DNA of 63,007 bases, filler included, from Folioceros fuciformis (taxonomy: Eukaryota): the NCBI GenBank assembly GCA_049999805.1. It is 5 parts of 5 records of this genome, joined end to end, with 100 filler letters (N's around TTAATTAATTAA, not from the genome) between each part and the next. Parts side by side here need not be neighbours in the genome. Positions count along the whole stretch, not along the records: positions 1 to 16,581 come from JBNGIO010004132.1; 4 more parts are not named here. One strand, written 5' to 3'. The position numbers were made by a program, and so were the translations under genes. The notes below the pieces were generated by a model. That model saw only the letters and a program-made list of their open reading frames with translations, did not search any database and was not told where the DNA came from. Positions within the stretch are counted from its first letter, which is position 1, and each line of letters starts with the position of its first letter. Below, in pieces: positions 1-63,007 of the stretch.

Positions 1-141
1 GTGTGGGAGAGTGTCATTCAATTTACTTGCTAGTGTGGGAGAGTGTCATTCAATTTGCTTGCTTAAGCTATATGTTGTGATGACAATGTCTTGGGCTGCC
101 TGTTGCTATGCCATTATCATTGTGGGTGTGTAGGGTAGTGT

Positions 142-284
142 CATCCAACTTGCTTGCTTGGGCTACACCTTGCAATGCAAATGTAATACATCCAACTTGC
201 TTGCTTGGGCTACACCTTGCAATGCAAATGTGATACATCCAACTTGCTTGCTTGGGCTACACCTTGCAATGCAAATGTGATACA
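142..284. repeat. 47-bp tandem repeat, 3 copies
   Basis: catccaacttgcttgcttgggctacaccttgcaatgcaaatgt(a/g)ata starts at 142, 189 and 236. A second short duplication (gtgtgggagagtgtcattcaattt) occurs at 1 and 33. Confidence 0.9.
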
Positions 285-1388
285 CAACGCTTTGATGTAA
301 GGAATACCTCACAAGCTCATCAAATTATGTCAGGCCATATGTTCCTATTACTTTGTTTTACCTTATCTACCCTTGAAAGAAGGAACTATATGTTTTGTTT
401 CATCAAAGTTTGTTATCATCTTTTAGATAAATGAATATTACAATACTTCTTAAGACATAAAAAATGAATTAAGAGAGAATGCAAGGCCCTCTAGTAGAAA
501 CCCTTGGAGTATCTAGCCCTCTTTAGAAGACACTCCCTTGCAGAACAAAGTCTAGAATATTATGATCACAAGATTTGCCCCCACACTCTCTAGTAACATA
601 GGAACCTCAAAGAGATGAGACCTCAACTCTTTGTGTAGAATTGAATGATTTGAGTGTATATGTTAATACCTACTTTATTTATCATAAATAAATAAAAGTT
701 TTTATTATTATATCTATTATCTGTATACCTCTTATTTTTGTTTCAATGAAAAAAAAAATCTCTTATTTCTTTTAAATATCTTAATTGTAATATGGATCAA
801 AATAAAAAAAATTATTACTCCATGAAATATACAATGTATGCTGTAAAATTATATGACTGGATCACATAAAAAAATAAAAATAAAAATAATAGTGGAAAAC
901 AATTAGAGAACCTTAGCTCATGAGTCATCATCCCTCTTACATACTTCCAATGTGAACACAACTTCATAACAAACCACTTAGTTTGTTGATGGGCGAGATA
1001 TATTATAACAAAGCCAAATCATATTCTTCAAGTACATTAGCTAGAAAGGTCCTTGCATAGAAATTATTTTATACTTATGATTTTATGTCTATTTAAAAAT
1101 TAAAAATAAGGTATTTTTTACAACCACGCAATCTACAATTAAACATTATACAAATGCATAGCGATGCAAGGAACAAATAGAAGCCGCTAGAATTTTCTCT
1201 CCTTTTCCTGAGTGGCATGAAGCCTCCCTCCCTCTAATAAGACTAAACCCTGTGGAGTGACGGGTCTTAACCATTTGCAGATTTTGTTTTGTTGACTTGC
1301 GTGCTTCACTTACCCTTTGAGACGCCAGCTGCTGCAGAAGTGCACTCCTTCCCACCGTAGGTCGTCCTGAAATTAACATCCTGCACAT

Positions 1389-3575
1389 TCACCGCATGAT
1401 GGGGGTTGTTCGAAGTTCGTGTTCACCGTGAGCAAAGTGGCAGCGGTCTGCAAATGTGCAAGTTCCTTGAGCATAGTTCTCACATAATTTGGTCTTGAAA
1501 TTGTGAGATCCAAGGGAAGCGGGTCGGGCTGGCTGAACCTCCCTGTTCTGGAGAAAATTACGCACCATCTCACGGGCCTTCTCAATCTGCTCCAATGAGC
1601 CCTCCATCTCGACATTGCGCATGTTAGGGTCATTCTCGTGATCGCGAATGGAGAGCTTGGCGCCTGTTAGGCGGCTGATCTGCTTGACATTAGAGCCTGC
1701 CTTGCCTATGATGGCTCCTGCAAATACTGCCTCAATGCTCATTTTGGTTGTGGAGGTGGCTCCAAAGCAGGAGGTTGCTGATACTCCCGGAGGAGTGGGT
1801 TCTCCATAGTACACAGAGGTGCCTACCGGGTTATAAGCCGGTAGGCCGTTGCTGTATATCCCGGACGCTCCAGAGAGATCCAGCAGGGGTGGAGCTCCGT
1901 TTCGTCCGTTGGAAGGGCGCAGGTCAGTCTCCCCGTGGGCAAAATGGCACTTGTCCGCAAATCTGCAGCCCTCGGGAGTGTTAAAGCGGTTACAGAGCCG
2001 AGTCTTGTAGCCTCCCACGGTCACGCTCGGATCTGCAGCGTTTGCTCCGTTAGCAGTTCCTGCAGGTCCCACGCCACCCACCACCTTTCTCACTCCAGCC
2101 GATGTAGCAGTGGGGTTGACAGAGGGATAAGGTGCCAAGCCTAGGGCATTGATGCCGCCTGGTACGTAATGCAAGAAGTGACAACCCTCGCCGTAGGGAC
2201 ATCCTGCAGTGCTGAATCATAGTCATCAAACAAAAGAACACGATATCAGTTAAGAATCCAAGTGCGCGCGTGAGCTGCAGGTACATGTATGCTTGCCAGC
2301 AAATTGTGCGGAGAAGGAGGAACATTTAGCATTCTCCAGAACCTCAATCGGGACCTCCAATCAGCTGGGAGCTGTTTCACCGCCCAGGCCAGACTAACAA
2401 ATTGATGCAGCTAGCAAGATTGCAATGCAGATCTTTGAAGTGCATCTACGTAAGAGCGATTGCAGCAAAATCCCTTGATCATGAACAGAAACTGAAGGAT
2501 AGTTGCAAGCAACACTTCAATGTCAAGCTTCTGGGGAGAAGTTGCAGGATGAGTTCCAAAGCAATCCGACAATCTTGAATTTGCACCACACCTGAAAAAT
2601 TTGGTGCACGGCCTCGTTTTGCTTCCTAATGCTGAAGTCTGTTGCCCTAAGTCCCTCTCATCTGCATCCACAGCCAGCTCAGGCGATTACGGAAATGACA
2701 GGGAGTACATTCGAAGACTTGCATGAATGCGCGTGTGCAGATGCAGCAGCAGGGACCACAGAGGCTAGCAAGTATAGAATTTGCAAGGGCCGTAGCCTCG
2801 GAGGTGGTGAGGATAGAGAGACAAGGATGTGTAGCTCCCGATCGGAGGCCACGGATCAGGCTGCAGGCAGAGACGAGAGACAGGCGCAGGCTGAGGATGG
2901 AGGTACGCTGCCTGCCTGCCTGCCTGCCTGGCGGTGCCGGCGGGCTGCAAGCGAGCGATTCATGTGGCACCTTGAAGTGAACTGCAGGATGCTGGTAGGT
3001 GTGCGGATCTAAGCGGACGATCAAGAAAATATGAGGATGGAGGGGGGAGAACCAGAAGGGCCATGCTTGAAGCGGCATTGGCTACCGTAGGGGCAGCCCT
3101 CGGTGGTGGTGTAGCGGCGGCATTCCAGATCCCCCTGCAATTGTTGGTGCTGCTGCTGCTGCGGATCCGCATAGGGCGATACGCCGTTGCAATCGGAGCA
3201 GTGAGCGCCATTGCCGTTCGAGTTGGAGTTGGAGTTGGCGTTGGCGTTGGCGTTGGCGTTCCCGTTTCCGTTCCCGTTCCCGTTCGCGTTCGCGATGCCA
3301 TTGTCATGGCCATGGCCATTGCCATTGCCTTTGCCATTTCCATTTCCATTGGCAGCGCCATTGGAGTAACAGTGAGCTGCCGATGCGTGTTGCAATTGGC
3401 CTCCCAACTCTGGATCCACTCCGGGCGCGGTGTCATCCTCCAGAGCTGCCGCCGAGACAGTCACGACGTCGTAACCTGCACAATGGCCATTGGCGATGGC
3501 CTGGTCGTGGAGCGCGTCAGCGGTAGGGTCGTAGCTGGACCGCGCCTTCTTTAGCACGGGCTCATATGATCCCAT
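1389..3575 (-). CDS. CCCH zinc-finger / KH-domain RNA-binding protein (KHZ1/KHZ2-like), 3 exons
   Basis: Exons 3575-3053, 2661-2592 and 2211-1389 join in frame at GT-AG sites (HGPS/DERDLG; TKFFS/TAGCPYGEGCHFLH). The protein has four C-x8-C-x5-C-x3-H fingers and a KH domain with the GAIIGKAG GxxG loop. The N-terminus carries NG/NA/NS dipeptide repeats. Confidence 0.93.
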
Positions 3576-4412
3576 ACTGCTGGCCGCTAGCTGGTCCGGG
3601 TCCCGAGAGCGCGGCGTGGCAGTGATCAGTGTGGAAGAAATCAGAAATCCTACGACTTGAGGCTAGCAGTGGTAGCAGCAGCAGTAGCAGTCGCGCAGGC
3701 CCCGGTGCCAGATTCTTGCCCCGCCCGCCCTGGAGCGCGTCTCAGCTGCCGCTGCCATTTTCATTTCTTGCCGGCTTCAGCGCCTGCCAAGACAGGCCAC
3801 CTGCGGCAAGATGCATACATACAAACGCATATGAACAGAATTGGATTGCCGATTGAGCCCTGGAAGCTGGCTGCTCGCTTCCCCGCGCTGTATAGCTAGT
3901 AGCTAGCTAGCTGTGGTAGGAGGAGGGAGGGACACACACATGCTGTGCGTTCGGTGCGGGCAGGAAGGGCAGGGGGGTCATGGACACAGCTGAGGAAGGA
4001 GCCAGCCAGCCAGGCTCGCATTGGCAGAGGCCAGAACGGGCCGGGTTGTGCTGGAGACAGGAGAACAAGAGGCTTTTTAGGCATAGGCGTCTAGACAAGG
4101 GGTGGGGGGGAGCGGAGGGCCCAGGGGCAGTTGCAAGACCGTTAGGCTTGCTTTTGGCAAGGAAGGACCTCCCCCTCCCATCCACCGCCTAACCGGCCTC
4201 ACCCGGTGGCCCTGTCGTCCTTCATTTTCAAATTCTCCTTCAACTTCAAGAACAACCGGGTCAGTACACTGGACTTGACGCCCACGAGCACTACACTCCG
4301 CTTTCTTGCTCGAACCCTTCTCCTCCTCCACCTCCCGTTGCACTTGCGCAAGGCAATCATACGCGAGTACAAATGCACCAACCATCCATCCATTGTACTA
4401 CACACTACTAGT

Positions 4413-4537
4413 GCTGGTTGGGCTGATGTTTAGTTTGTTTGTTTGTGTTGGGCTCATGTGTAGTTTGTTTGTTTGTGTTGGGCTGATGTGTACTTTGTTT
4501 GTGTTGGGCCGATGTGTACTTTGTTTGTGTTGGGCTT
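4413..4537. repeat. Imperfect GT-rich tandem repeat (~23-27 bp unit)
   Basis: Recurring tttgtttgtgttgggct(g/c)atgtgta units, followed by (ggggct)4 at about 4624-4650. Confidence 0.8.
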
Positions 4538-4793
4538 CATATTCACTTACTTGTTGAGGCAGTAGGGGATTGATTCAAGTTTTTGTACATAACTTAATCC
4601 TCATACTCCTCAAAGTTACATGATGGGGCTGGGGCTGGGGCTGGGGCTGGTTTCCATATCATGACAAGGCTCCTTGTGTGAATGAAACCTAGAAGGATTG
4701 TGTATTTCCAAGTTGTAACCCTTTTCCTTTCTTGAGACTACATAATCAAATCACTTGTCAAAACCTACTTCAGTTTTAATACACTCATAATCA

Positions 4794-7700
4794 ATGGGGG
4801 ACCATCACCTCATGGACGCAATAAGAAGAATGTCAGACATGACATTCCACCTTCCAATGAACCAAGGATATGCATGGTCGTACCATGGTAGGGGACTCCG
4901 ACCTTCCATACCAGAGAGACCTAGACTTCACATTTGGGAACAAGGCCCCGAAGAAAAGATAAAACGACATATATTTCAGCGTATGGAAGATGAAAAAGAA
5001 CTTAACGCCCTTCGGTAATACCTCTTATCTTTATGTGTGTGTGTGTGGGTGTCAGGGATTTCTACTAAGTAATCCTTTGGGCATCATCACTAATTATGTT
5101 TAACATTCATTATGCAATAGGGAATATAAGAATCAAATACATGGTTGTGAGGATGCAAAAGGTTGCATCATTCGAGGAATTGGAAAGACAGAACAAGAGT
5201 TATTGATGGAGAATGCTTATCTCTACCGTTACAGAGTGGAAAAAAGTGATCTTTTCCAATATGCAAAACCACCAGGAGATATAATGCCTACTTCAGGAGA
5301 TGCAGTAAGGATTGCAATTGGAACCCCCTTCTCCCCCGTCACTTTTGATCAATATGTAAAGTTTGTCTTTAAGTTTGTTGGTGGAAGGAAAGAAAGAACT
5401 TTCTTAACAAGCAAATCAAATAACCCATTCTGAATTTTGTATTCATACTAAGAATATGTTTTCATCTATAGGTTAAATGCGTTTAGAGCATGAGTTAGAT
5501 GGATCAACTAATTTATGGATGCTCTACTAGTGGGAAGCAAGCCTACGAGACTATGGGCAACCTGTTGATCCGTTAGCCTTTGCTATCGAGCCTCCAAAGA
5601 GAACACTAGAGGTCTCAGAACAAATAGGTTATCCAAACAAGGGAGAAGTCAAATATGACTTCTTCTGTGGTTGTACAAAACACCCACCACATGAGGAAAG
5701 GAGTAAGTGGAAGCCAGGAGACTTTTACTTTGAAACCCTAGAAAGAGAGCTTCCCAAAAAATTACCTTTCAAGCCAGATTTTCCAGGATTTGAGGTACTA
5801 CTAAAANNNNNNNNNNNNNNNNNNNNNNNNNNNNNNNNNNNNNNNNNNNNNNNNNNNNNNNNNNNNNNNNNNNNNNNNNNNNNNNNNNNNNNNNNNNNNN
5901 NNNNNNAATATTCTCTTTTTTTGTGATATTATTTTCACTATTTAAATGCATGATTTTACATTCTTGAAGGTTATTCATATTCTAATGTTTCATGATGCTA
6001 TTGTAGTAGGTTGTTGGTCAAAGTAATTGGCCTCCCAAACCTTCACCTGAAAAAGTTATACAACCTCCTCCAAAGAAGGTGAACATAAAACATAAAGATG
6101 CTTAGGCTTCTGGGATGGAACATTCAACTAGTCTTTTATGTTTTAATTCTATTTAGATAATTTAGATATTATACATAAAAGCTCATTTCTTATATCAATT
6201 AGGAAGAAGAGGAAATACGTTCATTTAAAGGACCAGCTGCAAAAATAGATTGCACATGGGCACTTTTGCCTGGACATGTAGGTATGCAACCAACTAAGAG
6301 TATCACAATGCTTTCTCTTATGTTGAGTAACATGCAATGCTTTTCTTAATACTTGTTAATTATTATTATTATTATTATTTCTGTCTATTAGGTGTGGTAG
6401 CAACTTCAAAAATAAAGTTAAAAAATACAGGCACTACAGCACTGTATTTTACTTGGGAACATGTACCTATGAGACCATACATTATAAAAGGTACATTTAT
6501 GATTTTCCTATGCTCTAGTTTTTAAGGTTTCGTGATAAGTTGATAGGAGAGAGATTTTCCAATTTAAATTATAACTTGTCATTGCCGGCAACAAAATTAT
6601 AAAGTTTTCTTATTCAGATTGATGATGTAGATCCCCAACCTAACCCAAACAGAGTATTCCATGTAATGTGCGGTAGCGGAAGCATAGTCCCCGACGAGAG
6701 CAAAGAATTTCTATTTAGTTTTAAATCCAAAGTTGCAGGCATTTTCTTAGAGAAATGGGACGTTATATTTGATCCTAAATTAATAGAGCCTTTACAACCT
6801 CTTGTTGTCAAAGGACTTGCATTTTTGGATGAAGAACCAACTAGGTGGATATGATACTTCTATCTGCTATAACATGTTATTAATACTCTTGGAGTTAAAC
6901 ATGTTCTAATTTGGATTTGTTGTTGACACTCTCTCTTAGGGTACCAAGGGAGAAACTTGTGGCTTTGTTAGAGCAAAGAGAAATGCACCGTGGAGTGGAG
7001 GAGGTGAATGAATATTTATGGTTAACATCGGTTGCTATGGCCAAGCCAATTCCAAAAGTGGGCGAGTTTTTGTTAAATCCAATGGAATCTAAGAACTTCA
7101 TAAGAAAAAATCAGTTTTTTAAATTACCTCTATATTTTTCGGAAGCATTGTACAAGGAGCTGCTACATCTCTACAAGTTGGTGCGAATTGAATTGTTTGA
7201 AGAAGGATTGTGCACAAAAATATTGGATACTATTTTTCTCTCTCCAGGACCCCACATTAAACCACAAGCATACAAAGGACCATCAATTGAGATACCTGTC
7301 CATGAATCTCTTTTGGATGATACTTTTCCTCTTCAATCCTTGCCAAATGCAGTTCCATTCGACCCATATCCAAAAACAAATCCTATTCAAACTCCTTCAG
7401 TGATTCCTGACGATGGAGGCCCAGTGCGACCTCTCACACCCTTAAAGAAGCCTCGCCCTAAGCCATCTACAGATATACCTCTTGTGGTTAAGTCGGAAGA
7501 AACAAGGACACTTTGGTTTACAGCAAATCTCGTGCCACCTTGTGGATATGGTGTTGCTAGTCTTCGGCCAGCAGCTGCTGCAGCACCTGGTCCAGTGTCT
7601 TTGCGTAATAGAGGATTTGCAATCAACACCTCTTTATACCCTTCACCTAATGCAGTATTATTCCCAGACCATGCTTGGATAGATGAAGTGTCTCCTTATT

Positions 7701-8983
7701 ATGCAATCCAAGTTGAAAAGCCCCGGTTTGTTCCTATACCTAAAGATCCCACAATACCTCACAATATACCACCACATAGGCCTCATATATTTCCGCCTCC
7801 CCCACCTCCTAATCCTGTACCTTTTACTATCCCTCCTGGTACAGAGAAGAATCCATTTTGGCAAAACTTTTGGTTTCCCCCTTTGTTGGCACCTCCATGT
7901 GGGTTTGGAGTTCCAGACCTTATTCTCAATAGAACGGAAAGCATGGATCCAAAATATCCTTCAGTTGTGGATTCTTTTGCAAAGATACCTAATTTGGTGT
8001 ACACTACTGTATGGGATGGCTCTAGTCTTACCATCTTACAAGGAATAGCTGCCATTCAAAATGACAAAAAAAGAAATGAGTTCAGGAATATCATTGCAAC
8101 TCTTCTAGATGCTGCAGCAGTACCACCTAGTAGATTTGCTTTATTATATGTAGCTATGTACAAGGTTGTCTATGATGTTATGGGTGCTTTTTCGGAAGTT
8201 TTCCAATCCGTAATGGATGACCCACGAAAAACCCTTGAAGAATGTGAGTTGCGTTTTCAATACATATCAGAAGAAGTTGAAGAGAAACCTACACAAGATC
8301 ATGAAGAACCAGTGGAAGTTGTTAATGACAAAAAGTCCAAGAAAAAGGTGGGTAAAAACCCGCCTTCAAAAGAGGATAAAAAACCTAAGTCTAGGTTGAA
8401 GACACAAAGTGAAGCTAAGGAAATAGATTCCAAGCCTCTTAAGACAAACCCATCAAAGTTGGATGTTCCAAAATCTAAAGCCAAGGATGAAGTAGTAGAC
8501 ACAATTGATGACAATAAGAAAAATCCTAAGACGAAGGGGGACATCTCGAAAGACAAGCCTCAGAAAAATGTAGATAAAAAATCTCAAGGTAAAAAGGAGG
8601 TTGACGTCGAAGTTAAACCTGAGGAACCTGAACCCAAACTTGAGGCACAGGATGAGGTGGTTCAAGAAGACCCTGCAAAAGAAACACGAAAATTTTTGTT
8701 TGATATGATGGATGCATCAATCCCTAAATCAGTTGAAATAGAGGAGGTAAAGAAACTAATTGGTATGGGTATAGACCAGTATGAGGAACAAATCAAGATA
8801 GGTTATGCTGCAGCATTACTTGTAATTGATGAGAGGATTAAAGTTTTGAAACGACAACCCAATCAAGATGAAACTATATGCTGGTCTATATTTCAATTGG
8901 AGACTAAAAGGGATGACTTGCTAGAAGAGGAGAGGGAGTTGTTAGGATGCAATGAGCTAGATTGTAAATATTGTTTCGAATAA
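4794..8983 (+). CDS. MYCBP-associated protein (MYCBPAP/AMAP-1)-like ciliary/flagellar protein, multi-exon, spans an N gap
   Basis: Approximate exons are 4794-5014, 5121-5355, 5531-5794, 6391-6490, 6618-6844 and 6940-8983, plus probable small exons near 6010-6280. The motifs ELLMENAYLYRYRVEKSDL, YWEASLR, KLKNTGTTALYFTW and GSIVPDESKEFLFSFKSKVAGIFLEKW resemble the MYCBPAP family as recalled. The gap at 5807-5906 prevents a full model. Confidence 0.75.
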
Positions 8984-10117
8984 TCTTCATTCATGCTAAT
9001 CAATTTAATCAGGAAGTAATTCTTTTCAATGATTTTAAAGTAACACATCATTCAAAACCATGTTCCTTGTAAAAGTGAGGATGAATGCACAAGATATGTT
9101 TTGTCTCAAATTTGAGTTTGTGGCAACCTTGCCCTGCATTGCTTCCAACGTAATGTCATGTGTTATGCAAGTAATGCAAATAACATACAATTATTTAAGT
9201 GCAATAGAATCCATAACTTAATGTTGAAATATTTTACTAATCTTTCATGTTGATTAAATAAGTATTCATGCTATTCCTATTATCAAAAGTTTAGAGCAAA
9301 ATAGAGTAAATAGGATTTGAAACTAGAGACGATGATTTTTGTAGTACCAAGGCTGAAACAATCAATCCATCTATTTCCAAGCTACAAAGATTTTGACACA
9401 CTTCTTGCATATAATAAATAATATCTAAGTTATATTTTACTTTTATATATATATATATATATAAGGTTTTAAGTTTTATAGGTTAGAATTTTTAGACTGA
9501 TCAAATATTCTAATATTCCTAAACCCATTCTAGTAATGCACAAAGTAAGGACCCCACTTAACTGAGTTTCAATAATTTTAACCTATCTGATTGAGTTTTA
9601 GCTTTTTATTTTCCCTAAAATAGGAGAAATTAGACGAGAAATGAAGTAAAATTAACCTGGTGAGTGAGCCGAAAACGAGACACATGACTCTAGGAACATG
9701 CCAGCAAAGACAAAAACAAAGAGTTGAATATGTGTCAGGTGGCAGCATAGGCACCACCGCCTTACCCTATAGCACACAACTAACCAATCCGTGAGGCTTC
9801 TCTTCTACGTTTCAGTGCAGGTGCAAGGAATTTTCGCTTGGACGGTCATAGGACCCGGCGCCATAACAGCTTGTACGATGGAGTGGGGCCTTGTGTGGTA
9901 GTGGAAGGTCATCCACTACCTCCAATCACTCCATCCAAGGAGCCATGAGAGGAAGGAGACAGAGGCAAAGCAGCAAGCGCTTTCGTGCGATTTGTCAATC
10001 ATATGGTGCTTACGCATGTAGGAAAGCCATTTTCGGTGTGTCCCAAGTATGACTCGATTTCAGATTGTTCGGTCGTTGGAACAGTGTTCCTGACCCGTTG
10101 TGAATTTTCCCGCCACC

Positions 10118-10184
10118 GACGCAGATGCAGATGCAGATGCAGATGCAGATGCAGATGTAGACGCAGACGCAGACGCAGACGCAG
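10118..10184. repeat. Compound hexanucleotide microsatellite (gcagat)n(gcagac)n
   Basis: Directly visible array upstream of the TMEM65-like gene. Confidence 0.9.
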
Positions 10185-10756
10185 GCTCCGTCCCGGGCTA
10201 CCACCCGCCTACGCCCTATGACTCTTCCGTGAAAAGCTCTCAGCCCTGCCTTCCTGGTCTCTTCCCCGTTGCATCCTCCGAACTCCGCCTCAATGTCCTT
10301 TCAACGCCGCCGCTCCCCTAACTCCTTGGGCCATTGTCTCTTCTAGCGAGAGCGGAGCTTGGAACACGAGTTTTGGGGTTTAATTGCGTTTCCATGATTT
10401 TCTCCTGGAATAAAATAATCCATTCGAGCTCCAGGGATGCTTCCCATTGGTGCCATGGATGCCTTCGTTCTGCTGCAAGGACTGTTCTCAGCACAACGTG
10501 CCCAAGCCGATGGACATGCTGACCATGCATTCCGGGGTGCGTCGGCCTTGATGCAAACGACGGCTTGCATTTTCCATCGGCGTGCAGAATCCGTGCCGAA
10601 CTTCGCGCCAGGTAGGGTAGCTCAGGTGGAATCATCATGGAGGCGCAGAGGCAGGGCTGAGGAAGGAAGTGTCCTGAACCGATGATGCCCCAGGCACAGC
10701 AGGAGCACTGACCCTCTCAAGCGGGGATTCTGCGGTGTGGCCTGGTGTTGGACGAC

Positions 10757-12673
10757 ATGTCATTTTGTTCAGCCAGCATGTCGGGGACGGTGTGCTCCCG
10801 GTGTCATTCTTGGCTCGGAAGAGACAAAGTGCAGTCAAGAGGCAATGGCCTGCGGAGCAAGCCGAGATTTGTCTCTGCCGCCAGTGACGGCATTGTCAGA
10901 TTGAACGGCGGGTTGTGTTTAGGCCCTCGGTTTGTATCCTACAGGAGTGGCCGGGGGCATGTGGCTTGTGCTGCTAGCGAAGGCAGCTCCAGTGCGTTGA
11001 CACTTAGCAATGAGGAGGCAGTAGTGGGAGTGGGAGAGTTGCTTGCGGGAGATCCCGAGGCAGCAGCACAACTGGCACGGGTCCTTGTGACGAACATTGA
11101 TAAACAGGGGCGTGCGATATTGTTGTCAGCCCTGTTTGCAAGTGGTAGGTCAATCTACACCGATGTTGTGCAATTTCATGTTTTAATGTTGCACGTGTTC
11201 CAATATTGAAAGGTTGGCGTGCATGCTCCTCACCAGATAAGCCAGGTAGTGAGGCTGACATTTAAGCTCTGCCGGCTTATTCAACGCCTGGACTCATTAG
11301 TGTGTGTTTGGTAAATGTGGGCAGCCCCGGATGCAGAAGCGGATGAGCACTTCAAAGAAGCTGATACCAATTCTGATGGTGTAGTGGATCGAATTGAGTT
11401 TGCAAATTTTGTGGAGGCGCAGGCTGTCAAGTATGGCACGTCCAAAAAGCCACTGACGACAGACCAGCTTGTTCAGCTTGGGGTGCGAGCTGGCGTTGGT
11501 GAGTCCAATTCCTATGGTATGCATAACATGCGGTGCTGGTAGGCACAAGTGGGTAATGCCAACGGCTGGCGAGTGCTAAAATGTTTGCCGGGTTTGCATG
11601 GTTTCCATTTCCATCTCGTTGTACAATTCTCGTTGCCTCGTGTGCGGATAGGATACCTGATCTGGTGGTTCCAATTCCTCATTCCTGCCTGTAAACAGCC
11701 CCGAGATTGAACTTGATGCTCTGTGTTCCAGCTTCTCCTACAGTTGCATTCTTTTAGCTTTCTGAAGCTGCAAACCGTCCAGGAGACTTCTAATTGTGGT
11801 GCCGTGTGTTGAAGTGGCTCAGGGATGATTGGCTTCGGCTTCACAGGTATCTACTCCCCTTTTGCCGCCTTGGCTTCCAATGCATGACCTTGCATTTGTC
11901 AACAATGTGCTGATTCCAAGTGTGGATCCAACAACCAGATAATGCCATCATGATCATCGCTGGGGATGCGATACAGAACAGCATCGGAGTAGGGCTGGGC
12001 CTCTCCACCCTCATGGTGAGTGAAAGCCCCCTCCATTACACTGCTTCTTCGCAGCTGGATCGGCATTGGTGTGAAATGTGGAGATGTCGGAGTCATGTGC
12101 CTTCGCACTGCGCAGTCAGCAGGACTGGGAAACGCCATTGCGGATCTGGTGGGAACAGCTTTCCGAGGCTACATCGAGATGGTATCAAGCCACTTCATGC
12201 CAGAGATAAAAGTGTCCTCCGTGCAGATGCAATCGAAAGAAGCCTGGTGGGCAGACACTGTTGGTTCCACAATCGGAGTGACGCTTGGTTGTCTCCTGGG
12301 GCTCTTGCCTCTCCTCTACATCGCCAAGCACGAAGACGGTCCAGCGGGCGGAGAGAACATTCCCTCACAAGCGATCGTGGCCCAAACCGACCCTGCTTCG
12401 AGTGACATCAGCTACTGTGTACAGACGCAGAGGCAGGAGGTGGGCGGTCCCAGCGACGGGGGTCGTAGCGCCCCCAGCAGCAGCAGGGGGAGCGGAACCC
12501 TATTTGCGTCTGTCTCCGGCGCATGTGCATCACCTTGTCTGACACGAAAGCCTGACACGATGCCCGGCAAGCTTGGTGGCCTGATCCTTATCTTGACGGT
12601 ATCATCTCTCATGGTTGTGCGGAGAGCGGTGCAGTTCGGGCTGGCGAGGAGGAAGTCGGCACCGCTAAGATGA
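10757..12673 (+). CDS. TMEM65-family membrane protein with an N-terminal EF-hand and probable organellar transit peptide, 5 exons
   Basis: Exons 10757-11144, 11325-11498, 11823-11846, 11939-12015 and 12116-12673 join in frame. They give GMIGFGFTDNAIMIIAGDAIQNSIGVGLGLSTLMSAGLGNAIADLVG, matching the TMEM65 signature (IGFGFxDNAIMIxAG...GxSTxxxAxLGN). A canonical EF-hand loop DTNSDGVVDRIE lies at 11363-11398. The start codon is inferred. Confidence 0.85.
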
Positions 12674-13597
12674 GTACGAGCTCGCCTGGCAACTGGGGAG
12701 TGGTACTCTATGTAGGATCCTGTATCTTTCTTTGTCTGAGCACAAGGGAAGCAGTATGCACAAATTGTAGCCAAATTGGAAGTGGGTTTCAAAACTTTCC
12801 GTCGCCGAGCTCACGGGGTGGGCTTTTGTCTGACAGGCTGGCGTGTGAGATGAGGATGGCGTTCCGTTTAGAATAGAGTATGTACACACCTTGACCAGAC
12901 TACAGGTGTACCTGGCCCCTCCCCGGAGCTACAGTACCGAGGGGTGAGGTAACCGAGCCGGGTGTGTATACGTCCGTATAGCAGCTAATAATCTATATAT
13001 GTGGAGTACACACCTATGTATGCGAGGTGTCGTTAAATCCGGACTGGGCGGATATTGTCCGGCGCGACCGTTGTGCGGGCAGTGCATGTGTCCGAGTCGC
13101 ATTGCCAAGCTCGCAGCCAGTGGTCGCGTTGCACGAAAGCTCAAGGGCAAGGCAGAAGGCATAGTGCGTGGGTGGGCCAGGGGGAACGGGATAAGAGAAG
13201 AAGACGTCAGACAGGGGATGCCTTTCGTCAGCAGGGAGCAAGCGGACACAGCAGCCGACTCAGCGCGGATTAATCTTATCTGTTCAAGCCCATCTACGAT
13301 TTTATCTGAGGCAGACCCACGACGAGGCCAGCCTGGGAGCACGACCTGTTGGGATTGGCCACCAGGCTCCGCCGACAGCGCCCCTTCAACTCCTTTTTAC
13401 TCGTCCCGCCGCGCGTCTTCTGCCACTTCGCACCTCGATTCCGACGAAGACGCAGACCCAAACCCCAACCCTGACCCCCACCCCCGAAGACAACTCTTGA
13501 GACGTGTGTCCCCGAGACAGGGAGAAAGGGAGAAGTGGAGCTTGGTGCCGGAACGAGTAACACTCCAGGCGAGAGAGAAGCAGGCAGTGCAGTGCAG

Positions 13598-14257
13598 ATG
13601 GCGTTGCTTGGGAGAGCGAGGATCGAGCAAGTCCTGGTGAGCCCGTGCTCGCGGCTGGCACCGCCGGGGCTGGCCGCGGTGCGCGCGTCCCCTCGGCGAG
13701 TCTGGTGCCAGGCCGCCGCGCAACCGTGCTCGGAGGAGCGGCAGGGCCATGGCCAGGGGAAGGCGGAGGATTGGTACCAAGTGCTCGGGGTGCAGCGCAA
13801 CGCCACAGCCAAGGAGGTGAAGGCTGCTTACCGGCAGCTGGTGCGGAGGTTCCACCCGGACGTAGTACCGGTGCAAGACAAGGAGGATTGCACGTCGCGC
13901 TTCCTTGAGGTGCACCAGGCCTACGCGGTGCTTTCGGATCCGCAGGCCAGGGCGGCATACGATTTGCAGTTCTCTCTGCAGAGGTTTCAGGCCTCCGGGT
14001 ACACTGGCAGGCGGGGCTTCGCGGGCGTGGCCGCCGAGAACTCGGGGACTGCGTTTGAGGGATACGCTGGCACGGCGCAGTCCTATGCGGCTGCTTACTG
14101 CTACGGCCACGGCTATGCAGGCTACAGCTGCGCGGCCCAGACCGGGGGCGACAGCCAGGGCTTCACGTCCTATGCGTCCGTCTCCTACCCGTCCGCGGCG
14201 GGCTCTTCTACTACGCAATGGAAGGGCAAGAGCTGGGAGACGGATCAGTGCTGGTGA
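13598..14257 (+). CDS. Small plastid-type J-domain protein (DnaJ type III, J11/J20-like), intronless
   Basis: J domain (DWYQVLGV...KAAYRQLVRRFHPD...FLEVHQAYAVLSDP), the conserved C-terminal WETDQCW, and an Arg/Ala-rich transit-like N-terminus. Confidence 0.93.
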   Translation: MALLGRARIEQVLVSPCSRLAPPGLAAVRASPRRVWCQAAAQPCSEERQGHGQGKAEDWYQVLGVQRNATAKEVKAAYRQLVRRFHPDVVPVQDKEDCTSRFLEVHQAYAVLSDPQARAAYDLQFSLQRFQASGYTGRRGFAGVAAENSGTAFEGYAGTAQSYAAAYCYGHGYAGYSCAAQTGGDSQGFTSYASVSYPSAAGSSTTQWKGKSWETDQCW

Positions 14258-14814
14258 GGCCATGGCAATTCGGCCAGGTGCTGGTGGTGTGCCCAGCTGC
14301 GCACCCACGCCCGGTGTGCTTCGCATGTACATTCTCATTTCATGGCGGGGAGCTCTGGAGCACACTTGTGGCGGGCGAGGCTGGGGACGGATGGTCCGGT
14401 CCCGACTTGTATGGGTTCCTTTTTGAATACCCGTGTTGGGGAACAACATTATTTGTAGATGCTACGCCTTCACTGCAACCATGATTTGTCTGTATATATG
14501 TATTGTAGGAGTGGAATCCTGACATTTCAGGGTCCCATCAACAACTCGGCTCCACTGACGTGGGCCACTAATTCGAAGAATCAAAACATGCCATGCCATT
14601 CCTGTACAGATTCGTGTTGCGCTGCGCTCAGTCCGTTTCTGTGTCGCAACTGTTGAAGAGGTCGCGTCGGTTCAGCTTTTCGTTTCAACCCAACCTGTAG
14701 TACGTATGTACTACTAGCCTTCAAAGGCGCCTCCTAGTTGTCGCGGTCCACTGCAACCCGAGTCGATCACTGCCTGATTGCAATTTCCTGCATGCTCCTT
14801 GCTTGCAAGCTCTT

Positions 14815-14894
14815 CGCTTACTACGGTCGGCATCGTCATTCCAAGGACTCCTTCCGCTTACTACGGTCGGCATCGTCATTCCAAGGACTCCTTC
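14815..14894. repeat. 40-bp direct tandem duplication
   Basis: cgcttactacggtcggcatcgtcattccaaggactccttc occurs at 14815 and 14855. Confidence 0.9.
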
Positions 14895-16581
14895 GCTGAG
14901 TTAGATTGTGCTAATTTGCTGGAAGTTGATGGTTGCCTCATGTGTGTTGGGCCTCCGATACGATCGCAAGGTTTGCGAGCTGAGCTGATAGACAGACACC
15001 CTTTCCTGTGGACTAAAATGAGTTGTCTGCACGATTTCACGAGGACAGATCTTCGGCTGCTTAATCAGTCAGCCTCCCGAGTTCACTGTTAGTGTGATAT
15101 TACAGGAGAACGTCCAGTGACCTTAATGACACACCAACGAGGAAAGAGGCGCATGTCAGAACTTTTTCTAAAGACACCACACGTGATCGCCGCGGTGCCT
15201 AGCACAAACACTTTGCTCCTGAAAGTGAGAGCCCACCTCACAAGAAAGCAAAGTCTCGCACCACTCAAAACGTCACCGTCATCGTTTCACCTTTCGCGTT
15301 GCTTTCACAGACCGGACGGGGGGTTCAGTTCACGTTCAGGACGGGGGGAGGCGTTTCATTCAACTTCCACAGGGGCAAGGCCAAGCCAAGGTCCCCACCC
15401 GGACGCCCAAGCTGAGCTCCGTGCGGGGTTGAGGCCTCGCGTACAAGACGACCGTGTGGGGCAGAGGCCGCTGGACGGATCATGTGAGAAAAGGCCACCC
15501 GGGCCCCTCCCTCACATGCTGAACTCTCGCGGGCGTGAAGCGTAGGACCCCGGAGGAGTTCTCAGGGGGGCTTGCAGAAAATTGGCTAAAAGTGTGGCCT
15601 ACCCTGGCGCTGAGTTCTCCAACCTTTCTCTTGCTTGTCACTCAAATCAGACGCAAACGCTTCCTCACACTTTCTCCTGTCCCCGGAAAGGTCACTGGGC
15701 TCCTATGCCGACACTGACCGGTTTGGGGAGGGCCCCAGAGCGCGGATAATTTGCCACAACGCCATTAGAGTATATACCAAGAGATACCCAAGAAATCGTA
15801 GTGAAAAATTGGGGCACCCCCTCTCGCCGGTGTGGTGTGCCAAAATATGACGCCCATTGTGAACGCTTATAAGCCTAAGGTGTGAGGATTGCAGCCGCGA
15901 GGTGCTATGCAAAGCTGATGTTAAAAGGTGTGGAACGTGAGGAATGTGAAACTTTCATGTTTGAAGTTGACAGGAAAGGAGAGGGGGAGCCCTGAGCTGC
16001 CGTCATGCCTGTCCCATTGCAGGGTTAACCCCTGTTGCACGCCAACACGCACGCACAGGGAAACATTTCCCTAGTATCTTTTCACAAGTTGGGGCCCGGC
16101 CCGGTACAACAGGACGAAAACTGAAGGAGCGTCATTCCGCATCTTGAAGATAAGACTACCAAGAACAAGTTCAGCCCACGACAAATTCTTAACCCAGGGT
16201 CCCAAGGCATTAACAACATTACCCTTCCCCGATTCCCCCGATTCTTCTGGATCACGCCGCAAGTAAAGACGAAAAGATCGTCCTTCGGCTTGCTCGGGAT
16301 AGAGAGCGCACTTTTTTTATTACTATCTTAGGGTATCGTTACGAATATTCTACATTTGCCCTTTTTGTTTTATGTCCACTCGGAGGCCTTTCCACAGCGG
16401 CCATGGTCACCAAAGCAGTGACATAGGCCTGGCATGGCACCGAGGTAGCTGTGAGCCGCATCCCTCGCCCTCGGGGTTGGCGCGCCCTAGACTGGGCCCG
16501 GGCACGGGCCCAATCTTGGACGCGACTCATAGGTGTGTGTGAGAAGTTTGAATTGGACGCAATACAGTACATACATAGTTT

Positions 16582-16681
16582 NNNNNNNNNNNNNNNNNNN
16601 NNNNNNNNNNNNNNNNNNNNNNNNNTTAATTAATTAANNNNNNNNNNNNNNNNNNNNNNNNNNNNNNNNNNNNNNNNNNNN
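16582..16681. other. Artificial contig-join spacer (N-flanked TTAATTAATTAA)
   Basis: N44-TTAATTAATTAA-N44 with the 12-mer at 16626-16637. The 12-mer has stop codons in all six frames. Confidence 0.95.
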
Positions 16682-16925
16682 GACGCTGGTGGGAATGAAT
16701 GCAGTGCGCATGGCCGTTACGGTGCATTCTGCGTGCTGAGACGATGTTTCAGGGTGCAATTCTTTGTCCAGGGTAGGTTATTTGGATTGGTATGGGACGT
16801 TGTTGGTCTTCGCAGCACAAGACCGTGTGACCTAAATCGGGACGACCTTGTCTGGATCGCACAGAGGCTGTGGTCGCAGCTGGTTCATGGAAGAGGGAAC
16901 GTCGTTTCTCCAGGAGTCGTGAGTC

Positions 16926-19900
16926 ATGGCAGATGATGGTCCGATGGCCTACTTTGACGAGAAGCCACCGCAAGACGAGCATCCACGGAGGCGGCCGACC
17001 AGGGCTTGTACTGCGCGTACCGCAGCAAGATTAGCCCCACCTGCACCTGCACCTGCCCCTCCGCCAAGGAGCACGTCTGCGAAGAAGAAACCTGCAGAAT
17101 GTGAGCCTCCCGTCGGGCTTGTTCTGACTCCTCCCCTGCCAGGTCAAAATGATCGGTGGCAGCTACGGAACATGTGGGAACTCGCGTCTGTTATCGACTT
17201 CTTCCGTGTAGGTCTTTCCGTTCTTCCCGCTATGTCCTTTCTGTCTACTGGACCTGCCTTTTCCAGCTCGGAGCTTCTGGGAGTCCAATTTCCATCTGTT
17301 GTCTCGTGAGCCAAGAGGCTTGTTATCTACCTGCCGTGTCCGAATGGTGATCTGACTTTTGCATGTCTGTGCTGATGGATCGGCTCATGGATGACTCGAC
17401 TGCAGTGTTTTCGTCCTGTACTTGGGTTCGAGTACGATTTTACGGGTGAGGATCTCGAGTCTGCGCTGCTGGTGCCGAACAGCAGACTGGACGACATTCA
17501 TCTGGCGCTGCTGAAGGTGCCCGGCATTCATTTCTTGTGTATTTGGTTCCGGAGCTTGACTTTGGCTGTGTTGTGTCGTTTGGGCGTAGCTTCTCTTTTT
17601 CAGTTACCTGCTTGCCTTTCTTCAAGCACGTCAGCTATAGATGCCCCAATGCTCAGCATCAATTTATTGGCATGTGGAGCAGATATTGGTGTTTTGGAGA
17701 TTCTTGAGAGGCTTGCTGATCAGCGTTGTGTCATGCTGCTGCTCCATCCTTCCTGCAGGCAATTCCTCCAGCTGCTAGAATTGCACTAACTCGGGACACG
17801 TGGGTGACTGTTCTTTGCAAGAAATTGAAGGACTGGTGGCATAAGGTAATGAAATTCCAGACTTCTCTAATGCTCCAAGCTTAGCATGTTCTGACGACTG
17901 TGAGGCTTTCTTGCTTCTGCTTGTCTGGCGTGCCTCTGTCATCTGTTTTTGGTGAAAAAGATAAGTATAGACTGTTGGTATCTTTGCAGGTAGGAGATGG
18001 ACCTTGCCCTCTGGTTGCTAACCATGGGTATGTGCACTTGTTTTCTTTACGTCCTTTTGAGGCAGCACACATTCTGAGACTTCGATGGGAGAGTCTTGAC
18101 TACGTGAGTCGCCTTGGGTCACTGACGTACCCTTTCCTGATGGCAGGCTAGAGATTGAGGTCTATAAAGGATTTGATCCTGGAATGCGCCTTCAAATCTT
18201 GAAGGCACTCTGTGAAATACGAGTTGATGTAGGTCTCCATTCTACAGCCACTGGTTGTGGTGATTTCATCTGATGTCTTCTGGCAATTCCGTTGTTAAAA
18301 TCTCCTGATCTTATGCAGCAAGATGACCTCCGCGGCTTTATTGATGTGTCCATGAAAGATCGACATACGGTCTTTCGCAAGGAACCACTTGGAGATATTT
18401 TTGGCACAACCTACTGGTTAGTTTCTGTTGCGGTGGTGATTTGAAAGCCAACACTAGATCTCTGTCTGACAAAAACTGCACCACTGTGGACTGTTCTGCT
18501 ACGTCGGTGTCCTTCTTGAGAACTTATTCCTGTTAAGTTTATGATTCTTCAGGTATGAAGAGGATATGGTGCTAGGGCAAAGGCTATACAGAGAGCTGCC
18601 TCGGATAGAACCAAAAACTAAGGCAAAGGGACAGGTGAAGGGCCGTTCAGTTCCCCCACCAGGATCAGGGCAGTGGGAAACTGTGGCTACAAACTTCACA
18701 GAATTCCAGGATGTCGTGGTAACTCATCTTTTTCACTGGATGCGATTCCCAATTCCTGGTCGCAGTTGTTGCATAAGCATAGCATCATTATGGATTGATC
18801 TGGCAGGAAAGGCTCTGCGGTAGCAGGAACAAGGCTGAAGTGAATTTGGGGAGGAAGATAAACACAGACATTATGCCTTTCATTGAGGAACTTCACAAGG
18901 TAAGAAAATGTACCAGCCCGATCATCTCGCTCTAGTCGATTGTGAATGTCTCAAATTAGATTGAGGAGGCAATTCTGATTGTCATTCTGCAACCAGAAAA
19001 AGGAAAGGGCTCTGAAGAAACAGGCAAGGCAAGCCATGCTTTTGGAGAGCTGCATGACCGCAAATGGTTTAGCTGGTGGACGCTCTCGGCGGGATAGGAA
19101 GCCAGTGACGTACACATTTGGTATGAGTTATACACGCGCCTTCCGATGTTCCTTCTCATGGAATTGTAGCGGCCATTTCTTTAGTCCTTATTTTGGTTGC
19201 AATGGCTATTGTTTTTTCTGGTCGCTGTTGCCTCATGGGTTCCTTTTACGTGCAGACGACTATGACCGTTCTATATCAGAGGCAATCAAATTTACAAAGT
19301 AAGTTGCCACTATGAGGAGGACTACTTTTTTGTTGTGTTATCTGTTAGGTACCAGAAAATGGTCTTGTGTCAGTCGATTGGAGGGTGCGAGCTAAGATCG
19401 ACAAACATGTCGTAGGTCGCTTAATAATATTTTGGTTCATGGACAGGAAGAAAAACCCTTCACCAGAGCCACCAGCTAGCAGGCGAGATTTGCGGAACCA
19501 GGATGCAAGGTCTAATGGAGGAAATGGGAGACCTGAGTATCTCCAACGACTGAGAGGCTTCAGCGGTGGGAATGATGGTGGACATGAGGAGGCTGCAGTT
19601 GCTGACATGGATCAGACATACGCTGTATCTCTACGCAGGTCATCCATGTCACAGTTTGCAGATCTTTTTTGCTCAATATCTGGGTCTTGACGTCGCTTTT
19701 TACACCAGGAGAACGTTGTGGGTTTATGCAGTGGGAGGCAACCTCGTCCTACGCAGAGATATCCAGACAATGAATATGTTGATAGTGCTGATGGCGAGGC
19801 ATTGAGCGATGAGGAAATTGTAGGAGAAGCTGTATTTAAGGAGGACTACTTGCAAAGGAGAAGACAGAGGAGAGAGGCTAGTTCTGAAAGAGATTATGAA

Positions 19901-20587
19901 TACAGAATGGAGGAGGATGAATTTGATCCAGAGGAGGAGGTCGGAGCCAATGCTGATAGTGATTACGTTGATTCTGGAAATGAGAGCAGCGGGTACGAAG
20001 AACGTCGAGGTGGAGGCAAAAGAGCAAAATCACAAGTTGAAGTTGAAAAGGCATCGAATTGGGGTTTGAGGCGAAGTACGAGGTTGAGCCGTGGTGCAGA
20101 TCGCCATGAGCAGTTTGATAGTGAGATGGAAGAGGTAGATGAAGAAGCTGAGGGGAACTACAGGGTAGATAGGGGTTACCCCGATGTCGACAAAGAGGCT
20201 GAAGATAGGGGGGCTGATGAATCTCAAGGGGAGCTTAGTGCTGGATCAGAGCAGTCTGCGGACGATGAAGAGGACCCATCATCCAGGCAGTACGAAGAAA
20301 GAGGGGACATGGTAATACCAAGGCCAAGCATGAATGGTCGGGGTGGCAACGCTGAGCATTCCCACGACCACCGTCCTGAGTCAAGTTTCAACGAGGCCGG
20401 TCTGAATGGCTACCCCTTGGACGATGCACCCAGCAGTGGTAGTACAAAGCTGCGACTCAGGCTTCACCGGCCCCCTCCAGCCGAGGCTTTGAGGAAGGAT
20501 GCAGGCAATGACGGCAGGAGAGTAGATCGTCTTGACTCGATGCCGGGTGGGTTGCAAAATGGAAAAGGAGGAAGAGGCAGCCACTAA
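16926..20587 (+). CDS. DDT-domain / WHIM chromatin protein (DDR4-like), multi-exon
   Basis: Spliced translation gives RWQLRNMWELASVIDFF, LESALLVPNSRLDDIHLALLK/AIPP, TWVTVLCKKLKDWW, RLQILKALCEIRV, YWYEEDMVLGQRLYRE, GQWETVATN and GRSRRDRKPVTYTF/DDYDRSISEAI. The last exon (to 20587) is acidic and low-complexity. Confidence 0.9.
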
Positions 20588-22239
20588 GAATAGTTCCCGG
20601 GCAACATCTGTCCGTTGTATTTTTCACTAGGCGCGGACTCAGCAATGTCGTTTTATTTCATACATTGCAGCAGGCCGGCCTATGAGTACCGGTGGAACAG
20701 GAGCAGGGTCTCTGCCACATTGGCGCTGGACGCGGCAAGTAGGAATGAAACCCACACAGGTTGGTTTCAGGTGGCCCGGACAGGCGCGGTGTATATTAAA
20801 TTCTCCTCACTCGAAGCCGGTAAATTTTCTTAGTCCTGCATGTGGTAGCACATCTTTAGGTCCCTCGGCATAGGTCGACCGCAAGTGTCGGTCGGGGATT
20901 CGGGAATCAGTCACAGCTGCAAAGGAGGGTGCTGTATTACAATTAACCAACCTTACTACGAGTCTTGGATTCCGAATAGAAATCTATTTGGCGTCATGCT
21001 TACCCATATTCGAGCAGATTCTCATGATGAACGGAATGTTTCCCACCGGTGCGACCTGTTTGTGTGACCGGCTGTTGGAAGTCTGGATCTACCGGCCACA
21101 CAACACAAGGTGTGGGACGGCCCCACACATCTTCTCGGCCCCTGGCTCGCTGCCACCTCTCTTCCCTCCTCTGCGGCATCGTGCGATCCTGTCCATTACG
21201 TGAACCTGTCCTTCTGCCCATCACCCATTGCATCGCCACGCCGCGGCCGCGGCATGCAACCACCGTCAATTTTTCTTCGTCTTGTCGTCCTTTCACGACC
21301 GGCATCGCTCCTTCCGCCTGCTCTGCTCACTCGAAAGGTTCTGGGAAGCTTCGTTCCCTGTGGGCATCGCCCACTGTCCAGGTAATGCGGGCAGCAGCTG
21401 GTTTAAACTCACCTTGCGCAGTTTGTGTCTTCGAATTTGTTGCAATTTCCTGCATTTGGCAGCAAAGTCACTGCCTTTCCTGCTGGCAGGGCAGCAAATG
21501 CTGGTGTGGGCTCCGCAGTCTGTCAGCTGTGGCACCTGGCGCTGGAGGTGCGGTGACAAATTCTGAGCGTTTTTCAAGTCCTCTTTTATGTGTTTTTGTG
21601 CTTGTGGGCGTGCGCGTGGCGATAGCGGGCGGGATCGACTAGTGTAGCTTTGCATGGCTTCTCTCGCGTGTTCACAACTCGTCGAAGCTCGGTGGTCAAC
21701 GGCTAGATGAAGGAATTCGGGTGACCGTCATTTGAGCTTTTGTGTGTCGTGGTGCAAAGTGATTTGGTCGGCTGGTCTGTTTTTCCCGACTCCTGGTTAT
21801 CTCTGCAAGCTGATGTTTGGTATTGTTTTGGTCCTACAGCTTGGTTGCATGAACACAGCTTGTACACTTTGCCTGCTCAAAGCCTGGACTTGCAGCCTTC
21901 TCCCTTTGCAAGGTTTTACAGGAATCTTCCCACTGAGGGGCTAATAGTGTTTGCGTGCTGAATTGCTGTAAGAGGCATGCTGAATTACTGAAAGAGGCTT
22001 TGCTGTATTTGGATGCTGAGGGGCGTACGTCGAAAGCGTTCACAGTATCCTGATGTTGGAAGGTTCACGAAATTCTCATCCTGGAAGGCTTTCGGACACT
22101 GTTGTGATGTTTGAAGGGCCTCACAATGAAGTCTTCACGTGTTGCCCACACCCTATGTTTGTGCAGATGGGTTGCGCAGAGTTGGTAGTCTGAGTTCCGA
22201 TTAAGAGGAGCGGCGCTCAGGAAGAGTGCTGGGCTTTTT

Positions 22240-25200
22240 ATGATGGAGGTGGCCATGGCAGCAGTGCAGCTCGGGAACCCTGCTGTCCTGGCCAGCCACG
22301 GCACAGGGGGCAGGAGGAGCAAGGAGACAAGGCGTTTGGTTGCTGACGGATTATGCAGTATGGTGAATGTTCACTCTCCTGCCGCTGCGCTGTCATGGGC
22401 TTCGCGGAGCATGTTCGGCACTTCTTTTGCAATTAGGTCGAGACGACATACCGGCACCGATTCTTCTGCTTCTCCGTCGCGAGCTACTGCAGATGATCGG
22501 ATTCAATTCACAGCTGATGCTCTTTCAACTACAGATTTGGGATTGAGTGGCTCAGGATCCACATCCACAGCAGTCCCTGAGGCGGATAGTCAGAACCGTC
22601 GTGTTGTAGACGATGACTATCCTGCCAACTATGTCCTTGTTTCCAACGACCCGGATGACATTGAACTGGAAATAAAAAAGATTGAGGCTGAGAATGCAGA
22701 GTTGCGACGAATCGTTTCTGAATCCAATGCTGAATCAGCAGAGGCTGGCCTGTTGCGCAGAGATTCGGCAGTGGATGTGAATCGTCCCCGGGCAAATATC
22801 CTGGCCCCATCAGCAGGAGCAGAGGCAGCCACCGCTCCTGTTATTGGCATAGCTGCTAAATTTCCAAGAGGTATATTGTCGCAACATCATCTCTAGTTTA
22901 CATCTCTATGGTGCTGATGCTGCGAGAATTCTCACCCCAAACAACGTGGTTACTGACCTTGAGAATACGGTTGCAGCACCCACAGCAGGCGAACCAGGAA
23001 CTGAATATGATGCTTTGCAAGGCACAAAGCTTGCCCGAAGTGACCTGGAAGATGGCAACAGGAAAACCAAGAATCCTTTCAACATTGTGTTTGTCTCCTC
23101 AGAAGTGGCACCTTATTCCAAGACAGGAGGGTTGGGAGATGTTTGTGGTTCTTTGCCTCTTGCCCTGGCAGAAAGAGGGCACAGAGTCATGGTGGTATCT
23201 CCTCGCTACATGAACGGCGTGACAGATGATAAGTATGCTGGAGCTTTTGATTGTCAATGTCGAATAAAAGTAAATTGTTTTGGTGGAGAGCACGAAGTAG
23301 CCTTCTTTCATGAGTATCGGGGAGGTGTGGATTGGGTAAGTGAACTTTGTTGATGTTCGTGTAACGGGCTGAACTACTAACTTGCGCTCCTATTTCTATT
23401 GGCGATTTGTCTTGCCTCCTGCTTGGTTTCCGAGCTAGCCTTGGATGCTACCTCTGAGACTCGCTTTCCTATAGGTGTTTGTGGATCATCCATCTTACCA
23501 CAGACCAGGTACTCCCTATGGAGATACACGTGGTGCATTTGGTGACAATCAGGTAGATTATCACAACCTTTACTTCAGTGTTGTTGCGGATGCCTGGGCA
23601 TGAATTTTGCGTGTCTGTCGCCCCTGCAAGTGCTTGACTAGTTCTCATGTTTTGTGCAGTTCCGATTTACGCTTTTGTGTCATGCCGCGTGTGAAGTTCC
23701 CCTTGTCCTGCCTCTGGGGGGCTACACCTATGGAGACAAGTGCGTATTTGTTGCCAATGACTGGCATGCTGGTCTTGTTCCAGTGTATGTACTCTCTCTC
23801 TCTTCTCACCCACCGTGTGCTTGGGAAGAACTGTCCCTTCGTTTATAATTCGCTCTTGAGGGACGCTTAACATGAAAGGTCTGTATAGCCACACAACCTT
23901 CCTGTGTAGTTGACTTTTAAAGCTGGCTTTATCTTGGATGGCAGCCTGGTAGCGGCAAAGTACAGGAGACATGGGGTTTATCAAGGGTCTCGTTGCATTC
24001 TGGCTATCCATAACCTTGCCCACCAGGTTGGTTCGTGCGTTGGTCTGTCCTGTATGTTACACTCCTCACTGTGAGGTTGGTATCGGCTCATTCTTGTGTG
24101 ACATGGTGCCTCCCATTCTCGGGCAGGGTGTTGAACCAGGGACTACTTACGGAAACCTTGGATTACCTCCTGATTGGTATGGTGCCCTTGAGTGGGTCTT
24201 CCCAACCTGGGCCAGAAAACATGCATTGGACAAGGGTGAGGCTGTTAATCACCTGAAAGGTGCTATTGTGACAGCTGACCGCATCTTGACAGTTAGCCAG
24301 GTAAAATCATGTTTTGAAATGTCGTTGCTGGGTGCCCTGATTGTGCCAGTGGGGTTGTTGGTTTAGAGTAGGAAGCTCCACCTCTTTCAACATTTCTGTA
24401 TGTGCCAGACTTGCTATTCGATAGATGTGTCTGAACTTGTTTGGCATATCTGATTGTAGGGTTATGCCTGGGAAATCACCACAGCAGAGGGTGGCCAAGG
24501 CCTTGATGCTCTGCTGCGTGGTCGGAATGCGGTGATCAATGGTATATACTAAGCTTAAGTGCATCTGTCATTCAAGATCCAACTTGATGGGAACACTGCT
24601 AATAAATGTGATTATGCATTACAAATGGTGTTGACGTGGGCAAGTGGAGTCCTGCAACTGACACGCACATTGCTTCTCAGGTATCACAAATGGTGTCGAC
24701 GTAGATGACTGGAGTCCTGCTACTGACAGGCACATTGCTTCTCAGTACGTTGTTGAAGATTTGTCTGGGAAGGTTTGTGTTGTGGCTATCGCAGGTGAAG
24801 CTAGCAATTGGTTGTATTGCATGGTCCTGATTAGTACTCTTTTCTTAACTTGCAGGCAGAATGCAAGGCAGCTCTTCAAAAAGAACTTGGCCTCCCAGTT
24901 CGTCCTGAAGTCCCTCTGGCAAGTTCCTTAAGTAGAATGCTTTGATACTCGAAATTGCTGTTGCACAGTTGTGAAAGCATTTCCGGTTGCATAATCAATC
25001 AACTAACCCCTTCGGTTTCACAGGTTGGATTCATTGGACGTCTTGACTACCAGAAGGGCCCTGATCTTATCCAAGCAGGTCTTCCAGAGTTGCTGAGTGA
25101 TGATGTCCAAATGGTATAATCTCTGACCCAAATCCAAGTAGGATGTATCAGCTTTACAATGGGATTTTGACATGCAATATTGCTCTTACATACTGACTTG

Positions 25201-26168
25201 GCATGACATGGTGGCGACGTTTAACAGGTCATGCTGGGAAGCGGGGAAAGAGATGTTGAGACCTGGATGAGCTGGGCTGAATCTCAGTACAAGGAAAAGT
25301 TTCGGGGATGGGTAGGATTTAGTGTCCCTGTGGCACATCGCATCACAGCCGGGTAATCCATCTCAAGTTAGGATGACCTGCTTTGTGCTTCATTCTTGTG
25401 GCAATCGTGAGCTTCAATCTTGAGAATATTCATCATTCACTTGATCGCGTTTCAGGTGTGACATTTTGCTGATGCCTTCAAGATTTGAGCCTTGTGGTCT
25501 AAACCAGCTGTATGCCATGAGATATGGCACAGTGCCTGTAGCTCACTCTACTGGTGGCCTCAGAGTAGGTGGCCTCACCTTGCCAATCGTTTTGGCTCTC
25601 GCTTAACTCCTGTTATGCCTGGCACCTCCTTACTCCCTTCCTTATGCACTTAAGATGTCGCACCAAGCTAATGCCCGATATCATTGTGCGCAGGATACGA
25701 TACAAGATTTCAACCCTGTCGCCAACAGCGGGCAGGGAGCTGGCACAGGGTGAGAGTTTGTGGCAAATGCAAGCAGTGAATCTTATGATTTGGATGTGTC
25801 ATCGCTCTCGCAACGTAGTTGGCTGTGTCTGATCTGGGTGATTTGGGTTGGTTGATGATGCTCCTTCAGATGGACATTTTCTCCATTGACGAAGGATGCC
25901 ATGATGAAGGTATTTTGTTTTCTGCCAGTCCCTGTTTGAACTGAAGCTCTGCACATTATCCTGGACTAGTTGAGCCCGGTCTATGAAGCCTAATGGTCAA
26001 ATGTGTCTGCAGGCTCTTTGGCTCGCAATCTGGACCTTCCGGAATGAAAAGGAAGCATGGAAAGGGATAATGAAACGCGGCATGACCCAAGACTTTTCTT
26101 GGGACAGGGCAGCTGTTAAGTATGAACAAGTTTTTGAGTGGGCCATGATAGATCCTCCGTACGCCTAA
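22240..26168 (+). CDS. SS1: Soluble starch synthase I (GT5), plastid-targeted, multi-exon
   Basis: Motifs [70 protein letters not shown] and the C-terminal [11 protein letters not shown]. The first intron is 22871-22976. Confidence 0.95.
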
Positions 26169-28940
26169 GGCGGCTCATGGGGGAGCCCATAGGAGATCTA
26201 TTCTGCAGCCTGAGGAGCGTTGCACCGAATTTTGAACTCGCGAAAGCTGGGTGATGTGTGGATTTGACTTGTTTCTTGTAGAGGGCCAAAACATATGAAG
26301 CTTTCGTAGGAGGTGCACACCTCCTGAGTTGCAATACATCTGTTGGCTCCTTGTCCTATCAGCATCACGGGACACACTTTTGCCTCATGTTGGTGACGAC
26401 GGGAATTGTAATATATTTCGGACTCAATCCCGTTATTCTCTTCTGCAGTTCTTCCAGACACGTGGAGAAAACTGCAGCTCCTGACGAGGTTCTGTGCTGA
26501 AAACTGGAACTTCTGCACGCTAGTGTCCGAGCGGTCCAGTCTCACGAGTTTGCTTGGTGGCCTTTGCTATCAAGAGAGGAATCTGATGTGGTAGTTCTTG
26601 ACCGCGGTTGGAGATCATAGGGGCAGACCCACCATGTTCGAAGTCTGAGAATTCAACAATGTGGCTTGTAGGGAACAGGTATCTCTGACAGGCCGCGCCG
26701 GTTACCTGGGACAGGCTTGCAGAAAGACAGCACAATTGGAGTTGGAAATATAATATTCCAGGGGTAAAAACGAAGTACAAGCACAACAACAGTGCTGGAT
26801 CTCAGTATCCTGACTTAAGTTGCCTACGGAAAAGGACGAGAGTTTACGCACCATGTCTCCAACTTTTCACACAAAGAAAATATAGGTTCAACCAAGGCAG
26901 GGTCGTATAATTACTCAAGCTCCAACGCCGCACCCAACCGCCGATGCAGGGCTGAGACCAGGTTGGCCGTCCAATAGTTGCAGCCAGCTTTCTTCAACAC
27001 GTGAAGATTTGAAGACCGCCTCGAGGTTTGAGGCCTACCACAACCGCATCATGTGCAAGATATCGGCTTTCCGTAGAGGGAATGCCCGGGGAAGATTCCA
27101 AGTCACACACGCGGAGGAGTCGAGCGGTGTGAAAATTCTGGCGAAAACGACAAGAAGAACCGCAAAGCACACCACGCACCTTTGCTGATCGGCGGAAGGA
27201 GCTTGTTGAGTTCCGTGGCGAAACCCTGGTGGTCGATGTCGGACTTTGCCAATACATGCGCTGATTTTCCTGCTCGCACATTGTCCCAGGCTCGCTTCAG
27301 TGCCTGGCCAACGATGCTTCCGAACTTTAACCGCCTGTTGATATCACTTTGCTAGGAAAATCATGTTGTCATTTCCCTGCATCAATCTTTCGGCTACTGG
27401 AGGAAGTTCCTATGCCTTGAGATCGCGCGATTTGACAACATCCCAATAGATCAGTGCTCCTCAGGTAGCCAAGAATGCCACTATTTCATTACCGTCACGT
27501 CAATACTGAGAGAGGCAACCAGCAATCCTGTAAAAGATGGTTGTGGTTGTGTGGCCGCGACGTACATATTTCTCTTCGATACTAGAAGACGACCTTCAGA
27601 TCTGCTTGGAATCAGACCGCACCTCTCATGAGATCGCTAACCAGAACAACGAGATTCATCAAAATGTGATGTGCGCCAACTGATGAAGTTCCACCGCACA
27701 TCAGTCCGACCAATAATAGGCGCTGCAAAAGCAACTATGTACACCACAACAACGACTGCTAAAACTATGACGTGGTGTATCCCTCTCCCTCCAGCCACTC
27801 CCTCTTTACAACCAATCTTGGGAAAGCTGAAGCGCAGATCCCGCGTCACATCTGCAATTTCCGGAGGCCACGCTGTGATGGAAGTCACTCCTCCGTTAGG
27901 CTGTCTCCGATGTTCAACACCTGAACAGATGGAAGGAATTCAATGATCGTCCACCCGCCCTCTCTTCCTTCCTCGCTTTGCCAACCACAATAAACCACAA
28001 ACGCGGAGACTCGAGGCACGCACGCGTGGCACGAACCGCACCTCGGCGACCAGCATCTGCTTAAAGAAACAGTCCGGCCGCGCCGGTAACACGAAACCGC
28101 ATTGAATTGACCTTCCACGATCCGATCGCAAGAGCACGTCACCGCGCCTCGAGTCCGCAAGTCCTCCAGTCCAGGCCAGTCCGCTCACGAATCCGAGGTC
28201 CATCAGGTTCCCGCTCCCGCCAACAAAAAAGCTCGAAGGTCGAAAACCCCCGTTTCCTCCAGAACGCCGGTGTGAAACGAGCATGCCGAACTCAGCCCTA
28301 ACTCCTGACACCCATGCAGACATATTCCAAACAGAAGTAGGCACGAGCGCCTGCAGAGGTGTGCAGGGTGGACACGTCGCCTGCCCTTTTGCTTCCTGTG
28401 ACTTGTGCCAGCTCCGTGCTCAGTCCCAGTCTCAGTCCCAGCCGCCCATCGACTGTGACACAGGACGACCGTATTGTGCATATGTACTCGTCCCTCGTGT
28501 ACGACATATTTACTTCACACGGCACTCGGTTGGCGGAGTTCATGGCGCTTTTTACTGTACCACCAACTCGACGCCGCGCCATTTAATGGCAAGCACTGCC
28601 TGCCTTGCTCCGCGAGACGCTCGAGTCGCGAAGACCCCTGGCTCCCGGCATCGTGACACATCAAACTTGTAATAACCGTGAGAATCGTGAGAATCGTGAA
28701 AATCGCGAATCGCAAATTCACAATCAAATCAGAGCTAGCACACTGGTTGCTCATGGGTACAATGAAAATGTTCATTGTCAAGTTTCCTTGCTGGGATGAT
28801 TAGCTTGCCTCCTTGAAGACGACCCACTCTTCAATCTTGCATCAATTTGTACACAGACGGAGATTTGTTACATCTCACTTGTATCATTAACACATATTAA
28901 TCCAAGATCACCTCTCTAAGTAGGTGGGATAGATCATTTA

Positions 28941-29330
28941 TGTTGTTCTTCTTGCACGGAAGAGCTCATGGGTAGGTCATTTACGTTGTTCTTCTTGCAC
29001 GGAAGAGCTCATGGGAAGATTGTTTGTGTTGNNNNNNNNNNGTTGTTCTTCTTGCACGGAAGAGCTCATGGGAAGATTGTTTGTGTTGTTCTTCTTGCAC
29101 GGAAGAGCTCATGGGAAGATTGTTTGTGTTGTTCTTCTTGCACGGAAGAGCTCACGAGCAGCAACGTTGCCATCGCTCTTCATTTTCTGAAAGAGTCAAC
29201 CAGTTTGTGTTGTTCTTCTTGCACGGAAGAGCTCACGGGCAGCAACGTTGCCATCGTTCTTCATTCCTTGAAAGAAGAGCTCACGGGCAGCAACGTTGCC
29301 ATCGCTCTTCATTCCCTGAAAGAGTCAACC
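28941..29330. repeat. ~43-bp minisatellite array with degenerate derivative units, contains a 10-N gap
   Basis: Repeated tgttgttcttcttgcacggaagagctcatggg(aagattgtttg) units, followed by gagctcacgggcagcaacgttgccatcg units. Confidence 0.9.
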
Positions 29331-29610
29331 AGAGCATCCCTAGTTAGTACCTATCACTACTTTTTATTCGAACAGATTTTAGCAAGAATATTCATAGTTG
29401 GTACAACGGCCTTGCTCTTTACCTCCACCAAGAGTCAACAACAATACGTACATGAATGAGACACTGCAGATGAAGATCCTTGAGACACGGCAGATGAAGA
29501 TCCTTCTCTTCGTCGAAACTAAGAGGTTACCTTTCTCCCAAAAGGAAGGCCACGATTTGAGACAAAAGGTAAACAACTCAGTTCTTTCTGCTATGGTATG
29601 TCTCGGCTAA

Positions 29611-29745
29611 AGTCTTGAGAAACTTGGAGAATGTCTTGCAGCAGCTTTGTATCTTAGCTGAAGTTGTGAGAAACTTGGAGAATGTCTTGCAGTGGCTTTG
29701 TATCTCAACTGAAGTCTTGAGAAATGTGCAAAATGTCTTGCATTG
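29611..29745. repeat. ~51-bp degenerate tandem repeat, about 3 copies
   Basis: agtcttgagaaacttggagaatgtcttgcagcagctttgtatcttagctga-like units. Confidence 0.8.
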
Positions 29746-29884
29746 GCTTCATGGGTCTCAATTGCAAGGTGAATGTAGGTGATGGAGATTTGCTATAAGA
29801 ACTTGGTTGATGCATTTGTCACCCAATCTCTAACAAAGGCGGCAACTAATTCTTCTCTCACGAGATGGAGAATGGAGGCTACAT

Positions 29885-30332
29885 TGTAGAACAGTTTGAA
29901 GAAGAACTATGCACCCGGAAGAGAGGGGAATAATCCCACCGGAGATGGGTCCTCAGCAGCGATAGGGGAGAGATCGGATGGAGAACTGGATACATACGTA
30001 TCTCAAGCGTGAAATTGACGGGGAGTAAGTTGGAACGTAGAGTAACAATAATTGGAGTTCACGTTGAGTGGTATGAACCTTAAGTTGCGGGCAGGCCCGA
30101 GTCCCAAATGGTGTCCTCTGCCGGTGTGAGGGAGGCTGGTCCCTGGTTCAGACACGCAGTGACGTGCTCCGCGGAGGCCCCAGTCAGTTGCAATAATTTG
30201 GAGCCTGCGGCTGAGCCCGGTCGCGCTTTCTCTCTCCTCTCCCTTCGCTCCTCTCTTATTGCGCCTGTCGGTCAAGAGGGGAAGCCATCCGCAGTCGCGC
30301 AGCTGTAAGAGGAAGGCCCGCGGGGTCGCTCG
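29885..30332. mobile_element. Possible truncated LTR-like element at the contig end
   Basis: An abrupt compositional change begins at TGTAGAAC (29885) and runs into the gap, with no coding potential. No second LTR, PBS or TSD is visible. Confidence 0.25.
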
Positions 30333-30432
30333 NNNNNNNNNNNNNNNNNNNNNNNNNNNNNNNNNNNNNNNNNNNNTTAATTAATTAANNNNNNNNNNNN
30401 NNNNNNNNNNNNNNNNNNNNNNNNNNNNNNNN
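30333..30432. other. Artificial contig-join spacer (N-flanked TTAATTAATTAA)
   Basis: 12-mer at 30377-30388 between N runs. Confidence 0.95.
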
Positions 30433-30850
30433 TGCATAAAACATCATAATATAGGTAGGATGAATATCCTATCCACCCTTTCTTTTTTTGTTTAAGCAAA
30501 ATTATATTAAACATTAAACCATAAGCAAAATTATATTGACCGTTAAACCATAATATAATTTAATCATCCATGTTCTTGAAAAATCATACGTTGGAGTCCT
30601 CGATAAACTTAATGTATTTTACCGGTTGAAGTAAAGGGATTTACAATAAACCTAAGCCGATTCTAGGACCAAATCCACTCACAATGAACTTCATTACTGG
30701 TGTAAGGAATTTCCAAGCATGCATCACCCATATGGACATAAAGATGTGAGATGGATTGAGTCACATCCCACACCACATCGAAGCATGGGAAACTATTTGC
30801 CGTCAAAGCACCGGCAAGTAGAAGAGATGCTTCCGCGGCAAATGTAAGTA

Positions 30851-31879
30851 TCACAGCCTGCTCCACGTCGGATATGGACCCGACCACTCCTTACCTAAAA
30901 GATATGAAAGTTGTTCAAACCGATCTGACCCGAAGATGAAGAGGAGGGGATCTTTGCTCCATACGTCTGAGACACCAGATTTGAAGATGAAAATACATGG
31001 AGTGCCGAAAGCTCCCCTCTCCACGGTTAGTTGAGTGTTCTTCTGTGCAAAGCGAAGCGTGAATGAGATGCAGAAGGAAAGACGAAGCTTTTCTCCACAG
31101 GAGACCGATCCAACCTTCAGCTCTTCTTTCACAAGAGAGTCTTTCGTCTGGTGCAAGAAGGTCTCTGCCTCACTCCTCGAAAGCCCAGCAGCCACACAGG
31201 ACTCCAACACGAAAACCGGGTCGGACAGAGACACATCGTTGCCGGGCATCACTCCCCAGATCCTTGTGAACAAGGATAGAAACACCTGAGTCAGTTCCTG
31301 AGACTCGTATCCCTGTCACAAAAGCCGTTGTGTCAGCACCAACAATCGTCCACATGACGAATGGGAAACCCAGAACCCCACCTTGGACAAAGCCACAGCT
31401 GTGAGTAGGCGCTGGCAGAGCATGGAGTTGAACGTCTTAGGATCCAACTCTGCGGGTGGTCCCTTGAAGGGAACGCCCATGAAAGCAGCATTCCGGCGCA
31501 AGTCTCCCTGGACCCATTCCCCTGCGTTCACATCCACCCCAACATCAAAAGCTACAACCCACCGCGAGAACGCCTGATAAGTGAAGTGAGCACTGACCAC
31601 GAGCAGGGACGACGGCAGGCGTCGCGTTGCCTGTAGCCTTATGGATTGCTCCCAGGAGGACAGGCACCACCGTCAACCGCAGATTCCATCTCTCACGATA
31701 CCTGTCGGCTCAGTGTCACTCACACCAGGGCCTCCACCGAAGTTTGAAGCACCGAACTGGATCAACTCCGACCTGAGCAGCACGGTGAGGCAGAACCAGG
31801 AGTACGGCGATCCAACATCCAAGCACACCATCACGGGCACGCTGTCCTCTCCTGCCAAGACAACTCGGGACTTTGCCAT
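30851..31879 (-). CDS. Glutathione S-transferase kappa / HCCA isomerase (DsbA-like fold) with C-terminal PTS1, multi-exon
   Basis: N-terminal CLDVGSPYSWF, then RYRERWNLRLTVVPVLLGAIHKATGNATP, GDLRRNAAFMGVP, NSMLCQRLLTAV, VKEELK/KNTQLTVERGAFGTP and FGSDRFEQLSYLLG, ending WSRL*. Confidence 0.88.
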
Positions 31880-32592
31880 CGGATTGAACGCTGGTAGGGG
31901 AACGCTTGAGACAAGCTTGCTAACACAGAAGACCACAACACGCATAATTTGATGATGAACGCTCAAGAACCTTTACCTGCCATATGGAATGATTCTCTCA
32001 TGCGTCAACTAGCATGGCTCGCAACCTGCAGAAGCGATGTCAGCCCCTTCTGCTTCTCTTGTCCTGTTTCCCATACGGGCACTGTCCATGTACTAGTCTC
32101 GGCGCCGGCTTCTAGAATTTAACTCCGGGTTCCAGCAGCTTCCGCTTTGGACAGCAACGGCTGCGATCAAGTCTTCACCAGTTCCACGCTCTCTCGGCCG
32201 TTGGATGGGAACTTTTGAAGACCATCTCTTGTCTTGTGTGAGCTGCTTCTGTGCGCTGGATTCCAGGTGTTGGCGGGGCTCGGTTGTCTGCAGATTCCTG
32301 CGCTGCAAGGGTGAGCCCGAACACCATCGGAAAACGCTGCGGCATTGAGCTTCCAAGGTGTTGGCTTTGAGTGGGCTGCGCGCCGAGGGAAGCACAAACC
32401 TTAGTCCCAAATTTCTCCTGGCTTTGTTGCCGGGATTCTCCCGTTGAGGAGAACGAGAGGTGGTTTTGGGGGTTGCCGTGAATTCCAGTGTCTTCAGCGG
32501 ATCTGTGTGCGTCGTGACACCAGGATTTGACGTAGATTTGACGTAGTGGCAACTCGTGAGGAGTGGCTGCTTGGGTGTAGTGGGGACGGATA

Positions 32593-34475
32593 ATGGGAAC
32601 CGACAGTGAGGCCGATGGGGTTGTGGCGGAAGCGCAGTTCACCAAGACCTCTACAGTGCCAGGTGTAGAGGAAGGAGAAGGAAATCGGGATGCAGATGAG
32701 ATCACGAGTGAGTTCACCCGATCTCCACGAGACTCCGCTGGGCATTACGGGATTTGACGTTCTGGAATTGTGTGACCTAAACATGGGCCTCAGGAATTTG
32801 GTGCGCTAAAATGCTGTCGGTCTCACCCTGGAGCGCAGGTAGTGATGACGTTGAGGAACTTCTCAGCAGCTCTGAGGAAAGGAATTTGATGCTTCCTCCT
32901 CAGGTGAACTCAGAAACGTCGGTTGTGGCTGACGGTGTCACTAAGCAGATCATCAAGGAGGGGCATGGTGAAGCTCCTGGCAAACATGCTACGTGCTTTG
33001 GTACTATACCCGCTCACCTTGGACACTTGTTATCTTCTTCCTAACCTGCGTTTCCGATCGTTTGCTGTCTTGGCTATTTATTATGCTGCCTTCCTTCTGT
33101 TCCTTTTCTCTGAAGCATATTGGATGAGCAGTGCATTACAGGGCATGGTCCACTGTAAAGATGCACAAGTTTGAAGACACTTGGCAAGAACAGCAAGTTG
33201 TGGAGATTCTCCTAGGCCACGGTAAGTTTGGCTTGAGCTGTGAAGACTACTTACTGCACGGCAGTTGCTGAAGATTTTTTTTTTTCTCACTGTGACCTCG
33301 TCCTCATCTGTTGTAACAGAGAAGAAGGAATTGCGTGGTCTTGCTATTGGTATAAGTAGTATGAAAGCAGGAGAACGGGCACTTCTGAAAGTCGGCTTTG
33401 AATTGGGATATGGCAAAGAAGGAAATTTTTCGTTTCCCAATGTGCCTCCCAAATCCGATCTGATATATGAAGTGGAGCTCATTGGTTTTGAGGACGCCAG
33501 GGAAGTAAGCTTCACATAATAACAAATTCAGTCTTTCCATACCATGGATAGCGGGTTGTCTTGCGCGAGTGTGATATGATCTTGTTGTAGGGAGTGATGT
33601 TGAGCCCTTCTTGATTTCGGTCAATGGTATTATATTGACCTTTCCTTTCGCTCACACCAACTCCCACACTGCAATGTGTTGCAACAGGGTGTGGCACGTG
33701 CTCAAATGACTGTAGAAGAACGCATTGCAGCCGCTGACAGGCGGAGGGTAGATGGCAACGAGTTTTTCAGGGAAGAAAAGCTGGATGAAGCTGTGCAACA
33801 ATACGAAATGGTGGGCTGATTTCACATTTTCCGCGCCTTTAGAAGTTCCGACTCAATTTTCCCTGCCAATGTTTAATCTGTCGTTCAATTCGTGTGTTAA
33901 GGCCCTTGCTTACTTGGGAGATGATTTTATGTTCCAACTTGAGGGAAGGTTCAAGGACATGGCTGATGCTGTTAAGCATCCCTGTCACCTCAATTTGGCT
34001 GCATGCTTCTTGAAGAAGGAGCGTTTTGATGACTGTATCGGTCAGTGCACGGTGGTAAGTAAAACCCTCCTACTACGTCAGTATACTCAAAGGCAGCGCT
34101 AGCGAAATGCGGTGACAATCCTCCGGTTCTCCTATTCAGGTTCTCGTTGAGGACAAGACCAATGTCAAGGCTCTGTTTCGACGAGGGAAGGCCAGGGCTG
34201 CTCTTGGGCGAACAGATGAAGCAAAGGGAGATTTCTTGTTGGCCAAAAGCTTGGCTCCCAACGATAGATCCATAGTCCGCGAACTTAAGGAGATAGCAGT
34301 TCAAGAGAAGCAGCTGTATGAAAAGCAGAGAGAGTTCTACAAGGGTATCTTCAAACCACCAGTGGCTGTGCAGAAGCAGCCCTTGCCAACAGGTTGGCTC
34401 GCTGTTGTTCTATTGTGGCTAACGGCGCTCTTCAGACCCTTCCTCAGGTTGTTCAGGAAGCCCAAATCAGCTTAG
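32593..34475 (+). CDS. TWD1: FKBP42 / TWISTED DWARF1-like immunophilin (FKBP domain + TPRs + C-terminal membrane anchor)
   Basis: Motifs VTKQIIKEGHG, VHYRAW, HKFEDTWQEQ, EKKELRGLAIG, GYGKEGNFSFPNVPP, MTVEERIAAADRRR, AYLGDDFMFQLEG and NVKALFRRGKA, with a hydrophobic tail WLAVVLLWLTALF. The first exon 32593-32707 splices in frame to about 32839. Confidence 0.93.
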
Positions 34476-34960
34476 TTTTTTCGTTGGGTTTTACATGGAA
34501 GTTCCCAACCGAGAACGTCTGTTTCATCTCTTTTACCGCCAACTTATGACCCGCATTTGTGGGCCGAGTCTGATTAAGGGCCGAGCGACCAGGCAGGCAA
34601 GACAGTGAAACAATTGGTGTGTAATCTATATAGGACTCTTAAGTTCTGGTTCGTTAGCCAGAGATAACACTTCTGCGCGTCCAAATGAAGCTTCTGGACA
34701 ACCTTCTTGCGTGATGTTTATCTCCTGCGTTACGTCATCGTGAACGCCTGCCATAGCCGTCTACTAGAGCTGCGTTTCTGGATTGCCATCCAGATAGGCC
34801 GCATTTGCCGACGAGCATGGTGGCTGTAGCAGCGTGCGGCAGCCTGGAGATGAGATCGGCTGCTCTGATTTGGCTTAGCAGAGTGGCCAACTGAGGATCT
34901 CTGCCTGCACTCCAATTGAGTGCTGGCCGAGCTTGGTGAAGAGTGATTGAAATTTGGACA

Positions 34961-37132
34961 ATGGCGAAAGTAGGGACTCCTCTCTGTACTCTCGCTCTGG
35001 CATCGTCGTTGCCTACCTGCTCCACTTCCCAGTCACATTGCCATGCCACGCCTCAACTGGCTTTTAAATTCGGGCCTACCAAGAGGCCGGGGAGGCTGCA
35101 ACGGAATAGATTCTCCATGCAACCGATTTACATGGTAGTCAGAATTGAAGCTCAGCAGTGCAGGCAGTCAGGATTCCCTGTCACAAAGCAGCTGAATGAG
35201 AGGGCAGGTCAGCAGGATGAGGGAAGCCTCGCCAGTGTTGCAAAGTCGGCAGAGGCCTTGGTGAAGAGGATGATAAAGGCAATCAATTTGTCAGAAAGCT
35301 CTTTCGAACTCTCTGAAATGTCATCTCAGTGCTTCCAGAGANNNNNNNNNNNNNNNNNNNNNNNNNNNNNNNNNNNNNNNNNNNNNNNNNNNNNNNNNNN
35401 NNNNNNNNNNNNNNNNNNNNNNNNNNNNNNNNNNNNNNNNNTCTCCGCGGTGCCAAGAAAGCTGCAAACAGATGAGCTGCAAACGGTTCAACTCTTTAAG
35501 GACAACACTCCCTCTGTGGTCTACATCACCAATCTGGCAGTCCGGTATGTCCTCCCTTGTCCATCCTCTGTCATGCTGGCTGAACTAATGCCGTGCATCT
35601 TTAAACCCTAAACCCCCTCATATCTAATGTGCGCTTGTCACCTGCCTTCAAGTCCACTTCCTGTGCTAAAAACGAATGATGGTGTCTTTAGCAGGAGGGA
35701 TGTCTTCACACTGGATGTGATGGCTGTCCCTCAAGGATCAGGATCAGGATTTATTTGGGATAAGGATGGGCACATTGTGACAAATTACCATGTGATCAGA
35801 GGGGCTTCTGATTTGAGGTATTTGGAAGATGAAGTTGCAGCTTCTTCTGCTAGGCTTCCGCATCCATGCGCTCCCTTCACGTTGAAGGCAACTCGCTGTT
35901 TGGCAGGGTTACCCTGGGCGATCAGTCTGTGTATGAGGCTGATGTGGTGGGATACGATGAGGATAAAGATGTGGCTGTGCTTCACATTGATGCTCCTAAA
36001 ACGAAGCTTCGGCCTTTGCCAGTTGGAAGCTCGTCAGATCTTCTCGTCGGGCAGAAAGTGTTCGCTATCGGAAATCCGGTGAGTGCATCCTGCAGGCTGT
36101 GTTCTTCAATGCTCTCTCACCAGCAAGTAGCGGCTAATTAAATCAAGGGCATGGACATGGTTTGCAGTTCGGCCTTGATCACACGCTGACGACAGGAGTG
36201 ATCAGGTTTGCCTTTTGTCACCGTCTGAATTTTCTGTCTAATTCTGCCTAATACAAACGACAGAAGGGCCTTCTTACATTTGTCTTACTGCAGTGGCCTT
36301 AGGAGAGAAATCAGCTCGGCTGCAACTGGGAGACCGATCCAAGATGTGATACAGACAGATGCAGCCATCAATCCTGGAAACAGTGGGGGACCACTTCTTG
36401 ATAGCTCAGGAAATCTGATTGGTATCAACACAGCTATTTATTCCCCTTCGGGTGCCTCATCGGGGGTTGGCTTCTCTATACCTGTGGATACAGTAAGTAC
36501 ACAAGGTGGAATGAGGTTTGCCTCTTTCTCTACTGTAAGTGCAAGTAGGCACTGGCTGCAATGAGAGCTCGAGGAGATGAGCCTTGGTTGACATGGGTTT
36601 CAGGTTAGCGGGATTGTGGAGCAAATAGTGAAGTTTGGCAAGGTGACAAGACCTATACTCGGTATCTCTTTTGCCCCCGAGCAATCAGTGGAGCAGCTTG
36701 GGGTCAGCGGGGTTCTGGTTCTGGATGCTCCTCCCAGTGGGCCAGCCGGCAAGGCTGTACGTTCTCTATCTTTTTTCTCACAACCATCTCTTCTGTGTCC
36801 TTCAGAAACGTGGATGTTTTTCATTTGCGTCAAACTCTTGCAGGGCCTAAAGGCAACATCCAGAGACTCCTATGGTCGGCTAGTCTTAGGTGACATTATC
36901 ACGTCCTTGAACGGCCAGAAAGTCACCAACGGCAGTGACCTCTACAAAATCCTTGACCGCTGCAAAGTGGGAGATGTGGTACGCCATCACACCCTTTCTT
37001 GCATTGCCTTTCGAAGCCTGCAGACTGCATGCACGTAGTGAGCTCAGCTGGCATGCTGTGCAGGTGACTGTGGAGGTGTTGCGGGGGGACAAGACTCTCC
37101 AAATCCCTGTGACGTTGGAAGCCAGAGATTGA
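34961..37132 (+). CDS. DEG1: Thylakoid-lumen Deg/HtrA serine protease DEG1 (trypsin + PDZ), spans an N gap
   Basis: Motifs [56 protein letters not shown] and [18 protein letters not shown] (His/Asp/Ser triad), with PDZ sequence [10 protein letters not shown] and GRLVLGDII. Gap at 35342-35441. Confidence 0.95.
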
Positions 37133-37635
37133 CGAGCAGGCGATCTGGAGCTTCCCGAGAACGTGTATCATACAATGTTGCATTCTGCATTCGCTTGGGC
37201 TCGCAGTAGAAACTATTGTGTGATACTGAATCCATATCATCATCAAATTTGGGTCATGGCTCCAAACTTTCATGGTGCTCGCTGTTCCCTCTCTCTCCGA
37301 ATTCTTCCCCCGACATCCGTCAAAATTGAAGCTGCGTGCGTGCAGCGATTCCCGAAGTCGACAACTAGCAGCTCCCAATCCAGACGCACCTGATCCGTCC
37401 ACAACGCTGGGATATCCTGGTTCAAGTTGGGGAGGGGAAAGGTGTGCTTCTACTTGTGAGAAAATTTGGTGTGGAAGGAAGATCCAGGGTCGCGATGGTA
37501 TGTAGCGTAGCCCGGATCCGTTGATTTAGGGTTGATCACCTCCTGGGATTGTTTAGCGCTGCAGGAATCGGAGCCCAGCAGTCTGTTCGAGAAGCGGAGA
37601 ACCTGTGAACCTGCGACGGCAGATTAGTGCAAGAG

Positions 37636-39061
37636 ATGGCAATTGGTGTGCTGGCCCTGCAGGGTTCCTTCCACGAACACATCGCCGGTGAGTGGAAAAT
37701 CTTCTAACGTTGTTAGATTGTGCGTAAGTTTGCCACTGGCGTCGTTGCTGGAGTTGTGGCTGATCTCGAGTTTGTGCACAGCGCTCAGAAAGATAGGTGT
37801 CGAGGCTGTGGAGGTGAGAAAACCGGAGCAGCTGGTTGGCTTATCTGGACTCATCATACCAGGCGGGGAGAGCACTACGATGGCCAAATTAGCTGAACAC
37901 TACAATTTGGTAACAACACAGACACGTTGTTCTTCTTGCTCCTCAGCCTCCAAGTTATTTATGCGCGCACGTCGTACCGCTTTTTATTGTGAACGGTGGA
38001 CTGACAGTCGCTTGCGTAAGCTCCAACATCTTCTAAAAGTGTTCTGACGGAGTCACTTGCGCTGCAGTTTCCAGCATTGAGGGAGTTTGGATCTTCGGGA
38101 AAGCCTGTCTGGGGTACCTGTGCCGGGTTGATTTTTTTAGCAAACAAAGCAGTAGGTGAGATTCTCACAGGCGAAAACCATGTGCGGGGTTGAGTAAGTG
38201 ACATTACAGCACCTCGGTTGCGCAATGACTCGTTGCCTGTCAAGCAGGGCAGAAAGTAGGAGGACAAAACCTTCTTGGAGGCCTAGACTGTACAGTGCAT
38301 CGCAATTACTTTGGGAGCCAGGTGTCCCTTTTCACTCCTTGACCTGAATGACGGTGAGTTTGCTCTTGCAGACGTCTGGTCTGTCAGTTTCCTAAGTGAA
38401 GTTGCTGCCTCATCGGTTTGCAGCTCAACAGCTTCGAGACAGAGCTTCCTGTGCCGGATCTTGTAGCGAAGGAAGGAGGCCCACCTACATTCCGGGCCGT
38501 TTTCATCCGTGCTCCAGCCGTTGTGGAAGCCGGACCCTCAGTGGAGGTTCTGGCTAGCTATGTCGTGCCCTCATGCAATTCTGAGACAGATTCCGACTCT
38601 CCGACAGAAAAGGTCAGTATTCGTCTGGACTCAGACCCAACAAATAGTGGACTGTGTGTCTGGGACTCTTTATCCGGAAAACTAGTTCCTTGTTTTCACA
38701 GGCTCAGGCGTCGTCTGTGCAGAGCAAGGAACCAACAGGACAGAAATTAGTTGTAGCCGTCAAACAAGGCCATCTTCTGGGGACTGCGTTCCATCCAGAG
38801 CTGACATCGGATACTCGCTGGTACTCGCTGTGCTTTGTACTTCTACACCCTACCACGTGAGTCCGAATTCTCTTTTTCTTCTGCAAACTGACAAAAGTCA
38901 CCTTGCACTGCAGGCACAGTTTCTTCTTGAAGATGGTAAGACAAGCTGAAACTCCAGAAGCCAAGTCTGGTATCACTGACAGCTTAAACTTGCGGCCCCC
39001 TCAAGTGAGAGATCTTCCGGTCTTCAGAGAAAGTGAGCATCTAAGCATTGATCTAGCTTAG
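37636..39061 (+). CDS. PDX2: Pyridoxal 5'-phosphate synthase glutaminase subunit
   Basis: Motifs [61 protein letters not shown] and C-terminal DLPVF; stop at 39059-39061. Confidence 0.96.
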
Positions 39062-39650
39062 GCTGAGCTACACGAAATTTACAATTATCACTATGAAAGG
39101 AGATACATTTGTCTTGCTACGATTGTAGCGCTTCTTACAAACCTTATTTCAATAGTTGGACGTTACTAAGGGACACGAGAGTTCTTAGTTCCGTACAAGT
39201 GTTACATTCATTTTCCAACCTTCACGGCTGTAAAGGGCACTGTCGTAAGCACTCTTGCACGTCATCTTCCAACTGTGCCATCTTATTTCTGGTAACTGCC
39301 AAGTGAGTCAAAGACTTGATCCCACCTCTTCGATCCTCCATGCAAATAGAACATTAGAACGTTGATGAAGCCACGATACGATGGGGGAAAGACGTCTGTC
39401 TCTGTTCCTGAAATGTGCCAATTGCGCAGAGTGAGCTTGCTTTCAACCATCAAGACCTTCACCAACGGGCACAAGGACCAACGGACATCGAACAACCTGA
39501 GTCTTGGCGCTTGACTTTGGGCATATACTTCAGCGCTTCGCTCTCATTTTGGCAGCAATCTTTTCTGCTTGACATAGGTGGGAACCTCGCACGACATTAG
39601 TGAAGCCAAGAAGCTGAAGTGCCGGACAGCCACATGCAACATCACGAACC

Positions 39651-41571
39651 TCAGGGAGCTGTGAGGGCCCCGCCACCAGGACCATCATCCTCATCATCAA
39701 GGTCTGCGTGATATAACCAGTTCAAGGGCATCTTTCTCTCCTCATCAAAATTGTCCTTCCAGCAATTTTGAAACAGTGGAGTCGACAGGTACCTCTCCCC
39801 AAAGCTCGGCAACACACACTGTAAGACGAGAGCACCAGAATGAATCAAGCCCATCTCGACGGGCACTAACCATCCTGGGTGCCCTGGCCCAAAGCCCCAT
39901 CTATTCATCATGCAAACTCTACAGTAAACAGATCACGTCAGGCAGAGGCAGGCGCTGACAACTAAACAGAAAACCTGTTCTGTAAAATGAGCTTACAACG
40001 ACCAATTTTCCTTTGTTCTCTGGACGCCGGGCAATTTGAATAGCTGCATGAGTTGCAGCGCCAGATGAGATCCCGACCAGCAGACCCTCCTCCTCGTGAA
40101 GCCTCCTAGCCATGGAGAAAGCATCCCTACTGCTCACCTGGTCCAAATCAACATCCAACCGTGAGATAATGTTCACTTATAAACAAATATGAAGTTCTTC
40201 CATCTATGCAGAATGAGGAAATACCTTTACAACTTCATCCAGAAGATCCAGATTCAAGACCCTGGGAACAAAACCTGCTCCAATGCCTTGGATCTGATGA
40301 TATCCGGCCTTGCCACCTGAAACCACAGGACAGCAATGGCTCAACAAGGAGCGTGCTCATTTGAAGCAAGCTCGATCCTTCTGTCCGGCAGAAATCAGTT
40401 TAACGAGTGCTCATCGCAGACCTGAAAGAACAGCACTTTCTGCAGGTTCAACCGCCACGAGTTGCACATATCTGTTCATCTTCTTCAAGTACTCACCACA
40501 CCCACTGATTGTTCCCCCCGTGCCAACGCCTGCTACTAGGAAGTCGATCTACATCACGACAAGGCAAGAAACATCTTAGGGAGCTCTTTTCGTCATGATC
40601 AGGTACAGGATGTGCGACATGCCACCTGTCACAGCGAGCTCATACACAGGTGACGAGAACCCAGGTACCTTGCCTTTTGTATCCCGCCAGATTTCAGGAC
40701 CAGTGGTTTCGAAATGTACACGAGGATTTGATGGGTTGTTGAATTGCTGCAGACTGTAAGCATTTGGAGTCTGCCGTACGATCCGTTCAGCCTTCTGGAT
40801 TGCCCCAGTCATAGCAGCCTTGGCTGGAGTTAGTACCACCTGCTTTCAAAGCACAATATAGTGCAGTCAATCAGGAAGTGAAAGGAAGGAAAACTGCAAA
40901 CAGATGCTGTGGCACAATTGGCGACCAAACTTCCAGGCACTGGGGTGCCAACACTTCACCTTGGCACCGAATGCTTGCACAAGAATACGACGCTCCATGC
41001 TCTGGTCCTCCGGCATGGTCAAGATGAGCTTGTAGCCCTTGGAAGCGCAGACAAACGCCATACCAATACCGAAGTTGCCACTGGTAGGTTCAACAAGGGT
41101 GCTAACGCCGGGCGAGATCAACCCCGTCCTCTCAGCATCTTCCACCATAGCCAAAGCAATTCTATCCTTCACGCTTCTGCACGGTTGCATGGCCTCTAAT
41201 TTGCAAGCTATTCTAGCACAGCACCGAGACGCAACCCGGTTGAGATACACCATGGGTGTGTTGCCCACCAGCGAGAGAACATTTTCCCGAATTTTGCTCT
41301 CACCCTTCGTCTCCGGCACGTCGGTGTCCACAGTGATAGATTCCGCACGAACGTTCAAATTCCAGGCCCCTACTCTTGAGCAAGACTCTAAACGACCCAC
41401 TAACACACCAGCAGACTGCGACTCCAAATGAACCCACGTCCGAGAAGCCTGTCCTCCCAAACCCAACATCCCAGAGACATCGCACTTTGATGGGAACACC
41501 GGACAGTGCATCCTACTCCTCCCACACAGCGCAGAATTACCCACAGGAAGCAAGAGATGGCAGGCCGCCAT
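39651..41571 (-). CDS. Plastid cysteine synthase family protein (OAS-TL fold; CS26/S-sulfocysteine synthase-like), multi-exon
   Basis: Transit-like N-terminus, then [26 protein letters not shown] (PLP lysine), [38 protein letters not shown] and [10 protein letters not shown]. Confidence 0.9.
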
Positions 41572-42080
41572 GCCAGGTGCCTGTGGCCTCGCTCCCCCGC
41601 CTTTTTCACTCTCTCCAGCACCACCGCCCACGCATGGTGGCCTGTTGCACTCACACTCAAACACTGGCTAGGTTTGCCAAAAGCTCCTGAAGGCCACCAC
41701 AGAATCCCCGGTTCAGCTACCCCGCCGGCCTTCCTTGCTCCGCCCAGATAAGCCAGAGGCGCAGGCAGCTCGTGAGCATTTGCCCGCGGGACCGGCTACA
41801 GCAACAGGAAAATGCAGCGGAGCAGGCGACGTATGAAAATCTATCTATCCGTATACAAAACACCTGTCTAATGAAGAATCCTAGCGTTCAATGATACAAG
41901 CCTGGCCCAGCCCAGCCCGGCCAGGCCCTCTCTCTCTCCAGGCCGCTGATCTCTTGTAGGCTGTGTGACTCATCACTGATCAGTAGGAGCGGGTAAAGCC
42001 CAGCCAGGCCAACCAGGTTTAGCTACCAGCCGCCCCCGCACTGCATTCTTGTGCACTGCTCACCTTTCTGCCCCGTCTCC

Positions 42081-42623
42081 ATGGCTCCGATGGCCCTCAC
42101 CGCCGCCACCCACATCGGCATCGGATTCAGTCCCGTCGCGGCTGCCTCTTCCTGCTCCTGCTCCTCCTCCTCCTCCTCCTGCTCACCCCGGCCGCAGCGG
42201 AGGATCGCCGCCTCTGGTCTGTCTGCCTCAGGGGTGCATGCGTCCGGCGCCAGCTCGGTGTTCAGGGATGGGAGGGAGCTGCTGGCGGCGCCGATGCGTT
42301 ACAGGACGGCAAGACGGCCTGGTCAGTTGCAGGTTGTCGGGCTCTTCGGGCTGGGAGTGCCGGAATTGGTCGTCATTGCGGGAGTGGCTGCTCTGCTGTT
42401 TGGGCCCAAAAAGCTGCCCGAAATTGGGAAGAGCTTGGGAAAGACTGTCAAGAGCTTCCAGCAGGCTGCCAAGGAGTTCGAAACGGAGGTGAAAGCCGCT
42501 GCTGCCAGCGACACTGCGAATGCTGCCGTAATGGAAGAATCCAAGCCTGCTCCCAAGCCAGTTTCCAAGCCTGAAGCCCCGCCTGCTGCTGCCACTGCAG
42601 TGGAGAAGGACAGCAGTGCATGA
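42081..42623 (+). CDS. THA4: Thylakoid Tat translocase subunit TatA/Tha4, intronless
   Basis: Ser/Ala-rich transit peptide followed by LFGLGVPELVVIAGVAALLFGPKKLPEIGKSLGKTVKSFQQAAKEFE. Confidence 0.95.
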   Translation: MAPMALTAATHIGIGFSPVAAASSCSCSSSSSSCSPRPQRRIAASGLSASGVHASGASSVFRDGRELLAAPMRYRTARRPGQLQVVGLFGLGVPELVVIAGVAALLFGPKKLPEIGKSLGKTVKSFQQAAKEFETEVKAAAASDTANAAVMEESKPAPKPVSKPEAPPAAATAVEKDSSA

Positions 42624-43888
42624 AGGTTGGTGCAGGCAGCTGCCCGGGAGCCACGTCCAGAGTAGCAGCTCGTGCACATACGTGCTTGGAGATGGAGCTG
42701 GAGCTTGGAGCCCGAGTTTCCTTTTTGTATGATATGAGTGGTCACGCTTGGTGCAGTTTGAGATATAGGCTTTTGTTTGTCTTCACAAGGACCTTCCCTA
42801 GGCCTGCCATCTCTTCTGTGGCGGTTGTTTGTTTTGATGCCGGGAATTCTCTGCCTCTCCCATTTTGTTTCTCCCTCCACGTCCAACGAGTTGTGCTTCA
42901 TCTTTTTGTCAAGTAATGCTCCTTTAGAATCTCATGCTGGACTTCCAATGTGGTGGCAACCTAGGTCCTGCTTGGGGGCTTGCGACACCAGCCAGCCAGC
43001 CAGCCACATCTTTGGGTATGTCATGACAATTGAACACGGTGTGCTATCGTTTCGGCGACTTTCCCATGGCACCGACCCATGGAAACGCATAACTAGACAC
43101 CCGCATGGAGAGTGTCCTTAATCCTTAGCTGTCCCTCCGTTGGGCAAAAACTTGTGCAGACCAACACGTCGATATTTTCATCATCCAACAGGACACAGTT
43201 GTCCGCAGCACATTGGTAGACGTGAATCGTGGGACTAGACGAGAGGCTTTGCGCAAATATCTGAACCCCAGTAAACAGCCATATCTGAAGTCAGACAAGG
43301 TGGGCATCGGATTACGAAATCTCATGAACCTGTCCCTTGGCAGCTGGTTACATTCGTGGTCGTAGGTGAGCTCGCGATGGGGTCCGCGATGGTGAATTTG
43401 CACATGCCAGACTCTGTAGAATGTACGGAAGTAGGTTGATGATAAAGTCCCCAGTGTGAAGATGGTTGGGAATCTGTGGCTAACTGGAGTTTGAGCTTAT
43501 TCCACTTTCGGGAGCAGGAGGAGGCAATGGCATATCGTTTGCAATCAACCGTCCCTATTCTTTGGGGGCCGGTGAGTGTGTAGGAAGCTTTCCCTGGAAA
43601 CATTTCGGATCTGTAACAATGAATTAACATCAAAATTCTCGGGCGAGGAGTAGTTTGAAGGCCTGATAATATAGAGTCTCCAACTTCTGCAGGATATCGT
43701 CCTGACGCATGACAAGCCTAGCACTAAAGTATTTTCTTCCACCAGCAAATAAGAACGATGCAACACCAACTACTCATCCAAAGTCTGACAAGGTATCAGA
43801 CGAGGAAGAACTCTTAGCCTGCGCCCTTCAATCTCGTGGACCTGCGAGGAGCATTCAAAAATGGTCAAAACAGTACTTCCAGTAGCAG

Positions 43889-46464
43889 CTATTCCTTGAA
43901 GTCGTCCTTATCATCGAACGGGATAGCCTGATTCCGCCAGTAGACAGCCAACGCGCTTCCACCCAACTGGACATGAGCAGACATCCATCAGAAAGACCTG
44001 TTGGCTTATGACACAGTTGAAACGTGGAGCTGAGTCTCGGGAAAAGAATCTTACCGCCATGCAGACTACACTAACAGCAGAAGGCACTGCCACTAATGGG
44101 TTGCTGAAGTGCTTTTGAGCCAGCAGGAAACCGAGGGCAGAGCTCTGCGGTCAATTTTCTGTAAGAGGTTGGTGAACACAGAGCAGACGGGACGAGGAAC
44201 GAACTAGGGTAAGTTACTTCACTGTACCTGCATTCCACACTCAATAGAAATGGTCCTGGCTGTTGACTCTCCGAACTTGAACACTTTTGACAGCCAGTAG
44301 CCGATCAGAAATGCAGCGGCATGCAGTATGGCAACGGGTATAATCAACTTAGCTCCTTCAGCTACAAGCACTTCAGAAACTTGTCCAATCTGCACCATAC
44401 CCTCAAGTCAGACACATCGCATCTTGATCGTTAGACAGGAACAACAATCTGTGAGCAGAGCGACTTACAGGGCTGGCACAGAGGAGGGTTGTGAGGAGGA
44501 CCCCAACCAAGGGTGTTACAGTCACAATCTTCTTGGTGAACTTGGGGAAAAACTCATTAGCAAGAACTGCGTCAAACATAGACACAAATGATGTCTGACA
44601 ACAGCTGTGAAAACGACAAAGGTAAGCTTCATTTTGATATTCGAAGGTCCTACCTCCAACAATGGTGGGAACCAGGACAACTTGGAAAGTGCTCAAGGCC
44701 AGACCCTGAAGGAAAATACTTCACGCCTTAGAAAATGTGAAGAAAGACGGGACACTGGAAAGACATTAGGCACATTTTCTGTCACGATTAGAACAGTAAA
44801 TAAGAACGTACCACGGCATCCACTGGCACCAACTGCCCAGCGAGCAATTTCGTCAAAAGTGGTGTCATAAAAATGGCACCAATGGTAGACGCTCTGCAAG
44901 CACAGGTGCACTCGTCGTCATTTCAATAGAGGGCCCCACATGACAGTGGGGATCCAACGCTGAGACAACATCTTCCCCTTGCGAATTATGCCAATTTGGA
45001 GACATACGTTGTCATGAGGACTGACAGAGCAACGTTTCCCTTCGAAATGTAGGTCGCAACATTGGACGCTTGACCCCCAGGACAGCATGACACCAAAATA
45101 AGGCCTGTAGCGAGGGGGGCTGATAACTTGAGACTCTGCCGCACAGGTCAAACATAGCGCAATCAGTCTCACGGCCGCGGTCAAGAACTCACCTGGCAGC
45201 TTCCCAGTTTTGAGTGATGGGCTTTGAGTATCAGACTCACCAAGGCAATCAGAAAACCAAGGATTGGCTTCACACAATATTGAGCTAGAAATCCAACTCC
45301 AACCTGTGTGCCAACCACTGTGGCTGTTAGTACAACCACAAGGTGCAGGGACCAGAGTACTTTGCCCCTAAATCAAAAGACCTCGAGTCATGGCGAACAC
45401 TTACAGTCCACGGATTTCTTGCACACCTTCTGAAATCATCGAATGTCAGCGTGAGTCCCATGGACAGCATGAGGAAGCCCAAACCAAGGGTAAACAGATC
45501 AGTCTGGAGCCACGTCACCTGTAGCAAAGCAAATTGACAAATTCAAATCGGAGAAGACAATTCAGAGGGAATGCAAGAGAACGGTGAGGTAAGTAGATGG
45601 TGACGTTCTTACTGCAGCTGGTTTCACGATCCCAATAATGGTGCCCAAAATAACCTGGCAAAACCCAAAGAGTTTCACAATGAGCCAAAACTTCTGCTCA
45701 CAACCGGGAAGGTCCTAAATGGGAGCAGAATCACTGACTACGATAGAGAACGGATGCAACATTCCTTCTTACCCAGATTGGAAACATTGTGGTCAACAGT
45801 TCCACAACCTTGGCGAACGTGGATGCCCCTTCCGCATTGCTGGGAAGGTCCGAACCACCAACCGCACCAGCCTCTGCCTTGCATGCCACCTGGTTGCTCC
45901 TGCAGATTCTTGCAACAACGGAATGAGTTCTCTCCCTCGAATCCGGATTACCCTAGTCCACCGATTCAGCACACCTTCCCCACAAGAGCCGCCCGCCTGA
46001 ACCCCTGATACAGAAGAGCAGCCGGTGGTAGGAAAGAAAAAGAAACCGGTCACGCACCTGCGCGCAAATGGCAGACCCGAAGTTGCAGCCACAGCCCTGG
46101 ACTGCGCTCCTCCAAAGAATGCTGACAAGGAGCTGGAACTCGTGCCATACGAGGACGCCTGCGGAGCACCTGCGAGCACACACATTGCGCGGCTGTCAGC
46201 TCCCGCCACCGAGACCAGGCACCAGACTGTTCGAGGACGGACTAAACATTCTCCTCGGGCTCCCACCGTCAGGTGCCACAGATGCCCCTGGTAGACCCAG
46301 ACTGGCCGAAAATGCGAGACTAACAAGGAAGCAAAACACGTACCACGCAGTCCCTGCAGAGCCCGGAAGCGCACTTGGCACGGGGCGGAGGAGGCGACGC
46401 TGCGCGGCTTTAGCCTCTGAGCAGCAACCTGAACTGAGGGGACTGCGCTCATGGCGGAGGCCAT
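43889..46464 (-). CDS. BASS2: Plastid sodium/pyruvate symporter BASS2 (bile acid:sodium symporter family), multi-exon
   Basis: Motifs [93 protein letters not shown] and C-terminal DDKDDFKE*. Confidence 0.95.
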
Positions 46465-47427
46465 GGCGAAATGAGCCCCGGTAGGCTGGATTCTGCAGCA
46501 GCTGCTGCTGCTCCTGCTGCTGTGGGCCTGTGGGCAGGTGAGGCTCTACAGGGCCCGACCAAATCCCGCTGAAGAACGTAACATGAAAGAGTTGGGGCCC
46601 GGACAAAACGTCTGGCCGCCGGCAGGTCGGCCTGTTCGAGGGGAGAGGAAAGAGCAGTGCACGAGGCGCAGAAGGCGGACCGGAGGCAGGGACAAAGGGA
46701 ATGAGCCTGCCACGTGCATTCCACCTCGCGCACTTCGCCACCTAAATCCAACGTAAACCAAGCGCCCACAGTATTTACTACACGCTCATCTCTCGGAAGC
46801 AGCTACAACCTTCTCGCATTATCCACTGCACTGTACAAGGGTGCGGGACCGAGCTGTATCCAACAAACACAGCAATCTCGCTTCCACCCGGGCCTCACTG
46901 TTTCTCTGCCACAGCGGCCTCTGCACTTTGCAGCACAAGTCCTCATCACGCTGCTTCACCTGTCCCCACACATCTTCGTTGGCGCAAAGATTGCAGGACG
47001 AGTGCAGGGTGGGCAGCAGGAGATCGGGAATCGAGTGGTGAGCAAGTCCCCACTTCACCCAATGTGCCAGCACCCATTTTCGCTGTAGGCATAGCTGTGG
47101 GCTACACTGCACTTACATATTGGACTCTTTGGTGGAGGCTGGAACAGGATGCAGGGCATGCCTGCTGCAAGCACCCACATGGCCTGTGATTCATCCTTTC
47201 CGTCTTCCCCAGCTCTTCCAGCCTTTGACACAAATCTCACATATCCGAAATCGTGTCCCAGCAGAACAGGAAACTCCCCCGAGTTTCTTTCGAACGCCAC
47301 TTCTGAAATGACCGACAAGCCAGCCACAGCTGGTGCTATGTGTTCCCCATCCTTGCATGGAGCGTGTGGTGAGAGTGGACCGCTGCCCTGCATGCTGCTC
47401 ATCCAATTTTGCATCTGGGACAGGGGA

Positions 47428-47484
47428 CAAGCCGGAGTCCATGGCCGATCTAACAGACTCGGCCCGGCCATGGACTCCGGCTTG
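47428..47484. repeat. Perfect 20-bp inverted repeat with a 17-nt loop
   Basis: caagccggagtccatggccg (47428-47447) is the exact reverse complement of cggccatggactccggcttg (47465-47484). Confidence 0.9.
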
Positions 47485-48296
47485 GTGGGCTGAACACACT
47501 CCGAGTGGAAATTGTTTTCTTCTCACACAGTGACTGTGATCCTTCCTGCAGCAGTGTGCACCCGGTGGATGTCCATGCAATCCAAGTAGGGCAGGGTAGC
47601 ATGACAGTGGTACCCACAATTCTCGCTGAGATGGGTTCTGGTTCTCCGGTGAGGACGATGGATGTGAGATAACACCACAAATCCGTATTATTCAATTATA
47701 TTACACACATAGTGTCAACAAAAATCAATACCTTACATACTTAATGGCTAGGTTTCTTCATACGTACAACTTCCTTGAACACAAAGGCAAGAACTGCTTT
47801 TGCAGCATCCTTGACACCAAGATCTGGAATCCCAATCACCTACACCACATCATTAATTTATTTATTTTAAAATACATAAATTAATAATTTCTATCCCAAG
47901 TTAAAATTCATTTCCAAAACACAACCTTAGCTGTTAAGCCCAAAATTGATGCTGCTTCTACAATGTATAGGTGTAGATCTTCTGGATCCATGCTTTTACA
48001 CTACATGCCAAAAAAACTTTCAAGCCCTTATCACAACACTACAGGAAGACAAAGCTTTCTTTTTTCTTTCTTTCACAAAAATTGAAGACGAAATCTACTC
48101 TACAACACACATACAACAAATCTTTAACATGATCATATAATTGATGAATTAATTAATAAAGTACTAATCACGTATTTTAAAATAATCATACCTTATTTGT
48201 TAATTGAGAAAGACAAATGGAACGTGAAGCAAAAGAATCATCAAGATCAAATAAGTCTAAAGCAGGCGGTGGTGGCTCTTTAAAAGTGGGTGGGAA

Positions 48297-48396
48297 NNNN
48301 NNNNNNNNNNNNNNNNNNNNNNNNNNNNNNNNNNNNNNNNTTAATTAATTAANNNNNNNNNNNNNNNNNNNNNNNNNNNNNNNNNNNNNNNNNNNN
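48297..48396. other. Artificial contig-join spacer (N-flanked TTAATTAATTAA)
   Basis: 12-mer at 48341-48352 between N runs. Confidence 0.95.
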
Positions 48397-48470
48397 TTTG
48401 GAGGGTGGGAGTGCGGGGTTGGGGAATCGGGATCGGGATTTGGAATTTAGAGGGCAGGAATTCGGAGGGG

Positions 48471-50657
48471 ATGGCGGGAGTGAGGTCCTGGATCAGGGGG
48501 AGCTTGATTGGCGCAGGGGCGTATGGCAAGGTGAATTTGGCCTTGAACAGGGATAACGGAGAGCTGTTTGCTGTGAAGTCCATCGAATGTTCTGACAAGG
48601 CGGAGAGCGAGTTGAAGGCCATCGAGAACGAGGTGCAGATTCTGCAGAGCTTGGATTCTCCCTACGTCGTGTCCTGCTACGGGAGTGATTGGAGTGTGGA
48701 GAACGGGAAGTCGATGCGGAATGTGTTCATGGAGTACATGCCGGGGGGGAGCGTGGCGGATCTGATGCAGAAATTCGCTGGGAAGCTGGACGAGAGCCTG
48801 GTGCGGGCCTACTCCAGGAGCATTTTGGAGGGCCTTCGCTACCTGCATAGCCAGGGGGTGATGCACGGGGACATCAAGGGAAAGAATGTGCTGGTGGGCG
48901 CCAAGGGGGTGAAGCTGGCGGACTTCGGAGCTGCCAAGAGGATTGCGGCACCCGGAAGCGGGCAGCCCTTGGAATCCATCAAGGGTACCCCGCACTGGAT
49001 GGCTCCGGAAGTGGTGATGCAGGTGGAGCGGGGCCCGGCTTCCGACATCTGGTCTCTCGGCTGCACAATTGTGGAGATGGCCAGCGGGAAGGCGCCCTGG
49101 AACCACCTTCCAAACGCCTTCTCTGCTATGTTTCACATTGGGTGCACCCAGGATTTGCCTCCCATGCCGGACTCGCTGTCGGAGGAGGGCAGGGATTTCT
49201 TGGACAAGTGCTTCCAAAGGGACGCCAAGGTGCGCTGGACGGCGCAGCAACTCTTGGCGCATCCCTTCATCACCGGGGAGTTTTGCTGCCCCGAGCCTGC
49301 CGACAAGGTGCCGCAGCCCGAGTCTCCTACTAGCGTCATGGATTTCGCGGGGCCCCGCGGCTGGGACACCCAGTCCAGGTCGGAGTCAGACATTGAGAAT
49401 TCCGTTCCCATCTTGGCTCTCAAGCGGGCAGGGGCCCTGGCGGCCCCTGCGCCTGCGCCTGCTCCTCCTTCCTCGGCTCAGAAGCAGGAATTGGAATTTG
49501 GTTTAGGCTCTTTCAGCGGTGAGCAGGCGGAAGATTGGTGGTGCAGCTCACCTCTTACGCCCAAGGAGGGGCAGTGGATTACGGTCCGGTCCCCGAAACT
49601 GCCTGGCCCGGGCTCCTCTTCTTCTTCCTCCTCCTCTGCTTCTCCTCTTGTGGACTCTTCCTTTTCCAACTTCCCAAGCGCCCTGCTCGACTTCTCCAAC
49701 ATCTTTGTGGGCGCCCATCCGGCTCCTGAGGCTAAGCACGTCGGCGAGGAGGAGGCGCAAGAGGTGGTGGTGGAAGCGACTCCGGCAGTGGCATGCAGCA
49801 GCATCAACGTCGGCATCAGCAGTGAGGAGGACGCTGAGCTTGTGGAATTTCCTCTCCCTGCTCCACTGGAAGAGGAGTCTCACGAACCTCACACTGCCTG
49901 GAAGCAAGCTCAGGCTCCTTCTGGTTCGGAGGGTTGTTCCGAGAAGATGGAGAGAAGTGAAGAGTGCAGCTGTGCAAGCAGCAGGGGTAGTCTGAGCGAG
50001 GCATGCCACTCGTCCGTCAAGGTTCCTCTTGTCCCTCACATTTCCATCACTGGTTCCCACATTTCCAACACCAGGATTGACGAAGTGTCTGAAAGACGTA
50101 GTTGGATCAGAAACCTGGGGTTGAGGGTCTTGTCCTTGGTGCATCAACTCACCAGGGCTTGCACCGATCCTCATCCTGGTTTCTTTCTAGACTTAGAGCA
50201 GGCTGGCTGCTCCCTGAGCAGAAACTCCAAGAAAACATTGGTGGCAGTCGCCCTCTGTATTCTTATTTTGTTTATCATATCACAGCTTTGCTGGCTGTTT
50301 AAACCTGTGGTCTTCGTACTCCCCGTGCACCATGTTGTGGCTTCTACTCTCCTCTTGAGCTTGTGTGGTGTTGCGTCTTGGTGTTTTGCCTGTGGACTCA
50401 TGTGTCTTGTGTCATACAACTGCGTAAGCAAAAGGTGCAGGAGTGGTGTGGTCTGCGAGACGTTGTTGTGTGGAGCGTATCTTGTGTCACACAGGCGCGT
50501 GAGCACCAGGCCTACACCACGCATTCTGGGGTGGACATTTCCTTGTGTCAAAGGCCGAGAAGTATGTAGTTTAGTACGCATTGTGGGGGGTGGAATGTGT
50601 GTTTGTGTGACACAAGCGCAGAAGCAAAAGAGTCCGAAAAATGGTTCAGCAGGCTAG
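48471..50657 (+). CDS. Intronless MEKK-type MAP kinase kinase kinase (MAPKKK13-21-like clade) with hydrophobic C-terminal segments
   Basis: Kinase motifs WIRGSLIGAGAYGKV, LFAVKS, FMEYMPGGS, HGDIKGKNVL, KLADFG, GTPHWMAPEV and SDIWSLGCT, followed by SPTSVMD and GQWITVR motifs. The true C-terminus is less certain than the kinase domain. Confidence 0.92.
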   Translation: MAGVRSWIRGSLIGAGAYGKVNLALNRDNGELFAVKSIECSDKAESELKAIENEVQILQSLDSPYVVSCYGSDWSVENGKSMRNVFMEYMPGGSVADLMQKFAGKLDESLVRAYSRSILEGLRYLHSQGVMHGDIKGKNVLVGAKGVKLADFGAAKRIAAPGSGQPLESIKGTPHWMAPEVVMQVERGPASDIWSLGCTIVEMASGKAPWNHLPNAFSAMFHIGCTQDLPPMPDSLSEEGRDFLDKCFQRDAKVRWTAQQLLAHPFITGEFCCPEPADKVPQPESPTSVMDFAGPRGWDTQSRSESDIENSVPILALKRAGALAAPAPAPAPPSSAQKQELEFGLGSFSGEQAEDWWCSSPLTPKEGQWITVRSPKLPGPGSSSSSSSSASPLVDSSFSNFPSALLDFSNIFVGAHPAPEAKHVGEEEAQEVVVEATPAVACSSINVGISSEEDAELVEFPLPAPLEEESHEPHTAWKQAQAPSGSEGCSEKMERSEECSCASSRGSLSEACHSSVKVPLVPHISITGSHISNTRIDEVSERRSWIRNLGLRVLSLVHQLTRACTDPHPGFFLDLEQAGCSLSRNSKKTLVAVALCILILFIISQLCWLFKPVVFVLPVHHVVASTLLLSLCGVASWCFACGLMCLVSYNCVSKRCRSGVVCETLLCGAYLVSHRRVSTRPTPRILGWTFPCVKGREVCSLVRIVGGGMCVCVTQAQKQKSPKNGSAG

Positions 50658-53600
50658 AGCAGGGATTATCGAGTGAGAGTAATATTGGTATTGGTTGACT
50701 GGCTGGAATAATGGGTTATTATATTGCTGCCCTTTATTCTCTGCGCGGAAGCAATTAAGTATTCTTGTGCGCGCAGGTGATGACAAGATGCCATGGAGGC
50801 CCGAGGGAGAGAGTCGGCGAGGCAGGCAGCGTGAGTGAGTGTGTGTGTGTGAGTGAGGCTGGCCGCATTAGCAAACCAAACCGATACCGATGCAGTTTCT
50901 TGTTGCAACGAGTTCGGGTGATGATGGTGGTTGTGTTTCAACCGGTGGGCTGCACTGATGGGCAGATCGCTGGAGATGTTGTTGTCGTCTTTACTGCCTC
51001 GGCAGGCCGTTGCGAGAGTGGCCCGCCCATCTACCTGGTCCTGGTCATGGCCTTGGTGGCAGCCATGCCCGATCGCTGCCCTCTCACCTTTCTGCCAAAC
51101 CTCACCGTCCATGTCAGTAGCTGCGCGCTTTTGGTAACAAATATCACCCTCACACACTCTCTCTCGCGCGCACACACACACACAGTACCATCCACGATGC
51201 ACACACTCCCGGCACAAGACCACACTACAAACACGAGAAGACAAGGATCTGCAATGTGTGTGAGAGAGAGTGAAGTGGAGGGCGGAGGATGCAGCGTGCA
51301 GGTCCAGGTCCAGGTCCAGGTCCTGATAGTGCTGGTGGTGGGCATGTTTGAAGGCGGGTGTTTGTGCGTCTTTCTCTGCCAGTCTGGTGGTGCGCCCAGC
51401 TGCACGGGCTCGCACCTGCGGCCGACGGGAAAGGAAAGGGAAGAAAAGGAAAGCAACTGCAAACTGGGCATATGTGCGTATGTGCGAGATCAGAGAGAGG
51501 CAGAGGCAGAGGAGCGCGCTGTGCTGCGGGGCCTACAAACGTGGTCTACACCCAAATTCGGTGCAACAGCATGCGGGCCTCGGGAGCGACACAAGCAGAG
51601 CCCTAGTGCGGAAACAACAGGGCAGGGCTCGGAGCCAAAGAGCGAGAGAAGGAACATTCCATTTCTCTTTCCCCTTTCCCCCCCCCCCCCTTCTCCTCCC
51701 GTGATGAGCTTGCTGCCTGTCATGCCCTCTCTCTTGCACTTGGATGCCATGCCTCAACATGCAGCCCATGCCGTGTGCCTCATCACCTCATCCTCCCCTG
51801 GTGAAACTTGAAACCCTGACACGAGGCCGTGAGTTCAGGTCGGTCATGAGAGTCCCAGTCCAGACTCGCACCTCCAGTCCTCTCTCGCTCTCATCACACA
51901 TGCCTGCAGCTGCTGTGCCAATCATGCTCCTCCCCCCTCTGCCTAATCAATTCATGTGACGCCACCGGCCGTAGCTGCCTGCGCCTGCCACTGCCACTGT
52001 CAGGCCCTAGACTCACACTGGAGACAGCTCTCGGAGGCAGCCAAACTGGCAAAGGCACAGCAACCAAGTATGTATGTACCACAGTATGACCGCCTCGGGA
52101 CTAGCCAGGATCACCTCAGTACACCTTCCGCACGCCTGTACAGTACAGCGTGCCAGCCACACTCCAGACACACTCCACACCGCAGCAGCAGGCCCCTGAT
52201 GATGTCCATTAACCCCCCCGCACACCTCTGCTTGCTAATGCACGGCGTGGCCTCTGCCAGACTCCACTGCTGCAACCTCTTTCTCCACAGTCTGCGTTCC
52301 AGTCCACACCGCCTGTCCTGTCCGGACTCCTCCCTAGGTCGTGATGCTTGTGAAGGTGGCACGCCTCTTGCGCCGTCTCCTCCTTCCTTCTTCCTCGACT
52401 TGCACAACCGCACAATCGCACAATCAAGAACACATGCTTTCTACTTTTACATCCTTCCCTTCCAGCGGGTAAATTCTTCGTTACTAGTGCTTGAAACTCC
52501 GGGGTAACAACATCATCCGGGCTTACCTAACATGCTAAAACGCGGAGGCTGCTTCTTGCATGCTAACCTAATAACACCTAGCTTTGTCTCGCTTTTCCTC
52601 AATGAAACGGAACAGGATGGAAGGAGCTCAAATTCCTCATCGCCCCTATGGCACGCAGAGAGACTCTTCGCCGGACGCCATGATCAGCAGCTACGGATTC
52701 CGCTGCCAGGTCCTAAGAGTAGCAGTGTGCGTTTCTTGGACGATTCCAATCCCAATTACAATTCCGGAGGTGTCTCATTGATGGACGCCTTCCTCATGGT
52801 TGTTTTGGATGCAACAGTTGCTCAGACGACGGCAAACTTACGAATGAAAGCTCCCTGGGACGAGCTTGTCTCGTCCTGCACGGACTTAGGGCTACGTACT
52901 CCACTGATCCCATGCTGGTATAAAATGCGTGAGACTGGTGCCTGCCGGCTACTGTCATCATTCTCGCATCAGTGAGTGAATGTGTAAGGTGTAAAGGCTT
53001 GTCCTGCCCTTCCGGCATGAGCATTGCCGCTTTCTCGCGTTCTCCCGCTCTCGCGCGAGCTGTCATTAATGCGGCTTGGAGAAAGGCTATGTCGTGAAGG
53101 CGAGGGCCAGCTCGCTCAGTTCATCATGGCTGGCACACCAGGTTCACAAATTTGTAGCTGGCTGGCACAATCTGAGCTTCAAGTGCTGGTAGCCTGGGTG
53201 GTTGCTGTGATGTGAGACTGGGTTGTCTGTATGTACATCGCTTGTTGCGTCAACGCCTGAGTGTCCTGCGTCGGTACTTTCTGGCCAGCTTTGCAAGCCA
53301 GTCCTGTGATAGCACTGGATATCTCTCAGCATGAGCTGCTATTGAACCAGCGCCAACTTGCCATGTCAGCAACGAGGTGCAACCACCCATCCATGACACA
53401 CTACTAAAATCTCGCAACTGCACATTACACCAATCACCTTCCTTCAGCTCGAAGGTGCCCTTACTTCCTTCCTGCATTCATGATTCACTGCAACTTAAAC
53501 GTCATGAACCTTAAGAAGTACTGCTGCTCTGTGATTGGTGAACCCAACCAGCTAGAAGAAACTGTACCTCATTCCCTACAACCTTGTCTCCAGAGGTGAC

Positions 53601-54926
53601 ACATGTTGCTTGCATTCTGCACAGTATCCAGGCCCAGAGGTTGTAGGTTGAAAGGACCTCTCAAGGTCGAGTAGGTTTGCCTGATACATACCACTCCCAC
53701 ACGACAGGCTTTACTTCACTGCTGCTTATTCCCCTGATTCAATGCTAGGCTGCACATGTAAATAAAACAATCACACTCTCACGCTCCCTTTTTCTCCCAG
53801 GGTCGACCCCATATGTCAGTCCGTAGGCCGTACTGTATCAGTAAAGTAGATTCACAGAGATGCTACAGCTAGAGGGCATGTTCACAGATTGCCATACATA
53901 CATCAGCAGCTCCGCGTCTGGATCCCACAGAATCTAGAATTTGTGGCGGGTGTCCTCATGTGAAGAATGTGGAGGAGGCAATAATGTTGTATCCTCTCAG
54001 AAACAGATACCACGATAATAAAATATTGCCTGTGTCCAGATATTATCCATAACTGCTCGTCCGCCTGGAAGGTACAGTGCGCAGTGGGCAGTGGCTACAG
54101 TCCACCGTCCACCCCTCATGTCAGTTGTGCCACTGACGCTCGTCGTCCTACTCGCCCACGTCGTACCCGCCGCAGTCCATATGGAACTTGCATTTTGTCA
54201 AACACCTCCCTCCTATGTTCATTGGAGACGGAGCTCCATCACTCCTTACCAAGCTCATTGCAACGGGTCCCACGTTTCTGTAGCCGTCCTCTTGTTGAAC
54301 AAGTTGCGAAAAGCATCCTTCCTTTCCGGCACCTTCTGCACGAGTACAACGAGAGTCACTGATAGACACAGCACAAGGCCAGGCCCACGAGTAGATGGCC
54401 ATGTCATGCTTCGGTGCCCAATGCCATGTGCAGCGCAACCCTGGTCTTGAACTTGGCCTAGCACACAACCCTTGCCATCACACTGTTGTTAGTTGCATGC
54501 CTGTGTAAGCAGCGCGGGACTACTCAGCCTGACACGGCTCTCACAATTAAGCTTCAGATTTGTTCGGCCTTCGTCGCCACCGCAGGGGGGTTCGGATTTT
54601 CCTTTGTAAGCCCTACATCCTTGGATCATCTGCATGATTCTGAATATCCTCGAGAGTTTGATTCAGCCAAGCACACCGAAGAGACTGTTCTTTGACCCAA
54701 GGACTTCCCTTTCTCACACTGGTGTTCTCTGCCGTAAGGAAACCTTTGCGAAAAACCCAAAACCCTACCTGGTAACATTAATCTGGTTTTCGAGCGAGGA
54801 AATAACAACTGGCAGCAACCGCAACTCCGCTATGGCTGGTGAGCCTTGCCTTTGCTGATCTCTGCGTCTCCTTGTGCATGTTTCTCTGTCGAAGCCCTCA
54901 GCTCAGGCTTGACTGTGTGTTTTGTG

Positions 54927-56795
<1,869 letters not shown>

Positions 56796-58415
56796 GGAAG
56801 CCAGAAAGCAAGATTGCTGCTTGCAGGGCCTGATACCTATCCACTGTTGCTGGGTGTCATCATCGATCCGTGATTAGAAATGCTGGTTGCTGTAGCTGCT
56901 GGCCGAACTCGCGTCACGAACCAGCGTCTTGCGGGGCCAGAGCAGGGGTTCCAAGTGCATCGATCAAGAGCGTGTTTGCGACACGAACCCTACTTCACAA
57001 ACGCGAGGGAGCAAATGGACTTTTCACCCTGTATCGGGATACGAGCTGATGGCACCACACCAGACAACAGTTAGCATTTCTTTATTCTGGCTAGACTGTG
57101 GAAAGGGTGGTTGGAATCGTTACAAAACCGCTGCTGGTGAAGGCGAATAAAGATCTATATGTACACTGCAAGCTTGGCCTTTGTGGTCACATGCTATCAC
57201 TGAAATCGAGACTGTGGAGGCTGCTCTCCACGGGCAGGCGTGAAGGTGTACGGTAATGGACGATATTGTTGTGAGAATCCGTTCAATCTGAGATTCGTAC
57301 GTAGGGCATATTTCGTTGAGCGGGCCATCGTCTCGACAGTGACAGGCCAAACTGTCATGTCTGTCCGTATTCGAGTGTCCCATTCCAAACTGTGACGGTT
57401 TTTCCACCCCTACGTAGATGAGAGCCCCTGCGGAGATATCGTATTATATTCTATTTTACATATCTTCAAACCCGTCCATATAAGTATACCAAAATAGGTA
57501 GTCTTGCTTATTTTCTTTTTGTACCAGGTATCCATATGACAACAGGCCCATCTGAAAAAGAGTATGACGGAACCATGTGGAATACCGATACGTACTTCAC
57601 CATATAATATATGGTCCCGTATCTTGAAGCTAATGAGCATGACTATATCGGTAGTGCGCGGCTTCCAGGGCGTCCTGATCCGGCCATCAGCTGACCACAA
57701 GACTGTTTTTTCTTACAACATTACAATTCTTCCCTCACACAATATCGTTAAGGTTTTCAGTGTTCTAGGGCATTAGACTCAAGTCAACGTGCTCTACATC
57801 TCCTCCTTCACCTGAACCCAAGCCATTCTCCCTTGAGGGAAGGGTCATCGCCAGCCATGTCTATCTCCCTCCATGCAACGATTGGTATGCAACACCTTCG
57901 GCTACAAAAAGGTAGGGGACATAGAACCATTCAGCAGGAGGAATGGAAGCATACAATCTTTATTTCAAGCCTTTGAGGNNNNNNNNNNAGCATACAATCT
58001 TTATTTCAAGCCTTTGAGGGCTACATGGCCCAACAACGGATTACGATCAAAAGAACAAACTACATGGGCCTATAAGAAGACCCCACACTACTACACGGAT
58101 TGAAGAAGGCAAATGCCACTCCACACCCATGGAGTGGCCTCTTCCTCTGTCCATGGCTACAGGTACACCTCTAATGGCTTCATTCTACTCCTGCACTGTC
58201 TACACAACATTGTTAAAGCCAAGTGAAGTCCATACATGTGGGGGAGGAAGTTCATGCCCTCCAATCCCTTTGCATACGAATTGTCCCGGGCAAGCTATAA
58301 GGTGTGCACAACACATGCAACGTTGTAGAAGGCTTAGGTTTACAACTACGATACATACATGCAACTTGCAAGGCACTTGTAAGTTACAATGGCATATGAT
58401 ATACAAGGTGAGAGG

Positions 58416-58790
58416 CATTCTGCAAGGGCTTCTCGTGTTTCCTACATCTCATTATGTGCAACGGAGTGTCCACAACAAGGGTTCCACAAGCCCTCTACCA
58501 AGGGAATCCACAACCTAAACCTATAGAGCCATTCTGCAAGGGCTTCTCATGTTTCCTACATCTCATTATGTGCAACGGAGTGTCCACAACAAGGGTTCCA
58601 CAAGCCCTCTACCAAGGGAATCCACAACCTAAACCTATAGAGCTATGTGCAGCGTCAATTTTACAATGCATACATCAAGGGTTACTATTGCCACACTCTT
58701 GAGGACAACCTACATTTGCAACCGTTTTGCAATGCATACATCAAGGGTTACTATTGCCACACCCTTGAGGACAACCTACATTTGCAATCG
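58416..58790. repeat. Two adjacent tandem duplications (114 bp x2 at 58416/58530; 66-bp period x2 at 58664/58730)
   Basis: Near-identical direct copies visible in CpG-poor, TE-like DNA. Confidence 0.9.
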
Positions 58791-59729
58791 TTATATTCAG
58801 CTTGCACTTGTTACTTACAACTACAAGGTGCAAGGCCATCTGCGAGACACGCTACACCTGCCATCTGCAACAACATCTATAATTATAGCTACCACATGTA
58901 CACTACTCTTCCAACCCTTAAGGACAATTGCAAGCTCCATTGCATGGCACCCTCAGTTGTAATCATGCCTTCCAATCCCTCCTTGCACCTGCTCACCCAG
59001 GGTCTGAGTGAGTGCCACCTATACGCATTTGCAATATGGGGGCCAAGGGGCATGGCAATTCTGCATGGTCACTCTACAATGTTGTCTACATGGACCAACG
59101 CCAATGCACTTTGCATGTGCCATCTACAACACAATGTGCCCCACTTTGTAGGGACCATTTGCAAGGTCACTATAGTCTACAATGACAATATGTTAGGTCA
59201 ACACACTTTACTAGTCCAATCTACAAGTGCGGCACAATCTACAAGGTCTACCTACAAGGGCACCACAATTTGCAACCGCAATCTACAAGTTCTGCTCAAC
59301 TTGCAAAGCATTAGGGTGCCTACAACCTTGAATGCAACTACCTTGCCATCCTCAAATACTCCCTGCACCTCTTGCTTGCTCATTTAACGAGCAACATCGT
59401 CTACTAGGCAATTTGGGCCCAACGCCTTCCACGTAGTTTAAGACTGCATTCAGCAAGTGCTATGCACGATCAGTTTGTAGGATTCCTCAGGCAATCTGGA
59501 AGGCCATCTGCAAGTCAAACAAATTCTTCAAACCTACCTTGCTACTGCTATTGTAGAGGTTTGCATGGGAGTTATGTCTCCTCTACTGGGCATGTGCACA
59601 TTGCACATGCCAAGTCAACTGTACCATGCAGATTAAAGCAACAATGCAACGTACAACAGTATTGTTTCTCATTCTACCAAGCAGCTCGACACTCTTGAGT
59701 GGTGGCATCGGTGCCATATTTTGTGCATG

Positions 59730-60900
59730 CTACGGGCCAGGCACAACATACTCCTCTCCATCATCGTCCACTCCACTGTATGGTGGTGGCTGCACTAACC
59801 CTTGCAAACGTTCTTCTTCTTGGAGAACGATTGTAGGGATGTCCCAGTTTGAAGCTATCATTCGCTGCACCTGATACCTGTTCCACACATACCTCCAATG
59901 TTTCAGCTCCGCTCTCATTGTTGGCATGAACACTACATGTAAGAAGTGGATGTGCCATGGGCTACTAATATCCAACTCATTGCTCCACACCAAATCAGTC
60001 ATGTACCCCTTGTAGAGAAAAGACTTCTCTCTAAGAGCTCGTTAAAAGTGCTCAATTCTTTGTAGGTGTTGGTGGGTTAGTGTTTGCCTTTGCCTACAAC
60101 TTGTTGCACAAAGACTCCTGGGCAAGAGAAACACATCACCCATCTCTTGCTCCACATCCTAGCATTAGGCGCCATTGGAGTCAACAATTCATACATGCAA
60201 ATCTCCACACTCACCTGATTGTGCCATGACGGCCCATGAATAAAATTACTGCCATTAGCCTTGGGTTGTGCACAATTCATATCTGCCTCAATGAGATTAT
60301 GCTCTACAACATAGTCCGAGTGGATGCGTTGGGGGTGCTCGAACTTGCGAACTGCATCCACATATGCATTGACGATAGTGGAACCTTTCTTGTTGTCCTC
60401 CAACACTAGCCATGAGACGTAATGTGTCGCCCCATCTATTGCAGCATGGAAACGGAATTAGAGTTGGTACATCTTATCATATATTGCACAGGCGCCCCAC
60501 ATACCGCACACCGTTAGGATGAACACATAGTGGCCTATACAATCCCTACCCCACTGCACATCGTACAACGTCTGCCACAAATCAAACAACCTATACACAC
60601 ACACAATCCATATGTGATATGAACATTGAGGTGACATTGTTGTATTGCACATGGCGTATACGCATAGTTGGCCTTTGGGCCATCACCTCCAGCTGCATGA
60701 AGCACAGTACTGCTGCCACTTGCCTCTTGGGGATGTTGATACCATTAACTTGCAACTTTGCTTGCACAAATCAGATTCCAGCATTGACAACGTGGCACAT
60801 TAAAGCCAAGTATGTGGATATGATGCTGCACACCTCCCCCCCTGCTAGCCCCTGTACAACCCTCTCCAATATGGGTACTAGTTCAATAGCCTTTGGAGTG
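59730..60900 (-). mobile_element. Decayed intron-containing DDE integrase/transposase (integrase-core family related to IS3/IS481)
   Basis: Minus-strand translation gives NAGI*FVQAKLQVNGINIPKRQV...RIRHVQY...SHMD / YDKMYQL*FRFHAAIDGATHYVSWL...NKKGSTIVNAYVDAV..HPQRIHSDYVVEH..NFIHGPSWHNQ / RIEHF*R...LHVVFMPTMRAELKHWRYVWN. This follows the HxD..HxxIDG..PxRxxSDxGxEN..HNQRIE..WN pattern, with several in-frame stops. Confidence 0.8.
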
Positions 60901-61127
60901 TGCGAATCCTGCACCCAATCTGCTGCACCAACTCCTTCAACGGCTTTCCTCCTTGCAAATGTTGCACCGCTATGTCATACAGCGTTTGCACAGTATGGCA
61001 TGTTCTTTCCAACACCCCCCTCCCCACAAGACCCCTCGTCGTTGCCTCTTGTGCAGTTGGAGCTTCCTCTGCCCCACCAATTTGTGCTCATCCCCCGTGT
61101 CCTCACTACTATTGCATCCTATACCCT

Positions 61128-61227
61128 NNNNNNNNNNNNNNNNNNNNNNNNNNNNNNNNNNNNNNNNNNNNTTAATTAATTAANNNNNNNNNNNNNNNNN
61201 NNNNNNNNNNNNNNNNNNNNNNNNNNN
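61128..61227. other. Artificial contig-join spacer (N-flanked TTAATTAATTAA)
   Basis: 12-mer at 61172-61183 between N runs. Confidence 0.95.
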
Positions 61228-63007
61228 AGAAATGTAAAAATTTACCGCAAGTGCACAAATTGTCATACGGGTTCACTTCTGAGTCCGCAAAGCAATTTTC
61301 CTGTTGGGCCATTATGTGCAAGCTGTTATATACTCTCCTATAAAGACCAAAGGGATTTCGGAAGCACAAGATTGTCAATGGAGTTAAAAATATTAGCAAA
61401 CCACGTTGGTTATGTACCAATATGGTTAGTCAACAAGACCTAGCAGTTGGTTAGTCAGCCAGACCTAGCAGTTAGTTAGTATAGGTAGTTAGCTAGGCTA
61501 GCAAAAGGACACACGAGACCAGCTATAAAACCCACCTATGAACACACTTAATTCATTGTTAATATAGCATCTTTACTTAAGATGCTTCCGCATGCAATTC
61601 TAACTTGGTATCGGAGATATTAGAGCCTCGGCTCCTATCATGGTCTCTAGGTTCAATGGCTAGACTTTATACATATCATTACTTATGTGAGCCATGGACC
61701 TTTGAAGCTCCATGTGCTTGCTTATGGTTAGAAGAAAGTGATACGTTGTTTTGGATAACAAATTGGTTCTATCTGACCACAAAAAGGCAGCTACGATGAG
61801 ATGAGGTCCTCATCATCGCTTCCATGCGATTTAATAGAAGAGCTTTCTCAAGCTCCGCAATGAATTTAGTTTGTCTATATTTATAGAACTTAAGTTTATT
61901 GTATTCTATTTTTATATAAGTTTAGGAATAGGAAGAAAAATTGTTTCTTCCTATTCTTAAACTGTTATGTAGAAAAATTAAAACTATTTTGTCTATTTAT
62001 TTTCTTGTCTCCTTTTCTATCTACTTGCCCACGAGATTTGACTGGGTGTGTGTAGCCTGGTTCTTAAGATGGATAGAGGGGGAGGGGGAGCCTCAAGGTT
62101 TTTCTCTCTACTNNNNNNNNNNAGAAATGTAAAAATTTACCGCAAGTGCACAAATTGTCATACGGGTTCACTTCTGAGTCCGCAAAGCAATTTTCCTGTT
62201 GGGCCATTATGTGCAAGCTGTTATATACTCTCCTATAAAGACCAAAGGGATTTCGGAAGCACAAGATTGTCAATGGAGTTAAAAATATTAGCAAACCACG
62301 TTGGTTATGTACCAATATGGTTAGTCAACAAGACCTAGCAGTTGGTTAGTCAGCCAGACCTAGCAGTTAGTTAGTATAGGTAGTTAGCTAGGCTAGCAAA
62401 AGGACACACGAGACCAGCTATAAAACCCACCTATGAACACACTTAATTCATTGTTAATATAGCATCTTTACTTAAGATGCTTCCGCATGCAATTCTAACT
62501 TGGTATCGGAGATATTAGAGCCTCGGCTCCTATCATGGTCTCTAGGTTCAATGGCTAGACTTTATACATATCATTACTTATGTGAGCCATGGACCTTTGA
62601 AGCTCCATGTGCTTGCTTATGGTTAGAAGAAAGTGATACGTTGTTTTGGATAACAAATTGGTTCTATCTGACCACAAAAAGGCAGCTACGATGAGATGAG
62701 GTCCTCATCATCGCTTCCATGCGATTTAATAGAAGAGCTTTCTCAAGCTCCGCAATGAATTTAGTTTGTCTATATTTATAGAACTTAAGTTTATTGTATT
62801 CTATTTTTATATAAGTTTAGGAATAGGAAGAAAAATTGTTTCTTCCTATTCTTAAACTGTTATGTAGAAAAATTAAAACTATTTTGTCTATTTATTTTCT
62901 TGTCTCCTTTTCTATCTACTTGCCCACGAGATTTGACTGGGTGTGTGTAGCCTGGTTCTTAAGATGGATAGAGGGGGAGGGGGAGCCTCAAGGTTTTTCT
63001 CTCTACT
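61228..63007. repeat. 885-bp direct duplication separated by 10 N (probable assembly artefact)
   Basis: 61228-62112 and 62123-63007 appear identical, and both contain the same short ORFs. Confidence 0.9.
61404..61630 (+). mobile_element. Short LTR-like segment followed by a degenerate tRNA-iMet primer-binding site (second copy at +895)
   Basis: About 200 bp with gttag repeats and a ctataaaa box ending ...ttctaac. It is followed by tggtatcggagatattagagcc (61606-), resembling the canonical TGGTATCAGAGC PBS with a small internal duplication. Confidence 0.5.

Follow-up and report, generated by a model that had tools for sequence, protein, structure and literature searches.

The locus analyzed here raises the question of whether Folioceros fuciformis (NCBI GenBank assembly GCA_049999805.1) encodes a TMEM65-family protein with a Ca2+ sensor of its own and, if so, what that protein might do. 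According to PMC12830682 and PMC13254257, human TMEM65 is a mitochondrial inner-membrane protein of Na+-dependent Ca2+ efflux. TMEM65 was established as a component of animal mitochondrial Na+/Ca2+ exchange only in 2025-2026, and the EF-hand of the non-animal proteins has so far appeared in print only as a hint of the family's role in Ca2+. Ca2+ release from plant mitochondria and chloroplasts is poorly defined; in a 2021 review (PMC8890496), the section on mitochondrial release treats animal NCLX and LETM1. The initial annotation of the window (the whole stretch of DNA that was analyzed, 63,007 nucleotides, filler included) proposed a five-exon gene, in the part derived from JBNGIO010004132.1, in which an EF-hand is fused to a TMEM65 domain, and read the product as a possible self-regulated Ca2+ transport module of plastids or mitochondria.

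Gene model and transcripts

The gene is real and is expressed as spliced RNA. Its features are as follows.

10300..10756, + strand: 5' leader with 11 upstream ATGs (contigs 10300-10483 and 10463-11143)
10757-12673, + strand: whole coding model, five exons, 1221 nt when joined (406 codons plus stop)
10757..11144, + strand: exon 1, with the ATG, a presequence-like N-terminus of ~75 residues rich in Ser, Arg, and Gly, and then the conserved helices that precede the EF-hand
11325..11498, + strand: exon 2, with the EF-hand helix-loop-helix (EF-hand_5 match) and a linker helix into the first membrane helix
11363..11398, + strand: EF-hand loop of 12 residues (143-154), carrying Asp at loop positions 1, 5, and 9, Asn at 3, Gly at 6, and Glu at 12
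11823..11846, + strand: exon 3, a 24-nt micro-exon that begins the TMEM65 core (Gly-Phe-Gly-Phe of membrane helix 1)
11939..12015, + strand: exon 4, which completes the first membrane helix and begins the second (TMEM65 profile positions 14-37) and encodes the counterparts of human D132 (Asp196) and E144 (Gln208)
12116..12673, + strand: exon 5, with the remaining TMEM65 core (profile positions 39-108), a low-complexity tail of ~80 residues leading into the fourth hydrophobic helix, and a basic C-terminus before the stop codon
12263..12301, + strand: glycine zipper (Gly-x3-Gly-x3-Gly-x3-Gly) of membrane helix 3, residues 271-283
12572..12619, + strand: extra hydrophobic helix (Kyte-Doolittle), residues 374-389, followed by Arg-Arg; a mark of the green-lineage subfamily described below
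12674..12789, + strand: 3' untranslated region, to the limit of the contig (piece 12115-12789)

The introns (180, 324, 92, and 100 nt) all have GT-AG borders, the joined frame contains no internal stop, and an in-frame TGA lies at 10709-10711, 5' of the ATG at 10757. One transcript contig extends past 10300, so that the true start of the leader may lie further 5'.

The transcript contigs came from a public run (X1) whose RNA label is a guess and which was treated as RNA because its contigs are spliced. They join at 11143/11324, 11497/11822, 11843/11936, and 12014/12115, and after the cut offsets stated by the tool are applied, all of these joints are GT..AG and coincide with the predicted introns. 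No letter of the contigs differs from the window. The joint between exons 1 and 2 is carried by an 857-nt contig and the splice between exons 4 and 5 by a 776-nt contig, while both joints of the micro-exon are seen in contigs on short sides only (25 and 22 letters). The transcripts therefore bear out the annotated five-exon structure exactly, micro-exon included, and the EF-hand exon is joined to the TMEM65 exons in RNA.

It is highly improbable that the gene model is an artefact, in the sense of a pseudogene or of EF-hand and TMEM65 exons drawn from separate genes. The shortness of the contig sides at the micro-exon, one unspliced X1 contig that covers intron 2, and the guessed RNA label are the observations in favor of an artefact. 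It was rejected on the exact contig joints (four GT-AG joints at the predicted places, in contigs identical to the window), on the open frame of 406 codons, and on the alignment, gap-free across the junctions, to relatives in nine or more named species. The joined protein aligned with seven relatives, and no exon junction showed a gap.

The TMEM65 core

The Pfam scan was run exon by exon. Exon 5 matched TMEM65 (PF10507) at 52.2 bits (cut-off, 25) over profile positions 39-108 of 109, exon 4 matched it at 24.9 bits over positions 14-37, and exon 1 had no Pfam match. Full-length relatives scored 99 to 109 bits against the same profile in eight of eight cases. By these matches, membership in the TMEM65 family is clear, and the complete core that had been predicted is present.

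The protein shares with human and other animal TMEM65 a three-helix core, the Gly-Phe-Gly-Phe-x-Asp-Asn motif (residues 191-197 here), the glycine zipper of helix 3, and an N-terminal presequence. The helix 3 glycines G262, G266, and G270 (P0002 numbering) are near-invariant across 150 family representatives. Asp196, Asp231, Gly234, and Glu242 correspond to human D132, D167, G170, and E178 at identical spacings of 35, 3, and 8, the context of the human residues being that of the primer table in PMC12830682 rather than the human sequence itself. According to the same paper, these four residues are required for the activity of human TMEM65, and an E144Q variant is more active than the wild type. 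The equivalent of E144 here is Gln208, encoded by exon 4, and the glycine-rich stretch past the second required Asp also differs from the animal form.

For structural comparison, an AlphaFold2 model of the relative P0002, which is 52% identical, stands in for the window protein. It has helices at 162-202, 206-235, and 249-270 with pLDDT values of 87 to 97; a structure predicted from a 7-sequence alignment was discarded (pLDDT, 34.8). Foldseek returned no match of the P0002 model to the PDB at an E value of 0.001 or better. VIA-align against 48,161 chains gave a best Z score of 6.7, with generic helical matches to residues 160-280 only and the N-terminal domain barely covered. A sequence search of solved structures found no TMEM65 entry, the best match being a calmodulin-like protein (E, 0.036).

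The EF-hand and its fusion to TMEM65

The annotated EF-hand received a mixed result in the profile scan: exon 2 matched EF-hand_5 with an E value of 4.1e-5, but the 23.3 bits fall below the curated cut-off of 25.9. Four further EF-hand models also matched exon 2, and scores were under the Pfam curated cut-offs in all eight relatives too. Because single EF-hands often score below these cut-offs, this lowers confidence only slightly. The canonical 12-residue loop itself is borne out; it was called with a PROSITE PS00018-type pattern, its positions 1, 3, 5, 6, 9, and 12 are invariant in seven of seven relatives (moss, liverwort, and others), and helices flank it in the P0002 model.

EF-hands normally function in pairs. 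A pattern search found no second canonical loop in the window protein, and the two helices that precede the EF-hand were rejected as a second Ca2+ loop, being joined by just two residues in the P0002 model. The EF-hand sits ~48 residues ahead of the first membrane helix, which would place it on the N-terminal (matrix or stroma) side. Among 150 family representatives, 59 have a canonical loop 45 to 67 residues N-terminal to the core, and its position is therefore under long-term constraint.

As annotated, animal TMEM65 is without the EF-hand, at least in the sole animal relative compared, Nasonia P0020: this insect protein has both conserved helices that flank the position of the EF-hand, and a gap where the loop would be. 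Outside animals the fusion is known and common. EF-hand_5 was matched by 76 of the best 150 family representatives, two protein-atlas clusters, with 325 and 345 members, take their names from the fusion, and databases name it automatically (for example, 'EF-hand domain-containing protein', Chloropicon primus P0040). PMC13254257 (2026) states that many non-metazoan TMEM65 orthologues bear an EF-hand, as is also noted in bioRxiv 10.1101/2022.08.02.502535. Thus, the architecture given in the initial annotation (presequence-like N-terminus, EF-hand loop, core, and tail helix) stands, but the novelty that it implied for the fusion does not; the specific feature of this protein is its place in a green-lineage subfamily with four helices. 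Elsewhere in the family, GAF domains, cyclic-nucleotide-binding domains, or a C-terminal pair of EF-hands occur, as would be expected if the transport core recruits sensors of ligands.

The initial annotation knew of no characterized plant member, and in the literature searched no data on transport, Ca2+ binding, or localization of a plant or algal TMEM65 were found; Supplementary Fig. 1 of PMC13254257 or preprint 10.64898/2026.06.03.729735 may show plant members. The same searches found no literature on TMEM65 in Trypanosoma, Chlamydomonas, or Marchantia, incidental mentions only for Arabidopsis and the chloroplast, and a single 2009 survey for DUF2453/PF10507/IPR019537.

A candidate Ca2+-regulated organellar transporter

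It is reasonable to read this architecture as that of a candidate Ca2+-regulated transporter of an organelle. We put at roughly 55% the probability that the protein is an organellar cation/Ca2+ exporter with the EF-hand on the matrix or stroma side. In human TMEM65, according to PMC12830682, the N-terminus is in the matrix and the C-terminus in the intermembrane space. The plant protein would be an organelle-targeted inner-membrane member of the family that exports Ca2+ from the matrix or stroma against a monovalent cation. Its single EF-hand, on the N-terminal side, would bind matrix or stromal Ca2+, and transport would rise with organellar Ca2+. The fourth helix, which follows the long tail, would return the basic C-terminus to the side of the EF-hand.

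Functional analogies exist in MICU1-3, which are regulators of the mitochondrial Ca2+ uniporter, and in NCL and EF-CAX, which are plant EF-hand-bearing cation/Ca2+ exchangers. The analogy is that an EF-hand sets the Ca2+ threshold of organellar or endomembrane transport; the sequences are unrelated. The EF-hands of MICU are paired and belong to a soluble subunit of its own on the side of the intermembrane space, whereas the EF-hand of the window protein is single, lies within a membrane protein, and is predicted to face the matrix or stroma.

Whether TMEM65 is the exchanger itself or a regulator of one was long disputed, and Garbincius et al. are said to have first proposed it as a regulator required for NCLX-dependent efflux. 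In keeping with that first proposal, the window protein might be an accessory subunit, a Ca2+-sensing switch of another organellar cation exchanger or channel and not a transporter itself. A chain with just three or four short helices, rich in glycine, is small for a stand-alone exchanger, and no solved structure showing a pathway was found in the sequence and fold searches. We nevertheless regard an accessory role as unlikely. According to PMC12830682, TMEM65 does not need NCLX for its action, and the reconstituted protein transports Ca2+; PMC13254257 likewise has liposome-reconstituted TMEM65 transporting Ca2+, the liposome evidence being as summarized in these two sources. In addition, the charged residues within the membrane on which the human protein depends are conserved here.

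The same residues bear on what the core would transport. Should it transport or conduct an ion other than Ca2+, such as Mn2+ or Mg2+, or monovalent cations alone, the role of the EF-hand would be that of a regulatory organellar Ca2+ input or of a structural element. In favor of such a core, the subfamily differs from animal TMEM65 at the E144 position (Gln) and in the glycine-rich stretch after the second Asp; overlapping substrates are frequent among the Ca2+ and Mn2+ transporters of plant organelles, according to PMC8890496; and the fusions to GAF and cyclic-nucleotide-binding domains show that sensors of a ligand other than the substrate can be joined to the core. This seems improbable, however, because the protein retains each of the four residues on which the Ca2+ effect of human TMEM65 depends and because human E144Q, according to PMC12830682, retained and even raised activity.

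A green-lineage subfamily with a fourth helix

Organellar Ca2+ export thus remains the preferred reading, and the relatives of the window protein bear on where it would operate. A four-helix TMEM65 subfamily, as defined here from sequence comparisons, would comprise proteins of Prasinoderma, Mesostigma, Zygnematophyceae, and bryophytes. Its clade was supported at 95 in FastTree (141 rows, 16 rows without the motif or a complete core having been left out) and at 99/99 in IQ-TREE (22 rows). The long tail and extra hydrophobic segment that had been annotated are confirmed (17-mer Kyte-Doolittle mean, 2.09), and they fit the subfamily pattern of a tail of ~80 to 140 residues ending in a hydrophobic helix and then basic residues. 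A fourth helix with a Kyte-Doolittle mean of at least 1.6 was found in 15 of 18 subfamily rows versus 2 of 123 other rows, the median tail length was 96 residues versus 14, and Gln occupied the E144 position in 12 of the 17 subfamily members matched by pattern versus 1 of 105 others.

The same architecture occurs in mosses, liverworts, and zygnematophyte algae. The bryophyte and streptophyte-alga orthologues are collinear with the window protein over the whole length at 40 to 54% identity and share with it the EF-hand ligands and a C-terminal helix with basic residues behind it. No alignment is possible over the presequences. These uncharacterized orthologues are as follows.

Bryophyte: Ceratodon purpureus M758_4G227600 (P0001), Marchantia polymorpha AXG93_4537s1020 (P0005), M. 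paleacea (P0007), and Riccia (P0006, P0008)
Algal: Spirogloea (P0011), Mesotaenium (P0012), Netrium (P0013), Closterium (P0014, P0023), and Mesostigma (P0026)

In contrast, animal TMEM65 has a short acidic tail without the fourth helix and Glu in place of Gln208. EF-hand-bearing TMEM65 proteins of kinetoplastids, chlorophytes, and other protists resemble the window protein in that their EF-hand is N-terminal and lies a fixed distance ahead of the core, but they fall on the opposite side of the 99/99 split, have short tails without the fourth helix, and in most cases carry Asp or Glu at the position of E144. No characterized one was found in the literature searched.

Predicted compartment and distribution

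The N-terminal extension of the subfamily is longer and looks plastid-like by crude, hand-made N-terminal measures, as opposed to a trained predictor. Among Met-starting proteins, the first basic residue had a median position of 13 in 13 subfamily members versus 5 in 77 others, and the stretch before the core had a median length of 195 versus 144 residues. Met-Ala starts were found in 8 of the 13, and the window protein starts Met-Ser-Phe. These measures favor the plastid as the probable compartment, with the mitochondrion a less probable one.

No named vascular-plant member of the subfamily was found among the family relatives, and vascular plants appear to lack the gene. A more specific proposal, which we consider tentative and on balance doubtful, is that an ancient green-lineage paralogue was retargeted to the plastid envelope as a Ca2+ exporter activated by stromal Ca2+ and was then lost in vascular plants. 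If true, it would be a missing component of chloroplast Ca2+ signaling that vascular plants lost and must have replaced. The value of the finding is limited because the fusion had already been noted and because vascular plants appear to be without the gene. Marchantia and mosses are genetically tractable and offer a direct route to testing EF-hand gating of TMEM65 and the organelle concerned.

Within the subfamily, the window protein and P0002 form a pair (94/93) outside the moss and liverwort group in the IQ-TREE analysis, and the branching order of the window protein and the zygnematophyte algae is without resolution in the TMEM65 tree. The annotated land-plant origin is likely: the best named matches of a neighboring kinase gene are to land plants, at 45 to 58% identity.

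Gene model and transcript evidence

The initial annotation had read a gene (10757-12673) as five exons, including a micro-exon, that join an EF-hand to a TMEM65 domain. The exons are as follows.

10757-11144, plus strand, exon 1 (129 amino acids; ATG at 10757)
11325-11498, plus strand, exon 2, the EF-hand exon (57 amino acids)
11823-11846, plus strand, exon 3, the micro-exon
11939-12015, plus strand, exon 4 (25 amino acids)
12116-12673, plus strand, exon 5 (185 amino acids)

Splicing in silico gave 1221 nt, an uninterrupted frame of 406 codons that ends in a stop codon. The introns are short (180, 324, 92, and 100 nt; window GC content, 48.9%), all four are GT-AG, and an in-frame TGA (10709-10711) lies 5′ of the ATG.

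Run X1, the sole public sequencing run found to contain the stretch (0.74 of sampled words present), has an RNA label that is only a guess, and it was read as RNA because its contigs are spliced. Six X1 records matched window positions 10300-13300 with no mismatches. The contig joints (11143/11324, 11497/11822, 11843/11936, and 12014/12115) show GT..AG once their cut offsets are applied, and the introns missing from the contigs are precisely the four predicted ones. The junction between exon 1 and the EF-hand exon is spanned by an 857-nt contig, that between exon 2 and the micro-exon by a 58-nt contig, and that between exons 4 and 5 by a 776-nt contig that includes 22 letters of the micro-exon; support at both micro-exon joints consists of short contig sides (25 and 22 letters). 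The EF-hand exon is thus joined to the TMEM65 exons in X1, as had been proposed. The gene model is real, and the observation of an EF-hand together with TMEM65 is confirmed.

Compared with the spliced contigs (depth, 23 to 49), a 382-nt contig that runs unspliced across intron 2 from exon 2 to the micro-exon (11470-11846) had a depth of 10.4. Read-through of intron 2 reaches a stop after 15 codons of intron. This contig may represent the source of an EF-hand-only product or may simply be pre-mRNA.

X1 contigs also cover at least 457 nt before the start codon (10300-10756), a region with 11 ATGs, and extend past 10300. These contigs, which are strand-blind, could represent either a long leader with a regulatory role or a neighboring transcript that overlaps the gene. 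Immediately 5′ of the gene, at about 10094-10300, are dinucleotide microsatellites with Asp-Ala frames on one strand and Cys-Val and Ile-Cys frames on the other.

Domains and relatives

In a Pfam scan run exon by exon rather than on the joined protein, exon 1 matched no family. Exon 2 matched EF-hand_5 (E, 4.1e-5; 23.3 bits, under the 25.9 cut-off) and four other EF-hand models. TMEM65 was matched by exon 4 (24.9 bits; profile positions 14-37) and exon 5 (52.2 bits; positions 39-108 of 109), and the micro-exon codes the profile positions immediately ahead of those of exon 4. The complete core reported from the sequence was therefore recovered, as was the canonical 12-residue EF-hand loop, the only such loop in the protein (residues 143-154; 11363-11398), which fits a PROSITE-type EF-hand pattern. 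The extra hydrophobic segment in the long tail likewise corresponds to a helix (residues 374-389; 12572-12619), which is followed by Arg-Arg.

A search with exon 5 returned eight longer proteins, and a profile built on seven of them returned 21 proteins. Those with a named source come from Ceratodon, Marchantia polymorpha, M. paleacea, two Riccia species, Spirogloea, Mesotaenium, and Closterium, and the UniRef name for several of the relatives is "EF-hand domain-containing protein." The joined protein aligned with the seven relatives at 40-52% identity and with no gaps at exon junctions, which supports the gene model independently of RNA. Loop positions 1, 3, 5, 6, 9, and 12 were invariant in all seven. 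All eight relatives scored 99-109 bits for TMEM65, and in all eight, as in the window protein, EF-hand scores fell under the cut-offs.

Frequency of the fusion

When 1.84 billion representatives were searched exhaustively with the profile, 2085 proteins matched at E ≤ 0.001, 1418 at 1e-10, and 74 at 1e-30; the counts that follow are for the best 150. TMEM65 was matched in all 150; EF-hand_5 (E ≤ 0.01) was matched in 76 and EF-hand_1 in 74, in a list skewed toward EF-hand carriers because the search profile spans the EF-hand region. A canonical loop lay 45-67 residues ahead of the core motif in 59 of the best 150; 65 had a long N terminus without one, 11 were too short upstream, and 15 lacked the core motif as written for the search. 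Among the carriers with a name are Chloropicon, Picozoa, an Aplanochytrium cluster, Mesostigma, and a Prasinoderma cluster. In the protein atlas, two clusters take their name from the fusion: one has 325 members, mostly Chlorophyta, and the other has 345, mostly Euglenozoa. Published work describes an EF-hand in many nonmetazoan TMEM65 orthologues (PMC13254257), and its preprint does so for kinetoplastid orthologues (bioRxiv 10.1101/2022.08.02.502535). The fusion is already known and common, an outcome that the initial annotation had named as refuting. The interpretation in the initial annotation stands in part: its architecture holds, and the implied novelty of the fusion does not.

Other sensors were seen after the TMEM65 core in P0021, from Triparma columacea, and in three unnamed proteins (P0022, P0018, and P0019): GAF, a cyclic-nucleotide-binding domain, or a strong C-terminal EF-hand pair. 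GAF and cyclic-nucleotide-binding matches each occurred in 2 of the best 150 and canonical loops C-terminal to the core in 17. It seems that ligand sensors were added to the TMEM65 core on several occasions, at either end.

A green-lineage subfamily with a fourth helix

A 22-row IQ-TREE divided the family in two (support, 99/99), with several long branches joining, so that deep joins need caution. Chloropicon, an insect, Picozoa, and others fell on one side; Mesostigma, the Prasinoderma cluster, Closterium, other zygnematophytes, bryophytes, and the window protein fell on the other. FastTree on the core region (141 rows, after 16 were dropped for a missing motif or incomplete core) recovered the same group, with 18 rows and a support of 95. 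A tail hydrophobic 17-mer (≥1.6) was present in 15 of the 18 versus 2 of the other 123 rows, and median tail length was 96 versus 14 residues. The three members under the threshold have either a mispredicted end or a weaker yet alignable segment. These results place the gene in a green-lineage TMEM65 subfamily with a fourth helix and tail, of which no description was found in the searchable literature.

Within the group, the window protein paired with the unnamed P0002 (94/93), outside the moss and liverwort clade; IQ-TREE did not settle the order relative to Spirogloea, Mesotaenium, and Netrium. No named vascular plant was found among TMEM65 relatives from the exon 5 and profile searches, in a database rich in proteins from lycophytes, ferns, gymnosperms, and angiosperms; the subfamily may be absent from vascular plants.

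Residues, structure, and putative mechanism

According to PMC12830682, human TMEM65 requires D132, D167, G170, and E178, E144Q raises activity above wild type, and the N terminus faces the matrix and the C terminus the intermembrane space. The window protein has the four required residues at equal spacings (Asp196, Asp231, Gly234, and Glu242) but differs in having Gln208 at the E144 position. Among 17 matched members of the group of 18, this position is Gln in 12 and Glu in 5; among the other 123 rows, the 105 that matched have Asp (68) or Glu (35) here, apart from one Gln and one Gly.

An AlphaFold2 model of P0002 (150 sequences; mean pLDDT, 71.9; 83-97 over residues 70-280) has five N-terminal helices, three long membrane helices, and a C-terminal helix. 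Its EF-hand loop sits between helices 119-129 and 139-152, and a two-residue link between the helices ahead of the EF-hand indicates that there is no second Ca2+ loop. Fold and sequence searches of solved structures found none resembling P0002.

If human topology is conserved, the EF-hand would lie on the matrix or stroma side and the long tail on the opposite side of the membrane. The fourth helix would bring the basic C terminus back to the EF-hand side, which would fit the positive-inside rule. Given the conserved required residues and this topology, the protein can be read as a putative cation/Ca2+ exporter, whose activity would be raised by inner-side Ca2+ on the predicted EF-hand.

In Nasonia vitripennis TMEM65 (P0020), the helices flanking the EF-hand position are kept but a gap replaces the loop, in agreement, for this single insect protein, with the earlier statement that animal TMEM65 has no EF-hand. 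Animal TMEM65 thus resembles a widespread EF-hand-bearing design from which the loop is missing. This suggests that it may derive from an EF-hand-bearing form.

Compartment

Hand-made N-terminal measures were compared between 13 Met-starting group proteins and 77 others. The median position of the first basic residue was 13 in the group versus 5, and the median stretch ahead of the core was 195 versus 144 residues. Eight of the 13 start with Met-Ala; the window protein starts with Met-Ser-Phe. Several group proteins have a Val/Ile-x-Cys/Ala motif ahead of the conserved part, which we take to resemble a stromal processing site. An old duplication with retargeting would also fit the deep split between the group and the chlorophyte/animal type. 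Overall, the plastid is weakly favored as the probable compartment of the window protein (probability, roughly 0.6).

Other features of the window

No Pfam family was matched at E ≤ 0.001 by the 694-codon frame at 6899-8983 (plus strand). The open frame at 1392-2216 (minus strand) has CCCH zinc fingers (E, 2.1e-12) as well as a KH domain (E, 1.9e-14) and belongs to a gene for an RNA-binding protein. The start of a PALP (pyridoxal-phosphate-dependent enzyme) domain (E, 6.9e-27) lies in the open frame at 40870-41667 (minus strand), which is probably a single exon of a longer gene. An intronless 770-codon frame at 48345-50654 (plus strand), with the N run at 48353-48396 within its first codons, encodes a full Pkinase domain (E, 3.8e-64). 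It is MAPKKK17/18-like. The source is probably a land plant from a lineage that lacks annotated near relatives in the database, and a hornwort would fit; the best named matches of the kinase are land plants at 45-58% identity, none close (Diphasiastrum, Marchantia, Calypogeia, Riccia, Ginkgo, Cryptomeria, and ferns).
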